64,000 nucleotides of DNA from Hyalangium minutum. GTDB taxonomy: Bacteria > Myxococcota > Myxococcia > Myxococcales > Myxococcaceae. The stretch lies in contig NZ_JMCB01000006.1 of NCBI RefSeq assembly GCF_000737315.1, forward strand, positions 62,001 through 126,000. Direction: 5' to 3'. The translations under genes and the position numbers were made by a program. The notes beneath the pieces are model-generated. The model did not search any database, had not been told where the DNA came from, and saw only the letters and a program-made list of their open reading frames with translations. Shown here one piece after another: positions 1 through 64,000 of this stretch. How positions within the stretch are numbered: position 1 is the first letter of the stretch; each line of letters begins with the position of its first letter.

Positions 1-373
1 CGCTGGCGTCACGGAAGACGGTGGCCATGCCGGACTTGGAGCGGAGGCGCTGGATGTCCGAGGGCTTGAGGCCGAAGACGTTGAAGTCCTCGCGCAGGCG
101 GGCCTCCTGGCCGAGCCAGGACTCGTTGAGCGACTCGATGCGGTGGATGCGGCCGTGGCGCCAGGTGAGGTAGCCGGTGGCGCGCAGGAGGGCGTCGTAG
201 TCGTGGAGGCTGGGGGTGAAGAAGTACTCGCGGAGGTTCTCCCGCAGCTCGTGGCGCAGGGTGTCGTAGGGGGTGTCACCGATGGCCAGCACGTTGACGC
301 CCCGCTCCCGCAGAGCGGTGATGAAGTGGAAGAACTGAGGCGGAAAGTGGGGAGAGATGAAGACGAAGTTCAT
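1..373 (-). CDS. ATP-grasp domain protein, N-terminal part (runs off the window start)
   Basis: Manual translation from ATG at 373: MNFVFISPHFPPQFFHFITALRERGVNVLAIGD...RIESLNESWL...RSKSGM, open to base 1 with GC-rich third positions. Resembles N-termini of bacterial ATP-grasp proteins. Not in the ORF track. Confidence 0.6.
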   Translation of the reverse strand, partial: MNFVFISPHFPPQFFHFITALRERGVNVLAIGDTPYDTLRHELRENLREYFFTPSLHDYDALLRATGYLTWRHGRIHRIESLNESWLGQEARLREDFNVFGLKPSDIQRLRSKSGMATVFRDAS

Positions 374-621
374 GGCTCGCCGGAGTGGGGGCTCCCGTGG
401 GCCCGACCATAGCGCGGCCAGGGGCGATGCCTACTTCCTGACGAGCGGGAGCCACGGGTAGGCCCCCTTGCCCGGTAGGTATCCACTGTGGGCCCTCAGG
501 TTCGGGCACGGGGACACGGTCCTGGGGGCACAGGTCGCGGGTCCCTCGGCTCGGTGCGGGGCCCCCCGTCAGCGGACGGGTCCTCCCGCACCGGCCGTCC
601 CGCTCTCCCTCGGCTCACGGC

Positions 622-2301
622 TCAGTTCTTCGTCAGCGGCCGGTACCGGATGCGGTGCGGCTGCAGCGCCTCGGGCCCCAAGCGCTTCTTCTTGTCCGCC
701 TCGTAGTCCTGGAAGTTGCCCTCGAAGAAGAACACCTTGCTGTCCCCCTCGAACGCCAGGATGTGCGTCGCGATGCGGTCCAGGAACCACCGGTCGTGGC
801 TGATCACCACCGCGCACCCCGCGAAGTTCAGCAGCGCCTCCTCCAGGCTCCGCAGCGTCTCCACGTCCAGGTCGTTCGTCGGCTCGTCCAGCAGCAGCAG
901 GTTGCCACCGCTCTTCAGCATCTTCGCCAGGTGCACCCGGTTGCGCTCGCCGCCCGACAGGTCCTTCACCCGCTTCTGCTGATCCTGACCCTTGAACGCG
1001 AACCCCGCCAGGTACGCACGGCTCGGCATCTGCCCCGCCCGTCCCAGGTCGATGTGGTCCAGCCCGCCGCTGACCTCCTCGAACACCGACTTGTCCCCAT
1101 TCAGCGCGTCACGGCTCTGGTCCACGTAGGCCAGCTTCACCGTCTCGCCCACCTTCAGCTCGCCCGCGTCCGGCTTCTCCACGCCCGTGATCATCCGGAA
1201 CAGCGTCGTCTTGCCCGCACCGTTCGGCCCAATCACGCCCACGATACCACCCGGCGGCAACTTGAAGTTCAGGTCCTCAACCAGCAGCCGGTCTCCGAAC
1301 GACTTGCGCAGCCCCTTCGCCTCCACCACCAGCCCGCCCAGCTTCGGCCCCGGCGGAATCGTCACCTCGCCGGTCGCATCGCGCTTCTCCTGCGTCTGGT
1401 TGACCAGATCCTCGTACGCCTGGATGCGCGCCTTGCTCTTGGCCTGACGCGCCTTCGGGCTCGCCCGCACCCACTCCAGCTCGCGCTTGAGCGTCTTCTG
1501 CCGGTGGCTCTCCGCCTTCTCCTCCAGCTCCAGCCGCTTCTGCTTCTGGTCCAGCCACGAGGAGTAGTTCCCCTTCCAGGGCACGCCCTCGCCCCGGTCC
1601 AGCTCCAGGATCCACTCCGCCACGTTGTCCAGGAAGTACCGGTCGTGAGTAATACTGACGATCGTCCCCTTGTAGTCCTTCAGCGCCTTCTCCAGCCACG
1701 CCACGCTCTCGGCATCCAGGTGGTTGGTGGGCTCGTCCAGCAACAGCAGGTCCGGCTTCTCCAGCAGGATGCGGCACAGCGCCACACGGCGCTTCTCACC
1801 GCCCGACAGCTTCGTCACGTCCGCATCGCCCGGCGGCAGCCGCAGCGAGTCCATCGCCATCTCGATGGTCCGGTCCAGCTCCCAGCCGTTCGCCGCATCA
1901 ATCGCGTCCTGCAGCTTGCCCTGCTCGGCCAGCAGCTTCTCCATCTCCGTGTCGCTCAAGGGCTCGCCGAACTTGGCGGACACCTCGTTGAAGCGATCCA
2001 TCAGGCCGCGGATCTCCTTCAGGCCCAGCTCCACGTTCCCCTTCACGTCCAGCGAAGCGTCGAGCTGGGGCTCCTGCGGCAGGAAGCCCACCTTCGCGCC
2101 CGGGTCCGGCTTGGCAATGCCGAAGAACTCCTTGTCCACCCCGGCCATGATGCGCAGCAGCGTGGACTTACCCGAGCCGTTCGGGCCGATGACGCCAATC
2201 TTCGCGCCCGGGAAGAAGGACAGGTAGATGCCCTTGAGGATGTCCTTCCCACCCTTGACCTTGCGCAGGTCCTGCATGGTGAAGATGAAGTTCTGGGCCA
2301 T
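622..2301 (-). CDS. ettA: Energy-dependent translational throttle EttA (ABC-F family)
   Basis: Two ABC cassettes (GPNGSGKS / LSGGE / [11 protein letters not shown] and GPNGAGKT / LSGGE / [11 protein letters not shown]), no TM segments, inter-domain linker with [12 protein letters not shown] typical of EttA/ChvD. Confidence 0.95.
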
Positions 2302-2402
2302 CGCGGGTTCGGTGCCTCCAAGTGACGACGTAGACGGTGGCGGATACTAAGGAGGGCCGCGCGGTGCAAGGAACTCTCCATGCCTCCGCCCTGCCCGAGT
2401 GC

Positions 2403-2918
2403 TCAGCGGCGCAGCCGCTCCCACAGGGACTCGGCGAGCATGTACGCGAAGTCCGCGTCCCCGAAGCGCACCAGATCCCCGTCCTGGACGTAATACTCCT
2501 TGTGGGCATCCAGGAGGTGCCCGTTCAGCTGCGTACCATTCATCGAGCCCAGGTCCACGATGGTGCTGGTGTCCGTCTGCCCGTGCCAGCTCAGCCGCGC
2601 GTGCTCCTTGGAGACGGACGGATCGTTGATGACCAAATCGCAACTCGGCAGGCGCCCCACCGAGAGCGAGTCCACGCTGCGCAGCGGCGGCAGCGTGGCG
2701 ACAATCAGCTCGTCGAAGCGCAGCATCACCGCCAGCTGCATGGCCTCCAGGCTGGGGCCCGTGGCCGCCATGGTGCTCTGCGCCCCCATGCGCATCGCCA
2801 TCTGCTCCACCACCGGCCGCGGCGGCTTCTGCACCAGCACGAAGGGACCAATCTGATTGCAGAAGAACGCCTCGGTCAGCCGCGAGGCCAGCGACCGCAA
2901 TTCCCGGACATTGAGCAT
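2403..2918 (-). CDS. FHA domain protein
   Basis: FHA signature GR...S..H...DLGSMNGT (SVGRLPSCDLVINDPSVSKEHARL...DLGSMNGTQLNG). Confidence 0.9.
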   Translation of the reverse strand: MLNVRELRSLASRLTEAFFCNQIGPFVLVQKPPRPVVEQMAMRMGAQSTMAATGPSLEAMQLAVMLRFDELIVATLPPLRSVDSLSVGRLPSCDLVINDPSVSKEHARLSWHGQTDTSTIVDLGSMNGTQLNGHLLDAHKEYYVQDGDLVRFGDADFAYMLAESLWERLRR

Positions 2919-2945
2919 GGCGCGCGCAGTCTAGCGCGGCGAGGG

Positions 2946-3917
2946 ATGACCACCACTCCCAGAGGTGCTAAGCCCGCCTCCGCCATGTCCTCGCCCGTCC
3001 TGGAGCTGCAGGGGCTCACCAAGTCCTATGCCAAGCTCACCGCGCTCTCCGACGTGAACCTCTCCATCCGCCAGGGTGAAATCTTCGCCCTGCTGGGCCC
3101 CAATGGAGCAGGCAAGACGACACTCATCGGCTCCATCTGCGGCCTGGTGAAGAAGACCAGCGGCCGCATCCTCCTGTTCGGCAAGGATCTGGACCAGGAC
3201 CCCGTGGGCCCTCGCTATGACGTGGGCCTCGTCCCCCAGGAGATCAACTTCGACCCCTTCTTCTCCGTCGCCGAGTCCCTCCGCATCCAGCTCGGCTACT
3301 ACGGCCGCCCCCGCGACGACGCCCGCGTGGACGAGGTGCTCACCGCCCTCAACCTCCAGGCCAAGAAGAACTCCCTCACCCGTGCCCTCTCGGGCGGCAT
3401 GAAGCGCCGCCTCCTCATCGCCAAGGCCCTGGTGCACAAGCCGAAGCTCGTCTTCCTCGACGAGCCCACCGCCGGCGTGGACGTGGAGCTGCGCCGCGAC
3501 CTGTGGACCTACGTGCGCAAGCTGGCCTCCGAGGGCACCACCGTCATCCTCACCACGCACTACTTGGAGGAGGCCGAGGAGCTCGCCGACCGCGTGGGCG
3601 TCATCAACGAGGGGCGCCTGCTGCTGGTGGAGGACAAGGCCTCGGTGATGCGCCGCTTCGGCGAGCGCCGCCTCGTGGTCACCTTCGAGCAGCCCCTGGC
3701 CGAGCTGCCCGAGGCCACCCGCCGCTTCAACGCCACCCTCTCCGAGGACCGCCGCACCCTCGCCTATATCGAGCGCGAGGGCACGCCCCCCTCCGGAGAG
3801 CTGCTGCGCGCCCTCTACGCCCAGGGCCTGCCCATCTCCGATGTGGAGACGCGGCGCTCGCGCCTGGAGGACGTCCTCATCGAAATCCTGCGAGGCCGCC
3901 CCCAGAAGGCTGCCTGA
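2946..3917 (+). CDS. ABC transporter ATP-binding protein (YadG-like ABC-2 exporter); start 2946 or 2985
   Basis: [27 protein letters not shown]-loop TTHY. The track ORF from 2337 is over-extended across the FHA gene. Confidence 0.92.
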   Translation: MTTTPRGAKPASAMSSPVLELQGLTKSYAKLTALSDVNLSIRQGEIFALLGPNGAGKTTLIGSICGLVKKTSGRILLFGKDLDQDPVGPRYDVGLVPQEINFDPFFSVAESLRIQLGYYGRPRDDARVDEVLTALNLQAKKNSLTRALSGGMKRRLLIAKALVHKPKLVFLDEPTAGVDVELRRDLWTYVRKLASEGTTVILTTHYLEEAEELADRVGVINEGRLLLVEDKASVMRRFGERRLVVTFEQPLAELPEATRRFNATLSEDRRTLAYIEREGTPPSGELLRALYAQGLPISDVETRRSRLEDVLIEILRGRPQKAA

Positions 3918-3926
3918 GCCAACGCC

Positions 3927-4688
3927 ATGAACACCCTTGGGATGAAGACGCTGTTCGAGAAGGAGGTCCGCCGCTTCATGCGCGTGCCGGGCCAGACCGT
4001 CCTCTCGCCGCTCATCAGCACCACGCTGTATTTCATCGTCTTCGGCTACTCCATCTCCTCGCGCGTCCACGAAGTGGAGGGCGTGCCGTACCTGCCCTTC
4101 ATCGTCCCGGGCCTCATCTTCCTGGGCATCGCCAACAACGCGTTCCTCAACTCCAGCTCCTCGCTCTTCATCACCAAGATTCAGGGCACGGTGGTGGACC
4201 TGCTCGTAGCCCCCCTGGGCCCCGGCGAGCTGATGGCCGGCTTCATTGGCGGCGCCATGGTGCGCGGGCTCGTGGTGGGCGCGCTCACCTGGGCCGTGGC
4301 CGCCATCTTCACCGGCTTCAGCCTCCAGCACGCCGTGGTGGCCGCCTACTTCCTGTTCATCGCCTCCTACGTCTTCAGCGTGCTGGGAATGCTGGCGGCC
4401 ATCTGGGCCGAGAAGTTCGAGCAGATCAACTTCTTCCCCACCTTCGTGATGATGCCGCTCACCTTCCTGGGTGGCGTCTTCTACTCGGTGCGCGAGCTGC
4501 CCTCGCCCTGGAACCAGATCAGCCTCTTCAACCCCATGGTCTATATGGTGGAGGGACTGCGCTATGGCATGCTGGGCCGCAGCATCTTTCCCCCCGCGCT
4601 GGGAGGTGGCATCCTGGCCGTCCTGGCCGTGGCTGCCACCCTGGTGGTCTACCTGGCGCTGCGCTCCGGCTACAAGATGAAGGCCTGA
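3927..4688 (+). CDS. ABC-2 type transporter permease (YadH-like)
   Basis: About 6 hydrophobic segments, FIVPGLI and NPMVYMVEGLRY motifs; 9 bp after the ATPase. Confidence 0.9.
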   Translation: MNTLGMKTLFEKEVRRFMRVPGQTVLSPLISTTLYFIVFGYSISSRVHEVEGVPYLPFIVPGLIFLGIANNAFLNSSSSLFITKIQGTVVDLLVAPLGPGELMAGFIGGAMVRGLVVGALTWAVAAIFTGFSLQHAVVAAYFLFIASYVFSVLGMLAAIWAEKFEQINFFPTFVMMPLTFLGGVFYSVRELPSPWNQISLFNPMVYMVEGLRYGMLGRSIFPPALGGGILAVLAVAATLVVYLALRSGYKMKA

Positions 4689-4810
4689 CACCTGCCCACA
4701 GCGGGTTGAGGGCCACAGGACAATTCGCCTGGTTGCTCCCTCTTCTGGCCAGGGAACGGAAAGACGGGCTTTCACGTCGTACCCTGGCTCAGGGTATCTT
4801 AGAAAACGAG

Positions 4811-6436
4811 ATGGCTGTCCCCTTCGGGAAGTACGAACTGCTTCGTAAGATCGCCTCGGGCGGCATGGGCCAGGTGTTCCTGGCGCGTGAGCGCAGCTCG
4901 GTCGAGCGGCTGGTCGTGCTCAAGCTCATCCTCCCCCACCTGGCCGAGGACGATGAGTTCCTCACCATGTTCCTGGAGGAGGCGCGGCTGGTCGCCCGGC
5001 TCCAGCACCCCAACCTCGTCACCATCCTGGACCTGCAGGAGGTGGAGGGGCGCCACTGTCTGGCCATGGAGTACGTGCAGGGCGATGACGTGCGGCGGCT
5101 GGACAAGCAGTCCCGGCTGAAGGGGCGGCTGCTGCCCGCGGGGCTGGTGCTGCGCGTCATCTCCGAGGCCGCCGCGGGGCTCGACTACGCGCACAAGGCC
5201 CGTGACGCACAGGGCCAGCCGCTGAAGCTGGTTCACCGGGATGTCTCTCCGCAGAACATCCTCGTGGGCTTCGACGGGGCGGTGAAGATCATCGACTTCG
5301 GCGTGGCGAAGGCGGCCGGCAGCGGCCACCACACCGCCACCGGGGTGCTCAAGGGCAAGTATCCTTATATGTCCCCGGAGCAGGCCTCGGGGCAGGCCAT
5401 CGACGGGCGCAGCGATCAGTTCGCGCTGGGCGTGGTGATGTGGGAGCTGCTCACGGGCCGCCGCCTCTTCAAGGGCGAGTCGGACATGATGACGCTGCGC
5501 CTGGTGAAGGACTGCCAGGTGCCGAAGCCCTCGCAGATCAACCCCAAGCTGCCGCCGGGGCTGGACGAGGTGGTGCTGCGGGCGCTGGCGACCACGCCGG
5601 ACAAGCGGTACCCGGACTGCGGCGCGCTCCGGCTCGCGCTCGAGGACTACATCATCCAGCTGCGGCTGCCGGCCAGCACCGCGCACCTGTCCGCCTTCCT
5701 GCGCGAGCTGTACGCGGACCGCATCGCCGCGGAGTCGGATCCGGCCAAGCTGGACCAGCTGGCCGAGGACACGGACCTGGACACGAAGGACAAGTCCAAC
5801 CCCTCGCGCATCGACTCGTTGGGGTCGCCGGGCCACCGGCCCACGCCCTCGCGCGTGTCGATGCCCAGCATGCGCTCCCGGCATTCCGTGGAGGCCCTGG
5901 TGGGGCCCGCGCCCGGACACCGGCAGGAGTCCACCCGGGGCACCCAGCCGCTGGGCCGTCCCACGCCCCAGCGCCGCTTCCCCCTCATCCCCGTGGTAGT
6001 GAGCAGCGCGGCGCTGCTCGTCATCGCCGGGGCCGCGCTCGTCTACTTCACCCAGAAACCGGACGCTTCCCAGCCGCCCCCCGTGGTGGCCAACCCACCG
6101 ATGAAGCCGGTGGAGCCGCCCCCCGTGCCGCGCCCGCAGACCGCCGCTCCGCTCAAGGTGGAGCTGGTGCTCAAGTCCGAGCCCACCGGCGCGGCGGTGC
6201 AGCTCGCGGGCAAGCCGCTCGGGGTGACACCGGTAACGCTGGCCGTGGCACCCGAGGAAGCCCCCCTGGAGGTGACGCTGTCGCTGGACGGGTATGAGCC
6301 GCTGACGCGCCACGTGTCCGCCGCGAACGCGCCCAGCCTGATGCTCGCGCTGGAGCGGCGCGCCGCGCCCACGAAGCCGCCCACCAACGGCACCTCCAAG
6401 AAGCCGCCGCCCAGCTACATCAAGAAGGGCCGCTGA
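4811..6436 (+). CDS. Membrane Ser/Thr protein kinase with C-terminal PEGA domain
   Basis: GGMGQV, VLK, HRDVSPQN, DFG, YMSPE; TM IPVVVSSAALLVIAGAALVYF; Pro-rich linker; PEGA-like LKSEPTGAAVQLAGKPLGVTP. Start MAVPFGKY at 4811. Confidence 0.93.
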   Translation: MAVPFGKYELLRKIASGGMGQVFLARERSSVERLVVLKLILPHLAEDDEFLTMFLEEARLVARLQHPNLVTILDLQEVEGRHCLAMEYVQGDDVRRLDKQSRLKGRLLPAGLVLRVISEAAAGLDYAHKARDAQGQPLKLVHRDVSPQNILVGFDGAVKIIDFGVAKAAGSGHHTATGVLKGKYPYMSPEQASGQAIDGRSDQFALGVVMWELLTGRRLFKGESDMMTLRLVKDCQVPKPSQINPKLPPGLDEVVLRALATTPDKRYPDCGALRLALEDYIIQLRLPASTAHLSAFLRELYADRIAAESDPAKLDQLAEDTDLDTKDKSNPSRIDSLGSPGHRPTPSRVSMPSMRSRHSVEALVGPAPGHRQESTRGTQPLGRPTPQRRFPLIPVVVSSAALLVIAGAALVYFTQKPDASQPPPVVANPPMKPVEPPPVPRPQTAAPLKVELVLKSEPTGAAVQLAGKPLGVTPVTLAVAPEEAPLEVTLSLDGYEPLTRHVSAANAPSLMLALERRAAPTKPPTNGTSKKPPPSYIKKGR

Positions 6437-6474
6437 GCCCGCAGGGCTCAGGGCTGCTCCGGTGGGGTGGCGGT

Positions 6475-8499
6475 TCAGATGCGCGGTGGCGCCTGGGACA
6501 CCAGCCTGCGGATGAGCTCCGGCTCGAACGGCTTGTCGATGCGTGGGTGTGAGGAGCTCTGCAGGAAGGCCCGGGCCCGCGCCGTGAAGCCCCCGCCCGT
6601 CATGAAGACGAGCCGCGGCAGGCACTCGGGGTGGTGCTTCGCCAGCTCGGCGTGGACGTCCATGCCCGTCAGGTCCGTCATCATCAAGTCGCAGAAGATG
6701 CGGTCGAAGTCCGTGTCGCGCTCCAGCAGCGCGAGCGCCTCGCGGCCGCTGGCGGTCACCACCACCTCGTTGCCCCGGCCGATGATGCGCCGCATGACGG
6801 AGGCAATGCCCGCCTCGTCGTCGATGATGAGCACGCGCTTGCCCTGAACCGGCGGCGCCTCCAGCACGGAGGCCAGCGAGGGCACCACGTCCCCGCTCGC
6901 CGAACCCCGGGTGGGCAGCACCACGCGGAACGTGCTCCCCTTGCCCGGCATGCTGGCCGCCGTCAGCTCCCCGCGCAGCGCCTTGATGATGCCGTGGCAG
7001 ATGGACAGCCCCAGCCCGGTGCCCTCGCCCTGGGCCTTGGTGGTGAAGAAGGGCTCGAAGGCGCGCGTCAGCACGTCCGGCGTCATCCCCATGCCCGTGT
7101 CCGTCACCTCCACCACCACGTGCTCATCCCTCGCGTACGTGTTGAGCACGATGCGGTGGTGCGTCGAGTCCCCCTCGGGGATGGCCTGCGCCGCGTTGAT
7201 GAGCAGGTTGAGGAACACCTGCCCCAGCTTGGCCTCGTTGGCCCACACCGGGGCCACGTTGCCGTAGCACTTCACCACCTGCGCGCGGTAGCGGATGTGG
7301 TTCATCGCCATGGAGAGGCTGAACTCCAGCGCCGCGTGCACGTCCACCTGCTTCAGCTGCGCGTCATCTCCCCGGGCGAACGTCTTCAAGTCCCGGACAA
7401 TGCCGCGGATGCGCTCGGCGCCCTCGCGGGCCTCCGCCAACGCCTCGGCCGTCTCCTCGATCGCCTTGCGCGCCTCCACCTGCGGCAGCGCCTGGAGCTG
7501 CTCCAGCGCGAAGTGGATGTTGCCCATCACGAAGGACAGCGGGTTGTTGATTTCATGCCCCACGCCCGCGGCGAGCTGGCCCGCCACCGCCAGCTTCTCC
7601 GACTGCACGAGCTTCTCCCGGGCCGCGAGCAGCTCCCGCGCGCGCTGCCGCGCCAGCTCCTCCGCCTCCAGGCGGCCCGAGTGCTCGCGGTTGAGCAGCG
7701 CGTCCCGCTCCTGCTCCGCCTTCTTCTTCTCATTGATGTCGCGGAAGAAGATGGCGATGCCGTTGCCGGACGGGTACGCGTGCACCTCGAACCAGCGGCC
7801 GCGCGAGAACTCCATCTCGAAGACGGTGGAGACGCGCTCCGCCATGACTCGCCGGTACTCGCGCTCGGCGATGGTGCCCATCAGCTCGGGGCTGGTGCTC
7901 CAGATGTCGCGGCCGAAGAGCTTCTCGCGCGGCTTGCCCGTCAGCAGCAGCGCGTTGCGGTTGATGTACGTGTAGCGCCAGTGCGCATCCACGGAGAAGA
8001 AGCCCTCGGGCAGGTTCTCCAGCAGCTCCACCAGCTTGTCGCGCGTCTCGCGCAGCCCCGTCTCCGCGCGCCGGGCGGCGGTGATGTCGCGCAGCCGCAC
8101 CAGCACGCCGTCTCGGAAGCGCGCCACGGTGGCCTGGAGCCACCCGTCGAACCCATCACATGCGTGAGGAAACACCTGCTGGCACGACTGGCCTGTCTCC
8201 ACCACTTGATGGAAGGCCTCGAACTGTCCCGCGAGCCCCAGCTCCGGCGGCACCTCGTGCAGCTTGTGCCCCACCAGGCTGCCCACGTGCCAGCTCAGCG
8301 TGCGCTCCGCGGCGGCGTTCGCGTAGATCCACTCGAAGTCGATCAGCGTGCCCTCTTCATCCCGCAGCGCGCGCAGCGCCATGCTGCCCTCGGGATGCGT
8401 GTTCTCCACCTCCGCCAGCACGCGGAGCACTTCGTCTCCTTCCCACTGGCGGGACCCCCTCAGGACCTTCGAGGGCTCGATGAATGCGGGCTTGGGCAT
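6475..8499 (-). CDS. Hybrid PAS-PAS histidine kinase/response regulator (cytoplasmic)
   Basis: Two PAS-like segments (WIYANAAAE; YTYINRNA), H-box GHEINNPL, N-box LNLLINAAQA, DTGMGM, FFTTK, GTGLGL, C-terminal receiver VLIIDDE...IFCDLMM. Confidence 0.93.
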   Translation of the reverse strand: MPKPAFIEPSKVLRGSRQWEGDEVLRVLAEVENTHPEGSMALRALRDEEGTLIDFEWIYANAAAERTLSWHVGSLVGHKLHEVPPELGLAGQFEAFHQVVETGQSCQQVFPHACDGFDGWLQATVARFRDGVLVRLRDITAARRAETGLRETRDKLVELLENLPEGFFSVDAHWRYTYINRNALLLTGKPREKLFGRDIWSTSPELMGTIAEREYRRVMAERVSTVFEMEFSRGRWFEVHAYPSGNGIAIFFRDINEKKKAEQERDALLNREHSGRLEAEELARQRARELLAAREKLVQSEKLAVAGQLAAGVGHEINNPLSFVMGNIHFALEQLQALPQVEARKAIEETAEALAEAREGAERIRGIVRDLKTFARGDDAQLKQVDVHAALEFSLSMAMNHIRYRAQVVKCYGNVAPVWANEAKLGQVFLNLLINAAQAIPEGDSTHHRIVLNTYARDEHVVVEVTDTGMGMTPDVLTRAFEPFFTTKAQGEGTGLGLSICHGIIKALRGELTAASMPGKGSTFRVVLPTRGSASGDVVPSLASVLEAPPVQGKRVLIIDDEAGIASVMRRIIGRGNEVVVTASGREALALLERDTDFDRIFCDLMMTDLTGMDVHAELAKHHPECLPRLVFMTGGGFTARARAFLQSSSHPRIDKPFEPELIRRLVSQAPPRI

Positions 8500-8712
8500 G
8501 CCTGAGGTCCTCCAACGCGTGGCGGCCAGACCGTGGACCAGAAGCCGGGGCCGTGGCTTCCGCCGCACGCAGCAGCTTACTCGCTTGGCTGACTCAGTAC
8601 AGACTCCGCACCCGCTCGAAGAACCCGCCGGTGAACAGCGTAACGGCGCGGAGAATCAGAATTCCCCGCGCCGTCTTTCCTCACTGATACAGGATTGCGT
8701 TGATCCGAACAG

Positions 8713-10089
8713 CTACGGCTGGATCTCGCGCACGCTCATCCACTTGAAGTCGACGTCGCTCGCGCTGTCCCAACGGAATGTTGCAATTGGGCCACCCCAC
8801 GTCATCGGCATGGCGGGATTGGAAGCTCCGCACTTACCGTGGTCGCCACCCCAGTCGCCCGCGTCCGTCATGTCGTAGATCTTCTTCCAGGTGACCTTGT
8901 CGGCGTTCTCGTTGAGGTACAGCTCGAGCTTCACGGCCGTCTTGCCGCCCGCGGTGACGTTGCGCATGACCGCCTTGAAGCCAACCCAGCGGCCCTTGAG
9001 CGAGCTGGTGGCGGGCTTGTACGGGGCCTGCTCGTAGCTGACGTGCCACGACTCCTTCTGCCAGCGCGTGCGCCCGTCATAGTGCAGCGCGCCCTTGTAC
9101 GAGGAGCCCTCGCACGGCACCGAGTCGTTGTGCTTGCCGCCGCGCGCGTACCAGTCGAAGTTGTCCGCCATGTCCGAGGCTGCGTTGAGCTTCACGAAGC
9201 CCGTCATCTCGATGTTCTTCCAGTCGTTGGCTGCCAGCATGTAGCCCTTGCTGGTCATCTGGTCCCGGTTGTACGTGGGGATCTTCCCCGCGCCGTAGCC
9301 GGTGGAGGTGAAGACGGACATGCGCACCTGGGTGGCCTTGATCTTCCAGGAGCCGTCCGCGTTCTTGGTGATGGGGTTCTGCGGATCGAAGCGAGAGTCC
9401 TTCGTCGGGTCCGCCGCCATCGCCCAGCTCTCACCGCCCGACTTCGTGGGGTAGATCATCGTCACACCGAACCCGTCCTTGCCCCCGGCGGGCGGAGTCG
9501 GGTCCGTCGGCGGAGTCGGGTCCGTCGGCGGAGCCGGGTCCGTCGGCGGAGTCGGGTCCGTCGGCGGAGTCGGCTCGGAGGTGCCGCCGCACCCGAGCAC
9601 GCGCATCTCGGAGATGCTGGCCCAGTTGTTGGTCGTGTTGCCTTTCACGGTGACCCTCACGTAGCGCGCGGGGGCAGCGGTGAAGGTGATGCGCTGCGCC
9701 TGATCCGAGCGGGCGCTCCGATTCGCGGCGACGTTGTAATAGGTGCTGCCATCGCGCGAGGTGGCCACCTCGTAGTTGTAGTTGCGCGTGGCGCCGCTGT
9801 GCCAGGTGACGTCCACAGCGCCCACCTGCTTCTCGGCGCCGAGATCCGCACGAATCCAGCAGCCGCTTCCATTGCAGGACCAGCGGGTGTCCGGTTTGCC
9901 GTCGAGCACGTTGGAGGGGACGTTGCCGTCATCTGCCTTGGCGGTGACGGCGGTGATGGGGACGTTCGTCGAGCAGGTGGTCTGGGCCCGCGCCGGAGTG
10001 GCGAGAGCCATCAGGGATAACACGCTGAGTGAGGGGATCAGCGCTCCGGAGAGGCGGCGCCAGGGGAGAGACTTCTTCGATCCGATCAA
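8713..10089 (-). CDS. Secreted protein: F5/8 type C (CBM32/discoidin) domain, Pro/Thr linker, unassigned C-terminal domain
   Basis: Likely TTG start at 10089 behind GAGGAA; signal peptide ending ATPARA-Q; discoidin motifs NVLDGKPDTRWS, WIRADLG, ARYVRV, WASISE; (PTPPTD)n linker. Confidence 0.75.
   Translation of the reverse strand: MIGSKKSLPWRRLSGALIPSLSVLSLMALATPARAQTTCSTNVPITAVTAKADDGNVPSNVLDGKPDTRWSCNGSGCWIRADLGAEKQVGAVDVTWHSGATRNYNYEVATSRDGSTYYNVAANRSARSDQAQRITFTAAPARYVRVTVKGNTTNNWASISEMRVLGCGGTSEPTPPTDPTPPTDPAPPTDPTPPTDPTPPAGGKDGFGVTMIYPTKSGGESWAMAADPTKDSRFDPQNPITKNADGSWKIKATQVRMSVFTSTGYGAGKIPTYNRDQMTSKGYMLAANDWKNIEMTGFVKLNAASDMADNFDWYARGGKHNDSVPCEGSSYKGALHYDGRTRWQKESWHVSYEQAPYKPATSSLKGRWVGFKAVMRNVTAGGKTAVKLELYLNENADKVTWKKIYDMTDAGDWGGDHGKCGASNPAMPMTWGGPIATFRWDSASDVDFKWMSVREIQP
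9491..9573. repeat. 18-bp tandem repeat, 4 full copies plus a partial, encoding the PTPPTD linker
   Basis: GGCGGAGTCGGGTCCGTC at 9491, 9509, 9527 (one mismatch), 9545, partial at 9563. Confidence 0.95.
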
Positions 10090-10336
10090 GTTCTGTGTTC
10101 CTCGGGTGAGGCCGCAGCTCCGCCTGCCCACTCCTAGAGGACTCCTGGAGCAGAGCGAGCACGGCTGACCGCGGCTGCGTTGTCGTCAGTGTCCCGCCAC
10201 AAGCGGAGAGCTCTCGCTCACCCGCTCATGACAGAACGCGTCGTTGCTGCAGTCCCGAGTACCGGATGTATTTTTGCTTTCTTCCCAAGCCGCGCGCGCG
10301 GTGTCTCTCGCCTGGAAGGTGGGTCCGGTGTGCGAC

Positions 10337-12187
10337 TCACTCCAGCAAGCGCATCACGACCGCCGAGGGCCCCTCTAGTCGCACGACACTGTCTCTCAGC
10401 GGAGACGTCTCCACGGCTCCACCGAAAGCAGGCGCCTCGCTCCACAGCACGACCTGTGCACGCGAGCCCGCAGGCAGGCGCTGCTCGAGCAAACCCTTCA
10501 CGTTGATGAAGGCAAGCAGCCGCTGACCCGCGCCTCGGCGCTCGAGGACGAGCGAGCTTGGGCCTAGCGCCCGCGCCTCGTAGCTGCCCCGGCTCTTCTC
10601 CTTCAGCGCGGGCTCGGTGGCGCGCAGCCACAGCAGCTCCCGGTAGAGCGCTCGGATCTGCGAGTGCGGCGGGCGCTCAGCCTCGGACCAGTCGAGGCGC
10701 GAGCGCTCGAAAGTCTCCTTCGCCTGCGGGTCTGGCACGGTGTCGCCCGCGAAGCGCTTGAAGCCGGCGAACTCCTTGCGGCGGCCCTCGGTGACGAGCC
10801 GCCCCAGCTCCTCGTTGTGGTCCGTGAAGTAGAGGAAGGGCGAGCGGGCGTTCCACTCCTGGCCCATGAACAGCAGCGGCGTGTACGGGGACAGCAGCAG
10901 CAGGGTGCTCATCGCCCGGTAGGCCGCCGGTGTCACATCGTGGCCGAGCCGCTCGCCATGGGCGCGGTTGCCCACCTGATCGTGGTTCTGGGTGCAGTGG
11001 ACGAAGCACCGGGGCGGTAGCTCGCCCGCCGGCGTGCCCCGCGCGTGGCCCTGGTTCTTCGACACCTGTCCCTCGTAGAACCAACCCTGACGGAGCGTGC
11101 GGGCGATGTCCTCCGCGCTGCCCGTATAGTCCTGGTAGTAGCCCTCGCTGTCGCCCGCGAAGGCGCGGCGCAGCTGGTGGTGCAGATCATCCGCCCAGAC
11201 GCCGTCCAGCCCCAGGCCGCCCGCAGAGGCCGGGCGAGGAAGCCGGGCCTCGTTACGCTCGTCCTCGGCGATCACCACCACGCGGCGTCCCGGCGCGGCG
11301 GCGCGGGCCCGGGCGGAGATCTCCGTCAGCAGGTGCGGCGAGCTGTCATCCACGATGGCGTGCGCCGCGTCCAGCCGCAGGCCGTCGGCGTGGTAGTCGC
11401 GGATCCACATGTCCACGTTGGAGAGCACCAACTCCCGCACGGGCGCGGAGTCCTTCCCGTCGTAGTTGACGGCATCCCCCCACGGGGTGTGGTGGCGGCC
11501 GGTGAAGTAGTGCGGCGAGTAGCAGCGCAGGTAGTTCCCGTCCGGCCCGAAGTGGTTGTAGACGGCGTCAATGAGCACGGCGAGCCCGTGCGCGTGCGCG
11601 GCATCGATGAGCTGGCGCAGCCCATTCGGACCGCCATAAGTGTGCTGCGGGGCGAACAGGTCCACCCCGTCGTAGCCCCAGTTGCGCGCGCCCGGGAAGC
11701 TGGCCAACGGCATGAGCTCCAGGGTGTTGATGCCCAGCTCTCGGAGCCCCTTCAGCTGGGGAATGAGCGCCTGGAAGGTGCCCTCGGGCGTCGCGGTGCC
11801 CACGTGCACCTCGTAGATGACGAGCGCATCCGGGTCCGGCCCCTTCCAGCCCGCGTCCGACCAGGCGAAGTCCGGGACCACCACCTCGGAGGGACCATGC
11901 ACGCCCTGCGGCTGGGAGCGGGACCAGGGGTCCGGAAACGGACCCTCCCCGTCCACGCGCAGCTTGTAGCGCACTCCCGCGCCCTGGCCCTCGAGCACGG
12001 CGCTGAAGTAGCCGCCCGGCTCGGCCGTCATCGGCAGCGCGCGGCCCGGCTTTCCCTCCGGGTCGTGCAGCACCACCTCCATGCTCCGGTGCTCGGGGGC
12101 CCAGACCCGCCACCGCACCCGAGGCCCTGCCTCCACCCACGCCCCCAGCCGAGGGACCGCTGCCCGTGACTCCTCCACTTGCGCCAT
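10337..12187 (-). CDS. treZ: Malto-oligosyltrehalose trehalohydrolase (GH13)
   Basis: FPDPWSRSQPQGVHGPS, IYEVHVG, RNWGYDGV, DAVYNHFGPDGNY, GLRLDAAHA, IAEDERN, QNHDQVGNR, LFMGQEW. Confidence 0.95.
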   Translation of the reverse strand: MAQVEESRAAVPRLGAWVEAGPRVRWRVWAPEHRSMEVVLHDPEGKPGRALPMTAEPGGYFSAVLEGQGAGVRYKLRVDGEGPFPDPWSRSQPQGVHGPSEVVVPDFAWSDAGWKGPDPDALVIYEVHVGTATPEGTFQALIPQLKGLRELGINTLELMPLASFPGARNWGYDGVDLFAPQHTYGGPNGLRQLIDAAHAHGLAVLIDAVYNHFGPDGNYLRCYSPHYFTGRHHTPWGDAVNYDGKDSAPVRELVLSNVDMWIRDYHADGLRLDAAHAIVDDSSPHLLTEISARARAAAPGRRVVVIAEDERNEARLPRPASAGGLGLDGVWADDLHHQLRRAFAGDSEGYYQDYTGSAEDIARTLRQGWFYEGQVSKNQGHARGTPAGELPPRCFVHCTQNHDQVGNRAHGERLGHDVTPAAYRAMSTLLLLSPYTPLLFMGQEWNARSPFLYFTDHNEELGRLVTEGRRKEFAGFKRFAGDTVPDPQAKETFERSRLDWSEAERPPHSQIRALYRELLWLRATEPALKEKSRGSYEARALGPSSLVLERRGAGQRLLAFINVKGLLEQRLPAGSRAQVVLWSEAPAFGGAVETSPLRDSVVRLEGPSAVVMRLLE

Positions 12188-12233
12188 GCCTCTTCCTTTA
12201 ATGCGTGCCTGTCGTACCGAGGAGCACCTTGCA

Positions 12234-12512
12234 TCAAAGTCCCTCCCTCTGGCGCCGGAAGATGTTCAGTGGTGGCCTACGGCACTGCGGACTTTGGGAC
12301 AGCCCCGGAGCCAGCTCACTCCAGGACCAGCTGACCATGGCGCTGGCCCCATACCGGAACTGAACCTCTGCTGACAGGAGCCGCCGAGCCGGGTCCCTAG
12401 CAAGCAACCGCTGCGCGAGCACCTCGATCTCCATGAGGAGATCCAGCACTGGGCTGGTCAGCGCGGTGGGCTCGTCCTCGACCTGCACGAAGAGCACCTG
12501 CCGAAGCGCTCC
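12234..12512 (-). pseudogene. Degenerate Ser/Thr kinase fragment (subdomains X-XI)
   Basis: GALRQVLFVQVEDEP...EIEVLAQRLLARDPARRLLSAE aligns ungapped to the neighbouring kinase GEQMKVLFAQVEEEP...ELERIVLRLLAKRPSQRFQSAE (20 of 49 identical by hand count). No N-lobe or catalytic loop. Confidence 0.65.
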
Positions 12513-14306
12513 TCACCGCTTCGAGAGGAACTGGCGCTCCCACTCCTCCAGCATCCTCGCCAGCTTCATGCGCTGCGCTCCTGTCGTCGCGGCGTCCGCC
12601 ATCTTCTGGATCTCCATCAGCCGGGCCATGGCAGGAGAGAAGACGGCTTGCTGGTCCTTCCGGCTCAACCGAATGGTTGCGTCCGCCAGCCGCTGCTGCA
12701 GCACGTCCGGATTGAGCTCGATGTTGGGCGTGGCAGGTGGGGCGGCCGGCTCGGGAGAGACCATGAGGGTGGGTGCCTCAGAGGCTTTGGCTGTCGAACT
12801 CTTCGACAGAGTTCCTGGCTGCTGCACACCGGAAGGAGGAGGCGAGGCTTGGACTCCGTTCGCCGTGTCCCGCCCAGGAACCTTCGCGGGCTCGGTCAGG
12901 GCAGCCTCCTTGCTCTGCGGCACAGCCCTCCCTCTGGGAAGAGCCGAAGGGCGCCTTTGCGCCAAGTGATCCTCCTTGGGAGGGGGCTGCACAGCCTGGG
13001 TGGCTATCACTGGCTCAACAGCCCTGGGCGCCTCCGCCTGCTGAGGAGGCGGGGGCGCCTGAACCGGCGGCGCAGGTTCCTTCTCGGCCCGGGCCACGGG
13101 GGGTGGCTCCGTGGGCAAAGCCCTTCGGCCAAACCCGCTCAATCCCACCACGCCTGAAGCAACTACCAGGGACGCGGCCCCCAAGCCCATGACCCACAGA
13201 CGCCTGGAGGGCTTGGAGGGCACAGGGGCCGTGGCCGGTCCACGCAAGGACGCGGTGGCTCCCGCGAGGGAAACGGGCGTCAGCAGGGTAACGGTGGGAG
13301 GGTACACAGGCTCTGCCGCAACCTGTGACCCCTTCCCTGCGCCCGTGTCCTGTCTCGAGAGAAACGCATCGAGTTCCCGCCGCACTTCCTCTGCAGACTG
13401 GAAGCGTTGCGAGGGGCGCTTGGCGAGCAGCCTCAACACAATGCGCTCCAGTTCCAGCGGAACCTCCGGCGCCAGCCTGGACGGCTTCGGGGGCTCTTCT
13501 TCCACCTGCGCGAAGAGCACCTTCATCTGCTCACCGATGAACGGGCGCCGGCCTGTGAGCAGCTGGAAGGCAATCACTCCCACGGCGTAGAGGTCCGCGG
13601 TGGGCTCCACCTTCTCACCCCGGATCTGCTCAGGCGACATGTACTCGGGAGTTCCCAGAATGTGGCCTGACATGGTCAGAGCGCTGACGGTCTGGGACTG
13701 CGTCACCTTCGCGATTCCGAAGTCGAGCAACTTCACGGAGTGCGCGCCCTCGGCCTCCTGCTTCAGGAACACATTGCCGGGCTTCAGATCGCGGTGAATG
13801 ACGCCCCCGCGGTGCGCCGCCCCCAGCGCCGCGAGCATCTCATCGAGGATCTTCGCCGCCTCAATGGCGCCGAGCCTCACTCGCTTTCGGAGATAGGCGT
13901 CCATCGACACTCCGTGGAGCAGCTCCATCACCACATATGGGCGGCCGTCGAAAAGCTGCCCAAAGCCAAAGATGTCGATCACTCCCCGGTGCTGGATGGC
14001 GTTGACCACTCGCGCCTCTACCAACAGCCGCTTGACCAGTTCCCCTGCTTCAGCCAGCTCCGCCTTCAGGACTTTGATGGCGACCTGCTTCCCAATGAGT
14101 GGCTGGACGGCCCGGTAGACGATCCCCATGCCGCCCGCGCCGATTCGTTCCTTGATGATGTACTCGCTGACCTGCGTCTCAAGGAGTGGATCCCCCCCTT
14201 GCTCTGGAGGAGACGAAGGCTCCAAGGCATGACCGTCCCATGGGCAGAACACCATGCCACTCGGCAGCTGCTTGCTGCAGGCTGGGCACTTCATGGCCTG
14301 CTCCAT
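12513..14306 (-). CDS. Membrane Ser/Thr protein kinase with N-terminal zinc ribbon
   Basis: CPAC...FCPWDG ribbon; GAGGMGIV, VAIK, HRDLKPGN, DFG, GTPEYMSPE; TM LWVMGLGAASLVVASGVVGL; Pro/Ala-rich tail. Start 14306 or 14294. Confidence 0.92.
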   Translation of the reverse strand: MEQAMKCPACSKQLPSGMVFCPWDGHALEPSSPPEQGGDPLLETQVSEYIIKERIGAGGMGIVYRAVQPLIGKQVAIKVLKAELAEAGELVKRLLVEARVVNAIQHRGVIDIFGFGQLFDGRPYVVMELLHGVSMDAYLRKRVRLGAIEAAKILDEMLAALGAAHRGGVIHRDLKPGNVFLKQEAEGAHSVKLLDFGIAKVTQSQTVSALTMSGHILGTPEYMSPEQIRGEKVEPTADLYAVGVIAFQLLTGRRPFIGEQMKVLFAQVEEEPPKPSRLAPEVPLELERIVLRLLAKRPSQRFQSAEEVRRELDAFLSRQDTGAGKGSQVAAEPVYPPTVTLLTPVSLAGATASLRGPATAPVPSKPSRRLWVMGLGAASLVVASGVVGLSGFGRRALPTEPPPVARAEKEPAPPVQAPPPPQQAEAPRAVEPVIATQAVQPPPKEDHLAQRRPSALPRGRAVPQSKEAALTEPAKVPGRDTANGVQASPPPSGVQQPGTLSKSSTAKASEAPTLMVSPEPAAPPATPNIELNPDVLQQRLADATIRLSRKDQQAVFSPAMARLMEIQKMADAATTGAQRMKLARMLEEWERQFLSKR

Positions 14307-14615
14307 GGCATTTCCCCCAGCGGGTCGCTTGAGTCTCCAGAGTGGTGCCTCCAGAAGAGACGACGAGAGCACAAGGTCAAGCGTGCCTCACTCCCACTTT
14401 CGTACCAGCGAGCCTCTGCGCGTCCAGGGTTTGGGTTTCAACGAGCCCCCTGCTGAGCAAGTGGGCTCTGGGAATGCACGCCCTGGGTAAAGGAAAGCAG
14501 GCGGCCCACCAGGGCCCCGGTAGGAGGCCTCCCCCCTGAGCAGGGCAGCAGACACGGTCCGCCTCCCGGCCTCTCCATCCTTACGGTGAGTGGGAGAAAC
14601 GGGAGGCAGAACGCC

Positions 14616-14999
14616 ATGCATCACACCCGGGAAATTCCTCGCGAGGTCTGGTCCGACTATCTCACCCTGCTGAGCGGCATGAACCGCTCCCAGTGGGTTC
14701 GCATCGAGGCGGCCAGTATCGACATTGGTGAACAGCCCTTGGCCCAGCGCCTGCCGCTCATCGACATCTCCTACGTGGAGAAGGGCAGCGGACGAGATGC
14801 CATCGAGGTGACGGTGGGCCGTCCAGGCGAAGAAATCACCCACCGCATCTTCCACCCGGAGCGCATCTACGCGGACGAGAGTGAGAGCGGCGAGCTGGAG
14901 TGCCTGGACATCGAAGACACGGGGCGCACCAAGACGATCATCTTCTTCGAGCCCATGCAGGCCATCGACACGGTCTCGGACACGCAGCCGCAGGCCTGA
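14616..14999 (+). CDS. DUF5335-like small protein
   Basis: MHHTREIPREVWSDYL...GEQPLAQRLPLIDISY...EITHRIFHPERI...LDIEDTGRTKT, a pattern I recall for DUF5335; GGAGG upstream of ATG 14616. Confidence 0.65.
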   Translation: MHHTREIPREVWSDYLTLLSGMNRSQWVRIEAASIDIGEQPLAQRLPLIDISYVEKGSGRDAIEVTVGRPGEEITHRIFHPERIYADESESGELECLDIEDTGRTKTIIFFEPMQAIDTVSDTQPQA

Positions 15000-15013
15000 G
15001 CGGCCGCGCACCC

Positions 15014-15050
15014 AAAAGAAAAGGGGCGGACCCCGCGAGGAGCCCGCCCC
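15014..15050 (-). terminator. Intrinsic terminator downstream of the S8 protease
   Basis: GGGGCGG / CCGCCCC stem followed on the minus strand by TTTTCTTTT (AAAAGAAAA at 15014-15022). Confidence 0.8.
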
Positions 15051-15075
15051 AGAATGCCCACCCAGCTCTCAGGAA

Positions 15076-16605
<1,530 letters not shown>

Positions 16606-16640
16606 GTGATTCCTCGAAATACCCACGGGGGATGGCCCGC

Positions 16641-16688
16641 AAAGACAAAGGCCAGAGCCGCGCCCCGTTGAGGAGCACGACTCCGGCC
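16641..16688 (-). terminator. Hairpin or intrinsic terminator between the M57 and S8 genes
   Basis: Minus strand GAGTCGTGCTCC-loop-GGGGCGCGGCTC 12-bp stem whose three mismatches are all G-U pairs, followed by TGGCCTTTGTCTTT. Confidence 0.65.
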
Positions 16689-16738
16689 TTCAAGACTCCG
16701 CCGTGGCTCAAGTGGCCACGGAGTTCTTTGAAATCAGC

Positions 16739-17536
16739 TTACGGGTAGAGAGCGCGAGCGCCAGTCTTGTCGGAGCTGGTGAGGACCAGGTCGCCCGAGT
16801 TCGTGCCGGCGCACTGGGGGTAGTGCATGACCGACTTGGAGTCGTAGCTGGTGAGCGCGCGCCAGTTCGCATCCTCGTAGCAGCCGGTGGAGGACAGGCG
16901 GGTGTGCTCGTGGCGGAAGCCGATGGTGTGGCCCAGCTCGTGGCGCAGGATGCCGGCCAGGGTGTAGGGCGAGATGCTGCCGAAGGCGCTGGTGCTGATC
17001 AGCACGTTGCGGGCCGAGCGGCCCGAGTTGGGGAAGAACGCGCGGGCCAGGTAGCTGGTGTCGCTCGTCTGGCGCACGTCGAACAGCACGCCCGTCTGGC
17101 TCGCGGTGCAGTTGCTGTCGTAGGTGCTGGAGTGCACGAAGTTGACGTTGGCCGTGGCCTCCCAGGCGGAAGCGGCGCTGGTCATCGCGTTCACCACGGT
17201 GCTGTAGCGGCTGCCGAAGCTGGAGCTGCTCACGCAGTAGGTGAGGTTGCGCGCCTGGGTGGAGCTCCACTTGATGTCGCCGCCGATGTAATACACGGCC
17301 AGCTCGCCCTCGCTGTGGTTCGCGGCGACGTTGTTGTCGTAGTACTCCTTGAGCGCCTGCTCGTTCTCCACCGCGATGTCCATGTCGACGATGTAGACGT
17401 CGCCGTCACCCTTGACGGCCGAGGCCTTGAACTCCTCCCACGACATGGGCGTCTTCTCCTGCGCCATGTCCTCGGAGCCACCACAGCCAAAGAGGGCCAG
17501 ACCCGCCAGCATCGCAACGGAACGGAACTTGAGCAT
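16739..17536 (-). CDS. Zinc metalloprotease lipoprotein, M57-like (metzincin)
   Basis: HELGHTIGFRHEH zinc motif, Met-turn SVMHY, lipobox LALFGC; start MLKFRS at 17536. Confidence 0.85.
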   Translation of the reverse strand: MLKFRSVAMLAGLALFGCGGSEDMAQEKTPMSWEEFKASAVKGDGDVYIVDMDIAVENEQALKEYYDNNVAANHSEGELAVYYIGGDIKWSSTQARNLTYCVSSSSFGSRYSTVVNAMTSAASAWEATANVNFVHSSTYDSNCTASQTGVLFDVRQTSDTSYLARAFFPNSGRSARNVLISTSAFGSISPYTLAGILRHELGHTIGFRHEHTRLSSTGCYEDANWRALTSYDSKSVMHYPQCAGTNSGDLVLTSSDKTGARALYP

Positions 17537-17833
17537 TCGTCTTCCTCGGGAAGCACTTCGGGGGATTGAGCCGGCCGCCTGGGACACCTGCAGCCGCGGC
17601 CGGCGCGCCTCTCCCTTGAGCAAGGCCCGGGCCAAACCCCAGGACAACGAAAAATCAGGGTTTACCCAGCAGAGAGGGGGAAACCCGGAGTGCTCAGACT
17701 CCAATATTCTGAGACAAATCTGTAAAAGAATGTGACAGTCCTGCGAACAAGTGCCCGGAGAGACACCGAAAGTGTGACTTGCGAGGCCCTGACTCAAAAC
17801 AGGACAGGAGCGTCCTGGATTGAGACACCCCGC

Positions 17834-20800
17834 TCAGCGGGCCCGGCCCACGAGCGCGAGGAGCTGGGCGCCATAGCGCTGCACCAGCTTGGGGCCCACG
17901 CCCGGGATGGACATGAGCGTCTCGTTGTCCGCGGGGCGCGTGGCGGCGAGAGCCCCCAGCACGCGATCCGTGAGGATGCGGAAGGCGGGGATGCGCCGCC
18001 GCTTGGCCTCGCCCAGGCGCCACGCCTTGAGCGCCTCGACCAGCGCGGGGGAAGGCATGGGCTCGAAGGCGCCCGGCCCGGAGCGCCCGCCCCGCCCACG
18101 CCGCACGCCTACGTCATCCTCGTCCCACTCGGTGGTGAGCTCGGAAGAAGGCTCGGAAGAGGGCTTCGGGGTGCGCTCCCACGCGGAGGCACGCCGTGGC
18201 TTCTCCGAGCGCTTCGTCGCCGCCTGGGTGCGGCGGACGCGGCGCTTCTTGGGAGCCTTGGCCTGAGGCGCGGGCGCTGCTGGGAGCATCACCACATCCG
18301 GCGCGAGCACACGGGTGCGCTGGCCATCGGGGGTGAGCGTCAGCCGCTGGAAGGTGATGCGCTGGCCGTCCTTCTCGAAGGCGTCCTCGCTCAGCCGGGC
18401 CAGCCCGGCGCGCACGAGCCCTCCCACGAGCCGCTCGAACTCCCGGCGCGGCAGGGACTCACCAAAGAGCTCGCGGTGCAGGCGGCCCGTGGCCTGTCCA
18501 TCCCGCTCGTGCAGCGCGTCCAGGATGCGCCCGAGCGACTGAAGCTCACCCTCACCGGGCTCGGCGAAGCGCAAGGTGACGCACGTCTCAGGGGCGCACA
18601 CGTCACACAGCCCACAGGCCCTGCCCGAGTCCTGCACATCACCGAAATGCTCCACCAGGTGCCGCATCCGGCAGCCCGAGGCCTCCGCGTACCGGCCCAT
18701 CTGCTCCAGGTGGAGCAGCTTGCGCTCACGCTGGGCCCCATAGGGGGTGGCCCAGCCAGGCCGTCCCCGGTGGACCTGCTCATCTGGCGTCATCACCAGG
18801 CCACCGTGGATCCACAGTTGCTCGACGGCCTTGTCGAAGACCTCGGGCTCCATGCGGACCCGGGCCTGGAGCGCCTCCTTGGGCTCCAGCTGCTCGCGAG
18901 CGGCGCGGTAGAGGCCTTCGAGGACGCGGGGCTCGGGGTAGTCGCGTTGGTGGAAGAACTCGTGGGTGCGACGATCCACATAGGAGTGGAGCAGCACGGC
19001 GCGGGACAGCTTGCCATCCCGCCCCGCGCGTCCCAGCTCCTGGTAGTAGCCCTCGAGGCTCGAGGGCAGCGCGGCATGGAGCACGGTGCGCACGTCCGCC
19101 TTGTCGATGCCCATGCCGAACGCGGTGGTGGCGACGATGACCTTCACGCGGCCCTCGAGGAACGCGGCCTGGACGCGGTCTCGCTCCGCGGGCTGCATGC
19201 CCGCGTGGTACACGGCGGTGGGAAAGTCCGAGCTCAGCACCTCCGCGAACTGCTCGGCGTGCTTGCGCGTGGAGGCGTAGACGATGGCCGGGCGCCGCTC
19301 CGGTTCGGAGAGCACGTCACGGATGGCCTCGCCGCGCTGGCTCGGGGTGAGCTCGCGCACCTCGAGGGCGATGTTGGTGCGGCGGAAGCCGTGGATGAAG
19401 GTGCGCGCCGCGCCACCTCGAACGCCCTTCAGCCCGAGCTGCTGGACGATGTCCTTCTGCACGTCCGGCGTCGCCGTGGCGGTGAGGGCCACCACGGGGG
19501 CGGGGCGCAGCAGGGGCAGCCGCGCGCCGAGCAACCGGTAGTCGGGGCGGAAGTCATGCCCCCACTGGGAGATGCAGTGAGCCTCGTCGATGGCGATGAG
19601 CGCGGGCGGGCGGCGGGCCAGCAGCTCCACGAAGCCGGGCACGCCGAGCCGCTCGGGCGCAATGAAGAGAAAGTCCAGGTGGCCCTCGAGGTAGTCCGCG
19701 CACACCTGCCGGGAGGTGGCCCTGTCCCGCCCCGAGTGGATGCGCTCCGCCGCGAACCCGAGCGACTGGAGCCGCGTCACCTGGTCCTCCATGAGCGCGA
19801 TGAGCGGGCTCACCACGAGCGTCGTCCCCGCGCGCGCCAGGCCCGGCAACTGGTAGCACAGCGACTTGCCCGCTCCGGTGGGCATCACCAGCAGCAGGTC
19901 CTCCCCCATCGTGGCGGCCCGGCAGACATCCTCTTGATAGGGCCGGAAGTCTTCGAAGCCGAACGCCTCCTTGAGAAGCTTGCGGAGCTCACCGGGCGGC
20001 GTAGGGGCCCGAGGCACACGGCGAGGCCGGCCCGTCGCCGCCGCGGGTGCCGCCTCTGAACGCGCCCGAGAGGGAGACGCGGCACTCCTCTCGGGAGCCT
20101 CTCGCGAAGGCACCTCACCGGGTGCCACGGAAGCGGGCCGGGGAACCGGGGGCGGCCTCGGCGGCGAGCCCATGGGCACCTTGCCCACCACCTCGATGAC
20201 ATAGGCCTCGATGCTGCGCAGGAAGTCGGCGAGGTCGCCGCGCCCGCGCTCGATGCGCTGGAGCCACGCCTCCCACTGCCCCGTCATCGCGGGCGACTTC
20301 ACATCCGGATGAACGACCTCGATGAGCCGGATGCCCTTCTCCGTCGCCTCCAGCGACTTGCCCCGGCGGTGCAGGTATTCGCGCTCCAGCAGCACCTCGA
20401 TGATGGCGGCGCGCGTGGCCGGAGTGCCCAGCCCGGTCTCCTTCATCGCATCCGCCAGCTCCTTCTCATCCAGCGCCTTGCCCGCCGTCTCCATCGCCGT
20501 GAGCAGCGAGGCGTCCGTGAGGCGCGGTGGCGGCCGCGTGCGCTTCTTCACCGCCTCCACGTCCTCCACCTTCTGCGGCTGCCCCTGCTTCAGCCCGGCA
20601 GGCAGATCCTGCGAGTCCTCCTCCTCCTTGCCCTCGCCCTCCTCCTTGTCCTTCGCGTCCTTGGCGGTGCGCTCCTTGGGAGGCTTCACCCCGCCCACGT
20701 CCAGCACCTTCCACCCCGCGCGCACCACCTGGGTGCCCGAGCTGTGGAACCGGTCCACCCGCGCCGCTCCACCGGCCGGCCCCTGCGAGCTCACCGCGGT

Positions 20801-22189
20801 GATGACGGTGGTGACGGACCAGAGGTGGTCCTCGTGCCAGGCCGACAGCAGCCGGCGGCACACCAGCTCGTAGATGCGCCGCTCGTCCTGAGACAGCTGC
20901 ACCCCGTCCGGCGAGGTGGGCGTGGGGACGATGGCGTGGTGGTCCGTCACCTTCGAGTCATCCACGAAGCGCCGTCCCAGGGGCCGCTCCCCCGTGCCGG
21001 CCGCCAGCAGCGGCTCGTAGGGCCTGCGGATGGCTCGCACCACGTCCGGCAGCGTGGCCGCCACCTCCGCCGACAGGTGCCGGCTCGAGGTGCGCGGGTA
21101 GCTCAGCAGCTTGTGCTTCTCGTACAGCGCCTGGGCCAGCTCCAGCGTCCGCTGCGCGCTGTATCCATAGAGCCGGTTCGCGTGCCGCTGCAGCTCCGTC
21201 AAGTCATACAGGAGCGGCGGCGCCATCTTCTTCGTCTCGGAGGTGAGCGATTCAATGGATGCGCGGCCCGTCTTCACCCGCGCCATCACCTCGCCCGCCT
21301 CCACGCCGTCCGCCGCCAGCCGCCGGGCCTCGCGCACGCCCTCGCCCAGCTTGGCGCCCGTCTTCGGATCCACGTCGCGGAACCACGTGCCCCGGTACCG
21401 AGTCTCGTGCGGCATCCCCGCCGCCTGCGGCGCGAAGGTGGCCACCACCTCCAGGTAGTCTTCGGGGACGAAGTGGCGGATGGCCAGCTCGCGCTCCACC
21501 ACCATGGCCAGCGTGGGCGTCTGCACCCGCCCCACCGACAGCATGTCCCCGCCCGCCAGCGTGTAGAGCCGCGACAGGTTCATCCCCACCAGCCAGTCCG
21601 CCCGGCTGCGTCCCTTGGCCGCGTCCGACAGCGCGTCGTACGCACTGCCGTCCTTCAACTGCCGGAAGCCCTCGCGGATGGCGCTCTCCGTCAGCGACGA
21701 CACCCACAGCCGCTTCACCGGCTTGCGGCACCCTGCCGCCTCATAGATGTAACGGAAGATGAGCTCGCCCTCGCGGCCCGCGTCCGTGGCGCACACCACC
21801 GCAGCCACCTCGGGCGCGTTCATCACCTCGCGCACCACGGAGAACTGGGAGCGCGTGCCGTCGGCCACCATCAGCGGCCACTCGCGCGGCAGCATGGGCA
21901 GCTGCTCGCGGCTCCAGCGCTTCCACTCGGGACGAATCTCGTGCGGCTGGGCCAGCCCCACCAGGTGGCCAATGGCCCACGTCACCACATAGCCATTGCC
22001 CCGGAACCAGCCCTCCCCGCGCTGCGAGGCACCCAGCGCCCGGGCAATGTCCCGCGCCACGGCCGGCTTCTCCGCCACCACGGCCAGCACGGACGCACCC
22101 CTCCTCGGAGTGGCCTCCCGGCCCCCCTCACGCCCCACCTCCTGGGTCCTCTCGCTGTCGAGCCCTGCGCCCATCGCATCCCACCTCAT
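17834..22189 (-). CDS. DNA topoisomerase III (type IA) - RecQ helicase - HRDC fusion protein
   Basis: One uninterrupted ORF. Topoisomerase (about 22090-20170): [35 protein letters not shown], catalytic SYPRT (Tyr codon 21098-21100), [16 protein letters not shown]. RecQ (about 19985-18300): [57 protein letters not shown], Zn site CRMRHL..CGLCDVC. HRDC: [21 protein letters not shown]...IPGVGPK. AGGAGG upstream of ATG 22189. Confidence 0.93.
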
Positions 22190-22569
22190 ACCAGCCCCTC
22201 CTACGTCAACCCTCCCCGCCCCGATGCGCTCGGGCTCCCTCGGCACATTCTTCCTTATTATGCGGGGCCGACATCGGGCCCTCCTCTCTCACCCCACCTG
22301 GGGAGGCAGCTTGCCCTGCCTCCGGGGAGACTACCCCTCACCTCCCGTGAAGTTCTCCTCCTCCGTGCTTGCGCCTCACCTCCTGGGAGGGGTGGCCTTG
22401 CCAGCCCGTGGCGTCCTCACGCAAGTGTTTGGCGTTGGCCCGGAAACCTCGCACGGGTGTTTTGTCCATCATGCACTTCGGCTGCTGCCAGGGGCTATCG
22501 AGTCCGGACAGCGGGGGGGAGCTCCGCAGAGAGGCAGTGCCCCAAGGCCCGTTCACCGGAGAGTCCAGC

Positions 22570-22953
22570 ATGCAGTCGCATTGGCAGCACCGTTCAAGTC
22601 GGAGGGACGTTGTTCCCGGGGGAGAGACCCGAACGGTCCTGCGGTGGGAGTTTGGTGCGAGCGCGCAGAAGCCCCTGCGCCTGAACCGCCCCTCCTCGGC
22701 GACCCGCTCCCTGGGCTCGGGCCTGGGCCCCTCGCCGTCCCACCTCGTCGCGCTGGCGCGGGCGAAGCGCCGGCAGCGGGAGGTGCTGGAGACGGCGGGA
22801 CTGACGGCCTCTCTGAACGAAACGGTGGAGGGGGAGACTCGCCTCGCCTCGCTGTGGCCGGCCCGGGAGCCCTTCTCAGGCTCCGTGCTGCGCCCCGGGG
22901 CCCGCCGGGTCTTCACCCTCCACCCGCCTTGTCCGCCAAGGCTGCGGAGCTGA
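22570..22953 (+). CDS. Hypothetical protein (127 aa)
   Basis: GGAGAG upstream of ATG 22570, strongly GC-rich third positions (CTG/GCG/CGC/TCG), followed by a GCCACC/GGTGGC hairpin. No family recognised. Confidence 0.5.
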   Translation: MQSHWQHRSSRRDVVPGGETRTVLRWEFGASAQKPLRLNRPSSATRSLGSGLGPSPSHLVALARAKRRQREVLETAGLTASLNETVEGETRLASLWPAREPFSGSVLRPGARRVFTLHPPCPPRLRS

Positions 22954-23129
22954 ACGCCACCGTCCGGGTGGCCCTTTGTGAAGTGGGAGGATGAGGGGGT
23001 GCCAAGGACCCCGTCATCCCTGGGCGTGGAGGGAAGGTCCCTGCTGCCGGGCAGGGCCCTTCAAGTGGGAGATTCTGAAGCGGGGCTGCTCACCGGGAGG
23101 GGGGAGCGGCCCTGAGTCTGGATCGGCGA

Positions 23130-23166
23130 GGGGGGTGCCTCGACAGAGGCATCCCCCTTGGCTTTT
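23130..23166 (+). terminator. Hairpin with U-rich tail between convergent genes
   Basis: GGGGGTGCCTC-GACA-GAGGCATCCCC followed by TTGGCTTTTT. Confidence 0.6.
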
Positions 23167-24285
23167 TCAGGGGGTCCGCTGGTGCCACGCGGCGAGCACC
23201 TCGCGCTCGCGCTCCGGCGGGAGGCCCGCCCGCATCGGCTTCTGCTGGCGCTCGGGCGGCTCGGAGCGGAACCAGGCCAGCGTGTCGCGCGCGGTGTCCA
23301 CGGGGGACCGGAACGTCGCCCCGAGCTTCAGCGCCCGGGCGTTGCTGACGCGGCCCACGCCCTTGTCCTCGCCCGAGCGCGGAATCCACACGGGCATCTG
23401 CGTCCAGGGGCTCACCTTCTGTTGCTCCACCAGCCACTCGGCGTCCACCCAGGTGAAGCGCGCGTCTCCGCCCGTGCCCGTCTTGCAGGCCTCCAGCAGC
23501 TCGCGCATGGTGAGCGTCTCCGCGGGGCCGGTGGCGTTGAAGGTGCCCACGTCCCGGCGCTCCACCACACCGAGGATGAAGGCGGCCAAGTCGCGCACAT
23601 CGATGAACTGCACCGGATCCGCGCCGTCTCCCGGAGCGAGCACCTCGCCGCCCCGGGCCACGCGCACGGGCCAATAGGTGAAGCGGTCCGTCTGGTCGCC
23701 GGGGCCGACGATGAGGCCTGGTCGGACGGTGGTGACGCGGCCGGGCATGGCGGCCTCGGCGGCCTTCTCGCTCAGGGCCTTGAGGGCGCCGTAGTGCTGG
23801 GAGACATCCTCCGTCTTCTCGTCCTCCACGGTGGCCACTGGCGAGTCCTCGTCGATGCCGTACTCGCTCATGTCCTTGTAGACGGAGATGGTGGACACGA
23901 AGATGTAGTGTCCCACGTTGGGGGCGAGCAGCTCGGCGCTGGCCTTCACGATGCGCGGCACATAGCCGGACGTATCAATGACGGCGTCCCACTGGCGGCC
24001 CTCGAGCGCCTTCAGGTCACCGTCGCGGTCACCGTGGAGCTTCTCCACGTCCGGGAAGAGCTCGGGGCGCGTCTTGCCCCGGTTGAACAGCGTCAGCGTG
24101 TGGCCACGAGGCCGGGCCAGCTCCACCAGCGCGGGCCCGAGAAACCCGGTGCCCCCGAGGATGAGAATCTTCTTCTTGGCCACCCCCCGGGGCACACCGC
24201 CCTCCTTCGAGGAAGCACACCCCATGGCCCCGAGCACCCCGAGCGCGGCCGCACCTTGCATCAACCCTCTGCGAGACACCGTCAT
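23167..24285 (-). CDS. NAD(P)-dependent epimerase/dehydratase (SDR) with Tat signal and lipobox
   Basis: MTVSRRGLMQGAAALGVLGAMGC; Rossmann ILILGGTGFLG; YGALK (YxxxK); VRPGLIVGPGD. Confidence 0.85.
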   Translation of the reverse strand: MTVSRRGLMQGAAALGVLGAMGCASSKEGGVPRGVAKKKILILGGTGFLGPALVELARPRGHTLTLFNRGKTRPELFPDVEKLHGDRDGDLKALEGRQWDAVIDTSGYVPRIVKASAELLAPNVGHYIFVSTISVYKDMSEYGIDEDSPVATVEDEKTEDVSQHYGALKALSEKAAEAAMPGRVTTVRPGLIVGPGDQTDRFTYWPVRVARGGEVLAPGDGADPVQFIDVRDLAAFILGVVERRDVGTFNATGPAETLTMRELLEACKTGTGGDARFTWVDAEWLVEQQKVSPWTQMPVWIPRSGEDKGVGRVSNARALKLGATFRSPVDTARDTLAWFRSEPPERQQKPMRAGLPPEREREVLAAWHQRTP

Positions 24286-24317
24286 CGCTGCGTTCCCTCC
24301 CTGTGAAGATGAAGCCC

Positions 24318-25634
24318 TCAGCGAGCCGGGGCGTCGCCCGGAGCGGAGGCCAGCGCGGGCACCTCCTGGGCGCGCGTGCGAATCCGGGCGTGGCGGGACA
24401 GGTAGAGGGAGACGGCCAGCCACAGGCCGGCCACGGGCGCGGTGGCCAGCAGCACGCCGGCCACGCCGAACCCCAGCACCTTGAGCCCATCCTCCGTCCA
24501 GGCCGCCAGCGCATCTCCCCCCCGGTACACCATGGTGTCGATGAAGCTCTTGGCCTTGTACCGCTCCTCGCGGCTCACCGTGGTGTAGAGCAGCTCTCGC
24601 GAGGGCCGCTCCAGCGCGTAGTGCGTGGCCCCGCGCAGCGAGCGCACGCCGATGAGCAGCCACACCGAGGGCATCGCCGCCAGCCCCAGGAATCCCACCG
24701 CGGTGAGCACTGGGGTGACGGCCAACGCCACCCCCAGCCCCAACCGCTCCAGCAAGCGCGCGGTGACGAGCGACTGCAGCACCAGCGTGAGGACCTGGAC
24801 CCACAGCTCGATGTTGGCGAACTTCGCGACGCGCTCGGCCTCATCCAGCGTCTTCGCGTCCACCAGGTTCACCTGGAGCAGGTACAAGAAGGTGCTGGTG
24901 ACGCTGTAGAAGACCACCTGCAGGCCCAGCGCGAGCAGAAAAGGCGAGGTGGCCAGCAGCTTCAGCCCCGCGAGGATGCCACCGCCCACTGGGCCCTCCA
25001 CCGAGGGAGGCGGGTGCTGCACGTCATGCGCCCAGCGCGCCAGCTGCTGCACACAGCGCGCGCTGCACTCCAGCAGCACGGCGGTGATGAAGATGAGGTG
25101 GATGTGCCCCAGCGGAACGGAGAGGTTGCGCGCCAGCAACAGTCCGGCAATCACGCCCGCCGTGCCTCCGCCCGCGATGAGGCCATAGAGGCGCTTGCCC
25201 TGCTCGCTGGCGAACAGGTCCGCCATGAAGCTCCAGAACACGGAGACGACGAACAGGTTGTAGACGCTGAGCCAGACGTAGAACACCCGGGCCACGGCCT
25301 GGGGCTCCACCTCCAGCTTGAACAGCACGAAGAAGCCCAGGAGGTTGAGCAGGAAGAAGCGGTAGATGAAGGGAATGACGCGCTTGCGAGGCCAGCGCGC
25401 CACCAGCGCCGAGTACGCCGGCACCGCCACCATCATCACCGCGAAGGTGGCGGTAAACATCCACTGCCACTTCAGGCCCTTCACCCCGCCGGCGGTCCCC
25501 ATCGCGTCGCGCAGCGGCTTGAGGACGAAGTAGCCGCACATCAACGTGAAGAAGTAGAGGAAGGACCAGAGCAGGGCCCCCACCTCTTCCTCTCGCACGT
25601 CCACGAATCGCTTGAGCCAGGGTGAAGGTCGCAC
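24318..25634 (-). CDS. MFS transporter, Npt/TLC (ATP:ADP antiporter)-like
   Basis: About 12 hydrophobic segments; YFVLKPLRDAM, FWSFMADLFASEQGKRLYG, ERPSRELLY, ERYKAKSFIDTMVYRGGD motifs of the AAA/TLC family. Confidence 0.8.
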   Translation of the reverse strand: MRPSPWLKRFVDVREEEVGALLWSFLYFFTLMCGYFVLKPLRDAMGTAGGVKGLKWQWMFTATFAVMMVAVPAYSALVARWPRKRVIPFIYRFFLLNLLGFFVLFKLEVEPQAVARVFYVWLSVYNLFVVSVFWSFMADLFASEQGKRLYGLIAGGGTAGVIAGLLLARNLSVPLGHIHLIFITAVLLECSARCVQQLARWAHDVQHPPPSVEGPVGGGILAGLKLLATSPFLLALGLQVVFYSVTSTFLYLLQVNLVDAKTLDEAERVAKFANIELWVQVLTLVLQSLVTARLLERLGLGVALAVTPVLTAVGFLGLAAMPSVWLLIGVRSLRGATHYALERPSRELLYTTVSREERYKAKSFIDTMVYRGGDALAAWTEDGLKVLGFGVAGVLLATAPVAGLWLAVSLYLSRHARIRTRAQEVPALASAPGDAPAR

Positions 25635-25690
25635 GCGCGCCTCCCCAACGTCCCCCCAGAACCGCTATTCCCGAGTTCGAGGTGAGTCGC

Positions 25691-26986
25691 TCAGGCCCCA
25701 CCCTGCACGGACCGGAGCACCGCCTCCACCCGGGGCAGCGCCTCCTGGATTTCCTCCAGGGAGACGGCGCCCACCGAGAGCCGGAACCAGCCCGTGTCAT
25801 CCTTCAGCCCGAAGGCCTGGAAGGGCACCACCGCGAAGCTGGCCTTCTCCAAGAGCCGCTTGCGAATCTCATCGTTGGTCTTCAGCCCCGCCTTCCCCAC
25901 CAGGTCAAACTGCACCGAGAGGTAGATGGCGCCCTGCGGAGAAATCGCGCGCACCGGCAGCCCCGCCGCGCGCATCTTCTCGAAGCCCTGGTAGAGCGCC
26001 TCCAGCCGCTCCTCCACCCGGTGCTTCATCGTCTTCATGAAGCGGGCGGTGCCCTCCACGTCCTCCAGCGCGCGCGCCACGGCGATCTGCTCGGCCTTGG
26101 GCGCCCACGCGCCCACGTGGCCGATGACGTCCCGCATGCGAGAGATGATGGCCGGCGGGCCCACGCCCCAGCCCACGCGCACCCCCGTGGCCGCGAAGGA
26201 CTTGGAGATGCCATCCACGAACACCGTGTAGTGCGCCATCTCCGGCACCAGCTCCACCGGCGTCACGTGCTTGGACTGGCCCGCGCTCAGCGTCCAATAA
26301 ATCTGGTCGTACATCAGGATGAGCGGCGCCTGCCCGCGCGCCTTGCGGCCCTGGTTCTCCGCGACGATGCGCTCGCAGATGGCCTTGAGCGCCTCGGGGC
26401 TGATCATCGTCCCGGTAGGGTTGAGCGGGCTGCAGAGGCATAGCAGCCGGGCGCTCGGAAACAGCGGGGCAAGTTGCTCCACCGTGGGCATGAAGCCCTG
26501 GTCCGCCAACGTCACCACTTCCGTGCTCTTGGCCCCCATCATGTGGGCGTAGTGGTTGTTGTTCCACGAAGGCACCGGGTAGATGACGGTGTCACCCTCG
26601 TTCAGCACCGTGCGGTAGGTGCCATAGATGATGGGCCGCGCGCCGCCGGCGATGACGATGCCCTCCAGCGGGTACTTCAGGCCCAGGGAGCGCTCGTAGA
26701 AGCGCTGCACGCTCTGGCGCAAGTCCAGCACGCCGTCCGAGGGCGGATAGTTCGTCTCGCCCGCCTGCAGCGCCCGGGCGATGCCCTCGCCGAGCGCGGT
26801 GGGGATGGGGAACTCGCGAGGGCTGAAGTCGCCCACGGTGAGGTTGCACACCTTGCGGCCCTGCGCGGTCAGCTCGCGGATCTCCGCGGCAATGCGGAGG
26901 ATCTCGCTGCCGACGAGGCCACGCGCCATCGTGCCAACGAAGGTGTCGTCCCGCTTGGGAAGAAGGGTCGTGAGATCAATTGCCAT
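25691..26986 (-). CDS. PLP-dependent aminotransferase class I/II (aspartate aminotransferase-like)
   Basis: CSPLNPTG, MYDQIY, DGISKSFAATGVRVGW (PLP Lys), FRLS; start MAIDL at 26986. Confidence 0.92.
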   Translation of the reverse strand: MAIDLTTLLPKRDDTFVGTMARGLVGSEILRIAAEIRELTAQGRKVCNLTVGDFSPREFPIPTALGEGIARALQAGETNYPPSDGVLDLRQSVQRFYERSLGLKYPLEGIVIAGGARPIIYGTYRTVLNEGDTVIYPVPSWNNNHYAHMMGAKSTEVVTLADQGFMPTVEQLAPLFPSARLLCLCSPLNPTGTMISPEALKAICERIVAENQGRKARGQAPLILMYDQIYWTLSAGQSKHVTPVELVPEMAHYTVFVDGISKSFAATGVRVGWGVGPPAIISRMRDVIGHVGAWAPKAEQIAVARALEDVEGTARFMKTMKHRVEERLEALYQGFEKMRAAGLPVRAISPQGAIYLSVQFDLVGKAGLKTNDEIRKRLLEKASFAVVPFQAFGLKDDTGWFRLSVGAVSLEEIQEALPRVEAVLRSVQGGA

Positions 26987-27097
26987 GAGGTCGCTCCAGT
27001 GGGCGCCCGGGAAGGGCGCACAGCCACGGGCCGGCGGACCATACACGCCACGCGGCGTCCATGGATCGCCCATCCCCTCACGGCGGCGCTGATCTAT

Positions 27098-27658
27098 TTA
27101 TATGGAGTAGAACCCGGTGCCATCCGCACGGGCGGTGACGCGCTGCGGCTCGACAGGGAGGGGCACCGGCGTCGGGAAGGAGCGGGGCGCTGTCATGCCC
27201 AGGGCGTTCCACGTCTTGGGGCCTACCACGCCGTCGGCCTCCAGGCCCTTGGCGCGCTGGAAGGCCATCACCGTGCGCTCCGTCTTGGGGCCGAACTGGC
27301 CGTCCTTGCTGCCCGGGTCGAAGCCGTGCGTGGCCAGCATCTTCTGGAGCACCAGCACGGAGGGATCACACACCCCGCGCTTGAGGATGGGCCGCAGCCC
27401 CGTGCCCCGGCGCGTGTCCAGCGCCGCCCACGTTCGCGAGTTCGCGATGCCGTCCACCTCGAGGCCCCGCGCACGCTGGAAGGCCATCACCGCGCACTTG
27501 GTGCTGGAACCGAAGGCGCCATCCACTTCGCCCGTGAAGACGCCCGCCGCCTGGAGCTGCCGCTGGAGGTACTCGACCTCAGGGCCGCACATCCCCTGCC
27601 GGAGCACGGGGAAGGACTCTTCTGCGTTGGACGACCAGGGGGGCAGCATGGAGGGCAT
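27098..27658 (-). CDS. Protein with two peptidoglycan-binding (PG_binding_1) domains
   Basis: Two copies of L..G..G..V..LQ..L...G......DG.FG..T..AVMAFQRA.GLE.DG......TW.AL. Confidence 0.88.
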   Translation of the reverse strand: MPSMLPPWSSNAEESFPVLRQGMCGPEVEYLQRQLQAAGVFTGEVDGAFGSSTKCAVMAFQRARGLEVDGIANSRTWAALDTRRGTGLRPILKRGVCDPSVLVLQKMLATHGFDPGSKDGQFGPKTERTVMAFQRAKGLEADGVVGPKTWNALGMTAPRSFPTPVPLPVEPQRVTARADGTGFYSI

Positions 27659-27730
27659 CAAAAAACTCCAGGCACTGGATTCAACAGCAGGGGGGCGCCT
27701 TATCGAGGATCCACGCGCGAGATGCCAGCC

Positions 27731-27756
27731 CCCCTAGGGGCGAAAGTGCGCACTTT
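27731..27756. promoter_or_regulatory. Two adjacent perfect palindromes (candidate operators) in a divergent intergenic region
   Basis: CCCCTAGGGG (27731-27740) and AAAGTGCGCACTTT (27743-27756). Confidence 0.4.
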
Positions 27757-27911
27757 GTACCCCAAAGCACACCTTTTGTCAGGAACTATCTCGACGTGTC
27801 GCATCGGGCCGCCAGGAATTCCCGAAAGGTCCTTCTGCGCTGGAACGAAGCGCGGCTCTCATGCGAGAGGAGAGCGCCCGCGGCGCGGCCCGGGCTCCCA
27901 GGAGGGGACCG

Positions 27912-28628
27912 ATGATGCAGACCCTGCGGTTGAATCGGTGGATGAAGTCCCTGTGGCTCGTGGGCTGTCTGAGCGTGGTGGGGTGCACGAAGAAGGACGA
28001 GCCCGCGGCGACTCCGCCCGAACCCGTGGTGCAGGCCCCGTCCGCGCCCACCGAGGCCCCGCCTCCTCCGCCCTCGCAGCCGGCTCCCTCCGTGCCCGCG
28101 GATGCTGCTGCTCCTCCGGCTCAGGACTCGGCACAGCCTCCGGCCCCGGCCCCGGCCCCAGCGCAGGGCGCGGGCGTGCCCGAGGATCCGAAGAACCGCG
28201 AGTGGACCGCGGGGGCGGTGAAGTTGAAGCGGCCGGAGGTGCAGATGGTGACGCTGCGCTCGGTGCGCGCGGCACGCAACGAGGGCTTCGACCGCGTGGT
28301 GTTCGAGTTCGATGGGGCGCAGGTGCCCGGCTACCAGCTGGAGTACGTGAACAAGCCCATCGTGAAGTGCGGCTCGGGGAACGAGACGGAGGTCGCGGGC
28401 CAGGGCTGGCTCCAGGTGACGCTCACGCCCGCGCAGGCCCACGAGGGCGGCACGGCCACCATCAACGAGCGCGAGCGCAAGTCCGCCCTGCCCGTCATCC
28501 AGGAGCTGGAGATGACGTGTGACTTCGAGGGCGAGGTGACGTGGGTGCTCGGCAACGCGCACCCCAACAAGTACCGCGTCATGGAGCTGCGCGACCCCAC
28601 CCGCCTCGTGGTGGACGTGCAGCACTGA
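27912..28628 (+). CDS. Lipoprotein with Pro/Ala linker and AMIN-like domain
   Basis: Lipobox LSVVGC; VRAARNEGFDRVVFEF...DFEGEVTWVLG...PTRLVVDV pattern. Confidence 0.75.
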   Translation: MMQTLRLNRWMKSLWLVGCLSVVGCTKKDEPAATPPEPVVQAPSAPTEAPPPPPSQPAPSVPADAAAPPAQDSAQPPAPAPAPAQGAGVPEDPKNREWTAGAVKLKRPEVQMVTLRSVRAARNEGFDRVVFEFDGAQVPGYQLEYVNKPIVKCGSGNETEVAGQGWLQVTLTPAQAHEGGTATINERERKSALPVIQELEMTCDFEGEVTWVLGNAHPNKYRVMELRDPTRLVVDVQH

Positions 28629-28637
28629 GGGCCCGGC

Positions 28638-30602
28638 TCATGGCCGGCGCAGGCCACCCGCCACACGCTCCAGCTCGGAGATGAGCTCGCGGTGGCGGGT
28701 GCGCACGGGTTCTCCCTGGGCGCGCAGGGCCAGGGCCAGCGCGAGCGGGAGGTTGAGCGCGGCGTCGCGCGACAGCTTCTCGCGGTAGGCCAGCGGGTAG
28801 TCCGCGGGGGCGCGCAGGGTCCAGTTCTCCTCGTTGACGGTGCCGGGCGCGTTGTAGACGTCGAACAGCCCGAACAGGTCCGAGAAGAAGATCATCACGT
28901 TGCGCGCCCGCGAGGCGAAGAGGTCCGCGAACTTCGCCTGCACGAGCAGCCCTGGTTCCTCCGCGAGCCTCCGCGCGAAGTCCTCCCGGCCCTCGGGCTC
29001 CGGATGCAGGCGCCACGCGAGGTAGTCCGCCTGGGCGCGGTCCGTTCCCTTCTCGCGCCACTGGGTGGCCACGCGCCACAAGGGCGGAGTGTCGTGGGTG
29101 CCCACCATCACCCAGTCCTCCGGGGCCGCGTTCTCGCTCCGGTAGACATCCGCCGGATCCGTCAGGTTGGCCTTCTGGGTGACGCGGAAGCGTCCCAGCC
29201 CGTACTGCGCCAGCACGCGCTGCAGCGGGTAGGGCTGCGTGCTGAGCACCTCGGCCAGCAAGTCGGACAGCTCGCGGCCGTGTCGGCGTGACGAGGTGAC
29301 GATGGTGTCAAAGAGGATGCTGTACTGGCGCACCTGCTCCGGCGTGAGCGAGCGCACCCACCCATCCGCGTACCGGGGCACCGAGCGGTCGAGCTGCTCC
29401 GGCGTGGGGATGGCGTAGCGGGCCAGCTCCGGATGGTCTGGCAAGTCCGGCGAGTCAAAGAGCCGCGCACCCGTCTGCACGGCGCGCAGCGGGTCGGGCG
29501 CTCCGGAGCGGTAGACCCACGGGCACACGAACCCGTGCGGGTGATCGATGCGCAGCCCGTCGTACTCCCCGAGCATCTTGTCCATGCGCGCGTCCATGAA
29601 GCGCAGCACGGGGCCGGGCTTGCGGGCGGCGGAGAGGCCCTCGCGGGGCTCGAAGAAGCGGGTAGGGTCCAGCACCGGGTAGTTCCACGGCTGGCCCTCG
29701 GGGTTGGTGCGGCTGGGCGGCGCTCCCATCAGGTACGTGCGCAGGAAGAGGCCCTGCCAGGACCAGGCATCCTCCAGCGAGAAGCCAATCTGGAGATCTC
29801 CGTAGAGCTTGAGCCCCCAAGCTGAGGCCCGCGCCCGCAGCTCCTGATGTGCGGAGTGCACCAGGAACTGGTGGAAGGCATAGCGTTCGACGAACTCCGC
29901 ATGCCGGGCGAGCACCTCTCTGCAGCGCGCCTCGCACGCCCCTTCTTCACCGGGCAGTGGAGCGAGCAGCCGCGCATCGAGCGCTGAGGCGCCCTGCCCT
30001 GACCATCGGCGCCAGTCCCGCTGCCCGTGCTCGACGCAGAGGGCCTCGAAGAGCGCATCGCGCAGCAGCCAGTCGGCGTGCTCCTTCTTGAAGGTGTCGA
30101 AGCGCTGCGCCAGGTCGCGCAGCAGGGGCCGTGCGTCAGCGCGGGTGCGCTCACCTTGGAAGCGGCTCCAGGCTTCGTCGAGCGCGACGCGCTGGGCGCG
30201 GAAGGCATAGCGGTAGCGCTCTCCGGGTCCTGTGCCCAGCGGCCGAGAGTCCACGATGGAGGCCAACCGCTCCGCGCTCAGCAGCGCGCCGCCCTCCTCA
30301 CTCACGAGCCATGCGAGCGGGACATTGAGGACATTGCGCGAGAAGAGCGTCGAGTCGTAGGGCGAGGCATTGGACTCGGAGGTCTGCCCCTGGGGCCCGA
30401 GCTGGATGCCGGTGAAGCCCAGCTCGCGGATGAACTCCAGGAAGCGCGCGGCGCCTCGGGTGTACGGCGAGCCTCGGCCCGTGTCCTCGATGGGCTCACT
30501 GGGGAAGCTCGGATCGTGGATGCCGAGCACCAGGTTGCGCACATCCAGCGCCACCAACGCCTCAGCGACGAGTCTCCGGTGCTCCTCGGGGATCAGTCCC
30601 AT
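28638..30602 (-). CDS. malQ: 4-alpha-glucanotransferase (GH77, amylomaltase)
   Basis: SPY, DLQIG, GAPPS...GQPWNYP, LRIDHPHG, VGTHDT, YNAPGT..EENW. Confidence 0.85.
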   Translation of the reverse strand: MGLIPEEHRRLVAEALVALDVRNLVLGIHDPSFPSEPIEDTGRGSPYTRGAARFLEFIRELGFTGIQLGPQGQTSESNASPYDSTLFSRNVLNVPLAWLVSEEGGALLSAERLASIVDSRPLGTGPGERYRYAFRAQRVALDEAWSRFQGERTRADARPLLRDLAQRFDTFKKEHADWLLRDALFEALCVEHGQRDWRRWSGQGASALDARLLAPLPGEEGACEARCREVLARHAEFVERYAFHQFLVHSAHQELRARASAWGLKLYGDLQIGFSLEDAWSWQGLFLRTYLMGAPPSRTNPEGQPWNYPVLDPTRFFEPREGLSAARKPGPVLRFMDARMDKMLGEYDGLRIDHPHGFVCPWVYRSGAPDPLRAVQTGARLFDSPDLPDHPELARYAIPTPEQLDRSVPRYADGWVRSLTPEQVRQYSILFDTIVTSSRRHGRELSDLLAEVLSTQPYPLQRVLAQYGLGRFRVTQKANLTDPADVYRSENAAPEDWVMVGTHDTPPLWRVATQWREKGTDRAQADYLAWRLHPEPEGREDFARRLAEEPGLLVQAKFADLFASRARNVMIFFSDLFGLFDVYNAPGTVNEENWTLRAPADYPLAYREKLSRDAALNLPLALALALRAQGEPVRTRHRELISELERVAGGLRRP

Positions 30603-30760
30603 TCCGCATCTGGATTCTCACAGAACCCTGCCCCCCGTCACCCCCCTTGTCAGGATGGCACACGCACTCCGAAGAGCCTTCGGTCTCGTGTCCTGAAGCC
30701 ATGGAACCTGACCTCCGGTTTGATGTCTGATGCGCCGACGCCGCATCCGCCGGAGTGGGC

Positions 30761-33631
30761 ATGAACCGAAAGTGGGTCGTCGCGCTGGGAGTCGTAGGGC
30801 TCGTGCTCGCTGTCGCCTGGGTCTGGCGCAGCAAGTTGGACGCTCAGGATGCGTCTCCGCCTCGGGAAGCTACCGCCCCACGGCAAGACACCGCGTCCGC
30901 TACAGGGGGCACGAAGCGGCCCGCCACCGGAGACACGGCTCAAGTGGGGGCGCAGGGCTCCGGCCCGAGTGCTGCTTCGGAAGGAGCGACGCCCCCCGTC
31001 GATGAGCCCATGCGTGCGGAGGAAGGCTCCCTGCGCGTCGAGGTCGCCGCCCCCACAGGGCCACAGCCCGGAGCCCGCGTGGCGCTCTATCTCCGAGGCC
31101 CGTACGAGCCCGCCACCGGCCAGCCCTCGTGGCGGCTGGCGGGGAGCGGCCGGACCGACGAACAGGGCGTGGTGGTGCTCCCCGCGCGTCCGGGGCGCTA
31201 CCTCGTCTCTGCCCGAGCCGAAGGCCTTGCCACCGCGAGAGCGGACGTCACCCGGCCTCGCGGAGAGGCCACCACCTCCGTCCGGCTCCTGCTCACCGCG
31301 GGCGCCACCTTGGAGGGCAGCACCGTGGAGAGAACCTCCGGCAGCCCGGTGCCGCTCGCGGAGCTCACGCTCGTTCCTCGCGCCTCGTCCCTCGAAGGCC
31401 GCGCCTCGGCTCCCGAGGAGGAGCGTCACCTTGCCTCCAGCGACGCGCGCGGAAACTTCCGCATCGTGGGACTCGAACCCGGCGAGTACCAGCTGGAGGC
31501 CCGCGCCCCGGGTCACGCGACCAAGCGGCTGTCGCGGGTGCACGTTCCCTCCTCGGGTGTCTCGGTTGAGTTGGAGGCCTCTGCCTTCATCGAAGGCTTC
31601 GTCGAGCTGCCCGATGGCAAGCCTGCCGCACACGCCCGTGTGAGCGCCTTTGGTGCGGACGAGGCCGCCTCGACCGAGACGGGCTCGGGGGGTGGGTTCT
31701 CGCTCGACGTGCCACCCGGGAGCTATCAGGTCACCGCCCGGCAGGGAGACAAGACGGGCTCGGCCCACTCCCGGGTCGTGGTCGGCGCGGGGATGACCCT
31801 CAAGGACGTGCGCATCCGGCTCGGGTCCGCCACGGCCATCGCGGGCGTGGTGCGCCAGAAGGACTCGGGTGCGCCCATCGCCGACGCGGCGATCTCCGTC
31901 ATCCCAAGCGGAGACCGGGGAGACCTCGCTCGCGCCACCGCCGACGCCGGAGGACAGTTCGAGGTGGGAGGGCTCGCTCCGGGTGCCTATGACGTCTCGG
32001 TGCAGGCTCCGGGCTTCAAGACGCTGCGCCGCACCGGTGTCACGGTGCTGGAAGACCAGCGCTTCGAGCTGATCGCCGAGCTGATCGCCAACGGCCGCAT
32101 CGTGGGCACGGTGGTGGACAGCGCGAAGAAGCCCCTCGCGGGCGTGCAAATCATCCCCCAGCGGCGGTGGAGCGCGATGGAGGGCGTGACCGCCACCGTG
32201 ACGGATGCGACAGGCAGCTTCGCTCTCGAGGATCTCCCGCCCGGAGACGTCTACGTCGCGGCGCGCCGCCCTGACAGTGACGAGCACACCCGCGTTCCCG
32301 CCAAGGTCGAGGCCGGGAAGACCACCCAGGTCCAGCTCCAGCTCTCCGACGAGGGTGTGCTGGAAGGGACCGTCCGCCTCGCGGATGGCCGCGTCCCGAC
32401 GAAGCCAGTCTCGGTCTACGCCCACCGGGTCGGAGCCCCCGCCTTCGAGGGCACGGAGGTACCCGCCACCGCAGCGGGCACGTTCTCGCTGCGCCTCGGA
32501 GCAGGCAAGTATCAGCTCAGCGCGTGGCTGGCGGACTCGCGCTGGGTGAACGAGCAGGAGAAGGCCGTCACCGTCAAGGCGGGCCAGACCCAGCGCGTCG
32601 AACTCGAGGTGCGCGAGGGCAAGAAGCCCGTTCAGATCACCGTGCTCGAGCCCAACGGAGCGCCCAGCGTCCGGGCCACGGTCATGGGCAGCGAGGCGGG
32701 CAAGTCGAACATCATTCTCGAGGACCTGACAGACGAGGCTGGACGCACGCTCTTCATGGCGGACTCGATGGGCTCGGATGCGCTGCACCTCTGGGCGACG
32801 AACGGCGGGCGCAGTGGAGATCTGCCCCGAGTCGCCGTGGCGAGCGGCAGCGCGACGATCCAGCTCATTCCGGGTGGGCGGCTGAGCGGCTCGGTGCGGT
32901 CGGCGGGAGGACGGCCCGTCACAGGGTTCGAGCTCGTCATCTCGCCCATCCGCACCGGCGAGGACTACTTCATGCAGCAGCGCTTCGAGTTCACCGGGGA
33001 CACGTTCGTGGTGGAAGACCTGACGCCAGGCCGGACCGCCATCACGGCCACGCTGCCGGACGGCCGCGCGGGAAAGGTGGAGACCCCCCTCACCTCCGGA
33101 GGGACAGTCCAGGCCGACATCGTCGTGGACGCGGGCGGAAGCATCACCGGCCGCTTGATCGACGCGAAGACGGGAGAGCCGATCGCGCAGGCTTTTGTCG
33201 AAGTCGATGGGCTCGTCTCGCCCAACACCGGTCCGGATGGACGGTTCAAGGTGAATGACCTCGCGCCAGGGCCGCACCGCATCACCGCATGGGAGCGGCA
33301 GCACGACATCGTGGACAAGCAGGTGACGCTCGGCGCCGGGAAGACGGTGGACCTGGGTGACTGGCGCATGGGCCCACCGCGCGTGGAACCCGGGCGACTG
33401 GGGCTCACGTTCGGCATGAACGGCGATGACGTCGTCATCAGCTGGATCACCGTGGGTGCGGAGACCGGTGAGCTCCAGGTGGGTGACACGGTGACGGCCA
33501 TTGATGGGGCCACGGTGCTCACCTCGGGCGAGGCCCGGCAGCGTGAGCTGGGGGCTCCCGGCAGTCCGGTGACGCTGTCGATCCGCCGGGATGGCCAGTC
33601 CCGGACGCTCACCCTCACGCGTGCCCGCTGA
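30761..33631 (+). CDS. Membrane-anchored protein with multiple carboxypeptidase-regulatory-like repeats and C-terminal PDZ
   Basis: N-terminal TM; repeated G.V....G.P.......D..G.F....L.PG.Y.. units; C-terminal GRLGLTF...GELQVGDTVTAIDG...GAPGSPVTLSIRR. Confidence 0.8.
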   Translation: MNRKWVVALGVVGLVLAVAWVWRSKLDAQDASPPREATAPRQDTASATGGTKRPATGDTAQVGAQGSGPSAASEGATPPVDEPMRAEEGSLRVEVAAPTGPQPGARVALYLRGPYEPATGQPSWRLAGSGRTDEQGVVVLPARPGRYLVSARAEGLATARADVTRPRGEATTSVRLLLTAGATLEGSTVERTSGSPVPLAELTLVPRASSLEGRASAPEEERHLASSDARGNFRIVGLEPGEYQLEARAPGHATKRLSRVHVPSSGVSVELEASAFIEGFVELPDGKPAAHARVSAFGADEAASTETGSGGGFSLDVPPGSYQVTARQGDKTGSAHSRVVVGAGMTLKDVRIRLGSATAIAGVVRQKDSGAPIADAAISVIPSGDRGDLARATADAGGQFEVGGLAPGAYDVSVQAPGFKTLRRTGVTVLEDQRFELIAELIANGRIVGTVVDSAKKPLAGVQIIPQRRWSAMEGVTATVTDATGSFALEDLPPGDVYVAARRPDSDEHTRVPAKVEAGKTTQVQLQLSDEGVLEGTVRLADGRVPTKPVSVYAHRVGAPAFEGTEVPATAAGTFSLRLGAGKYQLSAWLADSRWVNEQEKAVTVKAGQTQRVELEVREGKKPVQITVLEPNGAPSVRATVMGSEAGKSNIILEDLTDEAGRTLFMADSMGSDALHLWATNGGRSGDLPRVAVASGSATIQLIPGGRLSGSVRSAGGRPVTGFELVISPIRTGEDYFMQQRFEFTGDTFVVEDLTPGRTAITATLPDGRAGKVETPLTSGGTVQADIVVDAGGSITGRLIDAKTGEPIAQAFVEVDGLVSPNTGPDGRFKVNDLAPGPHRITAWERQHDIVDKQVTLGAGKTVDLGDWRMGPPRVEPGRLGLTFGMNGDDVVISWITVGAETGELQVGDTVTAIDGATVLTSGEARQRELGAPGSPVTLSIRRDGQSRTLTLTRAR

Positions 33632-33654
33632 CAGCCGGACAGAGGCGGACCCGC

Positions 33655-36600
33655 TCAGTAGTCCTGACGGGTCTGAGGCATCGGGCGCGGCTCTCCTCCG
33701 CCTCCATGCACCGGGCCGGGCGTGCCACCTCCGAGCCACCGGCGGAACTTCCCGAGCAGCCAGCTCCGCGCGTCCGCCAGGATTTCGTACACGGTGGGGA
33801 TGACCAGCAGCGTGAGCAGCGTGGAGGTGATGACGCCGCCGATGACGGCCCGGCCCAGGGGAGCGCGGAAGTCAGCGCCCTCGCCCCGCCCGAGCGCCAC
33901 CGGCACCATGCCGGCGATCAGCGCGAACGTCGTCATGATGATGGGCCGCAGACGGATGCGCCCGGCCTCAATGAGTGAGTCTCGAAGCGACAGCCCGCGC
34001 CGCTCGTGGGTCCACTTGGCGAAGTCGATGAGCAGGATGGCGTTCTTCGTCACGATGCCCATCAGCAGGATGACGCCAATCAGGCTCATGATGTTCAGCG
34101 TGTCCCCGGTGAGGAGCAGCGCCAGCACCACGCCGATGAGCGACAGCGGCAGCGACACCAGGATGGCCAGCGGATCCAGGAACGAGCCGAACTGCACCAC
34201 GAGGATGAGGTACATCAGCAGCACCGCGATGATGAGCGCGGTGAGCACATTGCTGAAGACCTCGGCTTGGTCCGCCGCCTCGCCGCCCTCCGAGAGCGCG
34301 TAGCCCGCGGGCAGCGGCACCTTTGCCAGCCGCGCCTGGGCATCCTTGAGCACCTCCGAGAGCGAGCGCCCCTGGACGTTCGCCTGGATGTTGATGACCT
34401 TTTCGCGGTTGAGGTGGTTGATCTGCGTGGGGCCGAAGGTCTCGCGGATCTCCGCCACCTGCCCCAGCGGCACCACCACCGGCGGGCGTCCTGGCGCTCC
34501 CGGGAGCGCCAGCGGGAGCCGCGCCAAGTCACTCGGGCTCCGGCGGGCCTCGGGCGCCAAGCGCACCATCACATCCCGCGTCTCTCCGGTGGGATCCACC
34601 CAGTCGCCCGAGTCCAGCCCCGCGAACGCGGGCCGCAGCGACTGGGCCACCTGCCCCACCGTCACGCCGAGCTGACCCGCCAGCCCGCGCCGCAGCTCCA
34701 CCTCCAGCTCCGGCTTCTGTCCCCGGCTGGAGAGCCCCACGTCCACCGCGCCGGGCACCTGCTCCAGCTCGCGCCGGAGCTTCTCGGCCAGCTCGCTCAG
34801 CATGCGCGCATCCGGCCCGCGCAGCTCGAGCTGGATGGCCTTGAACGCGCCGCCAAAGCCACTGGTGAAGACGGACGCCTGAGCCCCCGCCACCCGGCTC
34901 AGCTCCTGGCGCAACGTGTAGCCCAGCGCGTCCGCGCTCACCTGACGCTCATTCTTGGGCTTGAGCCGCACGTACATGAGCGCCTGATCCACGCCCGGCG
35001 AGCGCAGCGGCAACGGCGTGCCGATGGTGGCATACGTATAGACCACCTCCGGGTGCGAGGCCGCGATACGGGCCACCTCTTCCACCTTGCGCCGGGTGTA
35101 CTCGAGGTTCGAGCTGGGCGACGTCTCGACGAAGACCTCCATCTCGCTGTTGTCGCTCATGGGGACGAAGCCCGCGCCGCCGAACATCCCCTGCAGCACG
35201 AGCGCGCCCACGAACGAGCCCACCGCGAGCAGCACCATGGCCAGCCGGTGGTCCAGCGCCCAGGCGATGACACGCTTGTAGTGGTCCGCCTGCCGGTCGA
35301 ACCATTGGTTGAAGCGTGAGAGCGTCCGGGAGATGGGGCCCTTCCGCGCTCCCTTCTCCACCTGGGGATCCGCCCAGTAGGCGGAGAGCATCGGGTCCAG
35401 CGAGAAGCTCACGAAGAGCGACACCAGCACCGCGCACGCGATCGTCAATGCGAACGGTTTGAACCACTGTCCCGTCACCCCGTACATGAAGGCGATGGGC
35501 ACGAACACCGCCACGATGGAGAACGTGGTGGCCGCCACCGCGAGGCCAATCTCATTCGTGCCCTGGCGGGACGCCGCCATGTGGTCCTTCCCCATCTCGA
35601 TGTGGCGCACGATGTTCTCGCGCACCACGATGGCGTCGTCGATCAGGATGCCGATGGCCAGCGACAGGCCCAGCAGCGACATGGTGTTGAGCGTGAAGCC
35701 GAACGCCCACACGCTGATGAAGGACGCCAGCACGCTCACCGGCAGCGCCAGGCCGGTAATCACCGTCGAGCGCCACGAGTTGAGGAAGACGAACACCACC
35801 AGCACCGTGAGCAAGGCGCCCTCCAGGAGCGCCTCCTCGACGTCGGCCACCGAGTCGGCCATGCGCATGCCCGCGTCGCGGACGATCTCCAGCCGCACGC
35901 TCTCGGGGAGCTTGGGCTGGAGCGTCTTCAAGCGCTCGCGGAGCTGCTGCGCCACGTCCGTGGTGCTGTAGCCCTTGGCCTTCAGCACGTCGATGCCTAC
36001 GGCCTGCTTGCCGTTGAAGAGGGCCAGCGTGCGCGGCTCCTCCGTCCCATCCTTCACCTCCGCCACCTGCCCCAGGCGGATGGCCTGTCCTCCTCGCTCG
36101 GCGATGACGACGTCGGTGAAGTCTTCGGGCGTCTCCAGCCGGCCCTTGAGGCGGATGCTCTGCTCCTCCAGCGCCCCGGTGATGCGGCCCACGGGCGCCG
36201 CCAGGTTCTGCGCCTTCAGCGCCTGCACCACCTCCGCCACGCTCAGCCCCGCGGCCTGGAGCGCCCCGGGCTTCAGCTCCACCGTCAGCTCGCGCTCGAT
36301 GCCGCCCACCATCGTCACCTGCGCCACGCCTGGCACCGCGCGCAGCTCCCGTATCACCGTTGGGTCCGCGATGCGCGACAGCGTCGCCGCTGGCAGCGTG
36401 TCCGAGGAGAGCATCAGCGAGAGGATGGGCAGGTCCGACGGGTCGAACCGCGTGAGGATGGGCTCCTCCATCTCCTGCGGGAGATCCGCTCGCCTGCCGG
36501 AGATGGCGTCGCGGATGTCCTGCGAGGCCTGCTGGATGTCTGTCTCGAAGCTGAAGACCACCGCGAAGTGGGCCAGCCCGTCCGAAGCCGCGGAGGTCGT

Positions 36601-36843
36601 CCTGCTGCCATCCACTCCGCTGATGCTGAAGATGGCGTCCTCGACGGGCTCGATGATCTCCCGCTCCACCACATCCGGGGAGGCGCCCGGGTAGACGATG
36701 GTGACGCCGACGACGGGCGGCTTCACGTCGGGGAACTCGTCCGTCTTCAGGTTGACGAGCGCGACGAGCCCGAAGACGACCAGCGCCATCATGCACGTGA
36801 TGGTGACGATGGGGCGCTTGATGGCGAAGTCGGAGATGAACAC
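33655..36843 (-). CDS. RND efflux transporter permease subunit (AcrB family)
   Basis: MFISDFAIKRP, ILIDDAIVVRENI, KNAILLIDF, RLRPIIMTT; 1062 aa. Confidence 0.95.
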   Translation of the reverse strand: MFISDFAIKRPIVTITCMMALVVFGLVALVNLKTDEFPDVKPPVVGVTIVYPGASPDVVEREIIEPVEDAIFSISGVDGSRTTSAASDGLAHFAVVFSFETDIQQASQDIRDAISGRRADLPQEMEEPILTRFDPSDLPILSLMLSSDTLPAATLSRIADPTVIRELRAVPGVAQVTMVGGIERELTVELKPGALQAAGLSVAEVVQALKAQNLAAPVGRITGALEEQSIRLKGRLETPEDFTDVVIAERGGQAIRLGQVAEVKDGTEEPRTLALFNGKQAVGIDVLKAKGYSTTDVAQQLRERLKTLQPKLPESVRLEIVRDAGMRMADSVADVEEALLEGALLTVLVVFVFLNSWRSTVITGLALPVSVLASFISVWAFGFTLNTMSLLGLSLAIGILIDDAIVVRENIVRHIEMGKDHMAASRQGTNEIGLAVAATTFSIVAVFVPIAFMYGVTGQWFKPFALTIACAVLVSLFVSFSLDPMLSAYWADPQVEKGARKGPISRTLSRFNQWFDRQADHYKRVIAWALDHRLAMVLLAVGSFVGALVLQGMFGGAGFVPMSDNSEMEVFVETSPSSNLEYTRRKVEEVARIAASHPEVVYTYATIGTPLPLRSPGVDQALMYVRLKPKNERQVSADALGYTLRQELSRVAGAQASVFTSGFGGAFKAIQLELRGPDARMLSELAEKLRRELEQVPGAVDVGLSSRGQKPELEVELRRGLAGQLGVTVGQVAQSLRPAFAGLDSGDWVDPTGETRDVMVRLAPEARRSPSDLARLPLALPGAPGRPPVVVPLGQVAEIRETFGPTQINHLNREKVINIQANVQGRSLSEVLKDAQARLAKVPLPAGYALSEGGEAADQAEVFSNVLTALIIAVLLMYLILVVQFGSFLDPLAILVSLPLSLIGVVLALLLTGDTLNIMSLIGVILLMGIVTKNAILLIDFAKWTHERRGLSLRDSLIEAGRIRLRPIIMTTFALIAGMVPVALGRGEGADFRAPLGRAVIGGVITSTLLTLLVIPTVYEILADARSWLLGKFRRWLGGGTPGPVHGGGGEPRPMPQTRQDY

Positions 36844-36877
36844 GGCGTCTCCTTGCGGAAGGGCGTGAGGGTGCGTG

Positions 36878-38059
36878 TCAGCGGGGCGTCGGGGAGCTCG
36901 GGCCCAGCCCTGGCTGACGCGGGGCCTGTGTCACCTGCACGCGCGTGCCCTCGGCCAGCTCCCTCGCCGAGCCCACCACCACCACGTCTCCCGCTTGGAG
37001 TCCGGAGCGCACCTCGATCTGCTGGGCCACGTCATCCCGGAGGCCCAGGTCCACCGAGGCCCGCTCCAGCTTGCCGTCGCGCACCCGCATCACCGAGGGC
37101 GGCGTGGTGCGCGCATCCACCGCCGCCAGCGGCACGGCCAGCGCCTCCCGCGACTCGGATGCCACGCGCCCTTGCGCGAACAGCCCCACCAGGAGCGACT
37201 GCTCCACGTTGGGAATCGTCACGTAGATGCGCACCTGCCCGGTGGCCGGGTCCACCGCCGGGTTGATGCGCTCGATCTTCCCGGAGAAGGTCTGCTCCGC
37301 GTCGCCCTGCAGACGGAAGTCCACCGGAGTGCCCGCCTTGAGCCTCCCCCCGTACTCCGCGGGCATGAAGGCGTTCAGCTCCAGGCTCCGGGGATCCACC
37401 ACGGTGACGAGCGAAGAGCCGGGCTGCACCACGTCGCCAGCGTTCACCTGGCGCTCGCTCACCACGCCGTCGAAAGGCGCCACGATGCGCGTGCGGCCCA
37501 CCTGCTCGCGGGCCAGCGCCAGCCGGGACTGGGCCTCGGAGAGCTGGGCCTGCGCCTGGTGCCGAGTGAGCTGCGCGCGCTCGAAATCCCGCTGGGTGAT
37601 GACACCCGCCTGGGTGAGCTTCGCGGTGCGCTCCTCCTCGGCCTCGGCGACGCGCACCGTGTTCTCGGCGACCCGCACCGCGGAGCGTGCCGCGATGAGC
37701 TGGTCCTGAAAGGCCACGTCGTCGATGCGCGCCAACAAGGCCCCTCGCTTCACGGGCTGGCCCTGATCCGCGTTCACCTCCAGCACGGGGCCCGCCACCT
37801 CCGCGCGCAAGGTGGCCGCCTGCCGCGCCTGCAGCGAGCCGGAGATGACCGGGCCGCTCTGCAATGTTCGCGGCTCGATGCGGATCACATTCTCCGGACC
37901 CAGTGTGATCGGAGCGGGCTCCGCCTCCATGGGAGCCGCGTCCCCCTTCTGCCCGTTACAGCCGGCAAGGCCGAGCAGCGCCAGGGATCCCAGCACGGCC
38001 CCTGCCCGCCTGCTCGCCCCCACCCACCGCCCTATCCCACTTCTGATGGCCTCTGGCAT
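36878..38059 (-). CDS. RND periplasmic adaptor (membrane fusion protein), lipoprotein
   Basis: Lipobox LGLAGC; lipoyl halves GQPVKRGALLARID and IVAPFDGVVSER..NAGDVV; coiled hairpin. Confidence 0.92.
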   Translation of the reverse strand: MPEAIRSGIGRWVGASRRAGAVLGSLALLGLAGCNGQKGDAAPMEAEPAPITLGPENVIRIEPRTLQSGPVISGSLQARQAATLRAEVAGPVLEVNADQGQPVKRGALLARIDDVAFQDQLIAARSAVRVAENTVRVAEAEEERTAKLTQAGVITQRDFERAQLTRHQAQAQLSEAQSRLALAREQVGRTRIVAPFDGVVSERQVNAGDVVQPGSSLVTVVDPRSLELNAFMPAEYGGRLKAGTPVDFRLQGDAEQTFSGKIERINPAVDPATGQVRIYVTIPNVEQSLLVGLFAQGRVASESREALAVPLAAVDARTTPPSVMRVRDGKLERASVDLGLRDDVAQQIEVRSGLQAGDVVVVGSARELAEGTRVQVTQAPRQPGLGPSSPTPR

Positions 38060-38245
38060 CACCGGTGACCCCCGTCGCCGGCCACTTCACGGCGCGTAGG
38101 AGAGTCAGACCTCCTGATGCAAGGTGCCAGTGGGATCAGACCTCAGGCCCGGCGCCTGCTGGCCTGTGGACGGAGCAAAATGGAACAGCCCCCGAGCCAT
38201 GCAGGCCGGGGGCTGCCTCACCGCCGAATTCCAGAGGCGCGGCGC

Positions 38246-39199
38246 TCAGCGCACCGGCGTCTCGCTGATCAGCAGCGTCTTCGTGGAGAAGCTCCTGGCG
38301 CAGGTGGAGACCTGCCGCTCACCGCACTGGATCGGGGTGGTGGCGCGCGTCTGCGAGCTGAAGCAGCTGGCGCCCTCCGCAGTCCACTCGGCCTCCCCCA
38401 CCCAGCTCTCCGTGTCGCTCTGGACGCCCAGCGAGTCGTAGAGGTTGATGAGGTTGCCGTTCACCGTGTACGAGGAGCCGTTGCCGCAGAAGTCCGCGCG
38501 CACCATGCGGGTGCACGCCTGGTGGTGATCCTCCAGGCTCACCCCGTTCACCGAGCGCCACGGCGCGTAGCCGAAGCGCACGCACTTGGCGAGCGCCGCG
38601 CCCTCGCACGCGAAGGTGAAGGAGTTGGCGTCGTAGATCTTCCGGCCGCCCCCGCTCACGCCCTCGCGGTAGTCCCAGCGGTTCTCCAGAGCAATGGCGC
38701 CGGTGGCCGAGCCATCCGCGTTGGTGCAGATGGGGTACCACTGGCCATCCCCCGTGTTCTGGTACGACACCCGGTAGCTCCAGACATCCTGGTTGGCGCC
38801 CTCGCCCTGGATCATGTCCTCGATGCGCAGCGTCAAGATCGTGCCATCCTGCAGCACCCCCGTGAAGCGCGTCTGCAGGAAGTCCTTGCCGGACAGCTCC
38901 TGCGTGCCGGACAGGCCGTGGAAGGTGGAGCCCTCGAGCCACACATTGCTGAGCGGCAGGCTCATGCCCTCGCGCTGGGCGCCCGCGTAACGCACCGCAA
39001 CAAGCTTCGATCCCAGCGCCGTCCCGTTGACCTCCCGTCCATTGATCTCCCGGCCGTTGATTTCCCGGCCATTGTCAGTCACCAGACTGTGTGCGGACGA
39101 CTCCAGCGCGGGCGCAAGCGCGTCCCCGGCATCCGCGGTCCCACACCCCATCGCCCCACCGGCCAGAATCGCCGCCACCACCACGAACCGGACACCCAT
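38246..39199 (-). CDS. ADYC-domain lipoprotein with NGREI pentapeptide repeats
   Basis: Lipobox GAMGC; NGREINGREINGREVNG; Cys-rich domain FACEGAALAKCVRFGY...CTRMVRADFCGNG...EAEWTAEGASC. Confidence 0.8.
   Translation of the reverse strand: MGVRFVVVAAILAGGAMGCGTADAGDALAPALESSAHSLVTDNGREINGREINGREVNGTALGSKLVAVRYAGAQREGMSLPLSNVWLEGSTFHGLSGTQELSGKDFLQTRFTGVLQDGTILTLRIEDMIQGEGANQDVWSYRVSYQNTGDGQWYPICTNADGSATGAIALENRWDYREGVSGGGRKIYDANSFTFACEGAALAKCVRFGYAPWRSVNGVSLEDHHQACTRMVRADFCGNGSSYTVNGNLINLYDSLGVQSDTESWVGEAEWTAEGASCFSSQTRATTPIQCGERQVSTCARSFSTKTLLISETPVR
39016..39073. repeat. 15-bp period repeats encoding NG(R/T)xx pentapeptides
   Basis: Encodes NGREI-NGREI-NGREV-NGTAL inside the ADYC gene. Confidence 0.85.
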
Positions 39200-39418
39200 A
39201 CGCCACCTCCGCATCCACCTTCTTCGGATGCACCGGAGGGTGTGCAGCGGGGGGTGGGCGGGCAAGGTGAGGACAGTGCCTCAGGCACTTGCAGCGTTGA
39301 TTCCTGGGCCCCCAAAGTGGCCGTGAGCACAGAGGAAGTGGGTTTTGTGTCCTCCGGTGAGCAGCGTGTCTCAAAGATGAGAAGAGGATGGGAAGAGGCC
39401 CCCCACCCTTAATTCCCG

Positions 39419-42400
39419 CTATTTCCCAGAAGGCGGTGTTGCGCAGACGCGCAGGCCCACCGTGAGATCCCGGAGCGAGGCATCGGAGGAGTCCCGATTG
39501 GCGGAGCGGGCGGTGTTGGGGCCGTAGTAGTAGCTGCCCCCGCGCGCGACCGGCTTGGTGGAGTCCCACCAGTTGCGCGTCCACTCCCACGCATTGCCCG
39601 CCATGTCCTCCACCCCGAAGGGGCTGGCGGACCGAGGGTAGGTGCCCACCTCGTCCGGGCCAAAGCCGCCGGAGCGCTGGCCGTAGGTGCTGTCGATGTT
39701 GGCGTCATCCACCTCGAGCTTGGGGCCGTGAGGGTATTCGCGCCCGTCCACGCCTCGGGCGGCGCGCTCCCACTCCAACTCCGTGCACAGCCGGGCCCCC
39801 GGCACCCCGCCCTGCGAGAGGGGCCGCCGGGCCAGCCAGGCGACATATGCCTCCGCGTCCGTGAGGTTGATGCCGGTGACAGGCATGCGCAGCCAGTCCT
39901 GCTCGGCCCGCTGGGTGCGTTCGGCGTAGCGCAGCTTCGCGCCCTCGCGGACCACGTACTCCGGGGAGCCCGGGCTGGGCTTCAGGTGCAGCACCCACGT
40001 CCCCTGCACCCGCTCCAGCTTCAGCTGGCCGACCGAGTCCTTCACTCCCGGCGTCCGGCGGATGCGCTCCTCTTCGGGCAGCTCCTCCAGGAAGGCCAGC
40101 CACTGCTGGTAGGTCGTCTCATGGCGGGCAATGAGGAAGCCCGCCGTGGAGCGCTCGTGGAGGGGCACTGTCTTCAAGAAGTCGCGCATGGCGTCCACGG
40201 AACTGCCAAAGCGCAGGGGCCCTGGAGGCACGTAGATGAAGTCCTGGGGGAGCGTCCCTTCCGGCAAGAGCGGCAGCTTGAGCAGCCGCTTCTCGCCCCG
40301 CGTGAGCTGCAAGGGCATGGAGGCAGGCACATGGCCCGGAGCGCGTGCCGTCAGCTGGTACAGGCCGGGTAGCACCGGCGTGCCCTTCCAGGTCCCGGAG
40401 GTGAACCGGACCGGTGTCCTGGGCTCCTCGTCGAGATCCGCGTCATCCGCCAGCGGCAGGAGCTCCACCTCGGCCCCGGGTGCCTCCACCTCCAGCGTGA
40501 CGAGCGCGGGAGCGGTCCACCGGCTCCACCGCTGCTCGTCCACGTCATAGAGGCGCAAGCGCTGCAGCAACGCGGGCAGCGTGGCCAGCTCTCCCTCCTG
40601 CTCGGCGAGGAGCGCGCGCTCGTAGAGGTAGTCCGCCAGCGCCTCCCTCACGATGCCCCGGTCAGGTGCCAGCACCAGCGCGCGCTCCAGCCCGTAGGCC
40701 ACGGCGTTGAAGTGCTGGCGGACCTGGGCACTGCGGCTCGCGGCGTGCGTCCACGCGGCTTCCCCTTCGGCCTTGAGGCCCGCCCCGTACCGCTGGAAGG
40801 CTTCCGCGCGCTCGACCACCAACGCCTCGCGCTCGCCGCGAGCCTGCTCCAGGCCCCGCGTGGACTCGGCCAGCAGCGTGCGAACCTGCTCCTCGAGCTG
40901 CATGCGCTCGCGAAGCCGGCCGCTGCCATACACGAGCCCCAGCAGCAGCAAGAAGCCCGCGGCCAGGGCGCGCCGGGCCCTGCGGCTGCGCACCACCGTG
41001 CGGCGGGACTCCTCCAGGAACTCCTGCTCCCGGCGCGTCAGCTCGCCCGGGTCCAGCACCGCCGTCTCGGCCAGCTGCCGGGAGCCCCAGAGCACGTCGC
41101 GCGTGTGCCCCAGCCGCTCCCACTGCGCGGCGGACGACTCCAGCCGGGCCTGCACCTCGCGGCGCTCGGCGGCCTCGGCCAGCCAGCGGGCCAGCGTCTT
41201 CCAGCCGGTGACGAGCGCCTCGTGCGCCACTTCATAGGAGGTGCCGTCCTCCGCCTCGCGGGCCACCAGCAGGCGCGCGCGCACCAGCGCCTCCAGCGCC
41301 GCGCGGTAACGAGGATCCGCGCCCACCAGCTCCCGGTCCGTCTTCCGGGCGCGCGTGCCGTCGGCGGTGATGAGGCGCAGCAGCACCCCACGCGCGGCCA
41401 CCCGCTGATCCGGGAGCAGGCTGTCCACGGCCGCATCCGCGTGCTTCGCCAGCGCGCCCGACACGCCGCCCAGCCCGTCCAACGCGGCCTGGGTGATCAC
41501 CTCGGCGGCCTTGTCGCGCGCCTCCCACAGCTCAGCGAGGGCGAACTGGAGCAGCGGCAGCCCGCCCTCGGTGGCGGCGGTGGCGGCCACCAGCGTGTCC
41601 ACCAGCGCCTCGGACTCGAAGCGCACGCCCTTCACGCGCGCCGGGCCGACGATGGCCTCGCGCATCTCCTCGGGCGTCAGCGCGCGCAGCAGGTAGAGCG
41701 CCCGCGGCAGCTCGGCACCGAGCCCCGGCACCGCCGTGAGCCGCGTGAGGAAGTCACTGCGGCCCGTGGCCAGCAGCCGTACGCCCGTCACGCCCTCGGC
41801 CAGCTCGCCCAGCGCGAGGCCCGCCTGCGCGGCCTCCTCGGGCACGGAGAGCGTCACCAACTCCTCGAGCTGATCCATATAAAGGATGAGCCCGTCCTTG
41901 GCGCCCAGCTTCGCGCGCAGCCGCCGTGCCAGCTGCGTCGGCTCCGTGTGGAGCAACTGGGCCAGGGGCTCCTCCTCCATCTCCAGCACGGGGGCGAGCG
42001 CCGCGGCGAGCGCGGCCACGGGGCGGCGGCCCGGCACCAGGCGCGCGCTCTTCCACTTCCGGCCGTCCTCCAGCACCCCCTCCGCGATGAGGGGGATGAC
42101 GCCGGCCAGACACAGCGAGGACTTGCCCACGCCCGAGTCGCCGGTGATGAGCAGGAAGGGCTCTCCCTTGAGGCGCTCGATGACCGCGCGCTGCTCGCGC
42201 CGGCGGCCGAAGAAGAGGGCGCGGTGCTCGGCCTCGAAGGCCTGCAGGCCGCGGAACGGGTTGCCCTCGGGGATGGCGCCAGCAGAGAGTTCGTCCCGGC
42301 CGACCTGCTCCAGCGCGTCGAGCATCGCCGCGGCCGAGGAGTAGCGCTCCGAGGGCTCCCGGCGCAGGCAGCGCTCGATGACGGCGGCGAGGTTCGGATC

Positions 42401-43243
42401 CACGCCGGTCGCGGCCTCGGCGAGGGGACGCGCGTCCCGGCTGCGGACCTCCTCGGACAGCTCGCGCCAGGGCACGTCGCGGAAGGGGCCCTTGCCCGAG
42501 ACCAGCTCGTAGAGCACGAGGCCCAGCGAGTACACGTCGCTGCGCGCCGTGAGGTCCTCGCCGGCCCACGCCTCCGGGGACATGTAATAGGGCGTGCCCA
42601 CCAGCGCGCCGCGAGGGAGCGAGGGGAGGAACACGCCGTCCAGCGAGCGGGCGCCGAAGCCCGGGCTGGCGTCCGGGTCGAGCTCGGCGGGCAGCTCGGG
42701 CGGAGTGGGCGGTCGGCTCGGGCTCTTGCCGGGCTCGGCGGCGGAGGAATCCAGCAGCTTGGCCAGACCGAAGTCGAGCAGCTTCACCTCGCCGCTCTCG
42801 GTGAGCACGGCGTTGCCGGGCTTGATGTCGCGGTGGAGTACGCCGCGGCGGTGGGCGGCGCTCAGTCCTCGCGCCAGGTCCTTGCCGATGGAGAGGGCCC
42901 GCTCCCCAGACACGGGCTTGGCGAGCCGGTCCAGGCTGACGCCGCGGATGAACTCGGAGATGAGGTACGGCTGCTCCTCGAGCTGCCCCACGCGGTAGAG
43001 GGTGACGACGTTGGGGTGCTGGATGCGGGCAGCGGCCCGGGCCTCCACGAGGAAGTGGGACAGGGCGTTGGGGCCGAGGGCGGGGATGAACTTCACCGCC
43101 ACGGGGCGCTCGAGCAGCGTGTCGTGGGCCAGATACACCCGCCCCGTCCGCCCACGGCCAATGAGCCGGATCAGACGGTACTCGTCGAACTCCTGGGGAG
43201 GAGTCCACGCATCCGGGGGCGGAGAGGAGGCGGGAGAGGCCAC
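39419..43243 (-). CDS. Ser/Thr kinase - STAND (nSTAND1-like) NTPase - TM - PEGA-like - FGE/SUMF1-fold protein
   Basis: Kinase VAVK, HRDIKPGN, DFG, GTPYYMSPE; NPFRGLQAF...FFGR; Walker A GDSGVGKSS; Walker B LYMDQLEEL; LPLLQFAL; HEAL; TM LAAGFLLLLGLVYG; FGE-fold ETTYQQW, P......DAEAY, WERAARG, SPFGVEDMAGNAWEW, RGGSY, GLRVC. Confidence 0.9.
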   Translation of the reverse strand: MASPASSPPPDAWTPPQEFDEYRLIRLIGRGRTGRVYLAHDTLLERPVAVKFIPALGPNALSHFLVEARAAARIQHPNVVTLYRVGQLEEQPYLISEFIRGVSLDRLAKPVSGERALSIGKDLARGLSAAHRRGVLHRDIKPGNAVLTESGEVKLLDFGLAKLLDSSAAEPGKSPSRPPTPPELPAELDPDASPGFGARSLDGVFLPSLPRGALVGTPYYMSPEAWAGEDLTARSDVYSLGLVLYELVSGKGPFRDVPWRELSEEVRSRDARPLAEAATGVDPNLAAVIERCLRREPSERYSSAAAMLDALEQVGRDELSAGAIPEGNPFRGLQAFEAEHRALFFGRRREQRAVIERLKGEPFLLITGDSGVGKSSLCLAGVIPLIAEGVLEDGRKWKSARLVPGRRPVAALAAALAPVLEMEEEPLAQLLHTEPTQLARRLRAKLGAKDGLILYMDQLEELVTLSVPEEAAQAGLALGELAEGVTGVRLLATGRSDFLTRLTAVPGLGAELPRALYLLRALTPEEMREAIVGPARVKGVRFESEALVDTLVAATAATEGGLPLLQFALAELWEARDKAAEVITQAALDGLGGVSGALAKHADAAVDSLLPDQRVAARGVLLRLITADGTRARKTDRELVGADPRYRAALEALVRARLLVAREAEDGTSYEVAHEALVTGWKTLARWLAEAAERREVQARLESSAAQWERLGHTRDVLWGSRQLAETAVLDPGELTRREQEFLEESRRTVVRSRRARRALAAGFLLLLGLVYGSGRLRERMQLEEQVRTLLAESTRGLEQARGEREALVVERAEAFQRYGAGLKAEGEAAWTHAASRSAQVRQHFNAVAYGLERALVLAPDRGIVREALADYLYERALLAEQEGELATLPALLQRLRLYDVDEQRWSRWTAPALVTLEVEAPGAEVELLPLADDADLDEEPRTPVRFTSGTWKGTPVLPGLYQLTARAPGHVPASMPLQLTRGEKRLLKLPLLPEGTLPQDFIYVPPGPLRFGSSVDAMRDFLKTVPLHERSTAGFLIARHETTYQQWLAFLEELPEEERIRRTPGVKDSVGQLKLERVQGTWVLHLKPSPGSPEYVVREGAKLRYAERTQRAEQDWLRMPVTGINLTDAEAYVAWLARRPLSQGGVPGARLCTELEWERAARGVDGREYPHGPKLEVDDANIDSTYGQRSGGFGPDEVGTYPRSASPFGVEDMAGNAWEWTRNWWDSTKPVARGGSYYYGPNTARSANRDSSDASLRDLTVGLRVCATPPSGK

Positions 43244-43309
43244 GGTGGGTGCCTACGTGCCCGGACCTCGGCGATCAAGCCGTCCCGGGAGTCCGTACAC
43301 GCGAGGGGG

Positions 43310-43762
43310 CTAGGGCTTGTCCTTTGCCTTGCTCGGCTTGAGCATGGTGCGGATCTTGTTTTCGAGGTCCTGTGGCAAACAGGGCTTGGCGACGAACTCG
43401 TCGGCGCCGGCGTCCTTGGCTTGGTTCTCGCTGCCGGCGAGCACGTGGCCGCTGAGGGCCATCACGGGGATGTCGCGGGTGCGGGAGTCTCCCTTGATGA
43501 GGCGGGTGGCCTCCCATCCGTCCATGACGGGCAGAGACAGGTCCATGAGGATGATGTCGGGCTCGGCGACCTGGGCCTTCTCCACGGCCTCGGCGCCGTT
43601 GCGAGCGGTCTCTACCTGGAAGCCCGCGAACTCGAGGTACTCCGCATACATCTCCCGGGCGTCATCGAAGTCATCGACGACGAGGACGCGCTTCTTCGAG
43701 GGTGCGGACTCGGCGCTTGCACCCGCCTCTGCTGGCGGAAGTTTGGGGGCCGATTGGCTCAT
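43310..43762 (-). CDS. Single-domain response regulator
   Basis: VLVVDD, DIILMDLSLP (phospho-Asp), ALS, FVAKP; start MSQSAP at 43762. Confidence 0.92.
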   Translation of the reverse strand: MSQSAPKLPPAEAGASAESAPSKKRVLVVDDFDDAREMYAEYLEFAGFQVETARNGAEAVEKAQVAEPDIILMDLSLPVMDGWEATRLIKGDSRTRDIPVMALSGHVLAGSENQAKDAGADEFVAKPCLPQDLENKIRTMLKPSKAKDKP

Positions 43763-44038
43763 GGCTCGGAGGGTCTCCAGCAAAAGAGGCGATAGGGCGA
43801 TCATTCTATACACAGACTGCACTCCGCGCCCTGCCCCCCCCACCCCCGGGGCGTACACCAGCGCGCGTTCGAAGTGTCCTGAAGACGACACCGCCCCCTC
43901 GGAGAGGTTCCAAGGAAGCAGTTCCGGGAGTCTCCCAGCGCGGACGCCCCGTCCACGGCGGCGGACGGTCAGCCATGGGCGCCGAGAGAGGCGAAGCCAC
44001 TAGGATGCGCGGCACACCTCCTGCACTTCACGAAGGGT

Positions 44039-45334
44039 ATGACCCCCTCTCAAGCCCTCTTTCTCTCGCTGTGCTTGTTGTCCTCCGCGTGTATCAGCCT
44101 GCCCGACATCGACGATTCGCTTCCTGGGCCAGATGGAGGCCCTCCCATCGATGGTGGCATAGACGGAGGAAACACGGATCAGACGCCTCCGACGCTCGTC
44201 CGCACCACACCGCCACATGGCTCGACCCGAGTGCCCGTCGACTCGACGGTGGAGCTCGAGTTCTCCGAAGCGATGGTGGAGAGCAGCTTGCAGCTCACCT
44301 CGGTGCCAACGGTGTCCTTCACATTGGAGTCCTGGGCCTCCGAGTCGAAGCGCGCCGTCTTCCGCCCCTCAGCGCCCCTGGCCCAGGATCAGCAATACGC
44401 GCTCACGGCCGAGGGCAAGGACCTGGCGGGCAACACCCTCACGGGTAGTCACAGCTTTGCCTTCACCACGGTGGGCCCTGCGCCGGACACCACACCTCCC
44501 ACCCTCGTCAGCACTTCGCCCACGAATCGAGCCTTGGCCCTTCCCAGAGACACCAAGATCAAGCTCACCTTCTCCGAACCAATGAATCGCGCATCGGTGG
44601 AACGGGCCTTTTCAATCGTATCGCCGATGGAGGCTCAGGCAGGGACTATGGCCTGGAACTCGACAGGCACAGTTGCCGAGTTCACTCCGGACACCTTGCT
44701 CCCCTACACTTCAACCGTCGCCTGGGAACTCTCGGCAGCAGCGACAGACCTCGTGGGAAACGCGCTGAGCCCAGCTTCATCGCTGTTCTACGTCGCCACT
44801 CAGCGGACCTACTCACTCACTCCAATGAATATTGGTAGTGAATCTCATCTATCAAGCACCACACCGGCCGCTCAGATCGTCCCCTGGAATATCGGGGACG
44901 ATGCATCAAACAGACCTCTCCAGGTATTTCTCTCTTTTCATCTGCAGCCTCTGTTCGACTCACAAGTGACCCGGATCCTCTCCGCCAGCCTGAGATGGCC
45001 TCATGTCGATCCTGGTATTTCCACTTTCGATTCCTTGGGCAGGTTCGCCGTAGACCTCGTGAGTTACCCCCCCTCGAACTCAAACGCTTTCACCACAGCC
45101 CCCATCGGGCAGCCTCTCTTCCTGACCTACCAGGATTTAGGCGGCGCCTCGGACATCACCACGGTCAATGTCACTCCCATGGTGCTGGACTCATGGGCGA
45201 ATCAGGCTTCCCGCTATGAACGCGCGCAGTTCAGGCTCAGCTTCGAATCCTGGACAGACCAGGACAGCACCCCCGACTTCCTTCAAGTCAATCCGTTTTA
45301 TCTCGTGCTGACAGTCACTTGCGAGCAACCGTAG
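44039..45334 (+). CDS. Lipoprotein with two bacterial Ig-like (Big_5) domains and a divergent C-terminal domain
   Basis: Lipobox LLSSAC; two copies of D.TPPTLV.T.P..G...VP.....L.FSE.M...S...DL.GN.L. Confidence 0.8.
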   Translation: MTPSQALFLSLCLLSSACISLPDIDDSLPGPDGGPPIDGGIDGGNTDQTPPTLVRTTPPHGSTRVPVDSTVELEFSEAMVESSLQLTSVPTVSFTLESWASESKRAVFRPSAPLAQDQQYALTAEGKDLAGNTLTGSHSFAFTTVGPAPDTTPPTLVSTSPTNRALALPRDTKIKLTFSEPMNRASVERAFSIVSPMEAQAGTMAWNSTGTVAEFTPDTLLPYTSTVAWELSAAATDLVGNALSPASSLFYVATQRTYSLTPMNIGSESHLSSTTPAAQIVPWNIGDDASNRPLQVFLSFHLQPLFDSQVTRILSASLRWPHVDPGISTFDSLGRFAVDLVSYPPSNSNAFTTAPIGQPLFLTYQDLGGASDITTVNVTPMVLDSWANQASRYERAQFRLSFESWTDQDSTPDFLQVNPFYLVLTVTCEQP

Positions 45335-45375
45335 GACGCGGGCCGCATCTCAGGCTGCCCCTGCCGCAGTGACAG

Positions 45376-45417
45376 AAAAAAAACGCCGCCCCCCCGGAAA
45401 GGCTCCGAGAGGGCGGC
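45376..45417 (-). terminator. Intrinsic terminator of the minus-strand lipoprotein gene
   Basis: GCCGCCC/GGGCGGC stem with an A8 tract at 45376-45383 (U-tract on minus). Confidence 0.75.
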
Positions 45418-45452
45418 AGGACTGCGTTCAGCCCGTGTTCAGCGCTGCGTCA

Positions 45453-47108
45453 TCACGGCGCAGCGACGGGCACGGCGATCGGGGTGATCAGCGAGCCGTT
45501 GACGGTGATGTCGGCCGTCTGAGCCACACCCCAGCCGGACTCATAGGCATCGACGCTCGGGGTCAGCTTGCTGAAGTGGATGAACAGGCTGGTGCCCGGC
45601 TGCAAGGAGACGAAGGTCGCCGAAGGCGTCGCCGGCGGCGAGTAGGTGAAGGAGAAGCGGGTGCTGTAGCCCGAGGTGTCGAACGGGAAGACCGGCTCCT
45701 CGGCGGGAGTCCGGGTCGCGATGGGCTTGGTGGGCTCCGCCATCTGCAGCGTGAAGCCAACGCCGGTGCTGCGGCCCGTGGACGGATCGCGCTCGCCCGT
45801 CGCGTCACCTATCTTGCCGCTCCCGTTGAGATCCAGTCCTACATAGACCTGCGCGTACTGGGTCTCGAGCAGCGGCGTCATCACCTGGTTGAAGTTCACG
45901 TACACGGTCTCGAGGCGGTCGATGAGGCCGTTGTTCGTGGTCACCTCCTGGAACCTCACGCTCTCGACGGCGATGGCCGGCGGGCTGCTCAGATCACCGC
46001 CGAAGAACGCCACCGTCGAACCGGTGGTGAAGGGAGCGCCGCCGGCGAGCGGCACGGCGCGGATATACAGGTTGTACTCGCGGCCTGCGGACAGCGCCTG
46101 GCCCGGCTTGATGGTCAGCACCGTGCCGCCACCCGTCACGTCCCTGGAGACGGCCAGGCTCTCCTTGCCGTACTCGTCCGTCAGCCCCACCACCACCGAG
46201 CTGGCCTGCACCGGCTGGTTGAAGACGATGTAGATACCGTCGGTCGGCTTGACCATGTTGTGCTGCGGCTTGGTCTGGAGGTTGCCGGGCTGCAGCGCCC
46301 CCAGGCTGCTGTACCTCACCGCCAGGGCTTCGCCCGGGCTATAGGCCGGAGGCAGCCGCTCCGTCTTCACCGTGCCCTGCCTCACCAGGTCCGTAGCCGG
46401 GTAGTTAATCACCAGTCCGCCCGCCTCGTAGATGCCGTCGCCGTTGGTGTCCAGCGCGTTGACCGACAGCAGGTAGCTGCCGCCCAGACGGGACAGCTCG
46501 ACCGGCGAAGGGACCTTATCAAAGGTGATGAGACCGTTGTTGTCCGACACCGCCTCCACCACCACGCGGCTCGTGGTCGACTCGGACAGGCCGAAGAGCA
46601 CGCGGCCCGCGGGGTTCACGTCCAGCGTGCCACGCGCATTCGCCGCAGGGCGGCCATCCGGCCCGAACAGGTAGAACTTCACCGAGCCATTCAGCTCCGA
46701 CAGCAGCACCGGGCCAAAGCTCGCGTTGCCGTTGTTGATGGGCACATTGCCCGCGGTGCTCGGGACCACCGAGGAGGCGCGCAGCGAGGCGAAGCCGTCC
46801 TTGCTGAACGTCAGCAGCACCTGGGCGCCGCCCGGCACATCCTTGAAGATGAAGTTGCCGCCGGCATCCGTCGTCACCGGAGCCACCGTCGCGCTGCCGA
46901 TCGTCATCGTGACGTTGACGCTCGCCAGCGGCTGCTGCTGGGTCGTCAGCACCTGGCCGGAGACCGTGCCCTTCGGCGTCGCAGGAACCACCACCGATAC
47001 GTTGTTCGGATCCTGGATACCGTCCGCAATTCCGTCACCGTTGGCGTCCTCGGCACCACCGCACCCGGCCATCAGAAACGGCACGAGGGCCATTGCCAGC
47101 TTCTTCAT
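45453..47108 (-). CDS. Lipoprotein with carboxypeptidase-regulatory-like and Ig-like domains and Dx(D/N)xDG loops
   Basis: Lipobox LMAGC; DANGDGIAD, DTNGDGIYE, DLNGSG; TTDAGGNFIFKDVP; IYIVFNQPV Ig-like segment. Confidence 0.75.
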   Translation of the reverse strand: MKKLAMALVPFLMAGCGGAEDANGDGIADGIQDPNNVSVVVPATPKGTVSGQVLTTQQQPLASVNVTMTIGSATVAPVTTDAGGNFIFKDVPGGAQVLLTFSKDGFASLRASSVVPSTAGNVPINNGNASFGPVLLSELNGSVKFYLFGPDGRPAANARGTLDVNPAGRVLFGLSESTTSRVVVEAVSDNNGLITFDKVPSPVELSRLGGSYLLSVNALDTNGDGIYEAGGLVINYPATDLVRQGTVKTERLPPAYSPGEALAVRYSSLGALQPGNLQTKPQHNMVKPTDGIYIVFNQPVQASSVVVGLTDEYGKESLAVSRDVTGGGTVLTIKPGQALSAGREYNLYIRAVPLAGGAPFTTGSTVAFFGGDLSSPPAIAVESVRFQEVTTNNGLIDRLETVYVNFNQVMTPLLETQYAQVYVGLDLNGSGKIGDATGERDPSTGRSTGVGFTLQMAEPTKPIATRTPAEEPVFPFDTSGYSTRFSFTYSPPATPSATFVSLQPGTSLFIHFSKLTPSVDAYESGWGVAQTADITVNGSLITPIAVPVAAP

Positions 47109-47245
47109 CGTCCCCACCTTGAGAGTTTTCTGAGAAGTTCACGCCGCGACACAGGGCGGCGACGGGACACTCTCCGACTCGGGGGGCGGACGTCAAGAGA
47201 GTGACAGTCGGATCAACCCAGGACGTCCTGCTAGGGTTTACCCAC

Positions 47246-47695
47246 ATGTCCGACGTGAACGACCCTTGCCTGGGGTGCGCCGTGGTGAGCGGCGCCACCC
47301 GCCCCGTGGGAGGCATCCTCGCCCGCGCGCCCGGCCTGGTGCTCCATGGCGTGGCCGGCCCCAGCCCCGTGCCCGGCTGGGTGGTCATCTCCAGCGAGCG
47401 CCATGTGCGCGGCCTGTACGACTTGGACGAGCCCACCGCCCGGGAGCTGGGCGCCTTCGCGGCCCGGGTGATGCGTGCTCAGCGCCAAGCGCTCGGCGCC
47501 GCGCATGCCTACGCCTTCGCCATCGGCGACGTGCTGCGCCACTTCCACCTGCACCTCGTGCCCCGCTACCGGGACACGCCCCCCCACCTGTGGGGCCGGG
47601 CCGTCTTCGAGGCCTCCGCCCAGGAGCACCTCCCCGCCGAGCAGCTGGAGGCTGCGGCCCAGACCCTTGCCGCGGCGCTGGCCTCCGAGTCCTGA
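47246..47695 (+). CDS. HIT family nucleotide hydrolase
   Basis: N-terminal CLGC, ERHV, histidine triad HFHLHLVPR. Confidence 0.88.
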   Translation: MSDVNDPCLGCAVVSGATRPVGGILARAPGLVLHGVAGPSPVPGWVVISSERHVRGLYDLDEPTARELGAFAARVMRAQRQALGAAHAYAFAIGDVLRHFHLHLVPRYRDTPPHLWGRAVFEASAQEHLPAEQLEAAAQTLAAALASES

Positions 47696-47801
47696 GCCCC
47701 ACGGGCCGCCGCCTGCCTGCCCCCGCCCAAGTCCGGAGGCCAGGATTTCTCAGGGGCCCGTGGACCTCTCCCCTCGGGGTAGGGAGAATGCCGACTCTCC
47801 C

Positions 47802-50672
47802 ATGATTTCGCTTCGTCCCACCCTGCTCGCCCTGACCCTGCTGCTCGTGCCACCCCTGGCGCGGGCCAACAACACCGCAGACGAGGCGGATGTCGCCTTC
47901 GAGCTGGGCAACGAAGCCTATGCCAAGGGCAACTACAACGAGGCCCTCGGCTCCTACTTCGCCAGCTACCGGCTCGTCCCCAACCGCAACGTCCTCTTCA
48001 ACATCGCCCGCTGCTACGAGGCTCAGAACCGCTTCAACGAGGCCTACCGCTACTACAACGACTTGCTCAGCGAGGGCCTGCCGGACGACGACTCCGCCGA
48101 GGTGAAGCGCTCGCTGGAGCGGCTCCGTCCCAAGGTGGCGCTGATCCGCGTGGCCACCTCGCCCGAGGGCGCCGAGGTCTACATCGACCGCACGGACCTG
48201 GGCAGCCGCGGGCGCTCGCCTCAGACGCTGGCCCTGTCGCCGGGCCGCCACAAGGTCATGGTGAAGAAGGAGGGCTACCGTCCCGCCGAGGCCAACGTCG
48301 TGCTCACGCGCGGCCGCTCCGTGACGCAGAGCTTCGAGCTGCCCCTCATCACCGGCACCGTGGAGGTCTCCGGCACCCCCGAGGATGCCGAGGTCCGCAC
48401 CGCCCAGGACGGCCCTGTCGTCGCCACGGTGCCCGGCAAGCTCGTCCTCCCTCCCGGCCAGCACGTGCTCTACGTGCGCGCCCAGGGCCACGCGCCCGCG
48501 CAGCTCGTGGTCGAAGTGCCCGCCGATGGCACCGTGAAGGTGCCCGTGGCGCTCGGCAGCCAGGCCAAGCCCACGGGCCGCCTCGTCGTCACCGCCAACC
48601 GCGATAACGCCGCCGTGCGCGTGGACGGCAAGCCCGTAGGCTTCACCCCCACGGTGCTCACCCTCACCGAGGGAGACCACGTCCTCGAGGTGGAGAGCCT
48701 CGAGGTGCGCCCCCTGCGCCAGACGGTGACGGTGGTGGCGGATCAGGAGATCAAGGTCTTCGCCGAGCTGCGCTACTCCCCGCCTCCCGTGCGCGCCGCC
48801 TCCAAGGGCCTCACCTCCGTGGACGAGGCCCCCGCCTCCACCACCGTGCTCACCCAGGAGGAGCTGCGCGCCTTCGGCTGGCAGACGCTCGCCCAGGCCA
48901 TCGCGGGCGTGCGCGGCTTCTTCCTCTCGGACGACCGCACCTACAACTACATCGGCGTGCGCGGCTTCTCCCCGCCGGGAGACCTCAACACCCGCATCCT
49001 CATCCTCTGGGATGGGCATTCCATGAACGACGTGTGGGCCGGCCAGGGCTACGCGGGGCATGACCTCTCGGTGAATCTGGAGGAGGTGGAGCGCATCGAG
49101 GTGGTCCGCGGCCCGGGCAGCGCGCTCTACGGCACGGGCGCCTTCTTCGCCGTCATCAACGTGGTGCCGCGTGAGTCCCTGGGCGTGCAGAAGCACGTGG
49201 AGGTGACGGGCACGGTGGGAGCGCTGGGGACACTGGGAGTGAACGCCGCGGCGGCCTGGGAGGGCGGCCAGGACCGCTCCGTGCTGGTGTCCGCGGCGCT
49301 GGTGCACGCCACGGGCGCCGAGACGACGCTGCTGGACCCTACCACCCGGGTGGTGGGGCTCGACGGCGAGCGCGCCCTGAGCGGCTCCGTGTACGCGCGC
49401 CTCGGCCACCTCACCCTCATGGGCCGCCTCAACAGCCGCGTGAAGGCCATCCCCACCGGCCCCTTCGGCAGCGCCATTGGCGTGGAGGGCACCCAGTCGT
49501 TGGACACGCGCGGCTTCCTCGAGGCGCGCTATGAGCGGCCCCTGAGCGACACCCTCCAGCTCTCCCTGCGGGGCTCGTTCGACCTGAGCCGCTACCGCGG
49601 CGACCGGGCCTATGAAGTCAACGGCGGAGAGAGCTACAACCTGGAGAGCGAGGGCGGCCGCGCCGACTGGGTCTCCGCCGAAGCGCGCCTGCGCATGGCC
49701 GTGTTCGACGGCAACGCCCTCACCCTGGGCCTGGAGGGCCAGGGCCAGCTCCGGGTGGAGCAGGAGACGTACGGCCTGAACGGCGGCATCCCGCTGCCCA
49801 CCAAGACGCGCACGCTGCTGTCGCTCTACCTGATGGACGAGTGGCGCCTGCACCCGCGGCTGAGCCTGTCCGCGGGCCTGCGCGTGGACAAGTACCTGGA
49901 CCTGGACGCCATTCCCATCACCCCGCGCCTGGCCCTCATCGCCCGGCCCTACACCGCGGGCCTCACCAAGCTCGTCGCCGGCCGCGCCTTCCGCGCCCCC
50001 AACGTCTACGAGCTGTTCTACGAGGACAAGCTGGAGACGCAGCGGCCCGCCGAGGGGCTGGATCCGGAGACCATCACCACCTTCGAGGTGGAGCACTCGC
50101 ACGACCTGACGGACGAGCTGCGCCTCACCGTGGCGGGCTACCACAACCGCATCTCCAACCTGGTGACGCTGGCCACGGACGCACTGCCCCAGCCCCAGTG
50201 CGGCACCCCTACCGAACCCGCGCAGTGCTTCGTGTTCGCCAACAGCGCCACGGAGACGCTCGCGTGGGGCGCGGAGGCCGGCGTGCACTGGCAGCCCGGC
50301 CGCTTCCTGCTGGTGGACCTGAGCTACTCCTACGTCACCCTGCGCCACGTGCTCGACGAGGTCCGCGACGCCAAGCCCGCCCACATCGTCTCGGGCCGGA
50401 TGATGCTGCCGCTGGGCACGGGCGAGGTGCGGCTGGCCACGCAGGCCACCTACCAGAGCGCGCGCAACGGCGACTCGGACGGCACCAAGATTGGCGAGGC
50501 GCTGCTCATCGCGCTGGGCGTCTCGGGCGAGTACTCGCGCTTCCGCTACTTCGCGGGCGTGCAGAACCTGCTGGACGAGCAGTATGTGCTGCCGGTGAAC
50601 TCGGAGACCTCGGCGCGGCCCGTCCCCCAGTACGGCCGCACCTTCACCCTGCAGCTGACGGGCTCCTACTGA
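47802..50672 (+). CDS. TonB-dependent receptor with N-terminal TPR and PEGA domains
   Basis: Signal peptide ending PLARA; TPR (FELGNEAYAKGNYNEAL...LFNIARCYE); about three PEGA-like repeats; plug EAPASTTVLTQEELR...ERIEVVRGPGSALYG; barrel ending QNLLDEQY...GRTFTLQLTGSY. Confidence 0.9.
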   Translation: MISLRPTLLALTLLLVPPLARANNTADEADVAFELGNEAYAKGNYNEALGSYFASYRLVPNRNVLFNIARCYEAQNRFNEAYRYYNDLLSEGLPDDDSAEVKRSLERLRPKVALIRVATSPEGAEVYIDRTDLGSRGRSPQTLALSPGRHKVMVKKEGYRPAEANVVLTRGRSVTQSFELPLITGTVEVSGTPEDAEVRTAQDGPVVATVPGKLVLPPGQHVLYVRAQGHAPAQLVVEVPADGTVKVPVALGSQAKPTGRLVVTANRDNAAVRVDGKPVGFTPTVLTLTEGDHVLEVESLEVRPLRQTVTVVADQEIKVFAELRYSPPPVRAASKGLTSVDEAPASTTVLTQEELRAFGWQTLAQAIAGVRGFFLSDDRTYNYIGVRGFSPPGDLNTRILILWDGHSMNDVWAGQGYAGHDLSVNLEEVERIEVVRGPGSALYGTGAFFAVINVVPRESLGVQKHVEVTGTVGALGTLGVNAAAAWEGGQDRSVLVSAALVHATGAETTLLDPTTRVVGLDGERALSGSVYARLGHLTLMGRLNSRVKAIPTGPFGSAIGVEGTQSLDTRGFLEARYERPLSDTLQLSLRGSFDLSRYRGDRAYEVNGGESYNLESEGGRADWVSAEARLRMAVFDGNALTLGLEGQGQLRVEQETYGLNGGIPLPTKTRTLLSLYLMDEWRLHPRLSLSAGLRVDKYLDLDAIPITPRLALIARPYTAGLTKLVAGRAFRAPNVYELFYEDKLETQRPAEGLDPETITTFEVEHSHDLTDELRLTVAGYHNRISNLVTLATDALPQPQCGTPTEPAQCFVFANSATETLAWGAEAGVHWQPGRFLLVDLSYSYVTLRHVLDEVRDAKPAHIVSGRMMLPLGTGEVRLATQATYQSARNGDSDGTKIGEALLIALGVSGEYSRFRYFAGVQNLLDEQYVLPVNSETSARPVPQYGRTFTLQLTGSY

Positions 50673-51196
50673 TGAGTGTCTGGACAGAAGCGCGCTCGGC
50701 GGCTCGGGAACTGACGGACGCGGCCGTGCGCACGGCGTACCGCGGCGCGTACTCGCTGGCCATGGCGTACTGGTTCGTGCGCCGCCCCTCCACCGGTGGC
50801 GTCTTCGTGGGGGTGTGGCACGGCCGGCGCGTGCTGCTGCTGCAGAACTCCTACAAGCGCCTGTTCAGCATGCCCGGCGGCGGCGCCCACCCGGGCGAGT
50901 CCCACCTGGAGACGGGGCTGCGCGAGCTGCACGAGGAGGTGGGCCTCACCTTGAGCGCCTCCCAGCTCCGCACCGCCCTCGATGTCGTGCACTACGAGGA
51001 GTACAAGCGCGACCACGTCTACTTCCTGGAGGTGGACCTGGACACCGAGCCGGCGCTCACCATCGACCGCCGGGAGGTGGTCTGGGCCGCCTTCCTCGAC
51101 GTGGATGCCGCGCTCCAGCTCCCGGTGGCCTCTCCCATCCGCGACTACCTCACCGAGGCCGCGCGGCGCCGTGCCGCCCCCGCTCCCTCCTCATGA
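50672..51196 (+). CDS. NUDIX hydrolase
   Basis: Complete Nudix box GGAHPGESHLETGLRELHEEVGL; ATG overlaps the receptor TGA (TGATG). Confidence 0.9.
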   Translation: MSVWTEARSAARELTDAAVRTAYRGAYSLAMAYWFVRRPSTGGVFVGVWHGRRVLLLQNSYKRLFSMPGGGAHPGESHLETGLRELHEEVGLTLSASQLRTALDVVHYEEYKRDHVYFLEVDLDTEPALTIDRREVVWAAFLDVDAALQLPVASPIRDYLTEAARRRAAPAPSS

Positions 51197-51669
51197 CTCC
51201 CCCCGAGCTGCTCTTCATCCACCCCGAGCACCCGCTCTACCCGGAGGAGCTGGAGCTGCGCTTCCGCGTGCTGCGCGAGCCGCTGGGCCTGCCCCGCTCC
51301 GCCGTCACCTTCCCCTTCGAGGCCCAGAGCCTCCACCTCGTGGCGCGCCAGGGCAGCGCGGTGGTGGGCTGCGTCCTCTTCCACCCCGAGGACACCCACG
51401 GGGGCCGCCTCTTTCAGATGGCCGTCACCCCCACGCTCCAGGGACAGGGGCTGGGCGCGCGGCTCGTGGTGGCGCTGGAGGAGGAGCTGCGGCGGCGGGG
51501 CTTCACGCACGTGCACCTCCACGCCCGCTCCCAGGTGGTCCCCTTCTACGAGCGGCTCGGCTACGCGGTGTACGGCGAGCCCTTCGAGGAGCGGACCCTC
51601 CCTCACCGCCATATGCGCAAGACACTGGCGTCATCTATCCTTCCGGGCCCAAGGAGCCCGGAGGCATGA
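51193..51669 (+). CDS. GNAT N-acetyltransferase (ElaA/YjcF-like)
   Basis: ELRFRVL, QMAV...LQGQGLG, HVHLHAR...FYERLGY...HRHM; ATGA overlap. Confidence 0.88.
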   Translation: MTPPELLFIHPEHPLYPEELELRFRVLREPLGLPRSAVTFPFEAQSLHLVARQGSAVVGCVLFHPEDTHGGRLFQMAVTPTLQGQGLGARLVVALEEELRRRGFTHVHLHARSQVVPFYERLGYAVYGEPFEERTLPHRHMRKTLASSILPGPRSPEA

Positions 51670-52454
51670 CGGCAACCCCCGCACGGACACAGGCCCAGCG
51701 CGCCCAAGCGTTCTTCGAGCTGCACCAGCGCATCCAGCTCATCGACGATGAGAAGGCCCAGGACGCGCTGCTGGAGCAGCTGAAGCACCCCTCGCGGCCC
51801 TACATCGTCTCGTTCGTCAACGCCCACGCGGCGAACCTGGGCTGGAACACCCCGTCCATGCTGGAGAGCCTGCTGCGCTCGGACCTGCTGCTGCGCGACG
51901 GCATCGGCGTGAAGCTGGGGCTCAAGGCGTTCCGGCGTCCGCCCGGGCTGAACATGAACGGCACGGACTTCATCCCCAGGATTGCTCGGGCCTACAAAGG
52001 ACGCCGCGCCGCGCTGTTCGGGACGCAGTCCCCCTGGCTGGACACAGCGCGTCAGAAGCTGGAGGCCGAGGGCCTGGTGGTGGTGGCGTGCCATGAGGGC
52101 TTCTCGCCGCCAGAGACGTACCTGGAGCTGGCCGAGAAGACGCAGCCAGAGCTCATCATCCTGGCCATGGGCATGCCCAAGCAGGAGGACATCGCCGTGA
52201 AGCTGCGGGAGCGGCTGGCCCACCCAGTGCTCATCGTCAACGGGGGCGCCATCCTGGATTTCCTGGGAGGCAAGGTAACCCGGGCTCCGGAAGCCATGCG
52301 CAACATCGGCATGGAGTGGGTGTATCGCCTCTACTTGGAACCCAAGCGATTGGCCAAGCGCTACCTGTGGGGCATCCCCGTCTTCTTTTCGCACGTAGCA
52401 GTCACGCGCTTGGTCGGTCCCCGGACACCCGAGGGTGAGGGCAGGTCCTCGTGA
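51666..52454 (+). CDS. WecB/TagA/CpsF family glycosyltransferase (EpsA-like)
   Basis: VNAH, LLRDGIG, NGTDF, MGMPKQE, GGAILDF, MEWVYRLYLEPKRLAKRY. Confidence 0.92.
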   Translation: MTATPARTQAQRAQAFFELHQRIQLIDDEKAQDALLEQLKHPSRPYIVSFVNAHAANLGWNTPSMLESLLRSDLLLRDGIGVKLGLKAFRRPPGLNMNGTDFIPRIARAYKGRRAALFGTQSPWLDTARQKLEAEGLVVVACHEGFSPPETYLELAEKTQPELIILAMGMPKQEDIAVKLRERLAHPVLIVNGGAILDFLGGKVTRAPEAMRNIGMEWVYRLYLEPKRLAKRYLWGIPVFFSHVAVTRLVGPRTPEGEGRSS

Positions 52455-52500
52455 CCCCCCCTTGTCCCCAAACGGAAAGTGCGCGTTCCTAAGGCTCCCG

Positions 52501-53625
52501 ATGGACACTGTTCGCGCCCACCAGGACTTCCTGCGCACCCGAATCTTCCCCGGACTGGATGGGCTGCGTTGCGTGAGCATCCTGCTGGTGATGGCCCACC
52601 ACGTCTCTGGCCTGCACCACGGCTTCCTGGGCCGAGGCTACCTGGGCGTGTCGCTCTTCTTCGCCATCAGCGGGTTCCTCATCACCTCGCTGCTCTTGCG
52701 TGAGCGGGACGCGCACGGGTTCATCTCCCTGGGGCGCTTCTACGGCCGGCGCTCGCTGCGCATCTTCCCGCTCTACTATGCGGTGCTGAGCGTCTACGTG
52801 GTGCTGGTGCTCCTCTTCGAGAAAGGAGCGCAGGAGAAGGCGGACTTCTTCGCCAACCTTCCGGCCTTCCTCACGTACACCTCCAACTGGTTCGTGCCGC
52901 AGGAGCCGAACACCCGGATCATCTTCTACTTCGCCTGGTCCCTGGCCACCGAAGAGCAGTTCTACCTGCTGTGGCCCGGCGTCATGCGCGTGGCCCACCG
53001 GTGGGGCGCGGTGGCCTTCATGGCGGGGCTGCTCGCCATCTCGCTCTGGGCGCCCTGGGCCGTGGAGACGGGGCGACTGGATGGCACCCTGATGTCGGTG
53101 CGCATCCTCGCCAGCTTCGCCGCGCCCATCTGCATGGGGTGCCTGGCGGCCTATGCCGTGCACTCGCCCGTGGGCTTCGCGTGGGTGTACCGCGTGCTCG
53201 GCTACAAGTGGATGCCTCCCCTGCTGCTGGTGCTCACGCTGGCCGCCGTGGCGACGAACGGCGTGCCCTACGGCCTCACCTCGCTGGTGATGACGGCGCT
53301 GGTGGTGTCCGCCTGCCTGCGGACGGACCACCTGCTGATGCCCGCGCTCACGCTGGCGCCCATCCGCCACATCGGGGTGATCAGCTACGGCGTGTACCTG
53401 CTGCACATGATCTGCCTGAACCTGGTGCGCCGCGCGGTGCCCGGCCAGGGCTTCGCCGTCACCTTCCTGGTGACCCTGGGCGTGACGGTGGTGGCGGCCA
53501 CGCTGAGCTACCGCTACTTCGAGAGCTGGTTCCTGCGCCTCAAGGAGCGCCTGGCCGCCGGCCCTGCCCCGGCGAAGGCTTCCCCGGCGCCTTCGACGGC
53601 TCCAGCATCAAGTCCAATACCGTGA
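52501..53625 (+). CDS. Acyltransferase family 3 (OafA-like membrane O-acyltransferase)
   Basis: LDGLRCVSILLV..HH, GYLGVSLFFAISGFLIT, RRSLRIFPLYY, WSLATEEQFYLLWP, GVISYGVYLLH, SYRYFE. Confidence 0.92.
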   Translation: MDTVRAHQDFLRTRIFPGLDGLRCVSILLVMAHHVSGLHHGFLGRGYLGVSLFFAISGFLITSLLLRERDAHGFISLGRFYGRRSLRIFPLYYAVLSVYVVLVLLFEKGAQEKADFFANLPAFLTYTSNWFVPQEPNTRIIFYFAWSLATEEQFYLLWPGVMRVAHRWGAVAFMAGLLAISLWAPWAVETGRLDGTLMSVRILASFAAPICMGCLAAYAVHSPVGFAWVYRVLGYKWMPPLLLVLTLAAVATNGVPYGLTSLVMTALVVSACLRTDHLLMPALTLAPIRHIGVISYGVYLLHMICLNLVRRAVPGQGFAVTFLVTLGVTVVAATLSYRYFESWFLRLKERLAAGPAPAKASPAPSTAPASSPIP

Positions 53626-56290
53626 TGGAGTAGGGCGGAAGCTTCGCCCCCACCATGCCCGAGCCCATGGAGCTGGCCTGCTGCTCGGCAAAGCCGCTGG
53701 CCTCGCCCACGTAGGTCATCACCCGTGCGGCCTTCACTGCCCCACAGCCCTTGAGCTCCACCCGGGCGTCCCGCGCGGTGTCCGGCTCCACGTTGAGCGC
53801 GATGGCCACCACCCGCCGCCCATCCGCGCTGCGCGAGGCGAACAGTGAAGTGCCCTGCTCCGCCTTCGAGGGCACGTAGACATCCTGGAACCGCCCGCCC
53901 TCGCCGTCGAAGTTCCGGTAGGCCCGGAAGGCCCACCACGCGGGACTGCGCGGCGGCGGATAGGCGAAGTAGAAGGCCGCGGTGACGCCCCCCTCGGCGA
54001 AGCGGCCGAGCGCCTCGGCCTGCGCCAGCCCACCGCTCATGTGCTGCGCGGCGCCGAAGTTGTACTCGCCAATGGCGATGCCCCGGCCCGGGTAGTTCTC
54101 CTCCACCATCTTCTTCAGGCGGGGGATGAGCCGCACCGGCTCGCCGATCCAGGACTCGTCCTTGTAGTTCGCATCCCACAGGGCCCGCGTGGAGCGGATG
54201 CGCAGCGCCGCCGTCTCCGGGTCCGTCTTCTCGCCCTTGTCGGGCGAGACGCCGTCGGCCTGCGGGTAGAAGTGCACGTCCAACACGTCAAGGACGCGGG
54301 TGCCCGTCTTCTTCTCGTGCTCGCGCAGCTTCTTCAGGTACCAGGTCAGCAGGGGCACATTGCCGTGGGCCTTGCGGTCCGCATCCTTGTCCCTCCCCTC
54401 CGCCACGTCCGCCGCCGAGCGGAAGTAGGCCGTCCAGCCCCACTCGGCGGGCCCGGCGATGACAGCCTCCGGGTCCGCCTGCCGCACGGCCGTGCCGTAG
54501 GAGACGGTGCGCTCCATCAGCTCGTCATACGTGGTGGGCTCCGGGTGCACGTCCCGGTGCGTCGAGTTCCACAGCATGGGCTCGTTGTCGAGGAAGTACA
54601 TCTGCACGCTGCGCCCGCGCTCCACGTCCTTCTTGCGCATGGCGCGCACCCACTCGCCGATGAACTCGGGCGGCGCGGGCACGCTGGTGCGCGTGGGCAT
54701 GGGCGGCGCCAGCTCGCGGCCCGAGGACGTCCGGCCATTGCCCGCCTCGGGCACGTCCGGATCCATCTTCTCCTGAGGGCCGAACTTCGACGCCGGGAAG
54801 CTCACGGAGCTCGTGTCCTTGGCCACCCAGCCGATCATCGGCACCGTGAGCGCGGACTGGAGGCCATGCTCCCGGTTCGCCTTGAGGAACTCCTCATAGG
54901 TGAAGTCTGGCCGGTCTCCCGGCGACACGTTGCGGAAGAACCAGTCGTTGGCCGTGTTCCACGCGTTGATCTTCCAGTTGTAGCGGGTGGTGGGGTTGCC
55001 GCCCCAGCGGCGCACCGTGGCCCCCAGCTCGAACTGGTGCGTGCTCCGGCCCTCCTTCAGCGCATCGAAGGCAATGCCGTAGATCTGCGGGCTGATGGAC
55101 TGCCCAGGCCCTGTGCAGTCCACGGACAGGTTCGCCGGACGCGGAGGCCCCACGGCCACGCGCGCCATGCCCGCCGCCGGCATGCCCGTCTCCGCCGCCA
55201 TCATGCTGGTGAAGCCAATGCGATCCAGCTGCACCCACTCGGTGCCCACGCGCTTGTGCGCGCGCATGATGACGCGATCGAACGGGTTTCCCTTCGGGTT
55301 GAGCTCGCCCATGGGCAGGAGCACCTGCACCCAGTCTCCATCCCGGCCCGCCAGGTGCTGGGCACTCACGCGCACGCGGGGGAACACCGCCTTGTCCCCG
55401 TTATCCACCCGCACTTCGAGGAAGTCGCCGTAGTTGGAGGGCGCCTGGTACCGGAACGCCAGCCCACCGAAGCGGCCCTCCAGCGGCTGCTGGCGGCGCA
55501 GCGTCCACCCGCCCAGGTCCGCCATCATCACCTTCGCGGGCGACATGCTCTCCACCTGTCGCTCGCTCCAGCCCTCCGCCGTCCAGCCCGTCTTGAGGCC
55601 ATGGTCGAAGGCCATCTCGAGCAGCTGCATCGAGGCCTCCTGCGGGGCCTCCTCGGACAAGCTGACGCCCGGCAGTGTGAAGCCAATGCGATCCAGCTCC
55701 ACCCACCCCGTGTCCACGCGCTTGTGCGCCCGGACGATGAAGCGGTCGAACGGCTTGCGGTCTGGGTTCAGCTCCGCCATCGGGATGAGGAGCTGCGTCC
55801 ATTCCCCGTCCATCCCCATCATGTGGCGCGAGCTCACCTTCACGCGGGGGAACGTGGCCTCTTCACTGGAGTCCAGCCGCACCTCGAGGAACTCACCGAA
55901 GTCCGAAGGCGCCTTGTACCGGAACGCCAGTCCACCATAGCCGGGCTTGAGCGGGCTCGCGTGCCGCAGCGCCCAGCCTCCGAGCTCGGCCATCTTCACC
56001 TTCGCCGGGCCCTGGCCCTTCACCTCGCGATCGCCCCAGCCGGCGTCCACCCAGCCCGGCTTGAGGCCGCCCTGGTAGACCACCTCGGCCAGCGCCACCG
56101 AGACCCCCGTCTTCGCGGGCGCCATGGAGCCGCCGCTGGGACTCGGGGGCATCACGGCCTGTGTGCCGCCGTTCTCACACGCCGCCAGCAGCAGCACGCA
56201 CGCCGTCAGCAGGGCTTTCAGGTGAGGGCAGCTCTCGCCTCGGCTCCCCGTCAGGGCCGTTGCGCGGCGCCCTCCGGCCGCGTGTCTCAT
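53540..56290 (-). CDS. epsB: GH44 endoglycanase lipoprotein with two tandem N-terminal modules (EpsB-like)
   Basis: Lipobox LLLAAC; ISPQIYG, RRWGGNPTTRYNW, LDNEPMLWNSTHRDVHP, LDVHFYPQ, IAIGEYN. ATG 56290 overlaps the upstream stop. Symbol rests on synteny with M. xanthus eps. Confidence 0.85.
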   Translation of the reverse strand: MRHAAGGRRATALTGSRGESCPHLKALLTACVLLLAACENGGTQAVMPPSPSGGSMAPAKTGVSVALAEVVYQGGLKPGWVDAGWGDREVKGQGPAKVKMAELGGWALRHASPLKPGYGGLAFRYKAPSDFGEFLEVRLDSSEEATFPRVKVSSRHMMGMDGEWTQLLIPMAELNPDRKPFDRFIVRAHKRVDTGWVELDRIGFTLPGVSLSEEAPQEASMQLLEMAFDHGLKTGWTAEGWSERQVESMSPAKVMMADLGGWTLRRQQPLEGRFGGLAFRYQAPSNYGDFLEVRVDNGDKAVFPRVRVSAQHLAGRDGDWVQVLLPMGELNPKGNPFDRVIMRAHKRVGTEWVQLDRIGFTSMMAAETGMPAAGMARVAVGPPRPANLSVDCTGPGQSISPQIYGIAFDALKEGRSTHQFELGATVRRWGGNPTTRYNWKINAWNTANDWFFRNVSPGDRPDFTYEEFLKANREHGLQSALTVPMIGWVAKDTSSVSFPASKFGPQEKMDPDVPEAGNGRTSSGRELAPPMPTRTSVPAPPEFIGEWVRAMRKKDVERGRSVQMYFLDNEPMLWNSTHRDVHPEPTTYDELMERTVSYGTAVRQADPEAVIAGPAEWGWTAYFRSAADVAEGRDKDADRKAHGNVPLLTWYLKKLREHEKKTGTRVLDVLDVHFYPQADGVSPDKGEKTDPETAALRIRSTRALWDANYKDESWIGEPVRLIPRLKKMVEENYPGRGIAIGEYNFGAAQHMSGGLAQAEALGRFAEGGVTAAFYFAYPPPRSPAWWAFRAYRNFDGEGGRFQDVYVPSKAEQGTSLFASRSADGRRVVAIALNVEPDTARDARVELKGCGAVKAARVMTYVGEASGFAEQQASSMGSGMVGAKLPPYSITVLDLMLEPSKAPGKPSPGQGRRPGAP

Positions 56291-57390
56291 GACGCTCCGC
56301 TCGAGTCCTTTCCCGCGCCCTGCTGGGCCAAGAAGCCGCCACTCGCGGCCACCTCCCGATAACGCGAGATGCGCCGGGCCACTTCCCGCCACGAGCCCGC
56401 CTCCGCCCTCGCCCCGCGCAGGTACTCCATCGTGTAGGCCACCGACGTGCTCTTGAAGGCCACTTGGTTGAGCCCCAGCCGGTCTGCCAGCCGCGCCACG
56501 CCCATGAGCGCGTCCGTCACTGGCTTGGTCGGCCCCGGCAGCGCCACCGCCGTGGCCAGCAGCGGCCGAGCCAGCGCGTTCATCTCGAAGAGCATCCGCC
56601 ACGGGTCCACCTGCGGCACGTCCGAGTGCCGCTCGGACAGCCGCGAGTCCATGATGCCGTAGCGGTGCGCCCGCGCGAGCCACTTCTCGAAGCTGGTGTG
56701 GTCGGAGCCGTGCAGCACATACGAGTCGTTGCAGAAGCGCACTTGGCAGCCGGACTTCTCGAGGCGGATGCCCAGCTCGATGTCCTCGGACTGCTTCAGG
56801 TTCGGATCAAACCCGCCCACCGCCACGTAGTCCTCGCGGCGGAACGACACGTTGCCCGTGTAGAGGTTCCACCCGTGGGCGCCCTCCTCGTGCAGCCGCT
56901 TGGCCAGCCGGTCGTGCAGGTACGCGTACCAGCGCTCGAAGAGCGGCATGTCCAAGATGGCCGGATCCGGATCAATGCGGCCCAGCACCACGTTGCGCGA
57001 GCCGGGCGGGTGCTGCTCCAGATGCCGCTGGACGAAGTTCTCGGGCACCTGCATGTCGTCATCCGTGATGATGACCACCTCACCCTGGGCCGCGAGCACG
57101 CCCCGGTGCCGCGCCGCCGCGGCGCCGGCGTTCTTCTGCGTCTCCACGCGCAGCGAGTACGGCAGCTCCTGGGCGAGCTCCGCCAGGGGCCCTGCCGCAG
57201 GCTCCTTGGAGCCGTCATCCACGATGACGACTTCGTAGTCCGTGGGAGGAAGCGTCTGGGTCGCGAGCTGCTTGAGGAGCCGCGGCAGCAGGGTCAGCCG
57301 GTTGTACGTGGCCATGACCACGCTCACCCGAGGCTTTGGCCCTTCAGTCCGCGGCGGAGTCTCCGAGCCCGCCGAGGGCGAATCGCTCAC
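56287..57390 (-). CDS. GT2 glycosyltransferase (EpsD-like)
   Basis: VSVVMATYNR, IVDDGS, ITDDDM, SEDIELG; GTG start overlaps the upstream TGA. Confidence 0.9.
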   Translation of the reverse strand: MSDSPSAGSETPPRTEGPKPRVSVVMATYNRLTLLPRLLKQLATQTLPPTDYEVVIVDDGSKEPAAGPLAELAQELPYSLRVETQKNAGAAAARHRGVLAAQGEVVIITDDDMQVPENFVQRHLEQHPPGSRNVVLGRIDPDPAILDMPLFERWYAYLHDRLAKRLHEEGAHGWNLYTGNVSFRREDYVAVGGFDPNLKQSEDIELGIRLEKSGCQVRFCNDSYVLHGSDHTSFEKWLARAHRYGIMDSRLSERHSDVPQVDPWRMLFEMNALARPLLATAVALPGPTKPVTDALMGVARLADRLGLNQVAFKSTSVAYTMEYLRGARAEAGSWREVARRISRYREVAASGGFLAQQGAGKDSSGAS

Positions 57391-58025
57391 CTCTTGCTCC
57401 CCGCCTTCTGACCCAGCGTGACGCTGCCCAGGAAGCGCGCCTTGCCGATCAGCTCCAGCGTCTGGCGCGCCGCGGAGAACTGCGTCGAGCCCAGCGGCAC
57501 GCACAGCAGGGCGCGCTCAGCGGCCAGCGCCACCTCGAGCCCCACCGGGTTGGTGAGAATCGAGTCGATGGAGACGACGACCATGCCGCCCTGCTCCACG
57601 AACGCCCGCATGTCACGCACCAGACGGCTGCCAGCACCCGGGGGCAGCCCCTCGGCGTCGATCAGCCGGAGGGGCCGCTCGCGGTACTGGTTGCCCACCT
57701 CGACGATGGCCCGGCCCGCCATGAGCGCGGAGGCGCCCGGCTGCGCGGGCACCACCACCAGCGAGTTCCACTTCTCGCGCTGGGTCAGCAACGTCCACAG
57801 GTGCAGCAGCTCCGCCGGAATGGGCTCGGCGGGTGCGGGGATGACCTCATTGTGAACCGGCTCCTCGGGCGGGAGCGGCACAGGGGTCGGTGTGCCCCGG
57901 ACGACAGACCAGGGACGAGGACGGCCCGCTCCCGCCTTGGGGCTGGTGCTCTCGCCCCCGCGAGACGGGTTGTTTCCCCCCGGATTGTCGTTGGACTCGT
58001 ACATAGGCGGATCCAGTCTACTCAT
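57387..58025 (-). CDS. Stand-alone BY-kinase-like pseudokinase (WzeX-like)
   Basis: SLVVVPAQPGASA in place of a Walker A; LRLIDAEG; VVVSIDSIL; position in the eps locus; cognate co-polymerase lacks a kinase domain. Confidence 0.65.
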   Translation of the reverse strand: MSRLDPPMYESNDNPGGNNPSRGGESTSPKAGAGRPRPWSVVRGTPTPVPLPPEEPVHNEVIPAPAEPIPAELLHLWTLLTQREKWNSLVVVPAQPGASALMAGRAIVEVGNQYRERPLRLIDAEGLPPGAGSRLVRDMRAFVEQGGMVVVSIDSILTNPVGLEVALAAERALLCVPLGSTQFSAARQTLELIGKARFLGSVTLGQKAGSKR

Positions 58026-58123
58026 TTTCTGACCAGTGCCCAGGGGTGCATCGAACCCAGGATCAGGCGACTCAACAGATATTCTGCTGCGATCCGCTCG
58101 TACTGAACGCGCCCCTTTGCGGC

Positions 58124-59674
58124 TCATGTGCGCCCACCTCCGTCCTGCACCGACGCAAACGCTTCAGCTGCGTTACCTGCAGGAACAGGCGCCCCAGCGT
58201 TCTTCCAGGCGCCCGTGAGTGTGGCCAACTTCCCGGAAACAGTGACGGCCAGCGCGATCAGGATGGTGCAGTACCAGCTGGTGATGCCCATGTCTCCGAA
58301 GCACTGGTTGATGTAGGCAAAGACGATGGAGACGACCACGAGGCCCCCTGCTCGCCAGTGAGGCGGGTGAGCACGGTGGTAGGCGCGCACGGCGAAGTAC
58401 ACGGTGAGTGCAACGAACAACCACACGCCCGTGAAGCCCACCATCCCGCCAAAGGCCAACAGGCCCAGCACCGAGTTGTGCGGGTGGTACAGGTAGTCCT
58501 CGAACAGATGGGAGATGTCCGCGAGCTTGATCACCTCTTGGAACCCGTGCCCGTAGCCCGTGCCGAGCATGGGGTTATTCTGCCAGGTGGAAATGAGGTT
58601 GAAGTTCTCCACGTCGCGGTAGTCCATCTCGCCTGTGGCGTTGTGCTCGCCGACGATCATCGACTTGAACGTGTTCACTGGCGAGAAAATGCCTACCGGA
58701 TTGGCCCAGCCGATGGCGACGTAGATGATGAACACCGGCGCCAGGAGGAGGCCGGCGCGCGTCGCGTAGCGCTTCACGCGGGACCACGGGCTGATCAGGA
58801 ACATGGCGATCAGGCACTGGTTGAAGCTCGCGTAGGCGATGCGGCGATCGTTGTAGTCCATGCCCATCAGGATGACGGCGGACACCAGCACCATCCTCCG
58901 GAACGTCTTCCAGTTGGGCTCCTCCGTCCAGGAGCTCATCGCGATGGCCAGCCCCGTCACGTAGATCATCGTGTCCGAGTGCGTGGTGGCGTACTCGGTG
59001 TAGAGCCCCTGGGGCCGGGCGATGAAGACGATGAAGAAGGCGCCCAGGAAGGCCTTGGTGAAGGCGGCCCCCACGATGATGCGGCCGAGAATCCGGAAGT
59101 CCTCCGGCCCCTTGATGGAGGCGTTGAACAGCAGCACGAACATGGGCAGCAGCAGCAGCTTCTGGAGCTGCCACTTCGCCGGACGCCCGTCTCCGCCTCG
59201 CGCCACACCCCAGATGTACATCCAGGTGATGGTCGCCAGGATGAGCAGCAGCGCCATCACCAGCGGCCGGGGCAGCGGCGTCATCTTCTCGTCGATCTTC
59301 AGGCCCATGGCCTGCCGGTAGACGTAGAGGGCGATGAGCCCGAACACGGACAAGTCGATCAGCGTGAAGCCCAGGCCGGGCACGCCGGTGACGACGTTGA
59401 GGTTGAGGAACAGCAGGCGGCCCGGGAACGAGAGCGGGGACTGCCACTTGCCCGAGTAGGGCACCTCCACCGCGCAGTCCAAGATGAGCATCAACGCCAG
59501 CAGCGTGAGGACGGGGTAGCGGATGGGGACCTTGGCCAGCACCCACAGCAGGATGGCCGCCGCCACCGGTAGCATGGCCACCGCGGGGAAGAGGACGAGC
59601 AGCCCCAGCGTGGCCAGCACCACGCCGGCCAGCAGCGTCAGGAAGACAGGGGTGCGGGAGAGGAAGGCTTCCAT
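58124..59674 (-). CDS. wzy: Wzy polysaccharide polymerase / O-antigen-ligase-like membrane protein
   Basis: Many TM segments, large loop DYRDVENFNL...PMLGTGYG, HPHNSVLGLLAFGGMVGF. Confidence 0.8.
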   Translation of the reverse strand: MEAFLSRTPVFLTLLAGVVLATLGLLVLFPAVAMLPVAAAILLWVLAKVPIRYPVLTLLALMLILDCAVEVPYSGKWQSPLSFPGRLLFLNLNVVTGVPGLGFTLIDLSVFGLIALYVYRQAMGLKIDEKMTPLPRPLVMALLLILATITWMYIWGVARGGDGRPAKWQLQKLLLLPMFVLLFNASIKGPEDFRILGRIIVGAAFTKAFLGAFFIVFIARPQGLYTEYATTHSDTMIYVTGLAIAMSSWTEEPNWKTFRRMVLVSAVILMGMDYNDRRIAYASFNQCLIAMFLISPWSRVKRYATRAGLLLAPVFIIYVAIGWANPVGIFSPVNTFKSMIVGEHNATGEMDYRDVENFNLISTWQNNPMLGTGYGHGFQEVIKLADISHLFEDYLYHPHNSVLGLLAFGGMVGFTGVWLFVALTVYFAVRAYHRAHPPHWRAGGLVVVSIVFAYINQCFGDMGITSWYCTILIALAVTVSGKLATLTGAWKNAGAPVPAGNAAEAFASVQDGGGRT

Positions 59675-59708
59675 CGTGGTCCTCGGGCGGCAGACACCGG
59701 GCGCACGC

Positions 59709-60902
59709 TCAGGGCTTGCGCGCCTCGCGGGTGGTGCGCACCCACTCCCCCTTCTTGTCTCGAGGGCCCGCCACCATCAGCCACACCTTCCACACCACGT
59801 AGAACGGCGCCGCCATCAGGTCCAACAGCCCCCGGGCGCCCATGCCCGACACCCACCAGCCGCGCAGCACGTAGAGGCCCAGGCTGGCCACGCAGAACGC
59901 CCCCGCGGCCAGGCTGAGCGGCGCGAACCCGGACACCCCGGAGAGCACGCCCGCGGCCACCGACAGCCCCACGGCGCCCAGCACCACGTAGCTCAGCGGC
60001 GGAACCAACAGGTCCATGGCCAGGTCCAGCAGCACGCCGTCGCGCTTGCGCAGGGCCTCGCCCAGCAGCGGCACGCCGAACTGCTTCGTCATCGCCCAGC
60101 GGCCCCCCTCCCAGCGGCGGCGCTGCGAGCGCGCGGCCTTCTCGGAGGACACCATCTCCCCGAGCACCTCGGCCTCCCACGCGTAGTGCACGCGGTGGCC
60201 CGCGCGGCCCAGGCGGATGCCGTACTCCAGGTCCTCGACGATGGAGAATGCGTCGTGCGGCACCTGGCGAATCACGCTGTGGGTGAAGCACATGCCGTTG
60301 CCGCGCAGACCGCACGAGACGCCCAGCCGCTCGCGGCCCAGCGAGCGCACCTTGTGGAACAGCGCCAGGGCAATGGTCATCAGCCGCGTGCGCCACGAGG
60401 CGCTTGGGTTCATCACGCCGTAGTGCGCCTGCACCGCGTGCGCGCCCGCCTCCAGCCGCAGCCCGAACGAGTGCAACAGGTGCGGAGACACCTCGGTGTC
60501 CGCGTCCACCACCACCACCGCGTCGGCAAAGCCGTCACTCAGGCTGCGCTCGAAGGCATGCGCCAGCGCGAAGCCCTTGCCGCGCTTCTCCGTGTCATGG
60601 CGCACCAGCACCGTGGCGCCAGCTTCGCGGGCCCGGTCCGCCGTGGCGTCCGAGCAGTTGTCCGCCACCACCAGGATGCGCCGCAGCGCCGCCGGGTAGT
60701 CCATGGCGGACAGGTTCGTCACCGTGCGGGCAATGCCCGCCTCCTCATTGTGCGCGGGGACGATGATGTCGAACTTCAGCCGCGGGGCCACCCGAGGCGG
60801 CGCCGCCTTGCCCGCCGACAACAGCGTCAGCAGCAGCAGATAGCCGCACGCCACCACCACCGGCAGCCCCAGCACGAACAACAGAACGTCCGCCCACATC
60901 AC
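59709..60902 (-). CDS. Membrane GT2 glycosyltransferase (EpsU-like)
   Basis: IIVPAHNEE, VADNCSD, VDADT, VEDLEYG, QRRRW; N- and C-terminal TM segments. Confidence 0.9.
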   Translation of the reverse strand: MMWADVLLFVLGLPVVVACGYLLLLTLLSAGKAAPPRVAPRLKFDIIVPAHNEEAGIARTVTNLSAMDYPAALRRILVVADNCSDATADRAREAGATVLVRHDTEKRGKGFALAHAFERSLSDGFADAVVVVDADTEVSPHLLHSFGLRLEAGAHAVQAHYGVMNPSASWRTRLMTIALALFHKVRSLGRERLGVSCGLRGNGMCFTHSVIRQVPHDAFSIVEDLEYGIRLGRAGHRVHYAWEAEVLGEMVSSEKAARSQRRRWEGGRWAMTKQFGVPLLGEALRKRDGVLLDLAMDLLVPPLSYVVLGAVGLSVAAGVLSGVSGFAPLSLAAGAFCVASLGLYVLRGWWVSGMGARGLLDLMAAPFYVVWKVWLMVAGPRDKKGEWVRTTREARKP

Positions 60903-60933
60903 GGCATCACCCCGGCCCTGAACTCCATGTCAC

Positions 60934-62433
60934 TCACCCGGAATTCCGGTCCAGCTCGGCCAGCACGGGCACACCCAGCCCCCGCTCCACCTGCCAACTC
61001 TCCAGCACGCGTCCGCTCAGCACGTCACGCGCCAGCGCCGCGAACACCGCCAGCACCAGCCCGGCGACGATTCCGCCGATGGCGATGATCAGCGCGTTGG
61101 GCTTCACCGGCTTGCGAGGAAACTCCGCCGGCGTCAGCACCGTGAAGCGGTACTTGAAGGACTTGGCGGCGATGTCCAGCTCCAGCTTCGCCGCGTCGAT
61201 GCGCTTGAGGATCTGCTGCTGCGCGCTCAGCCGGCTCCGGAGCCGGTCCAGCGTCACCGCCGCGCTCGGGTTCTCCGACACCGCGGGCAGCAGGCCCATC
61301 AGCACGCGCTCCAGGCCGTACGGGTCCGGCACGGGCTCGTCCGGGAACGGCAGGGACTTGCCGCCCAGGTCACCGTACTCGGCCAGCAGCTGGCGCTCCT
61401 CTTCCTGCAGCGCCCTCACCTGGGGCGAGCCCTGGCGCAGCGCCGCCACGCGCGTCTCCTGCTCCACCACCTGCGGGTGGTCCGGCGCGTACATCTCGCG
61501 CAGCTGCACCAGCTCGTCCTGCATCTGCGTCAGCCGCTGGTTGTGCTGCACCGTCGCATCCGCGATGGCCCGGCGCTTGGAGCGGATGACGAAGCGCAGC
61601 TGCGCCAGCTCCTGGTCCGTGGAGCCGAAGCGCGGCAGCAAGCGGGGGTCACCCACCGCGCGGCGGCGCTCGATCATGATCGCGGTGAAGGTCTTCTCGA
61701 AGTCGGTGTAGGCCTCCTTCACGGCGTCCTGGGCCTGCTGCTCGTGCTCCTGGAGGATGGTGATGGCGTCCTTGATGCTGTTGAGCTCCTCCTCCTTGCT
61801 CTTCTCGAGGAAGCTCTCCTGCGCCTTCTCCACCAGCTCATAGGCCAGCTGCGGGTCGCCCCAGTCCACGCCGATGGTCACCTTGCCGTCATCGGTGCCC
61901 ACCCAGAGCTTCTTCTCCAGGGTGCCCACCATGGCGTCCATCTTGGCGTCCTCGTCCGGAGGCGCCGAGATGAGCCGCATCACCGAGTCCTTGAACCGCA
62001 GGAGCGGCGGACGCGTGGACTCCCACCGGTCCACCAGGTAGGTGTTCTTGATGATCTTGATCAGGTTCTCCTGGCGAAGCACCGCCTCCGCGGCGGCCTT
62101 CGTCGGCCCATCCACCTCGTTGGCCGGCCGCATGGGGTTGGGCGGATCCGGGTTCAGGAGGTTGGGCCGCTCCGGGTTCACCAAGCCGGGGATGATGGTG
62201 CTGGCGGTGCGGCGCGGCAGCAGCTTGGACTCGGAGTGCCAGGTGCGCGGCAGCAGCTTGGCCGCCAGCAGCCCCAGCACCGCTGTCATCAGGAAGGTGG
62301 CCAGCGCCAGCTTCCAGTGCCGGACCACGGCATTCTTCACGTAGCTGAGGTAGTCGCGGATCTGCTCCCAGTCGAAGATCTGGGCCTGCTCGCGCTCCAC
62401 ATCGGGGAGCCGATCCTCATGAGGTGCGGGCAT
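60934..62433 (-). CDS. Polysaccharide co-polymerase (Wzc/Wzz-like, no kinase domain; EpsV-like)
   Basis: TM1 WKLALATFLMTAVLGLLAA, long coiled-coil periplasmic region, PAEFPRKPVKPN, TM2 IIAIGGIVAGLVLAVFAAL. Confidence 0.88.
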   Translation of the reverse strand: MPAPHEDRLPDVEREQAQIFDWEQIRDYLSYVKNAVVRHWKLALATFLMTAVLGLLAAKLLPRTWHSESKLLPRRTASTIIPGLVNPERPNLLNPDPPNPMRPANEVDGPTKAAAEAVLRQENLIKIIKNTYLVDRWESTRPPLLRFKDSVMRLISAPPDEDAKMDAMVGTLEKKLWVGTDDGKVTIGVDWGDPQLAYELVEKAQESFLEKSKEEELNSIKDAITILQEHEQQAQDAVKEAYTDFEKTFTAIMIERRRAVGDPRLLPRFGSTDQELAQLRFVIRSKRRAIADATVQHNQRLTQMQDELVQLREMYAPDHPQVVEQETRVAALRQGSPQVRALQEEERQLLAEYGDLGGKSLPFPDEPVPDPYGLERVLMGLLPAVSENPSAAVTLDRLRSRLSAQQQILKRIDAAKLELDIAAKSFKYRFTVLTPAEFPRKPVKPNALIIAIGGIVAGLVLAVFAALARDVLSGRVLESWQVERGLGVPVLAELDRNSG

Positions 62434-62842
62434 CGCTCTTACCTCCCGGGGTCGCCTCAGCCGCCTTCGCCAACAACCTCACCACTTGCTGAATGAACTC
62501 GTCCTGGGTGAACGGCTTCGTCAGATAGCCGTCCGCCCCCACTTCCTCCGCCTGAGCGCGGTCCAGCAGGGTGCCGCGCGCGCTGATCATCAACACCGGC
62601 AGGCCCGCCAGCTCCGGCTGGCCACGGATGTACTCGCACACGTCGTACCCGGACACGTCCGGCAGCGTCAGGTCCAGGCACACCAGGTCCGGCCGGCTGT
62701 GCGCCAGCTGCTCCAGGGCCGAGCGCCCGTTGGACGCTTCCTGGATGCGCGTGATGCGCAGGGCGTGCAGGAACTCGCCCACCATCTTCCGGAAGAGGGG
62801 CGAGTCCTCTACGACCAGGACCGTGCATTGCGAGACGTCCAT
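62417..62842 (-). CDS. Single-domain response regulator (EpsW-like)
   Basis: VLVVEDS, DLVCLDLTLP, ISA, YLTKP; lies between the co-polymerase and beta-barrel genes. Confidence 0.9.
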   Translation of the reverse strand: MDVSQCTVLVVEDSPLFRKMVGEFLHALRITRIQEASNGRSALEQLAHSRPDLVCLDLTLPDVSGYDVCEYIRGQPELAGLPVLMISARGTLLDRAQAEEVGADGYLTKPFTQDEFIQQVVRLLAKAAEATPGGKSDARTS

Positions 62843-62862
62843 GAACCTTTCCGGGTCCTCTC

Positions 62863-63036
62863 CTAATCGTCGAGCCGCGGCCAGATGACCAACACCATGA
62901 AGGTGTAAACCAGGTTGAAGACGACCATCATCAAGACGGCCTTTTTGACACCCCGGACTTGGTGACGCTCTCGCGCCGCCAGGCTCGGCAACAGAATCAG
63001 CGAGTACAGCACGGACAGCAGGATGAACTTCTTCAT
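62863..63036 (-). CDS. 57-aa two-TM microprotein in the eps operon
   Basis: Manual translation MKKFILLSVLYSLILLPSLAARERHQVRGVKKAVLMMVVFNLVYTFMVLVIWPRLDD*; exactly fills the gap between flanking genes. Below the ORF track cutoff. Confidence 0.75.
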   Translation of the reverse strand: MKKFILLSVLYSLILLPSLAARERHQVRGVKKAVLMMVVFNLVYTFMVLVIWPRLDD

Positions 63037-63048
63037 GACCGGGTGGGA

Positions 63049-64000
63049 TTAAAGCCTACCATTCTCTTGCCGGATCACCAATCCGACGCCCATGAACCAC
63101 TTATAGATGGGGTTGGGGTCGATCACGAATTCTCGCAGCCTCAAGAGTCGACCGGACGCCACTACAGCGGCCGACCGAGTGAGCGGCCACTGAACCTTGA
63201 AAGCGAGGCGTTCCTCGCCATCGTTGGCGTGGATGCCGCCGGTGGCCGACTGGGCGGCGGCGATGTCCAGGTTGATCTGGGCCTTGCGGCGGCCCACCCA
63301 CTCGAAGCCGAAGCTCTGCTCGAAGCGGGGATAGTTGAGGGTGGAGAAGACGTCCACGAAGGGGACGTAGCGCGCGGCCAGCTTCGCCTTCACGGGCCAG
63401 TGGTAGCCCACGGGAACGGGGGTGGTGAGAGAGACTTCGCCGATGGGGTGGAGGATGCTCTCGTAGGCCACCGGGAAGGAGTAGCGGATGGGGGAGAGGA
63501 TGTCCTCGTAGGCCAGCGGGAAGGAGTAGCGCTGGAGACGGTGCTCGCCCACGGCCACACCCATGGCGAGGCGGCCTCGGATCAGCGGGTGGAACTGGTA
63601 CTCCACCAAGGGCGAGGCCTGCAGCAGGGACAGGCGCCCGCCGGTGGAGAAGTGCACGTCCCGGCCCCACATCTCCGTGCCCAGCGTGAGGCGGCGGGTG
63701 AGCGAATGGAAGGCATAGAGGCGGAATTCCGGGCCCACCTGCGAGGGCGTCACCCGGTCACCGAACGGGCGCAGCTCCTTGGGCGGATCCAACAGGCCAT
63801 TGATGACGAGCCCCCCCATGAAGCCGATGTACGTGCGCCGGATGCCCAGGATGTCGAAGCCCACCATGTTCTCCGAGTAGACGTACTTGCTGGCGTCCAG
63901 CACGCGCTGCTGTTCGGGAGGGCTCGTCGCGGGGACGCGGAAGTTTTCGAAGGGGAACGCGCCGTAGGTGGTGGCCTCCATGGCCCAGACCTTGAAGCCC
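63049..64000 (-). CDS. Outer-membrane beta-barrel for polysaccharide export (EpsX/Wzp-like), 5' end beyond the window
   Basis: Alternating amphipathic strands, C-terminal WFMGVGLVIRQE; frame open to the window end; position in the eps locus. Confidence 0.65.
   Translation of the reverse strand, partial: GFKVWAMEATTYGAFPFENFRVPATSPPEQQRVLDASKYVYSENMVGFDILGIRRTYIGFMGGLVINGLLDPPKELRPFGDRVTPSQVGPEFRLYAFHSLTRRLTLGTEMWGRDVHFSTGGRLSLLQASPLVEYQFHPLIRGRLAMGVAVGEHRLQRYSFPLAYEDILSPIRYSFPVAYESILHPIGEVSLTTPVPVGYHWPVKAKLAARYVPFVDVFSTLNYPRFEQSFGFEWVGRRKAQINLDIAAAQSATGGIHANDGEERLAFKVQWPLTRSAAVVASGRLLRLREFVIDPNPIYKWFMGVGLVIRQENGRL

Follow-up and report, generated by a model that had tools for sequence, protein, structure and literature searches.

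A natural fusion of topoisomerase III and RecQ helicase in Hyalangium minutum as a candidate single-chain decatenase

The 64,000-nucleotide stretch of Hyalangium minutum DNA analysed here (the window) carries on its minus strand a gene of 1451 codons plus a stop codon (17834..22189) whose predicted product joins a topoisomerase III to a RecQ-family helicase. All features of this gene given below lie on the same strand. The coding sequence is supported by ORF analysis, Pfam and NCBIfam matches and codon-position GC content. A single frame runs free of stops from 22246 to the stop codon at 17834-17836, and GC3 along this frame stays at 0.85-1.0 except in the linker that connects the two modules. 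The initial annotation, made from the sequence alone, had described one ORF without an internal stop that encodes both topoisomerase and RecQ, and this description holds. Its choice of start codon is less secure. Translation from the in-frame ATG at 22189 would give a product of 1451 amino acids beginning MRWDAMG, but an ATG at 22174 and a GTG at 22090 are equally in frame. The sequence ATGAGGTGGGAnnnGATGGGC (22169..22189) is invariant at the nucleotide level in an alignment of four genera, and could represent either the N-terminus MRW(D/E)xMG or a Shine-Dalgarno-like GAGGTGG followed by the second ATG. Farther upstream, approximately 60-90 nt before the start, the alignment reveals another conserved element, GATGTCGGCC-N-(C)ATAAGGAAG (22250..22275), which is a possible promoter or operator; no match to the sigma-70 consensus was found in the region upstream of the gene. 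Immediately past the stop codon lies a terminator-like hairpin with a T-run (17800..17817), and terminator-like hairpins flank the gene on both sides.

Neighbouring genes encode peptidases, a kinase, an epimerase, an MFS transporter and an aminotransferase. The order aminotransferase-MFS-epimerase-fusion is common to the window, Myxococcus, Stigmatella and Hyalangium, and the chromosomal synteny of the fusion gene is kept across four genera. Neither an integrase nor a transposase flanks the gene within the window, and no Rmi1-like OB-fold domain was found among the scanned neighbours. The gene forms a transcription unit by itself and lies in neither a defence nor a mobile-element context.

The topoisomerase half begins with a TOPRIM domain (amino acids 37-165; 21695..22081), identified by Pfam PF01751 and by alignment to E. 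coli TopB and invariant in the family, which carries the catalytic glutamate E40 (in VAEKP) and the acidic motif TDAGREGE (D135-A-G-R-E-G-E). In this motif the second Asp of the classical DxD is replaced by Gly, and because stand-alone TopB relatives carry the same motif, the replacement is best read as a trait of the subfamily and not as a defect of the fusion. The type IA core domains follow (amino acids 184-657; 20219..21640; Pfam PF01131 Topoisom_bac, 356 bits). Overall, this half aligns with residues 4 to ~630 of E. coli Topo III (1D6M; E value 6e-85) and passes two NCBIfam topB subfamily models, PRK07726 (NF005829; 652.6 versus a cut-off of 597) and TIGR01056 (537.1 versus 515.75). Residue Y364 in LLSYPRT (21098..21100) aligns with the E. 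coli TopB TYPR motif, in which the tyrosine (Y328) is the known catalytic residue, and is invariant in 34 diverse fusions. The codon that had been proposed for the catalytic tyrosine is therefore the right one, Y364 lying in SYPRT, and the other type IA motifs listed with it (including the TOPRIM Glu, DxxxEG and GRVQTP) are all present in the translated ORF. The initial annotation had also stressed the lack of C-terminal zinc ribbons; this is true but not specific to the fusion, as E. coli TopB is likewise without them. A Lys/Glu/Asp-rich insertion (amino acids ~503-527; 20609..20683), absent from E. coli TopB, varies within the family and is predicted to be disordered (pLDDT <50). The equivalent of the decatenation loop, whose role is known from E. 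coli Topo III, spans amino acids 569-585 (20435..20485), aligns with residues 502-519 of E. coli TopB with a single one-residue gap and is kept across the fusion family.

Between the modules lies a linker of ~60 residues (amino acids ~671-732; 19994..20179) across which GC3 falls and GC2 climbs. Its richness in Pro, Ala, Arg and Ser, its lack of any domain match in Pfam and its low AF2 confidence (pLDDT 26-35, indicating disorder) agree with the Pro/Ala/Arg-rich connection first described. The AF2 model of the two modules has a pTM of 0.42 and leaves the geometry between them undefined. Across 56 fusions, linker length ranges from -13 to 183 residues when one garbled 324-residue outlier (P0124) is left out, with several members almost linker-free (~0-10 residues). 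The linker sequence is unconserved in the family and contains no conserved internal Met or other start in the family alignment, and the reading frame is preserved across it in relatives.

The helicase half opens with RecA-like domain 1 (amino acids 749-911; 19457..19945), recognized by Pfam PF00270 (DEAD), by alignment to E. coli RecQ (1OYW) and by its motifs, among them the Walker A sequence GAGKS with K775 at 19865-19867. The Q motif FRPYQ, DEAH, the aromatic loop SQWGHDFR and motif VI are also present in the ORF. RecA-like domain 2 (amino acids 954-1059; 19013..19330) is supported by Pfam PF00271 (Helicase_C) and by the E. coli RecQ alignment. Between it and the zinc site, a gap relative to E. 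coli RecQ together with the AF2 model marks an insertion of ~78-100 residues (amino acids ~1072-1169; 18683..18976), modelled as helical with a small winged-helix-like unit. The same insertion occurs in a stand-alone RecQ (L022) and is typical of this RecQ clade. The zinc-binding subdomain (amino acids 1152-1198; 18596..18736; Pfam PF16124 RecQ_Zn_bind, 36.4 versus 25) holds four cysteines, C1173, C1192, C1195 and C1198, that are invariant in the family. A winged-helix (RQC-like) domain with a beta-hairpin (amino acids ~1213-1291; 18317..18553) is visible in the AF2 model only, the Pfam RQC model having no match in the fusion protein. After a second disordered linker, rich in Lys and Arg and variable in the family (amino acids ~1307-1377; 18059..18271; pLDDT <50), the protein ends with an HRDC domain (amino acids 1382-1447; 17849..18046; Pfam PF00570, 65.4 versus 23.8) that AF2 models as a helical bundle.

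The RecQ motif set, the four-Cys zinc site and the HRDC domain that had been read from the sequence are all confirmed by translation and Pfam. The domain scan proposed at that stage, run with Pfam and NCBIfam, recovered both modules, and all six Pfam domains exceed their gathering cut-offs. Residues 14-344 of E. coli RecQ (1OYW) align at an E value of 3e-83, matching the core and the zinc site, and the best Foldseek match of the modelled RecQ half is the RecQ catalytic core in a RecQ-DNA structure (4TMU; TM 0.79 on the target). The protein scores above the cut-off of the NCBIfam family model TIGR00614 recQ_fam (372.9 versus 219.8) and below that of the recQ equivalog TIGR01389 (461 versus 640.2). 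Because the latter is not reached, and in agreement with a separate clade in a neighbour-joining (NJ) tree, we judge the helicase to be a RecQ-family member and not an orthodox RecQ orthologue. Given its distinct clade, its extra insertion and its score below the equivalog cut-off, its substrate preference may differ from that of E. coli RecQ.

Full-length homologues, whose existence the initial annotation had left to be established, are plentiful and widespread among soil bacteria. More than 100 clusters at 90% identity, from independent assemblies that include complete genomes, share the same six-domain Pfam architecture, in Hyalangium, Stigmatella, Archangium, Cystobacter, Myxococcus, Corallococcus, Pyxidicoccus, Aggregicoccus and Thermoanaerobaculia/Acidobacteria, and the fusion spans all genera of the Myxococcaceae. 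Both halves occur in at least 45 further clusters at 50% identity. Fused loci are also found in Bryobacterales, Solibacteraceae, Terriglobia, Polyangiaceae (a MAG), Oligoflexus and a Zetaproteobacteria MAG, and the classification comprised 56 fused proteins in all. Virtually all of the 34 diverse members retain the catalytic motifs of both halves, which indicates selection on both sets. The same subgroups emerge whether the NJ tree is built from the RecQ halves or from the Topo halves, so the two halves are co-inherited. A few members are missing HRDC or have a degenerate helicase (P0186); coupling to ATP-driven unwinding therefore seems not to be obligatory in every member.

We consider it probable that this vertically inherited chromosomal gene encodes a single-chain RecQ-Topo III enzyme, comprising Topo III, a flexible linker and a RecQ helicase-Zn-WH-HRDC module, that acts as a decatenase or dissolvase. 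The RecQ module would bind forked, gapped or junction DNA through its winged helix and HRDC domain and translocate 3'->5' on ATP, and its unwinding would supply the single-stranded DNA that the type IA enzyme requires. The tethered Topo III would then cut one strand via Y364 and pass another through the gate. Likely tasks would be the unlinking of converging replication forks, precatenanes and hemicatenanes, and the dissolution of double Holliday junctions without crossover. A covalent tether would impose 1:1 stoichiometry and a high local concentration, and might stand in for coupling mediated by SSB or Rmi1. This dissolvase/decatenase interpretation was already put forward in the initial annotation, and the observations that sequence comparison can provide, namely the existence of full-length homologues and a frame kept across the linker, agree with it. 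The role of the fusion may be narrower than that of a generic RecQ-TopB pair, because M. xanthus seems to retain a separate recQ, MXAN_1950; the earlier question of whether such genomes also keep stand-alone genes is to this extent answered for recQ. A search of the supplementary table from a proteomics study of M. xanthus treated with mitomycin C did not find the fusion protein, and the table thus gives no sign of damage induction.

A more ambitious proposal, which we regard as speculative and unlikely, is that the fusion is an integrated machine whose activity could not be reproduced by mixing RecQ and Topo III. Such a machine might, for example, dissolve double Holliday junctions or hemicatenanes processively with no need for SSB or Rmi1, or perform ATP-gated directional strand passage. 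It would then serve Myxococcota and Acidobacteriota as their main dissolvase/decatenase and offer a minimal model of the BLM-TOP3A complex that is tractable to structural work.

Among the rival explanations, the one that survives best is that fusion serves co-expression only. In this case the linker would be passive, or would be cleaved after translation, and the halves would act as ordinary TopB and RecQ at equal dosage. The disorder, variable length and unconserved sequence of the linker would fit such a role, as would the occurrence of the same RecQ subtype as a stand-alone protein, both in Acidobacteriaceae and, alongside the fusion, in a Polyangiaceae MAG, and its fusion elsewhere to a Ser/Thr kinase. 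However, the fusion has been kept, always in frame, in several phyla and through divergence to ~35-40% identity, near-zero linkers force proximity in several members, and the linker lacks a conserved internal start. On balance we think this explanation improbable.

We give still less credence to an integrated, ATP-driven topoisomerase of type IA that has gained a new topological activity, such as directional supercoiling or ATP-gated relaxation, by analogy with reverse gyrase. As that enzyme demonstrates, a new activity can arise when an SF2 ATPase is fused to a type IA core (PMC7245102; PMC2647321), and members with linkers of ~0-10 residues could pack their modules tightly. Yet the domain order is reversed, and identity with reverse gyrase was rejected (model TIGR01054, 97.5 versus a cut-off of 471.7). 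The helicase half is an entire RecQ that retains the aromatic loop, Zn site, winged helix and HRDC, and not a stripped helicase-like domain, and the closest named homologues are from myxobacteria. Myxobacteria are mesophilic soil organisms, and Acidobacteriota are likewise taken to be mesophilic soil bacteria. Since the linker of this protein is disordered and of variable length in the family, and the geometry between its modules is undefined in the AF2 model, a new ATP-dependent activity appears less favoured than a covalently linked dissolvase/decatenase, which is the best-supported reading.

A component of an anti-phage system or mobile element, such as DpdF of the 7-deazaguanine Dpd system or a plasmid/ICE TopB, is very unlikely. 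The PADLOC model PDLC02865 'DpdF' does match residues 15-1336 with 2657 bits, and a neighbouring kinase (12513-14372) matches PD-T4-6 kinase models. However, PDLC02865 is a sub-model with the length and span of this fusion family, and the NCBIfam DpdF equivalog NF041063 scores 205.3 against a cut-off of 550. The PADLOC DpdF set has evidently absorbed housekeeping RecQ-like clusters, because its other sub-models (610-611 positions) match the RecQ core only. Among 10 neighbours there are no DpdA/B/C or other defence components, with no Dpd hits from PADLOC, and the conserved synteny and lack of flanking integrase or transposase described above argue against a mobile element. An assembly or sequencing artefact, in which a missed stop or frameshift merged adjacent topB and recQ genes, is scarcely credible: although the halves lie in different frames at three loci (L004, L008 and L035), these split forms are likely errors, because all three come from nanopore-derived Microflora Danica MAGs and L013 of the same project also has a broken recQ ORF, whereas the single ORF recurs throughout the independent assemblies.

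The single-chain decatenase favoured here uses the same two enzyme families as E. coli RecQ and TopB, with the catalytic tyrosine and decatenation-loop region aligned, and the expected chemistry would be alike: RecQ would unwind DNA at the expense of ATP and so provide for single-strand passage. The fusion is one polypeptide, whereas the E. coli enzymes are separate proteins whose partnership is functional and involves no physical contact (PMC3905885; PMC2647321). Its RecQ falls in a separate clade with an insertion of ~80-100 residues and a score below the recQ equivalog cut-off, and its topoisomerase belongs to the PRK07726 TopB subfamily, with TDAGREGE instead of DxD.

With the Sgs1-Top3-Rmi1 and BLM-TOP3A-RMI1/2 dissolvasomes the fusion shares physical coupling of a RecQ-family helicase to Topo III, here in one ORF and family-wide. 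Eukaryotic coupling requires the Sgs1/BLM N-terminus and Rmi1, whereas the fusion has no evident Rmi1-like OB-fold partner among the scanned neighbours and no long N-terminal interaction region. Yeast Top3-Sgs1 fusions were reportedly engineered by Bennett and Wang in 2001, and are said to have suggested that a tether can take the place of the natural interaction domain. Compared with these and with the eukaryotic complexes, the coupling described here is covalent and natural, with the topoisomerase N-terminal.

Reverse gyrase likewise unites an SF2 ATPase and a type IA topoisomerase naturally in a single chain, but there the helicase-like domain is N-terminal, whereas the myxobacterial fusion has an N-terminal topoisomerase and a disordered linker. 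Reverse gyrase is confined to thermophiles (PMC2647321); the fusion family, in contrast, occurs in myxobacteria and Acidobacteriota. Reverse gyrase is commonly described as the sole natural fusion of a helicase with a type IA enzyme (PMC7245102), and a natural Topo III-RecQ fusion would contradict this statement.

RecQ helicases and Topo III are partners from bacteria to humans (BLM-TOP3A-RMI), and the coupling between unwinding and strand passage is still not well understood. A natural, widely conserved version in one chain would add independent 'Rosetta stone' evidence for an ancient partnership that has been selected for in bacteria. It would also provide biochemistry, single-molecule studies and cryo-EM with a 1:1 construct that needs no partner, for which the linker-length variants, helicase-dead members and helicase-deleted members of the family would be natural controls.

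The architecture appears to be unstudied rather than undiscovered, as a GenBank label and a PADLOC model for it already exist. The M. xanthus DK1622 protein ABF90073.1 (UniProt Q1DEW9), an orthologue with the same synteny and architecture that is ~70% identical and has a longer linker (~180 amino acids), is labelled 'DNA topoisomerase III/ATP-dependent DNA helicase, RecQ family'. A full-text literature search returned no paper describing a Topo III-RecQ fusion and no study of ABF90073.1/Q1DEW9, which is known as an annotation label only. The names currently given to fusion proteins vary between 'DNA topoisomerase 3', 'RecQ' and, in PADLOC, 'DpdF'; a name covering both enzymes would describe them more accurately.

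A single frame without stops runs along the minus strand from 22246 to the stop codon at 17834-17836 in this GC-rich window (GC 0.62-0.73 across 2-kb windows), and encodes 1451 residues when counted from the ATG at 22189. Six Pfam domains lie in this one chain, all above their gathering thresholds, namely Toprim (residues 37-165), the type IA topoisomerase core (184-657, 356 bits), DEAD (749-911), Helicase_C (954-1059), RecQ_Zn_bind (1152-1198) and HRDC (1382-1447). The frame and these domains confirm the initial annotation, which had described one uninterrupted ORF holding both a Topo III and a RecQ, and all the motifs that it listed were found in place, including the codon of the predicted catalytic tyrosine Y364 (21098-21100, minus strand) and the Pro/Ala/Arg-rich linker between the modules (~19994-20179, minus strand). 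Among NCBIfam models, the fusion scores above cut-off for three at subfamily level, two of topB and one of recQ_fam, and below cut-off for reverse gyrase and for the equivalogs of recQ and DpdF. Along the frame GC3 stays at 0.85-1.0, with its sole dip in the linker, where GC2 rises as is expected because of the Pro/Ala/Arg codons. We consider it close to certain that the fusion is a genuine single-ORF gene.

The exact start codon is uncertain, with ATG 22189, ATG 22174 and GTG 22090 as candidates. At the start of the gene, the segment ATGAGGTGGGAnnnGATGGGC (22169-22189, minus strand) is invariant at the nucleotide level in four genera, and it could represent either an N-terminal MRW(D/E)xMG peptide or a ribosome-binding site followed by the second ATG. 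This choice has no bearing on the reality of the fusion.

Both halves can be compared with solved structures over most of their length. For the N-terminal half, the alignment with E. coli Topo III takes in residues 4 to ~630 of 1D6M (E 6e-85), a span that covers the catalytic Tyr, and the decatenation-loop segment of the E. coli enzyme is aligned with only a single one-residue gap. Unlike E. coli Topo III, the fusion has an extra disordered Lys/Glu-rich insertion, and the linker takes the place of the short basic tail of the E. coli protein. The C-terminal half aligns with residues 14-344 and the Zn site (357-404) of E. coli RecQ, but carries an insertion of ~78 residues between this core and the Zn site. 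Modelled with AF2 (pLDDT 70.9), the RecQ half shows two RecA domains, then a helical, winged-helix-like insertion and the Zn region; a winged helix that has a beta-hairpin comes next, and a disordered segment rich in Lys/Arg precedes the HRDC bundle. The closest structural match of this model is the DNA-bound RecQ catalytic core 4TMU (TM 0.79 on target). Among the solved structures searched, none holds Topo III and RecQ halves together. For a 1200-residue two-module construct, AF2 gave good per-domain confidence, a linker pLDDT of 26-35 and a pTM of 0.42, and these two measures, the only output for this construct, are not enough to show that an interface is absent. Sequence and model together establish two complete, catalytically competent-looking modules on one chain, with a predicted disordered tether between them.

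RecQ proteins are 3'->5' helicases, and type IA enzymes require single-stranded DNA. From such established knowledge of the two enzymes, we judge it reasonably probable that the fusion acts as a coupled decatenase or dissolvase, wherein the RecQ module would load on forks, gaps or junctions and generate single-stranded DNA, on which the tethered Topo III would then carry out strand passage. The outcome would be decatenation, hemicatenane removal or non-crossover dissolution, and the tether would provide stoichiometry and local concentration. In E. coli, RecQ and TopB together resolve converging forks and catenanes (PMC2647321), and their cooperation is functional without physical contact (PMC3905885). 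As far as sequence reaches, the linked dissolvase/decatenase first proposed for this gene is supported. We regard an integrated machine resembling reverse gyrase as less likely, because the domain order is the reverse of that in reverse gyrase, RecQ is present as a complete helicase and a disordered linker joins the modules, although some family members have almost no linker and such a machine is possible for that part of the family.

Conservation across the family is consistent in both modules, whose catalytic residues are invariant or nearly so among 12 close members and among 34 diverse ones. The linker has neither a conserved sequence nor a conserved internal Met, and its length ranges from about 0 to 183 residues (median ~30). 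Rough neighbour-joining trees (midpoint-rooted), one for the RecQ cores and one for the topoisomerase cores, recover matching subgroups, including Myxococcaceae, Thermoanaerobaculia, Bryobacterales/Solibacter, Oligoflexus and others, which indicates that the two halves have been inherited together. The RecQ halves form a clade separate from classical bacterial RecQ, and this clade also includes stand-alone Acidobacteriaceae RecQs with no topoisomerase within 3 kb and one stand-alone copy from a Polyangiaceae MAG that also carries the fusion. The topoisomerase halves fall into the TopB subfamily of PRK07726 type. Throughout this subfamily, stand-alone relatives among them (for example P0196, P0203, P0213, P0216, P0223 and P0227), the motif reads (T/C)D(A/S)GREGE, so that Gly replaces the second Asp of the DxDxE triad canonical for type IA enzymes; the fusions have TDAGREGE, in common with stand-alone relatives. 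We therefore reject the idea that the 'DAG' in place of DxD is a fusion-specific or inactivating change.

Several relatives depart from the standard architecture. Two proteins from a library clustered at 50% identity, P0200 (1400 aa) and P0207 (1037 aa), look like a kinase-RecQ fusion family in which the RecQ subtype of the fusion follows an N-terminal Ser/Thr protein kinase, with or without nine Sel1 repeats, and Topo III is absent; their RecQ part is ~50% identical to that of the fusion and retains the Zn site and HRDC. Two others, P0184 (713 aa) and P0194 (724 aa), consist of Topo III and one C-terminal addition that resembles the winged helix of the fusion (33% identity over 67 aa, E 2e-4), and they fall within the fused-topoisomerase clade of the neighbour-joining tree, which suggests that the helicase core was secondarily lost. 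P0186, a fusion member (1193 aa, from one 4.5-kb metagenome contig), keeps its topoisomerase motifs intact and has a degenerate helicase, in which Walker A is absent, DEAH has become ESAE and the Zn cysteines are kept, and it may be a natural helicase-dead variant. The fusion of the Polyangiaceae MAG (locus L019) has tandem repeats of ~10 aa (AAPAVARGAA/ASPAVARGAA) in its linker at ~2700-3000 and no HRDC, and the stand-alone RecQ of the same subtype from that MAG (L022) does have one.

A defence role was raised by PADLOC, whose 'DpdF' label is tied to the Dpd (7-deazaguanine DNA modification) system. Model PDLC02865 matches residues 15-1336 of the fusion with 2657 bits. The 'DpdF' sub-models (PDLC02865, PDLC02864 and PDLC02861 by name) match the fusion end to end and plain RecQ cores as well. 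The fusion falls far below the cut-off of the curated DpdF equivalog of NCBIfam, and no other Dpd gene was found among its neighbours. Because PDLC02865 equals the fusion in length and span and its sister models (610-611 positions) match the RecQ core alone, we conclude that the fusion is not a Dpd system and that these PADLOC models took in RecQ-like housekeeping clusters. Pipelines that report single PADLOC hits would thus mislabel fusion genes as defence components.

The initial annotation proposed looking for full-length homologues, and these proved to be abundant in related genera and beyond. When 5.8 billion proteins were searched, the six Pfam domains turned up together on one chain in >100 clusters, which belong to Hyalangium (80-81% identical), Stigmatella, Archangium, Cystobacter, Myxococcus, Corallococcus, Pyxidicoccus and Aggregicoccus, with six-domain homologues at ~60% identity in Thermoanaerobaculia/Acidobacteria MAGs. 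The library clustered at 50% identity adds at least 45 representatives that cover both halves, with identities down to ~35-40%, one of them from a Zetaproteobacteria MAG. At genome loci of Bryobacterales, Solibacteraceae, Terriglobia, Oligoflexus, an unclassified proteobacterium and the Polyangiaceae MAG, the fusion is a single ORF. The two halves lie in different frames at loci L004, L008 and L035, which, like L013, come from nanopore-derived Microflora Danica MAGs of one project. Since that project also yields a broken recQ ORF (L013), these disruptions probably stem from indel errors and not from natural gene splitting, and the loci are unreliable as fission intermediates. An artefactual origin of the fusion itself is ruled out by the same-architecture clusters and the single-ORF loci in other genomes.

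It was also asked whether genomes with the fusion keep a separate recQ. No named Myxococcaceae protein was recovered when a Myxococcales RecQ (L047) was used to search for a classical recQ in this family. In the table of an M. xanthus proteomics study, recQ is MXAN_1950 (Q1DAY5), and Q1DE73 and Q1DCX6 are MXAN_0787 and MXAN_1238. Read against these locus tags, the ordering of UniProt accessions places the DK1622 fusion protein, Q1DEW9, near MXAN_053x, consistent with its position at ~0.61 Mb in another M. xanthus genome. From this table and accession order, M. xanthus very probably has both the fusion and a separate recQ.

The nearest known experimental precedent is the engineered Top3-Sgs1 fusions reported by Bennett and Wang in 2001, a work cited in PMC3905885. 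No mention of a naturally occurring Topo III-RecQ fusion came up in our full-text literature search. Such a fusion is absent from a phylogenomic review of topoisomerases (PMC2647321), and the joining of these units as reverse gyrase is attributed 'uniquely' to hyperthermophiles in a 2020 PNAS paper (PMC7245102). The DK1622 protein (ABF90073.1/Q1DEW9) bears the name 'DNA topoisomerase III/ATP-dependent DNA helicase, RecQ family' and that of S. aurantiaca DW4/3-1 'topoisomerase B', and present names are 'DNA topoisomerase 3' in RefSeq and 'ATP-dependent DNA helicase RecQ' in UniProt. The architecture is already in databases, yet it appears to be uncharacterised. The novelty is therefore narrower than first implied: the fusion does seem unstudied, but it is annotated and widespread, and the window gene is one ordinary member of its family.

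The neighbours of the fusion are ordinary chromosomal genes, with an aminotransferase, an MFS-like transporter and an epimerase upstream and an M10-type metallopeptidase, a subtilase, a Ser/Thr kinase and an amylase downstream; no integrases, transposases or defence genes were seen nearby. The upstream block is kept in Myxococcus xanthus, Stigmatella aurantiaca and Hyalangium rubrum, whereas the context differs at one acidobacterial locus. A terminator-like hairpin lies 3' of the fusion's stop codon. Upstream, a strong hairpin sits 3' of the epimerase gene, with ~900 nt of intergenic region remaining. A scan for sigma-70 consensus sequences upstream of the gene gave no match. Within the intergenic region lies the upstream element GATGTCGGCC...ATAAGGAAG (22250-22275, minus strand), which is conserved at the nucleotide level and, like the start segment, is shared by Hyalangium, Stigmatella, Myxococcus and the window.

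Between the epimerase gene and the upstream region of the fusion, a 15-bp GC-rich hairpin (23127-23160) with T/A runs on both sides is likely a bidirectional terminator. Divergently oriented to the fusion gene, a small ORF (~22573-22926, plus strand) weakly resembles a hypothetical protein of 130 aa that occupies the corresponding position in Stigmatella aurantiaca (36% identity, E 3e-8). Elsewhere in the window, a 1277-aa protein (39419-43252, minus strand) has a Ser/Thr kinase and an nSTAND1 NTPase, together with an FGE-sulfatase-like domain at its C-terminus. A Ser/Thr kinase of 619 aa (12513-14372, minus strand) is matched by many PADLOC PD-T4-6 kinase models with up to 305 bits, probably because kinases in general resemble one another and this myxobacterial genome is rich in them.
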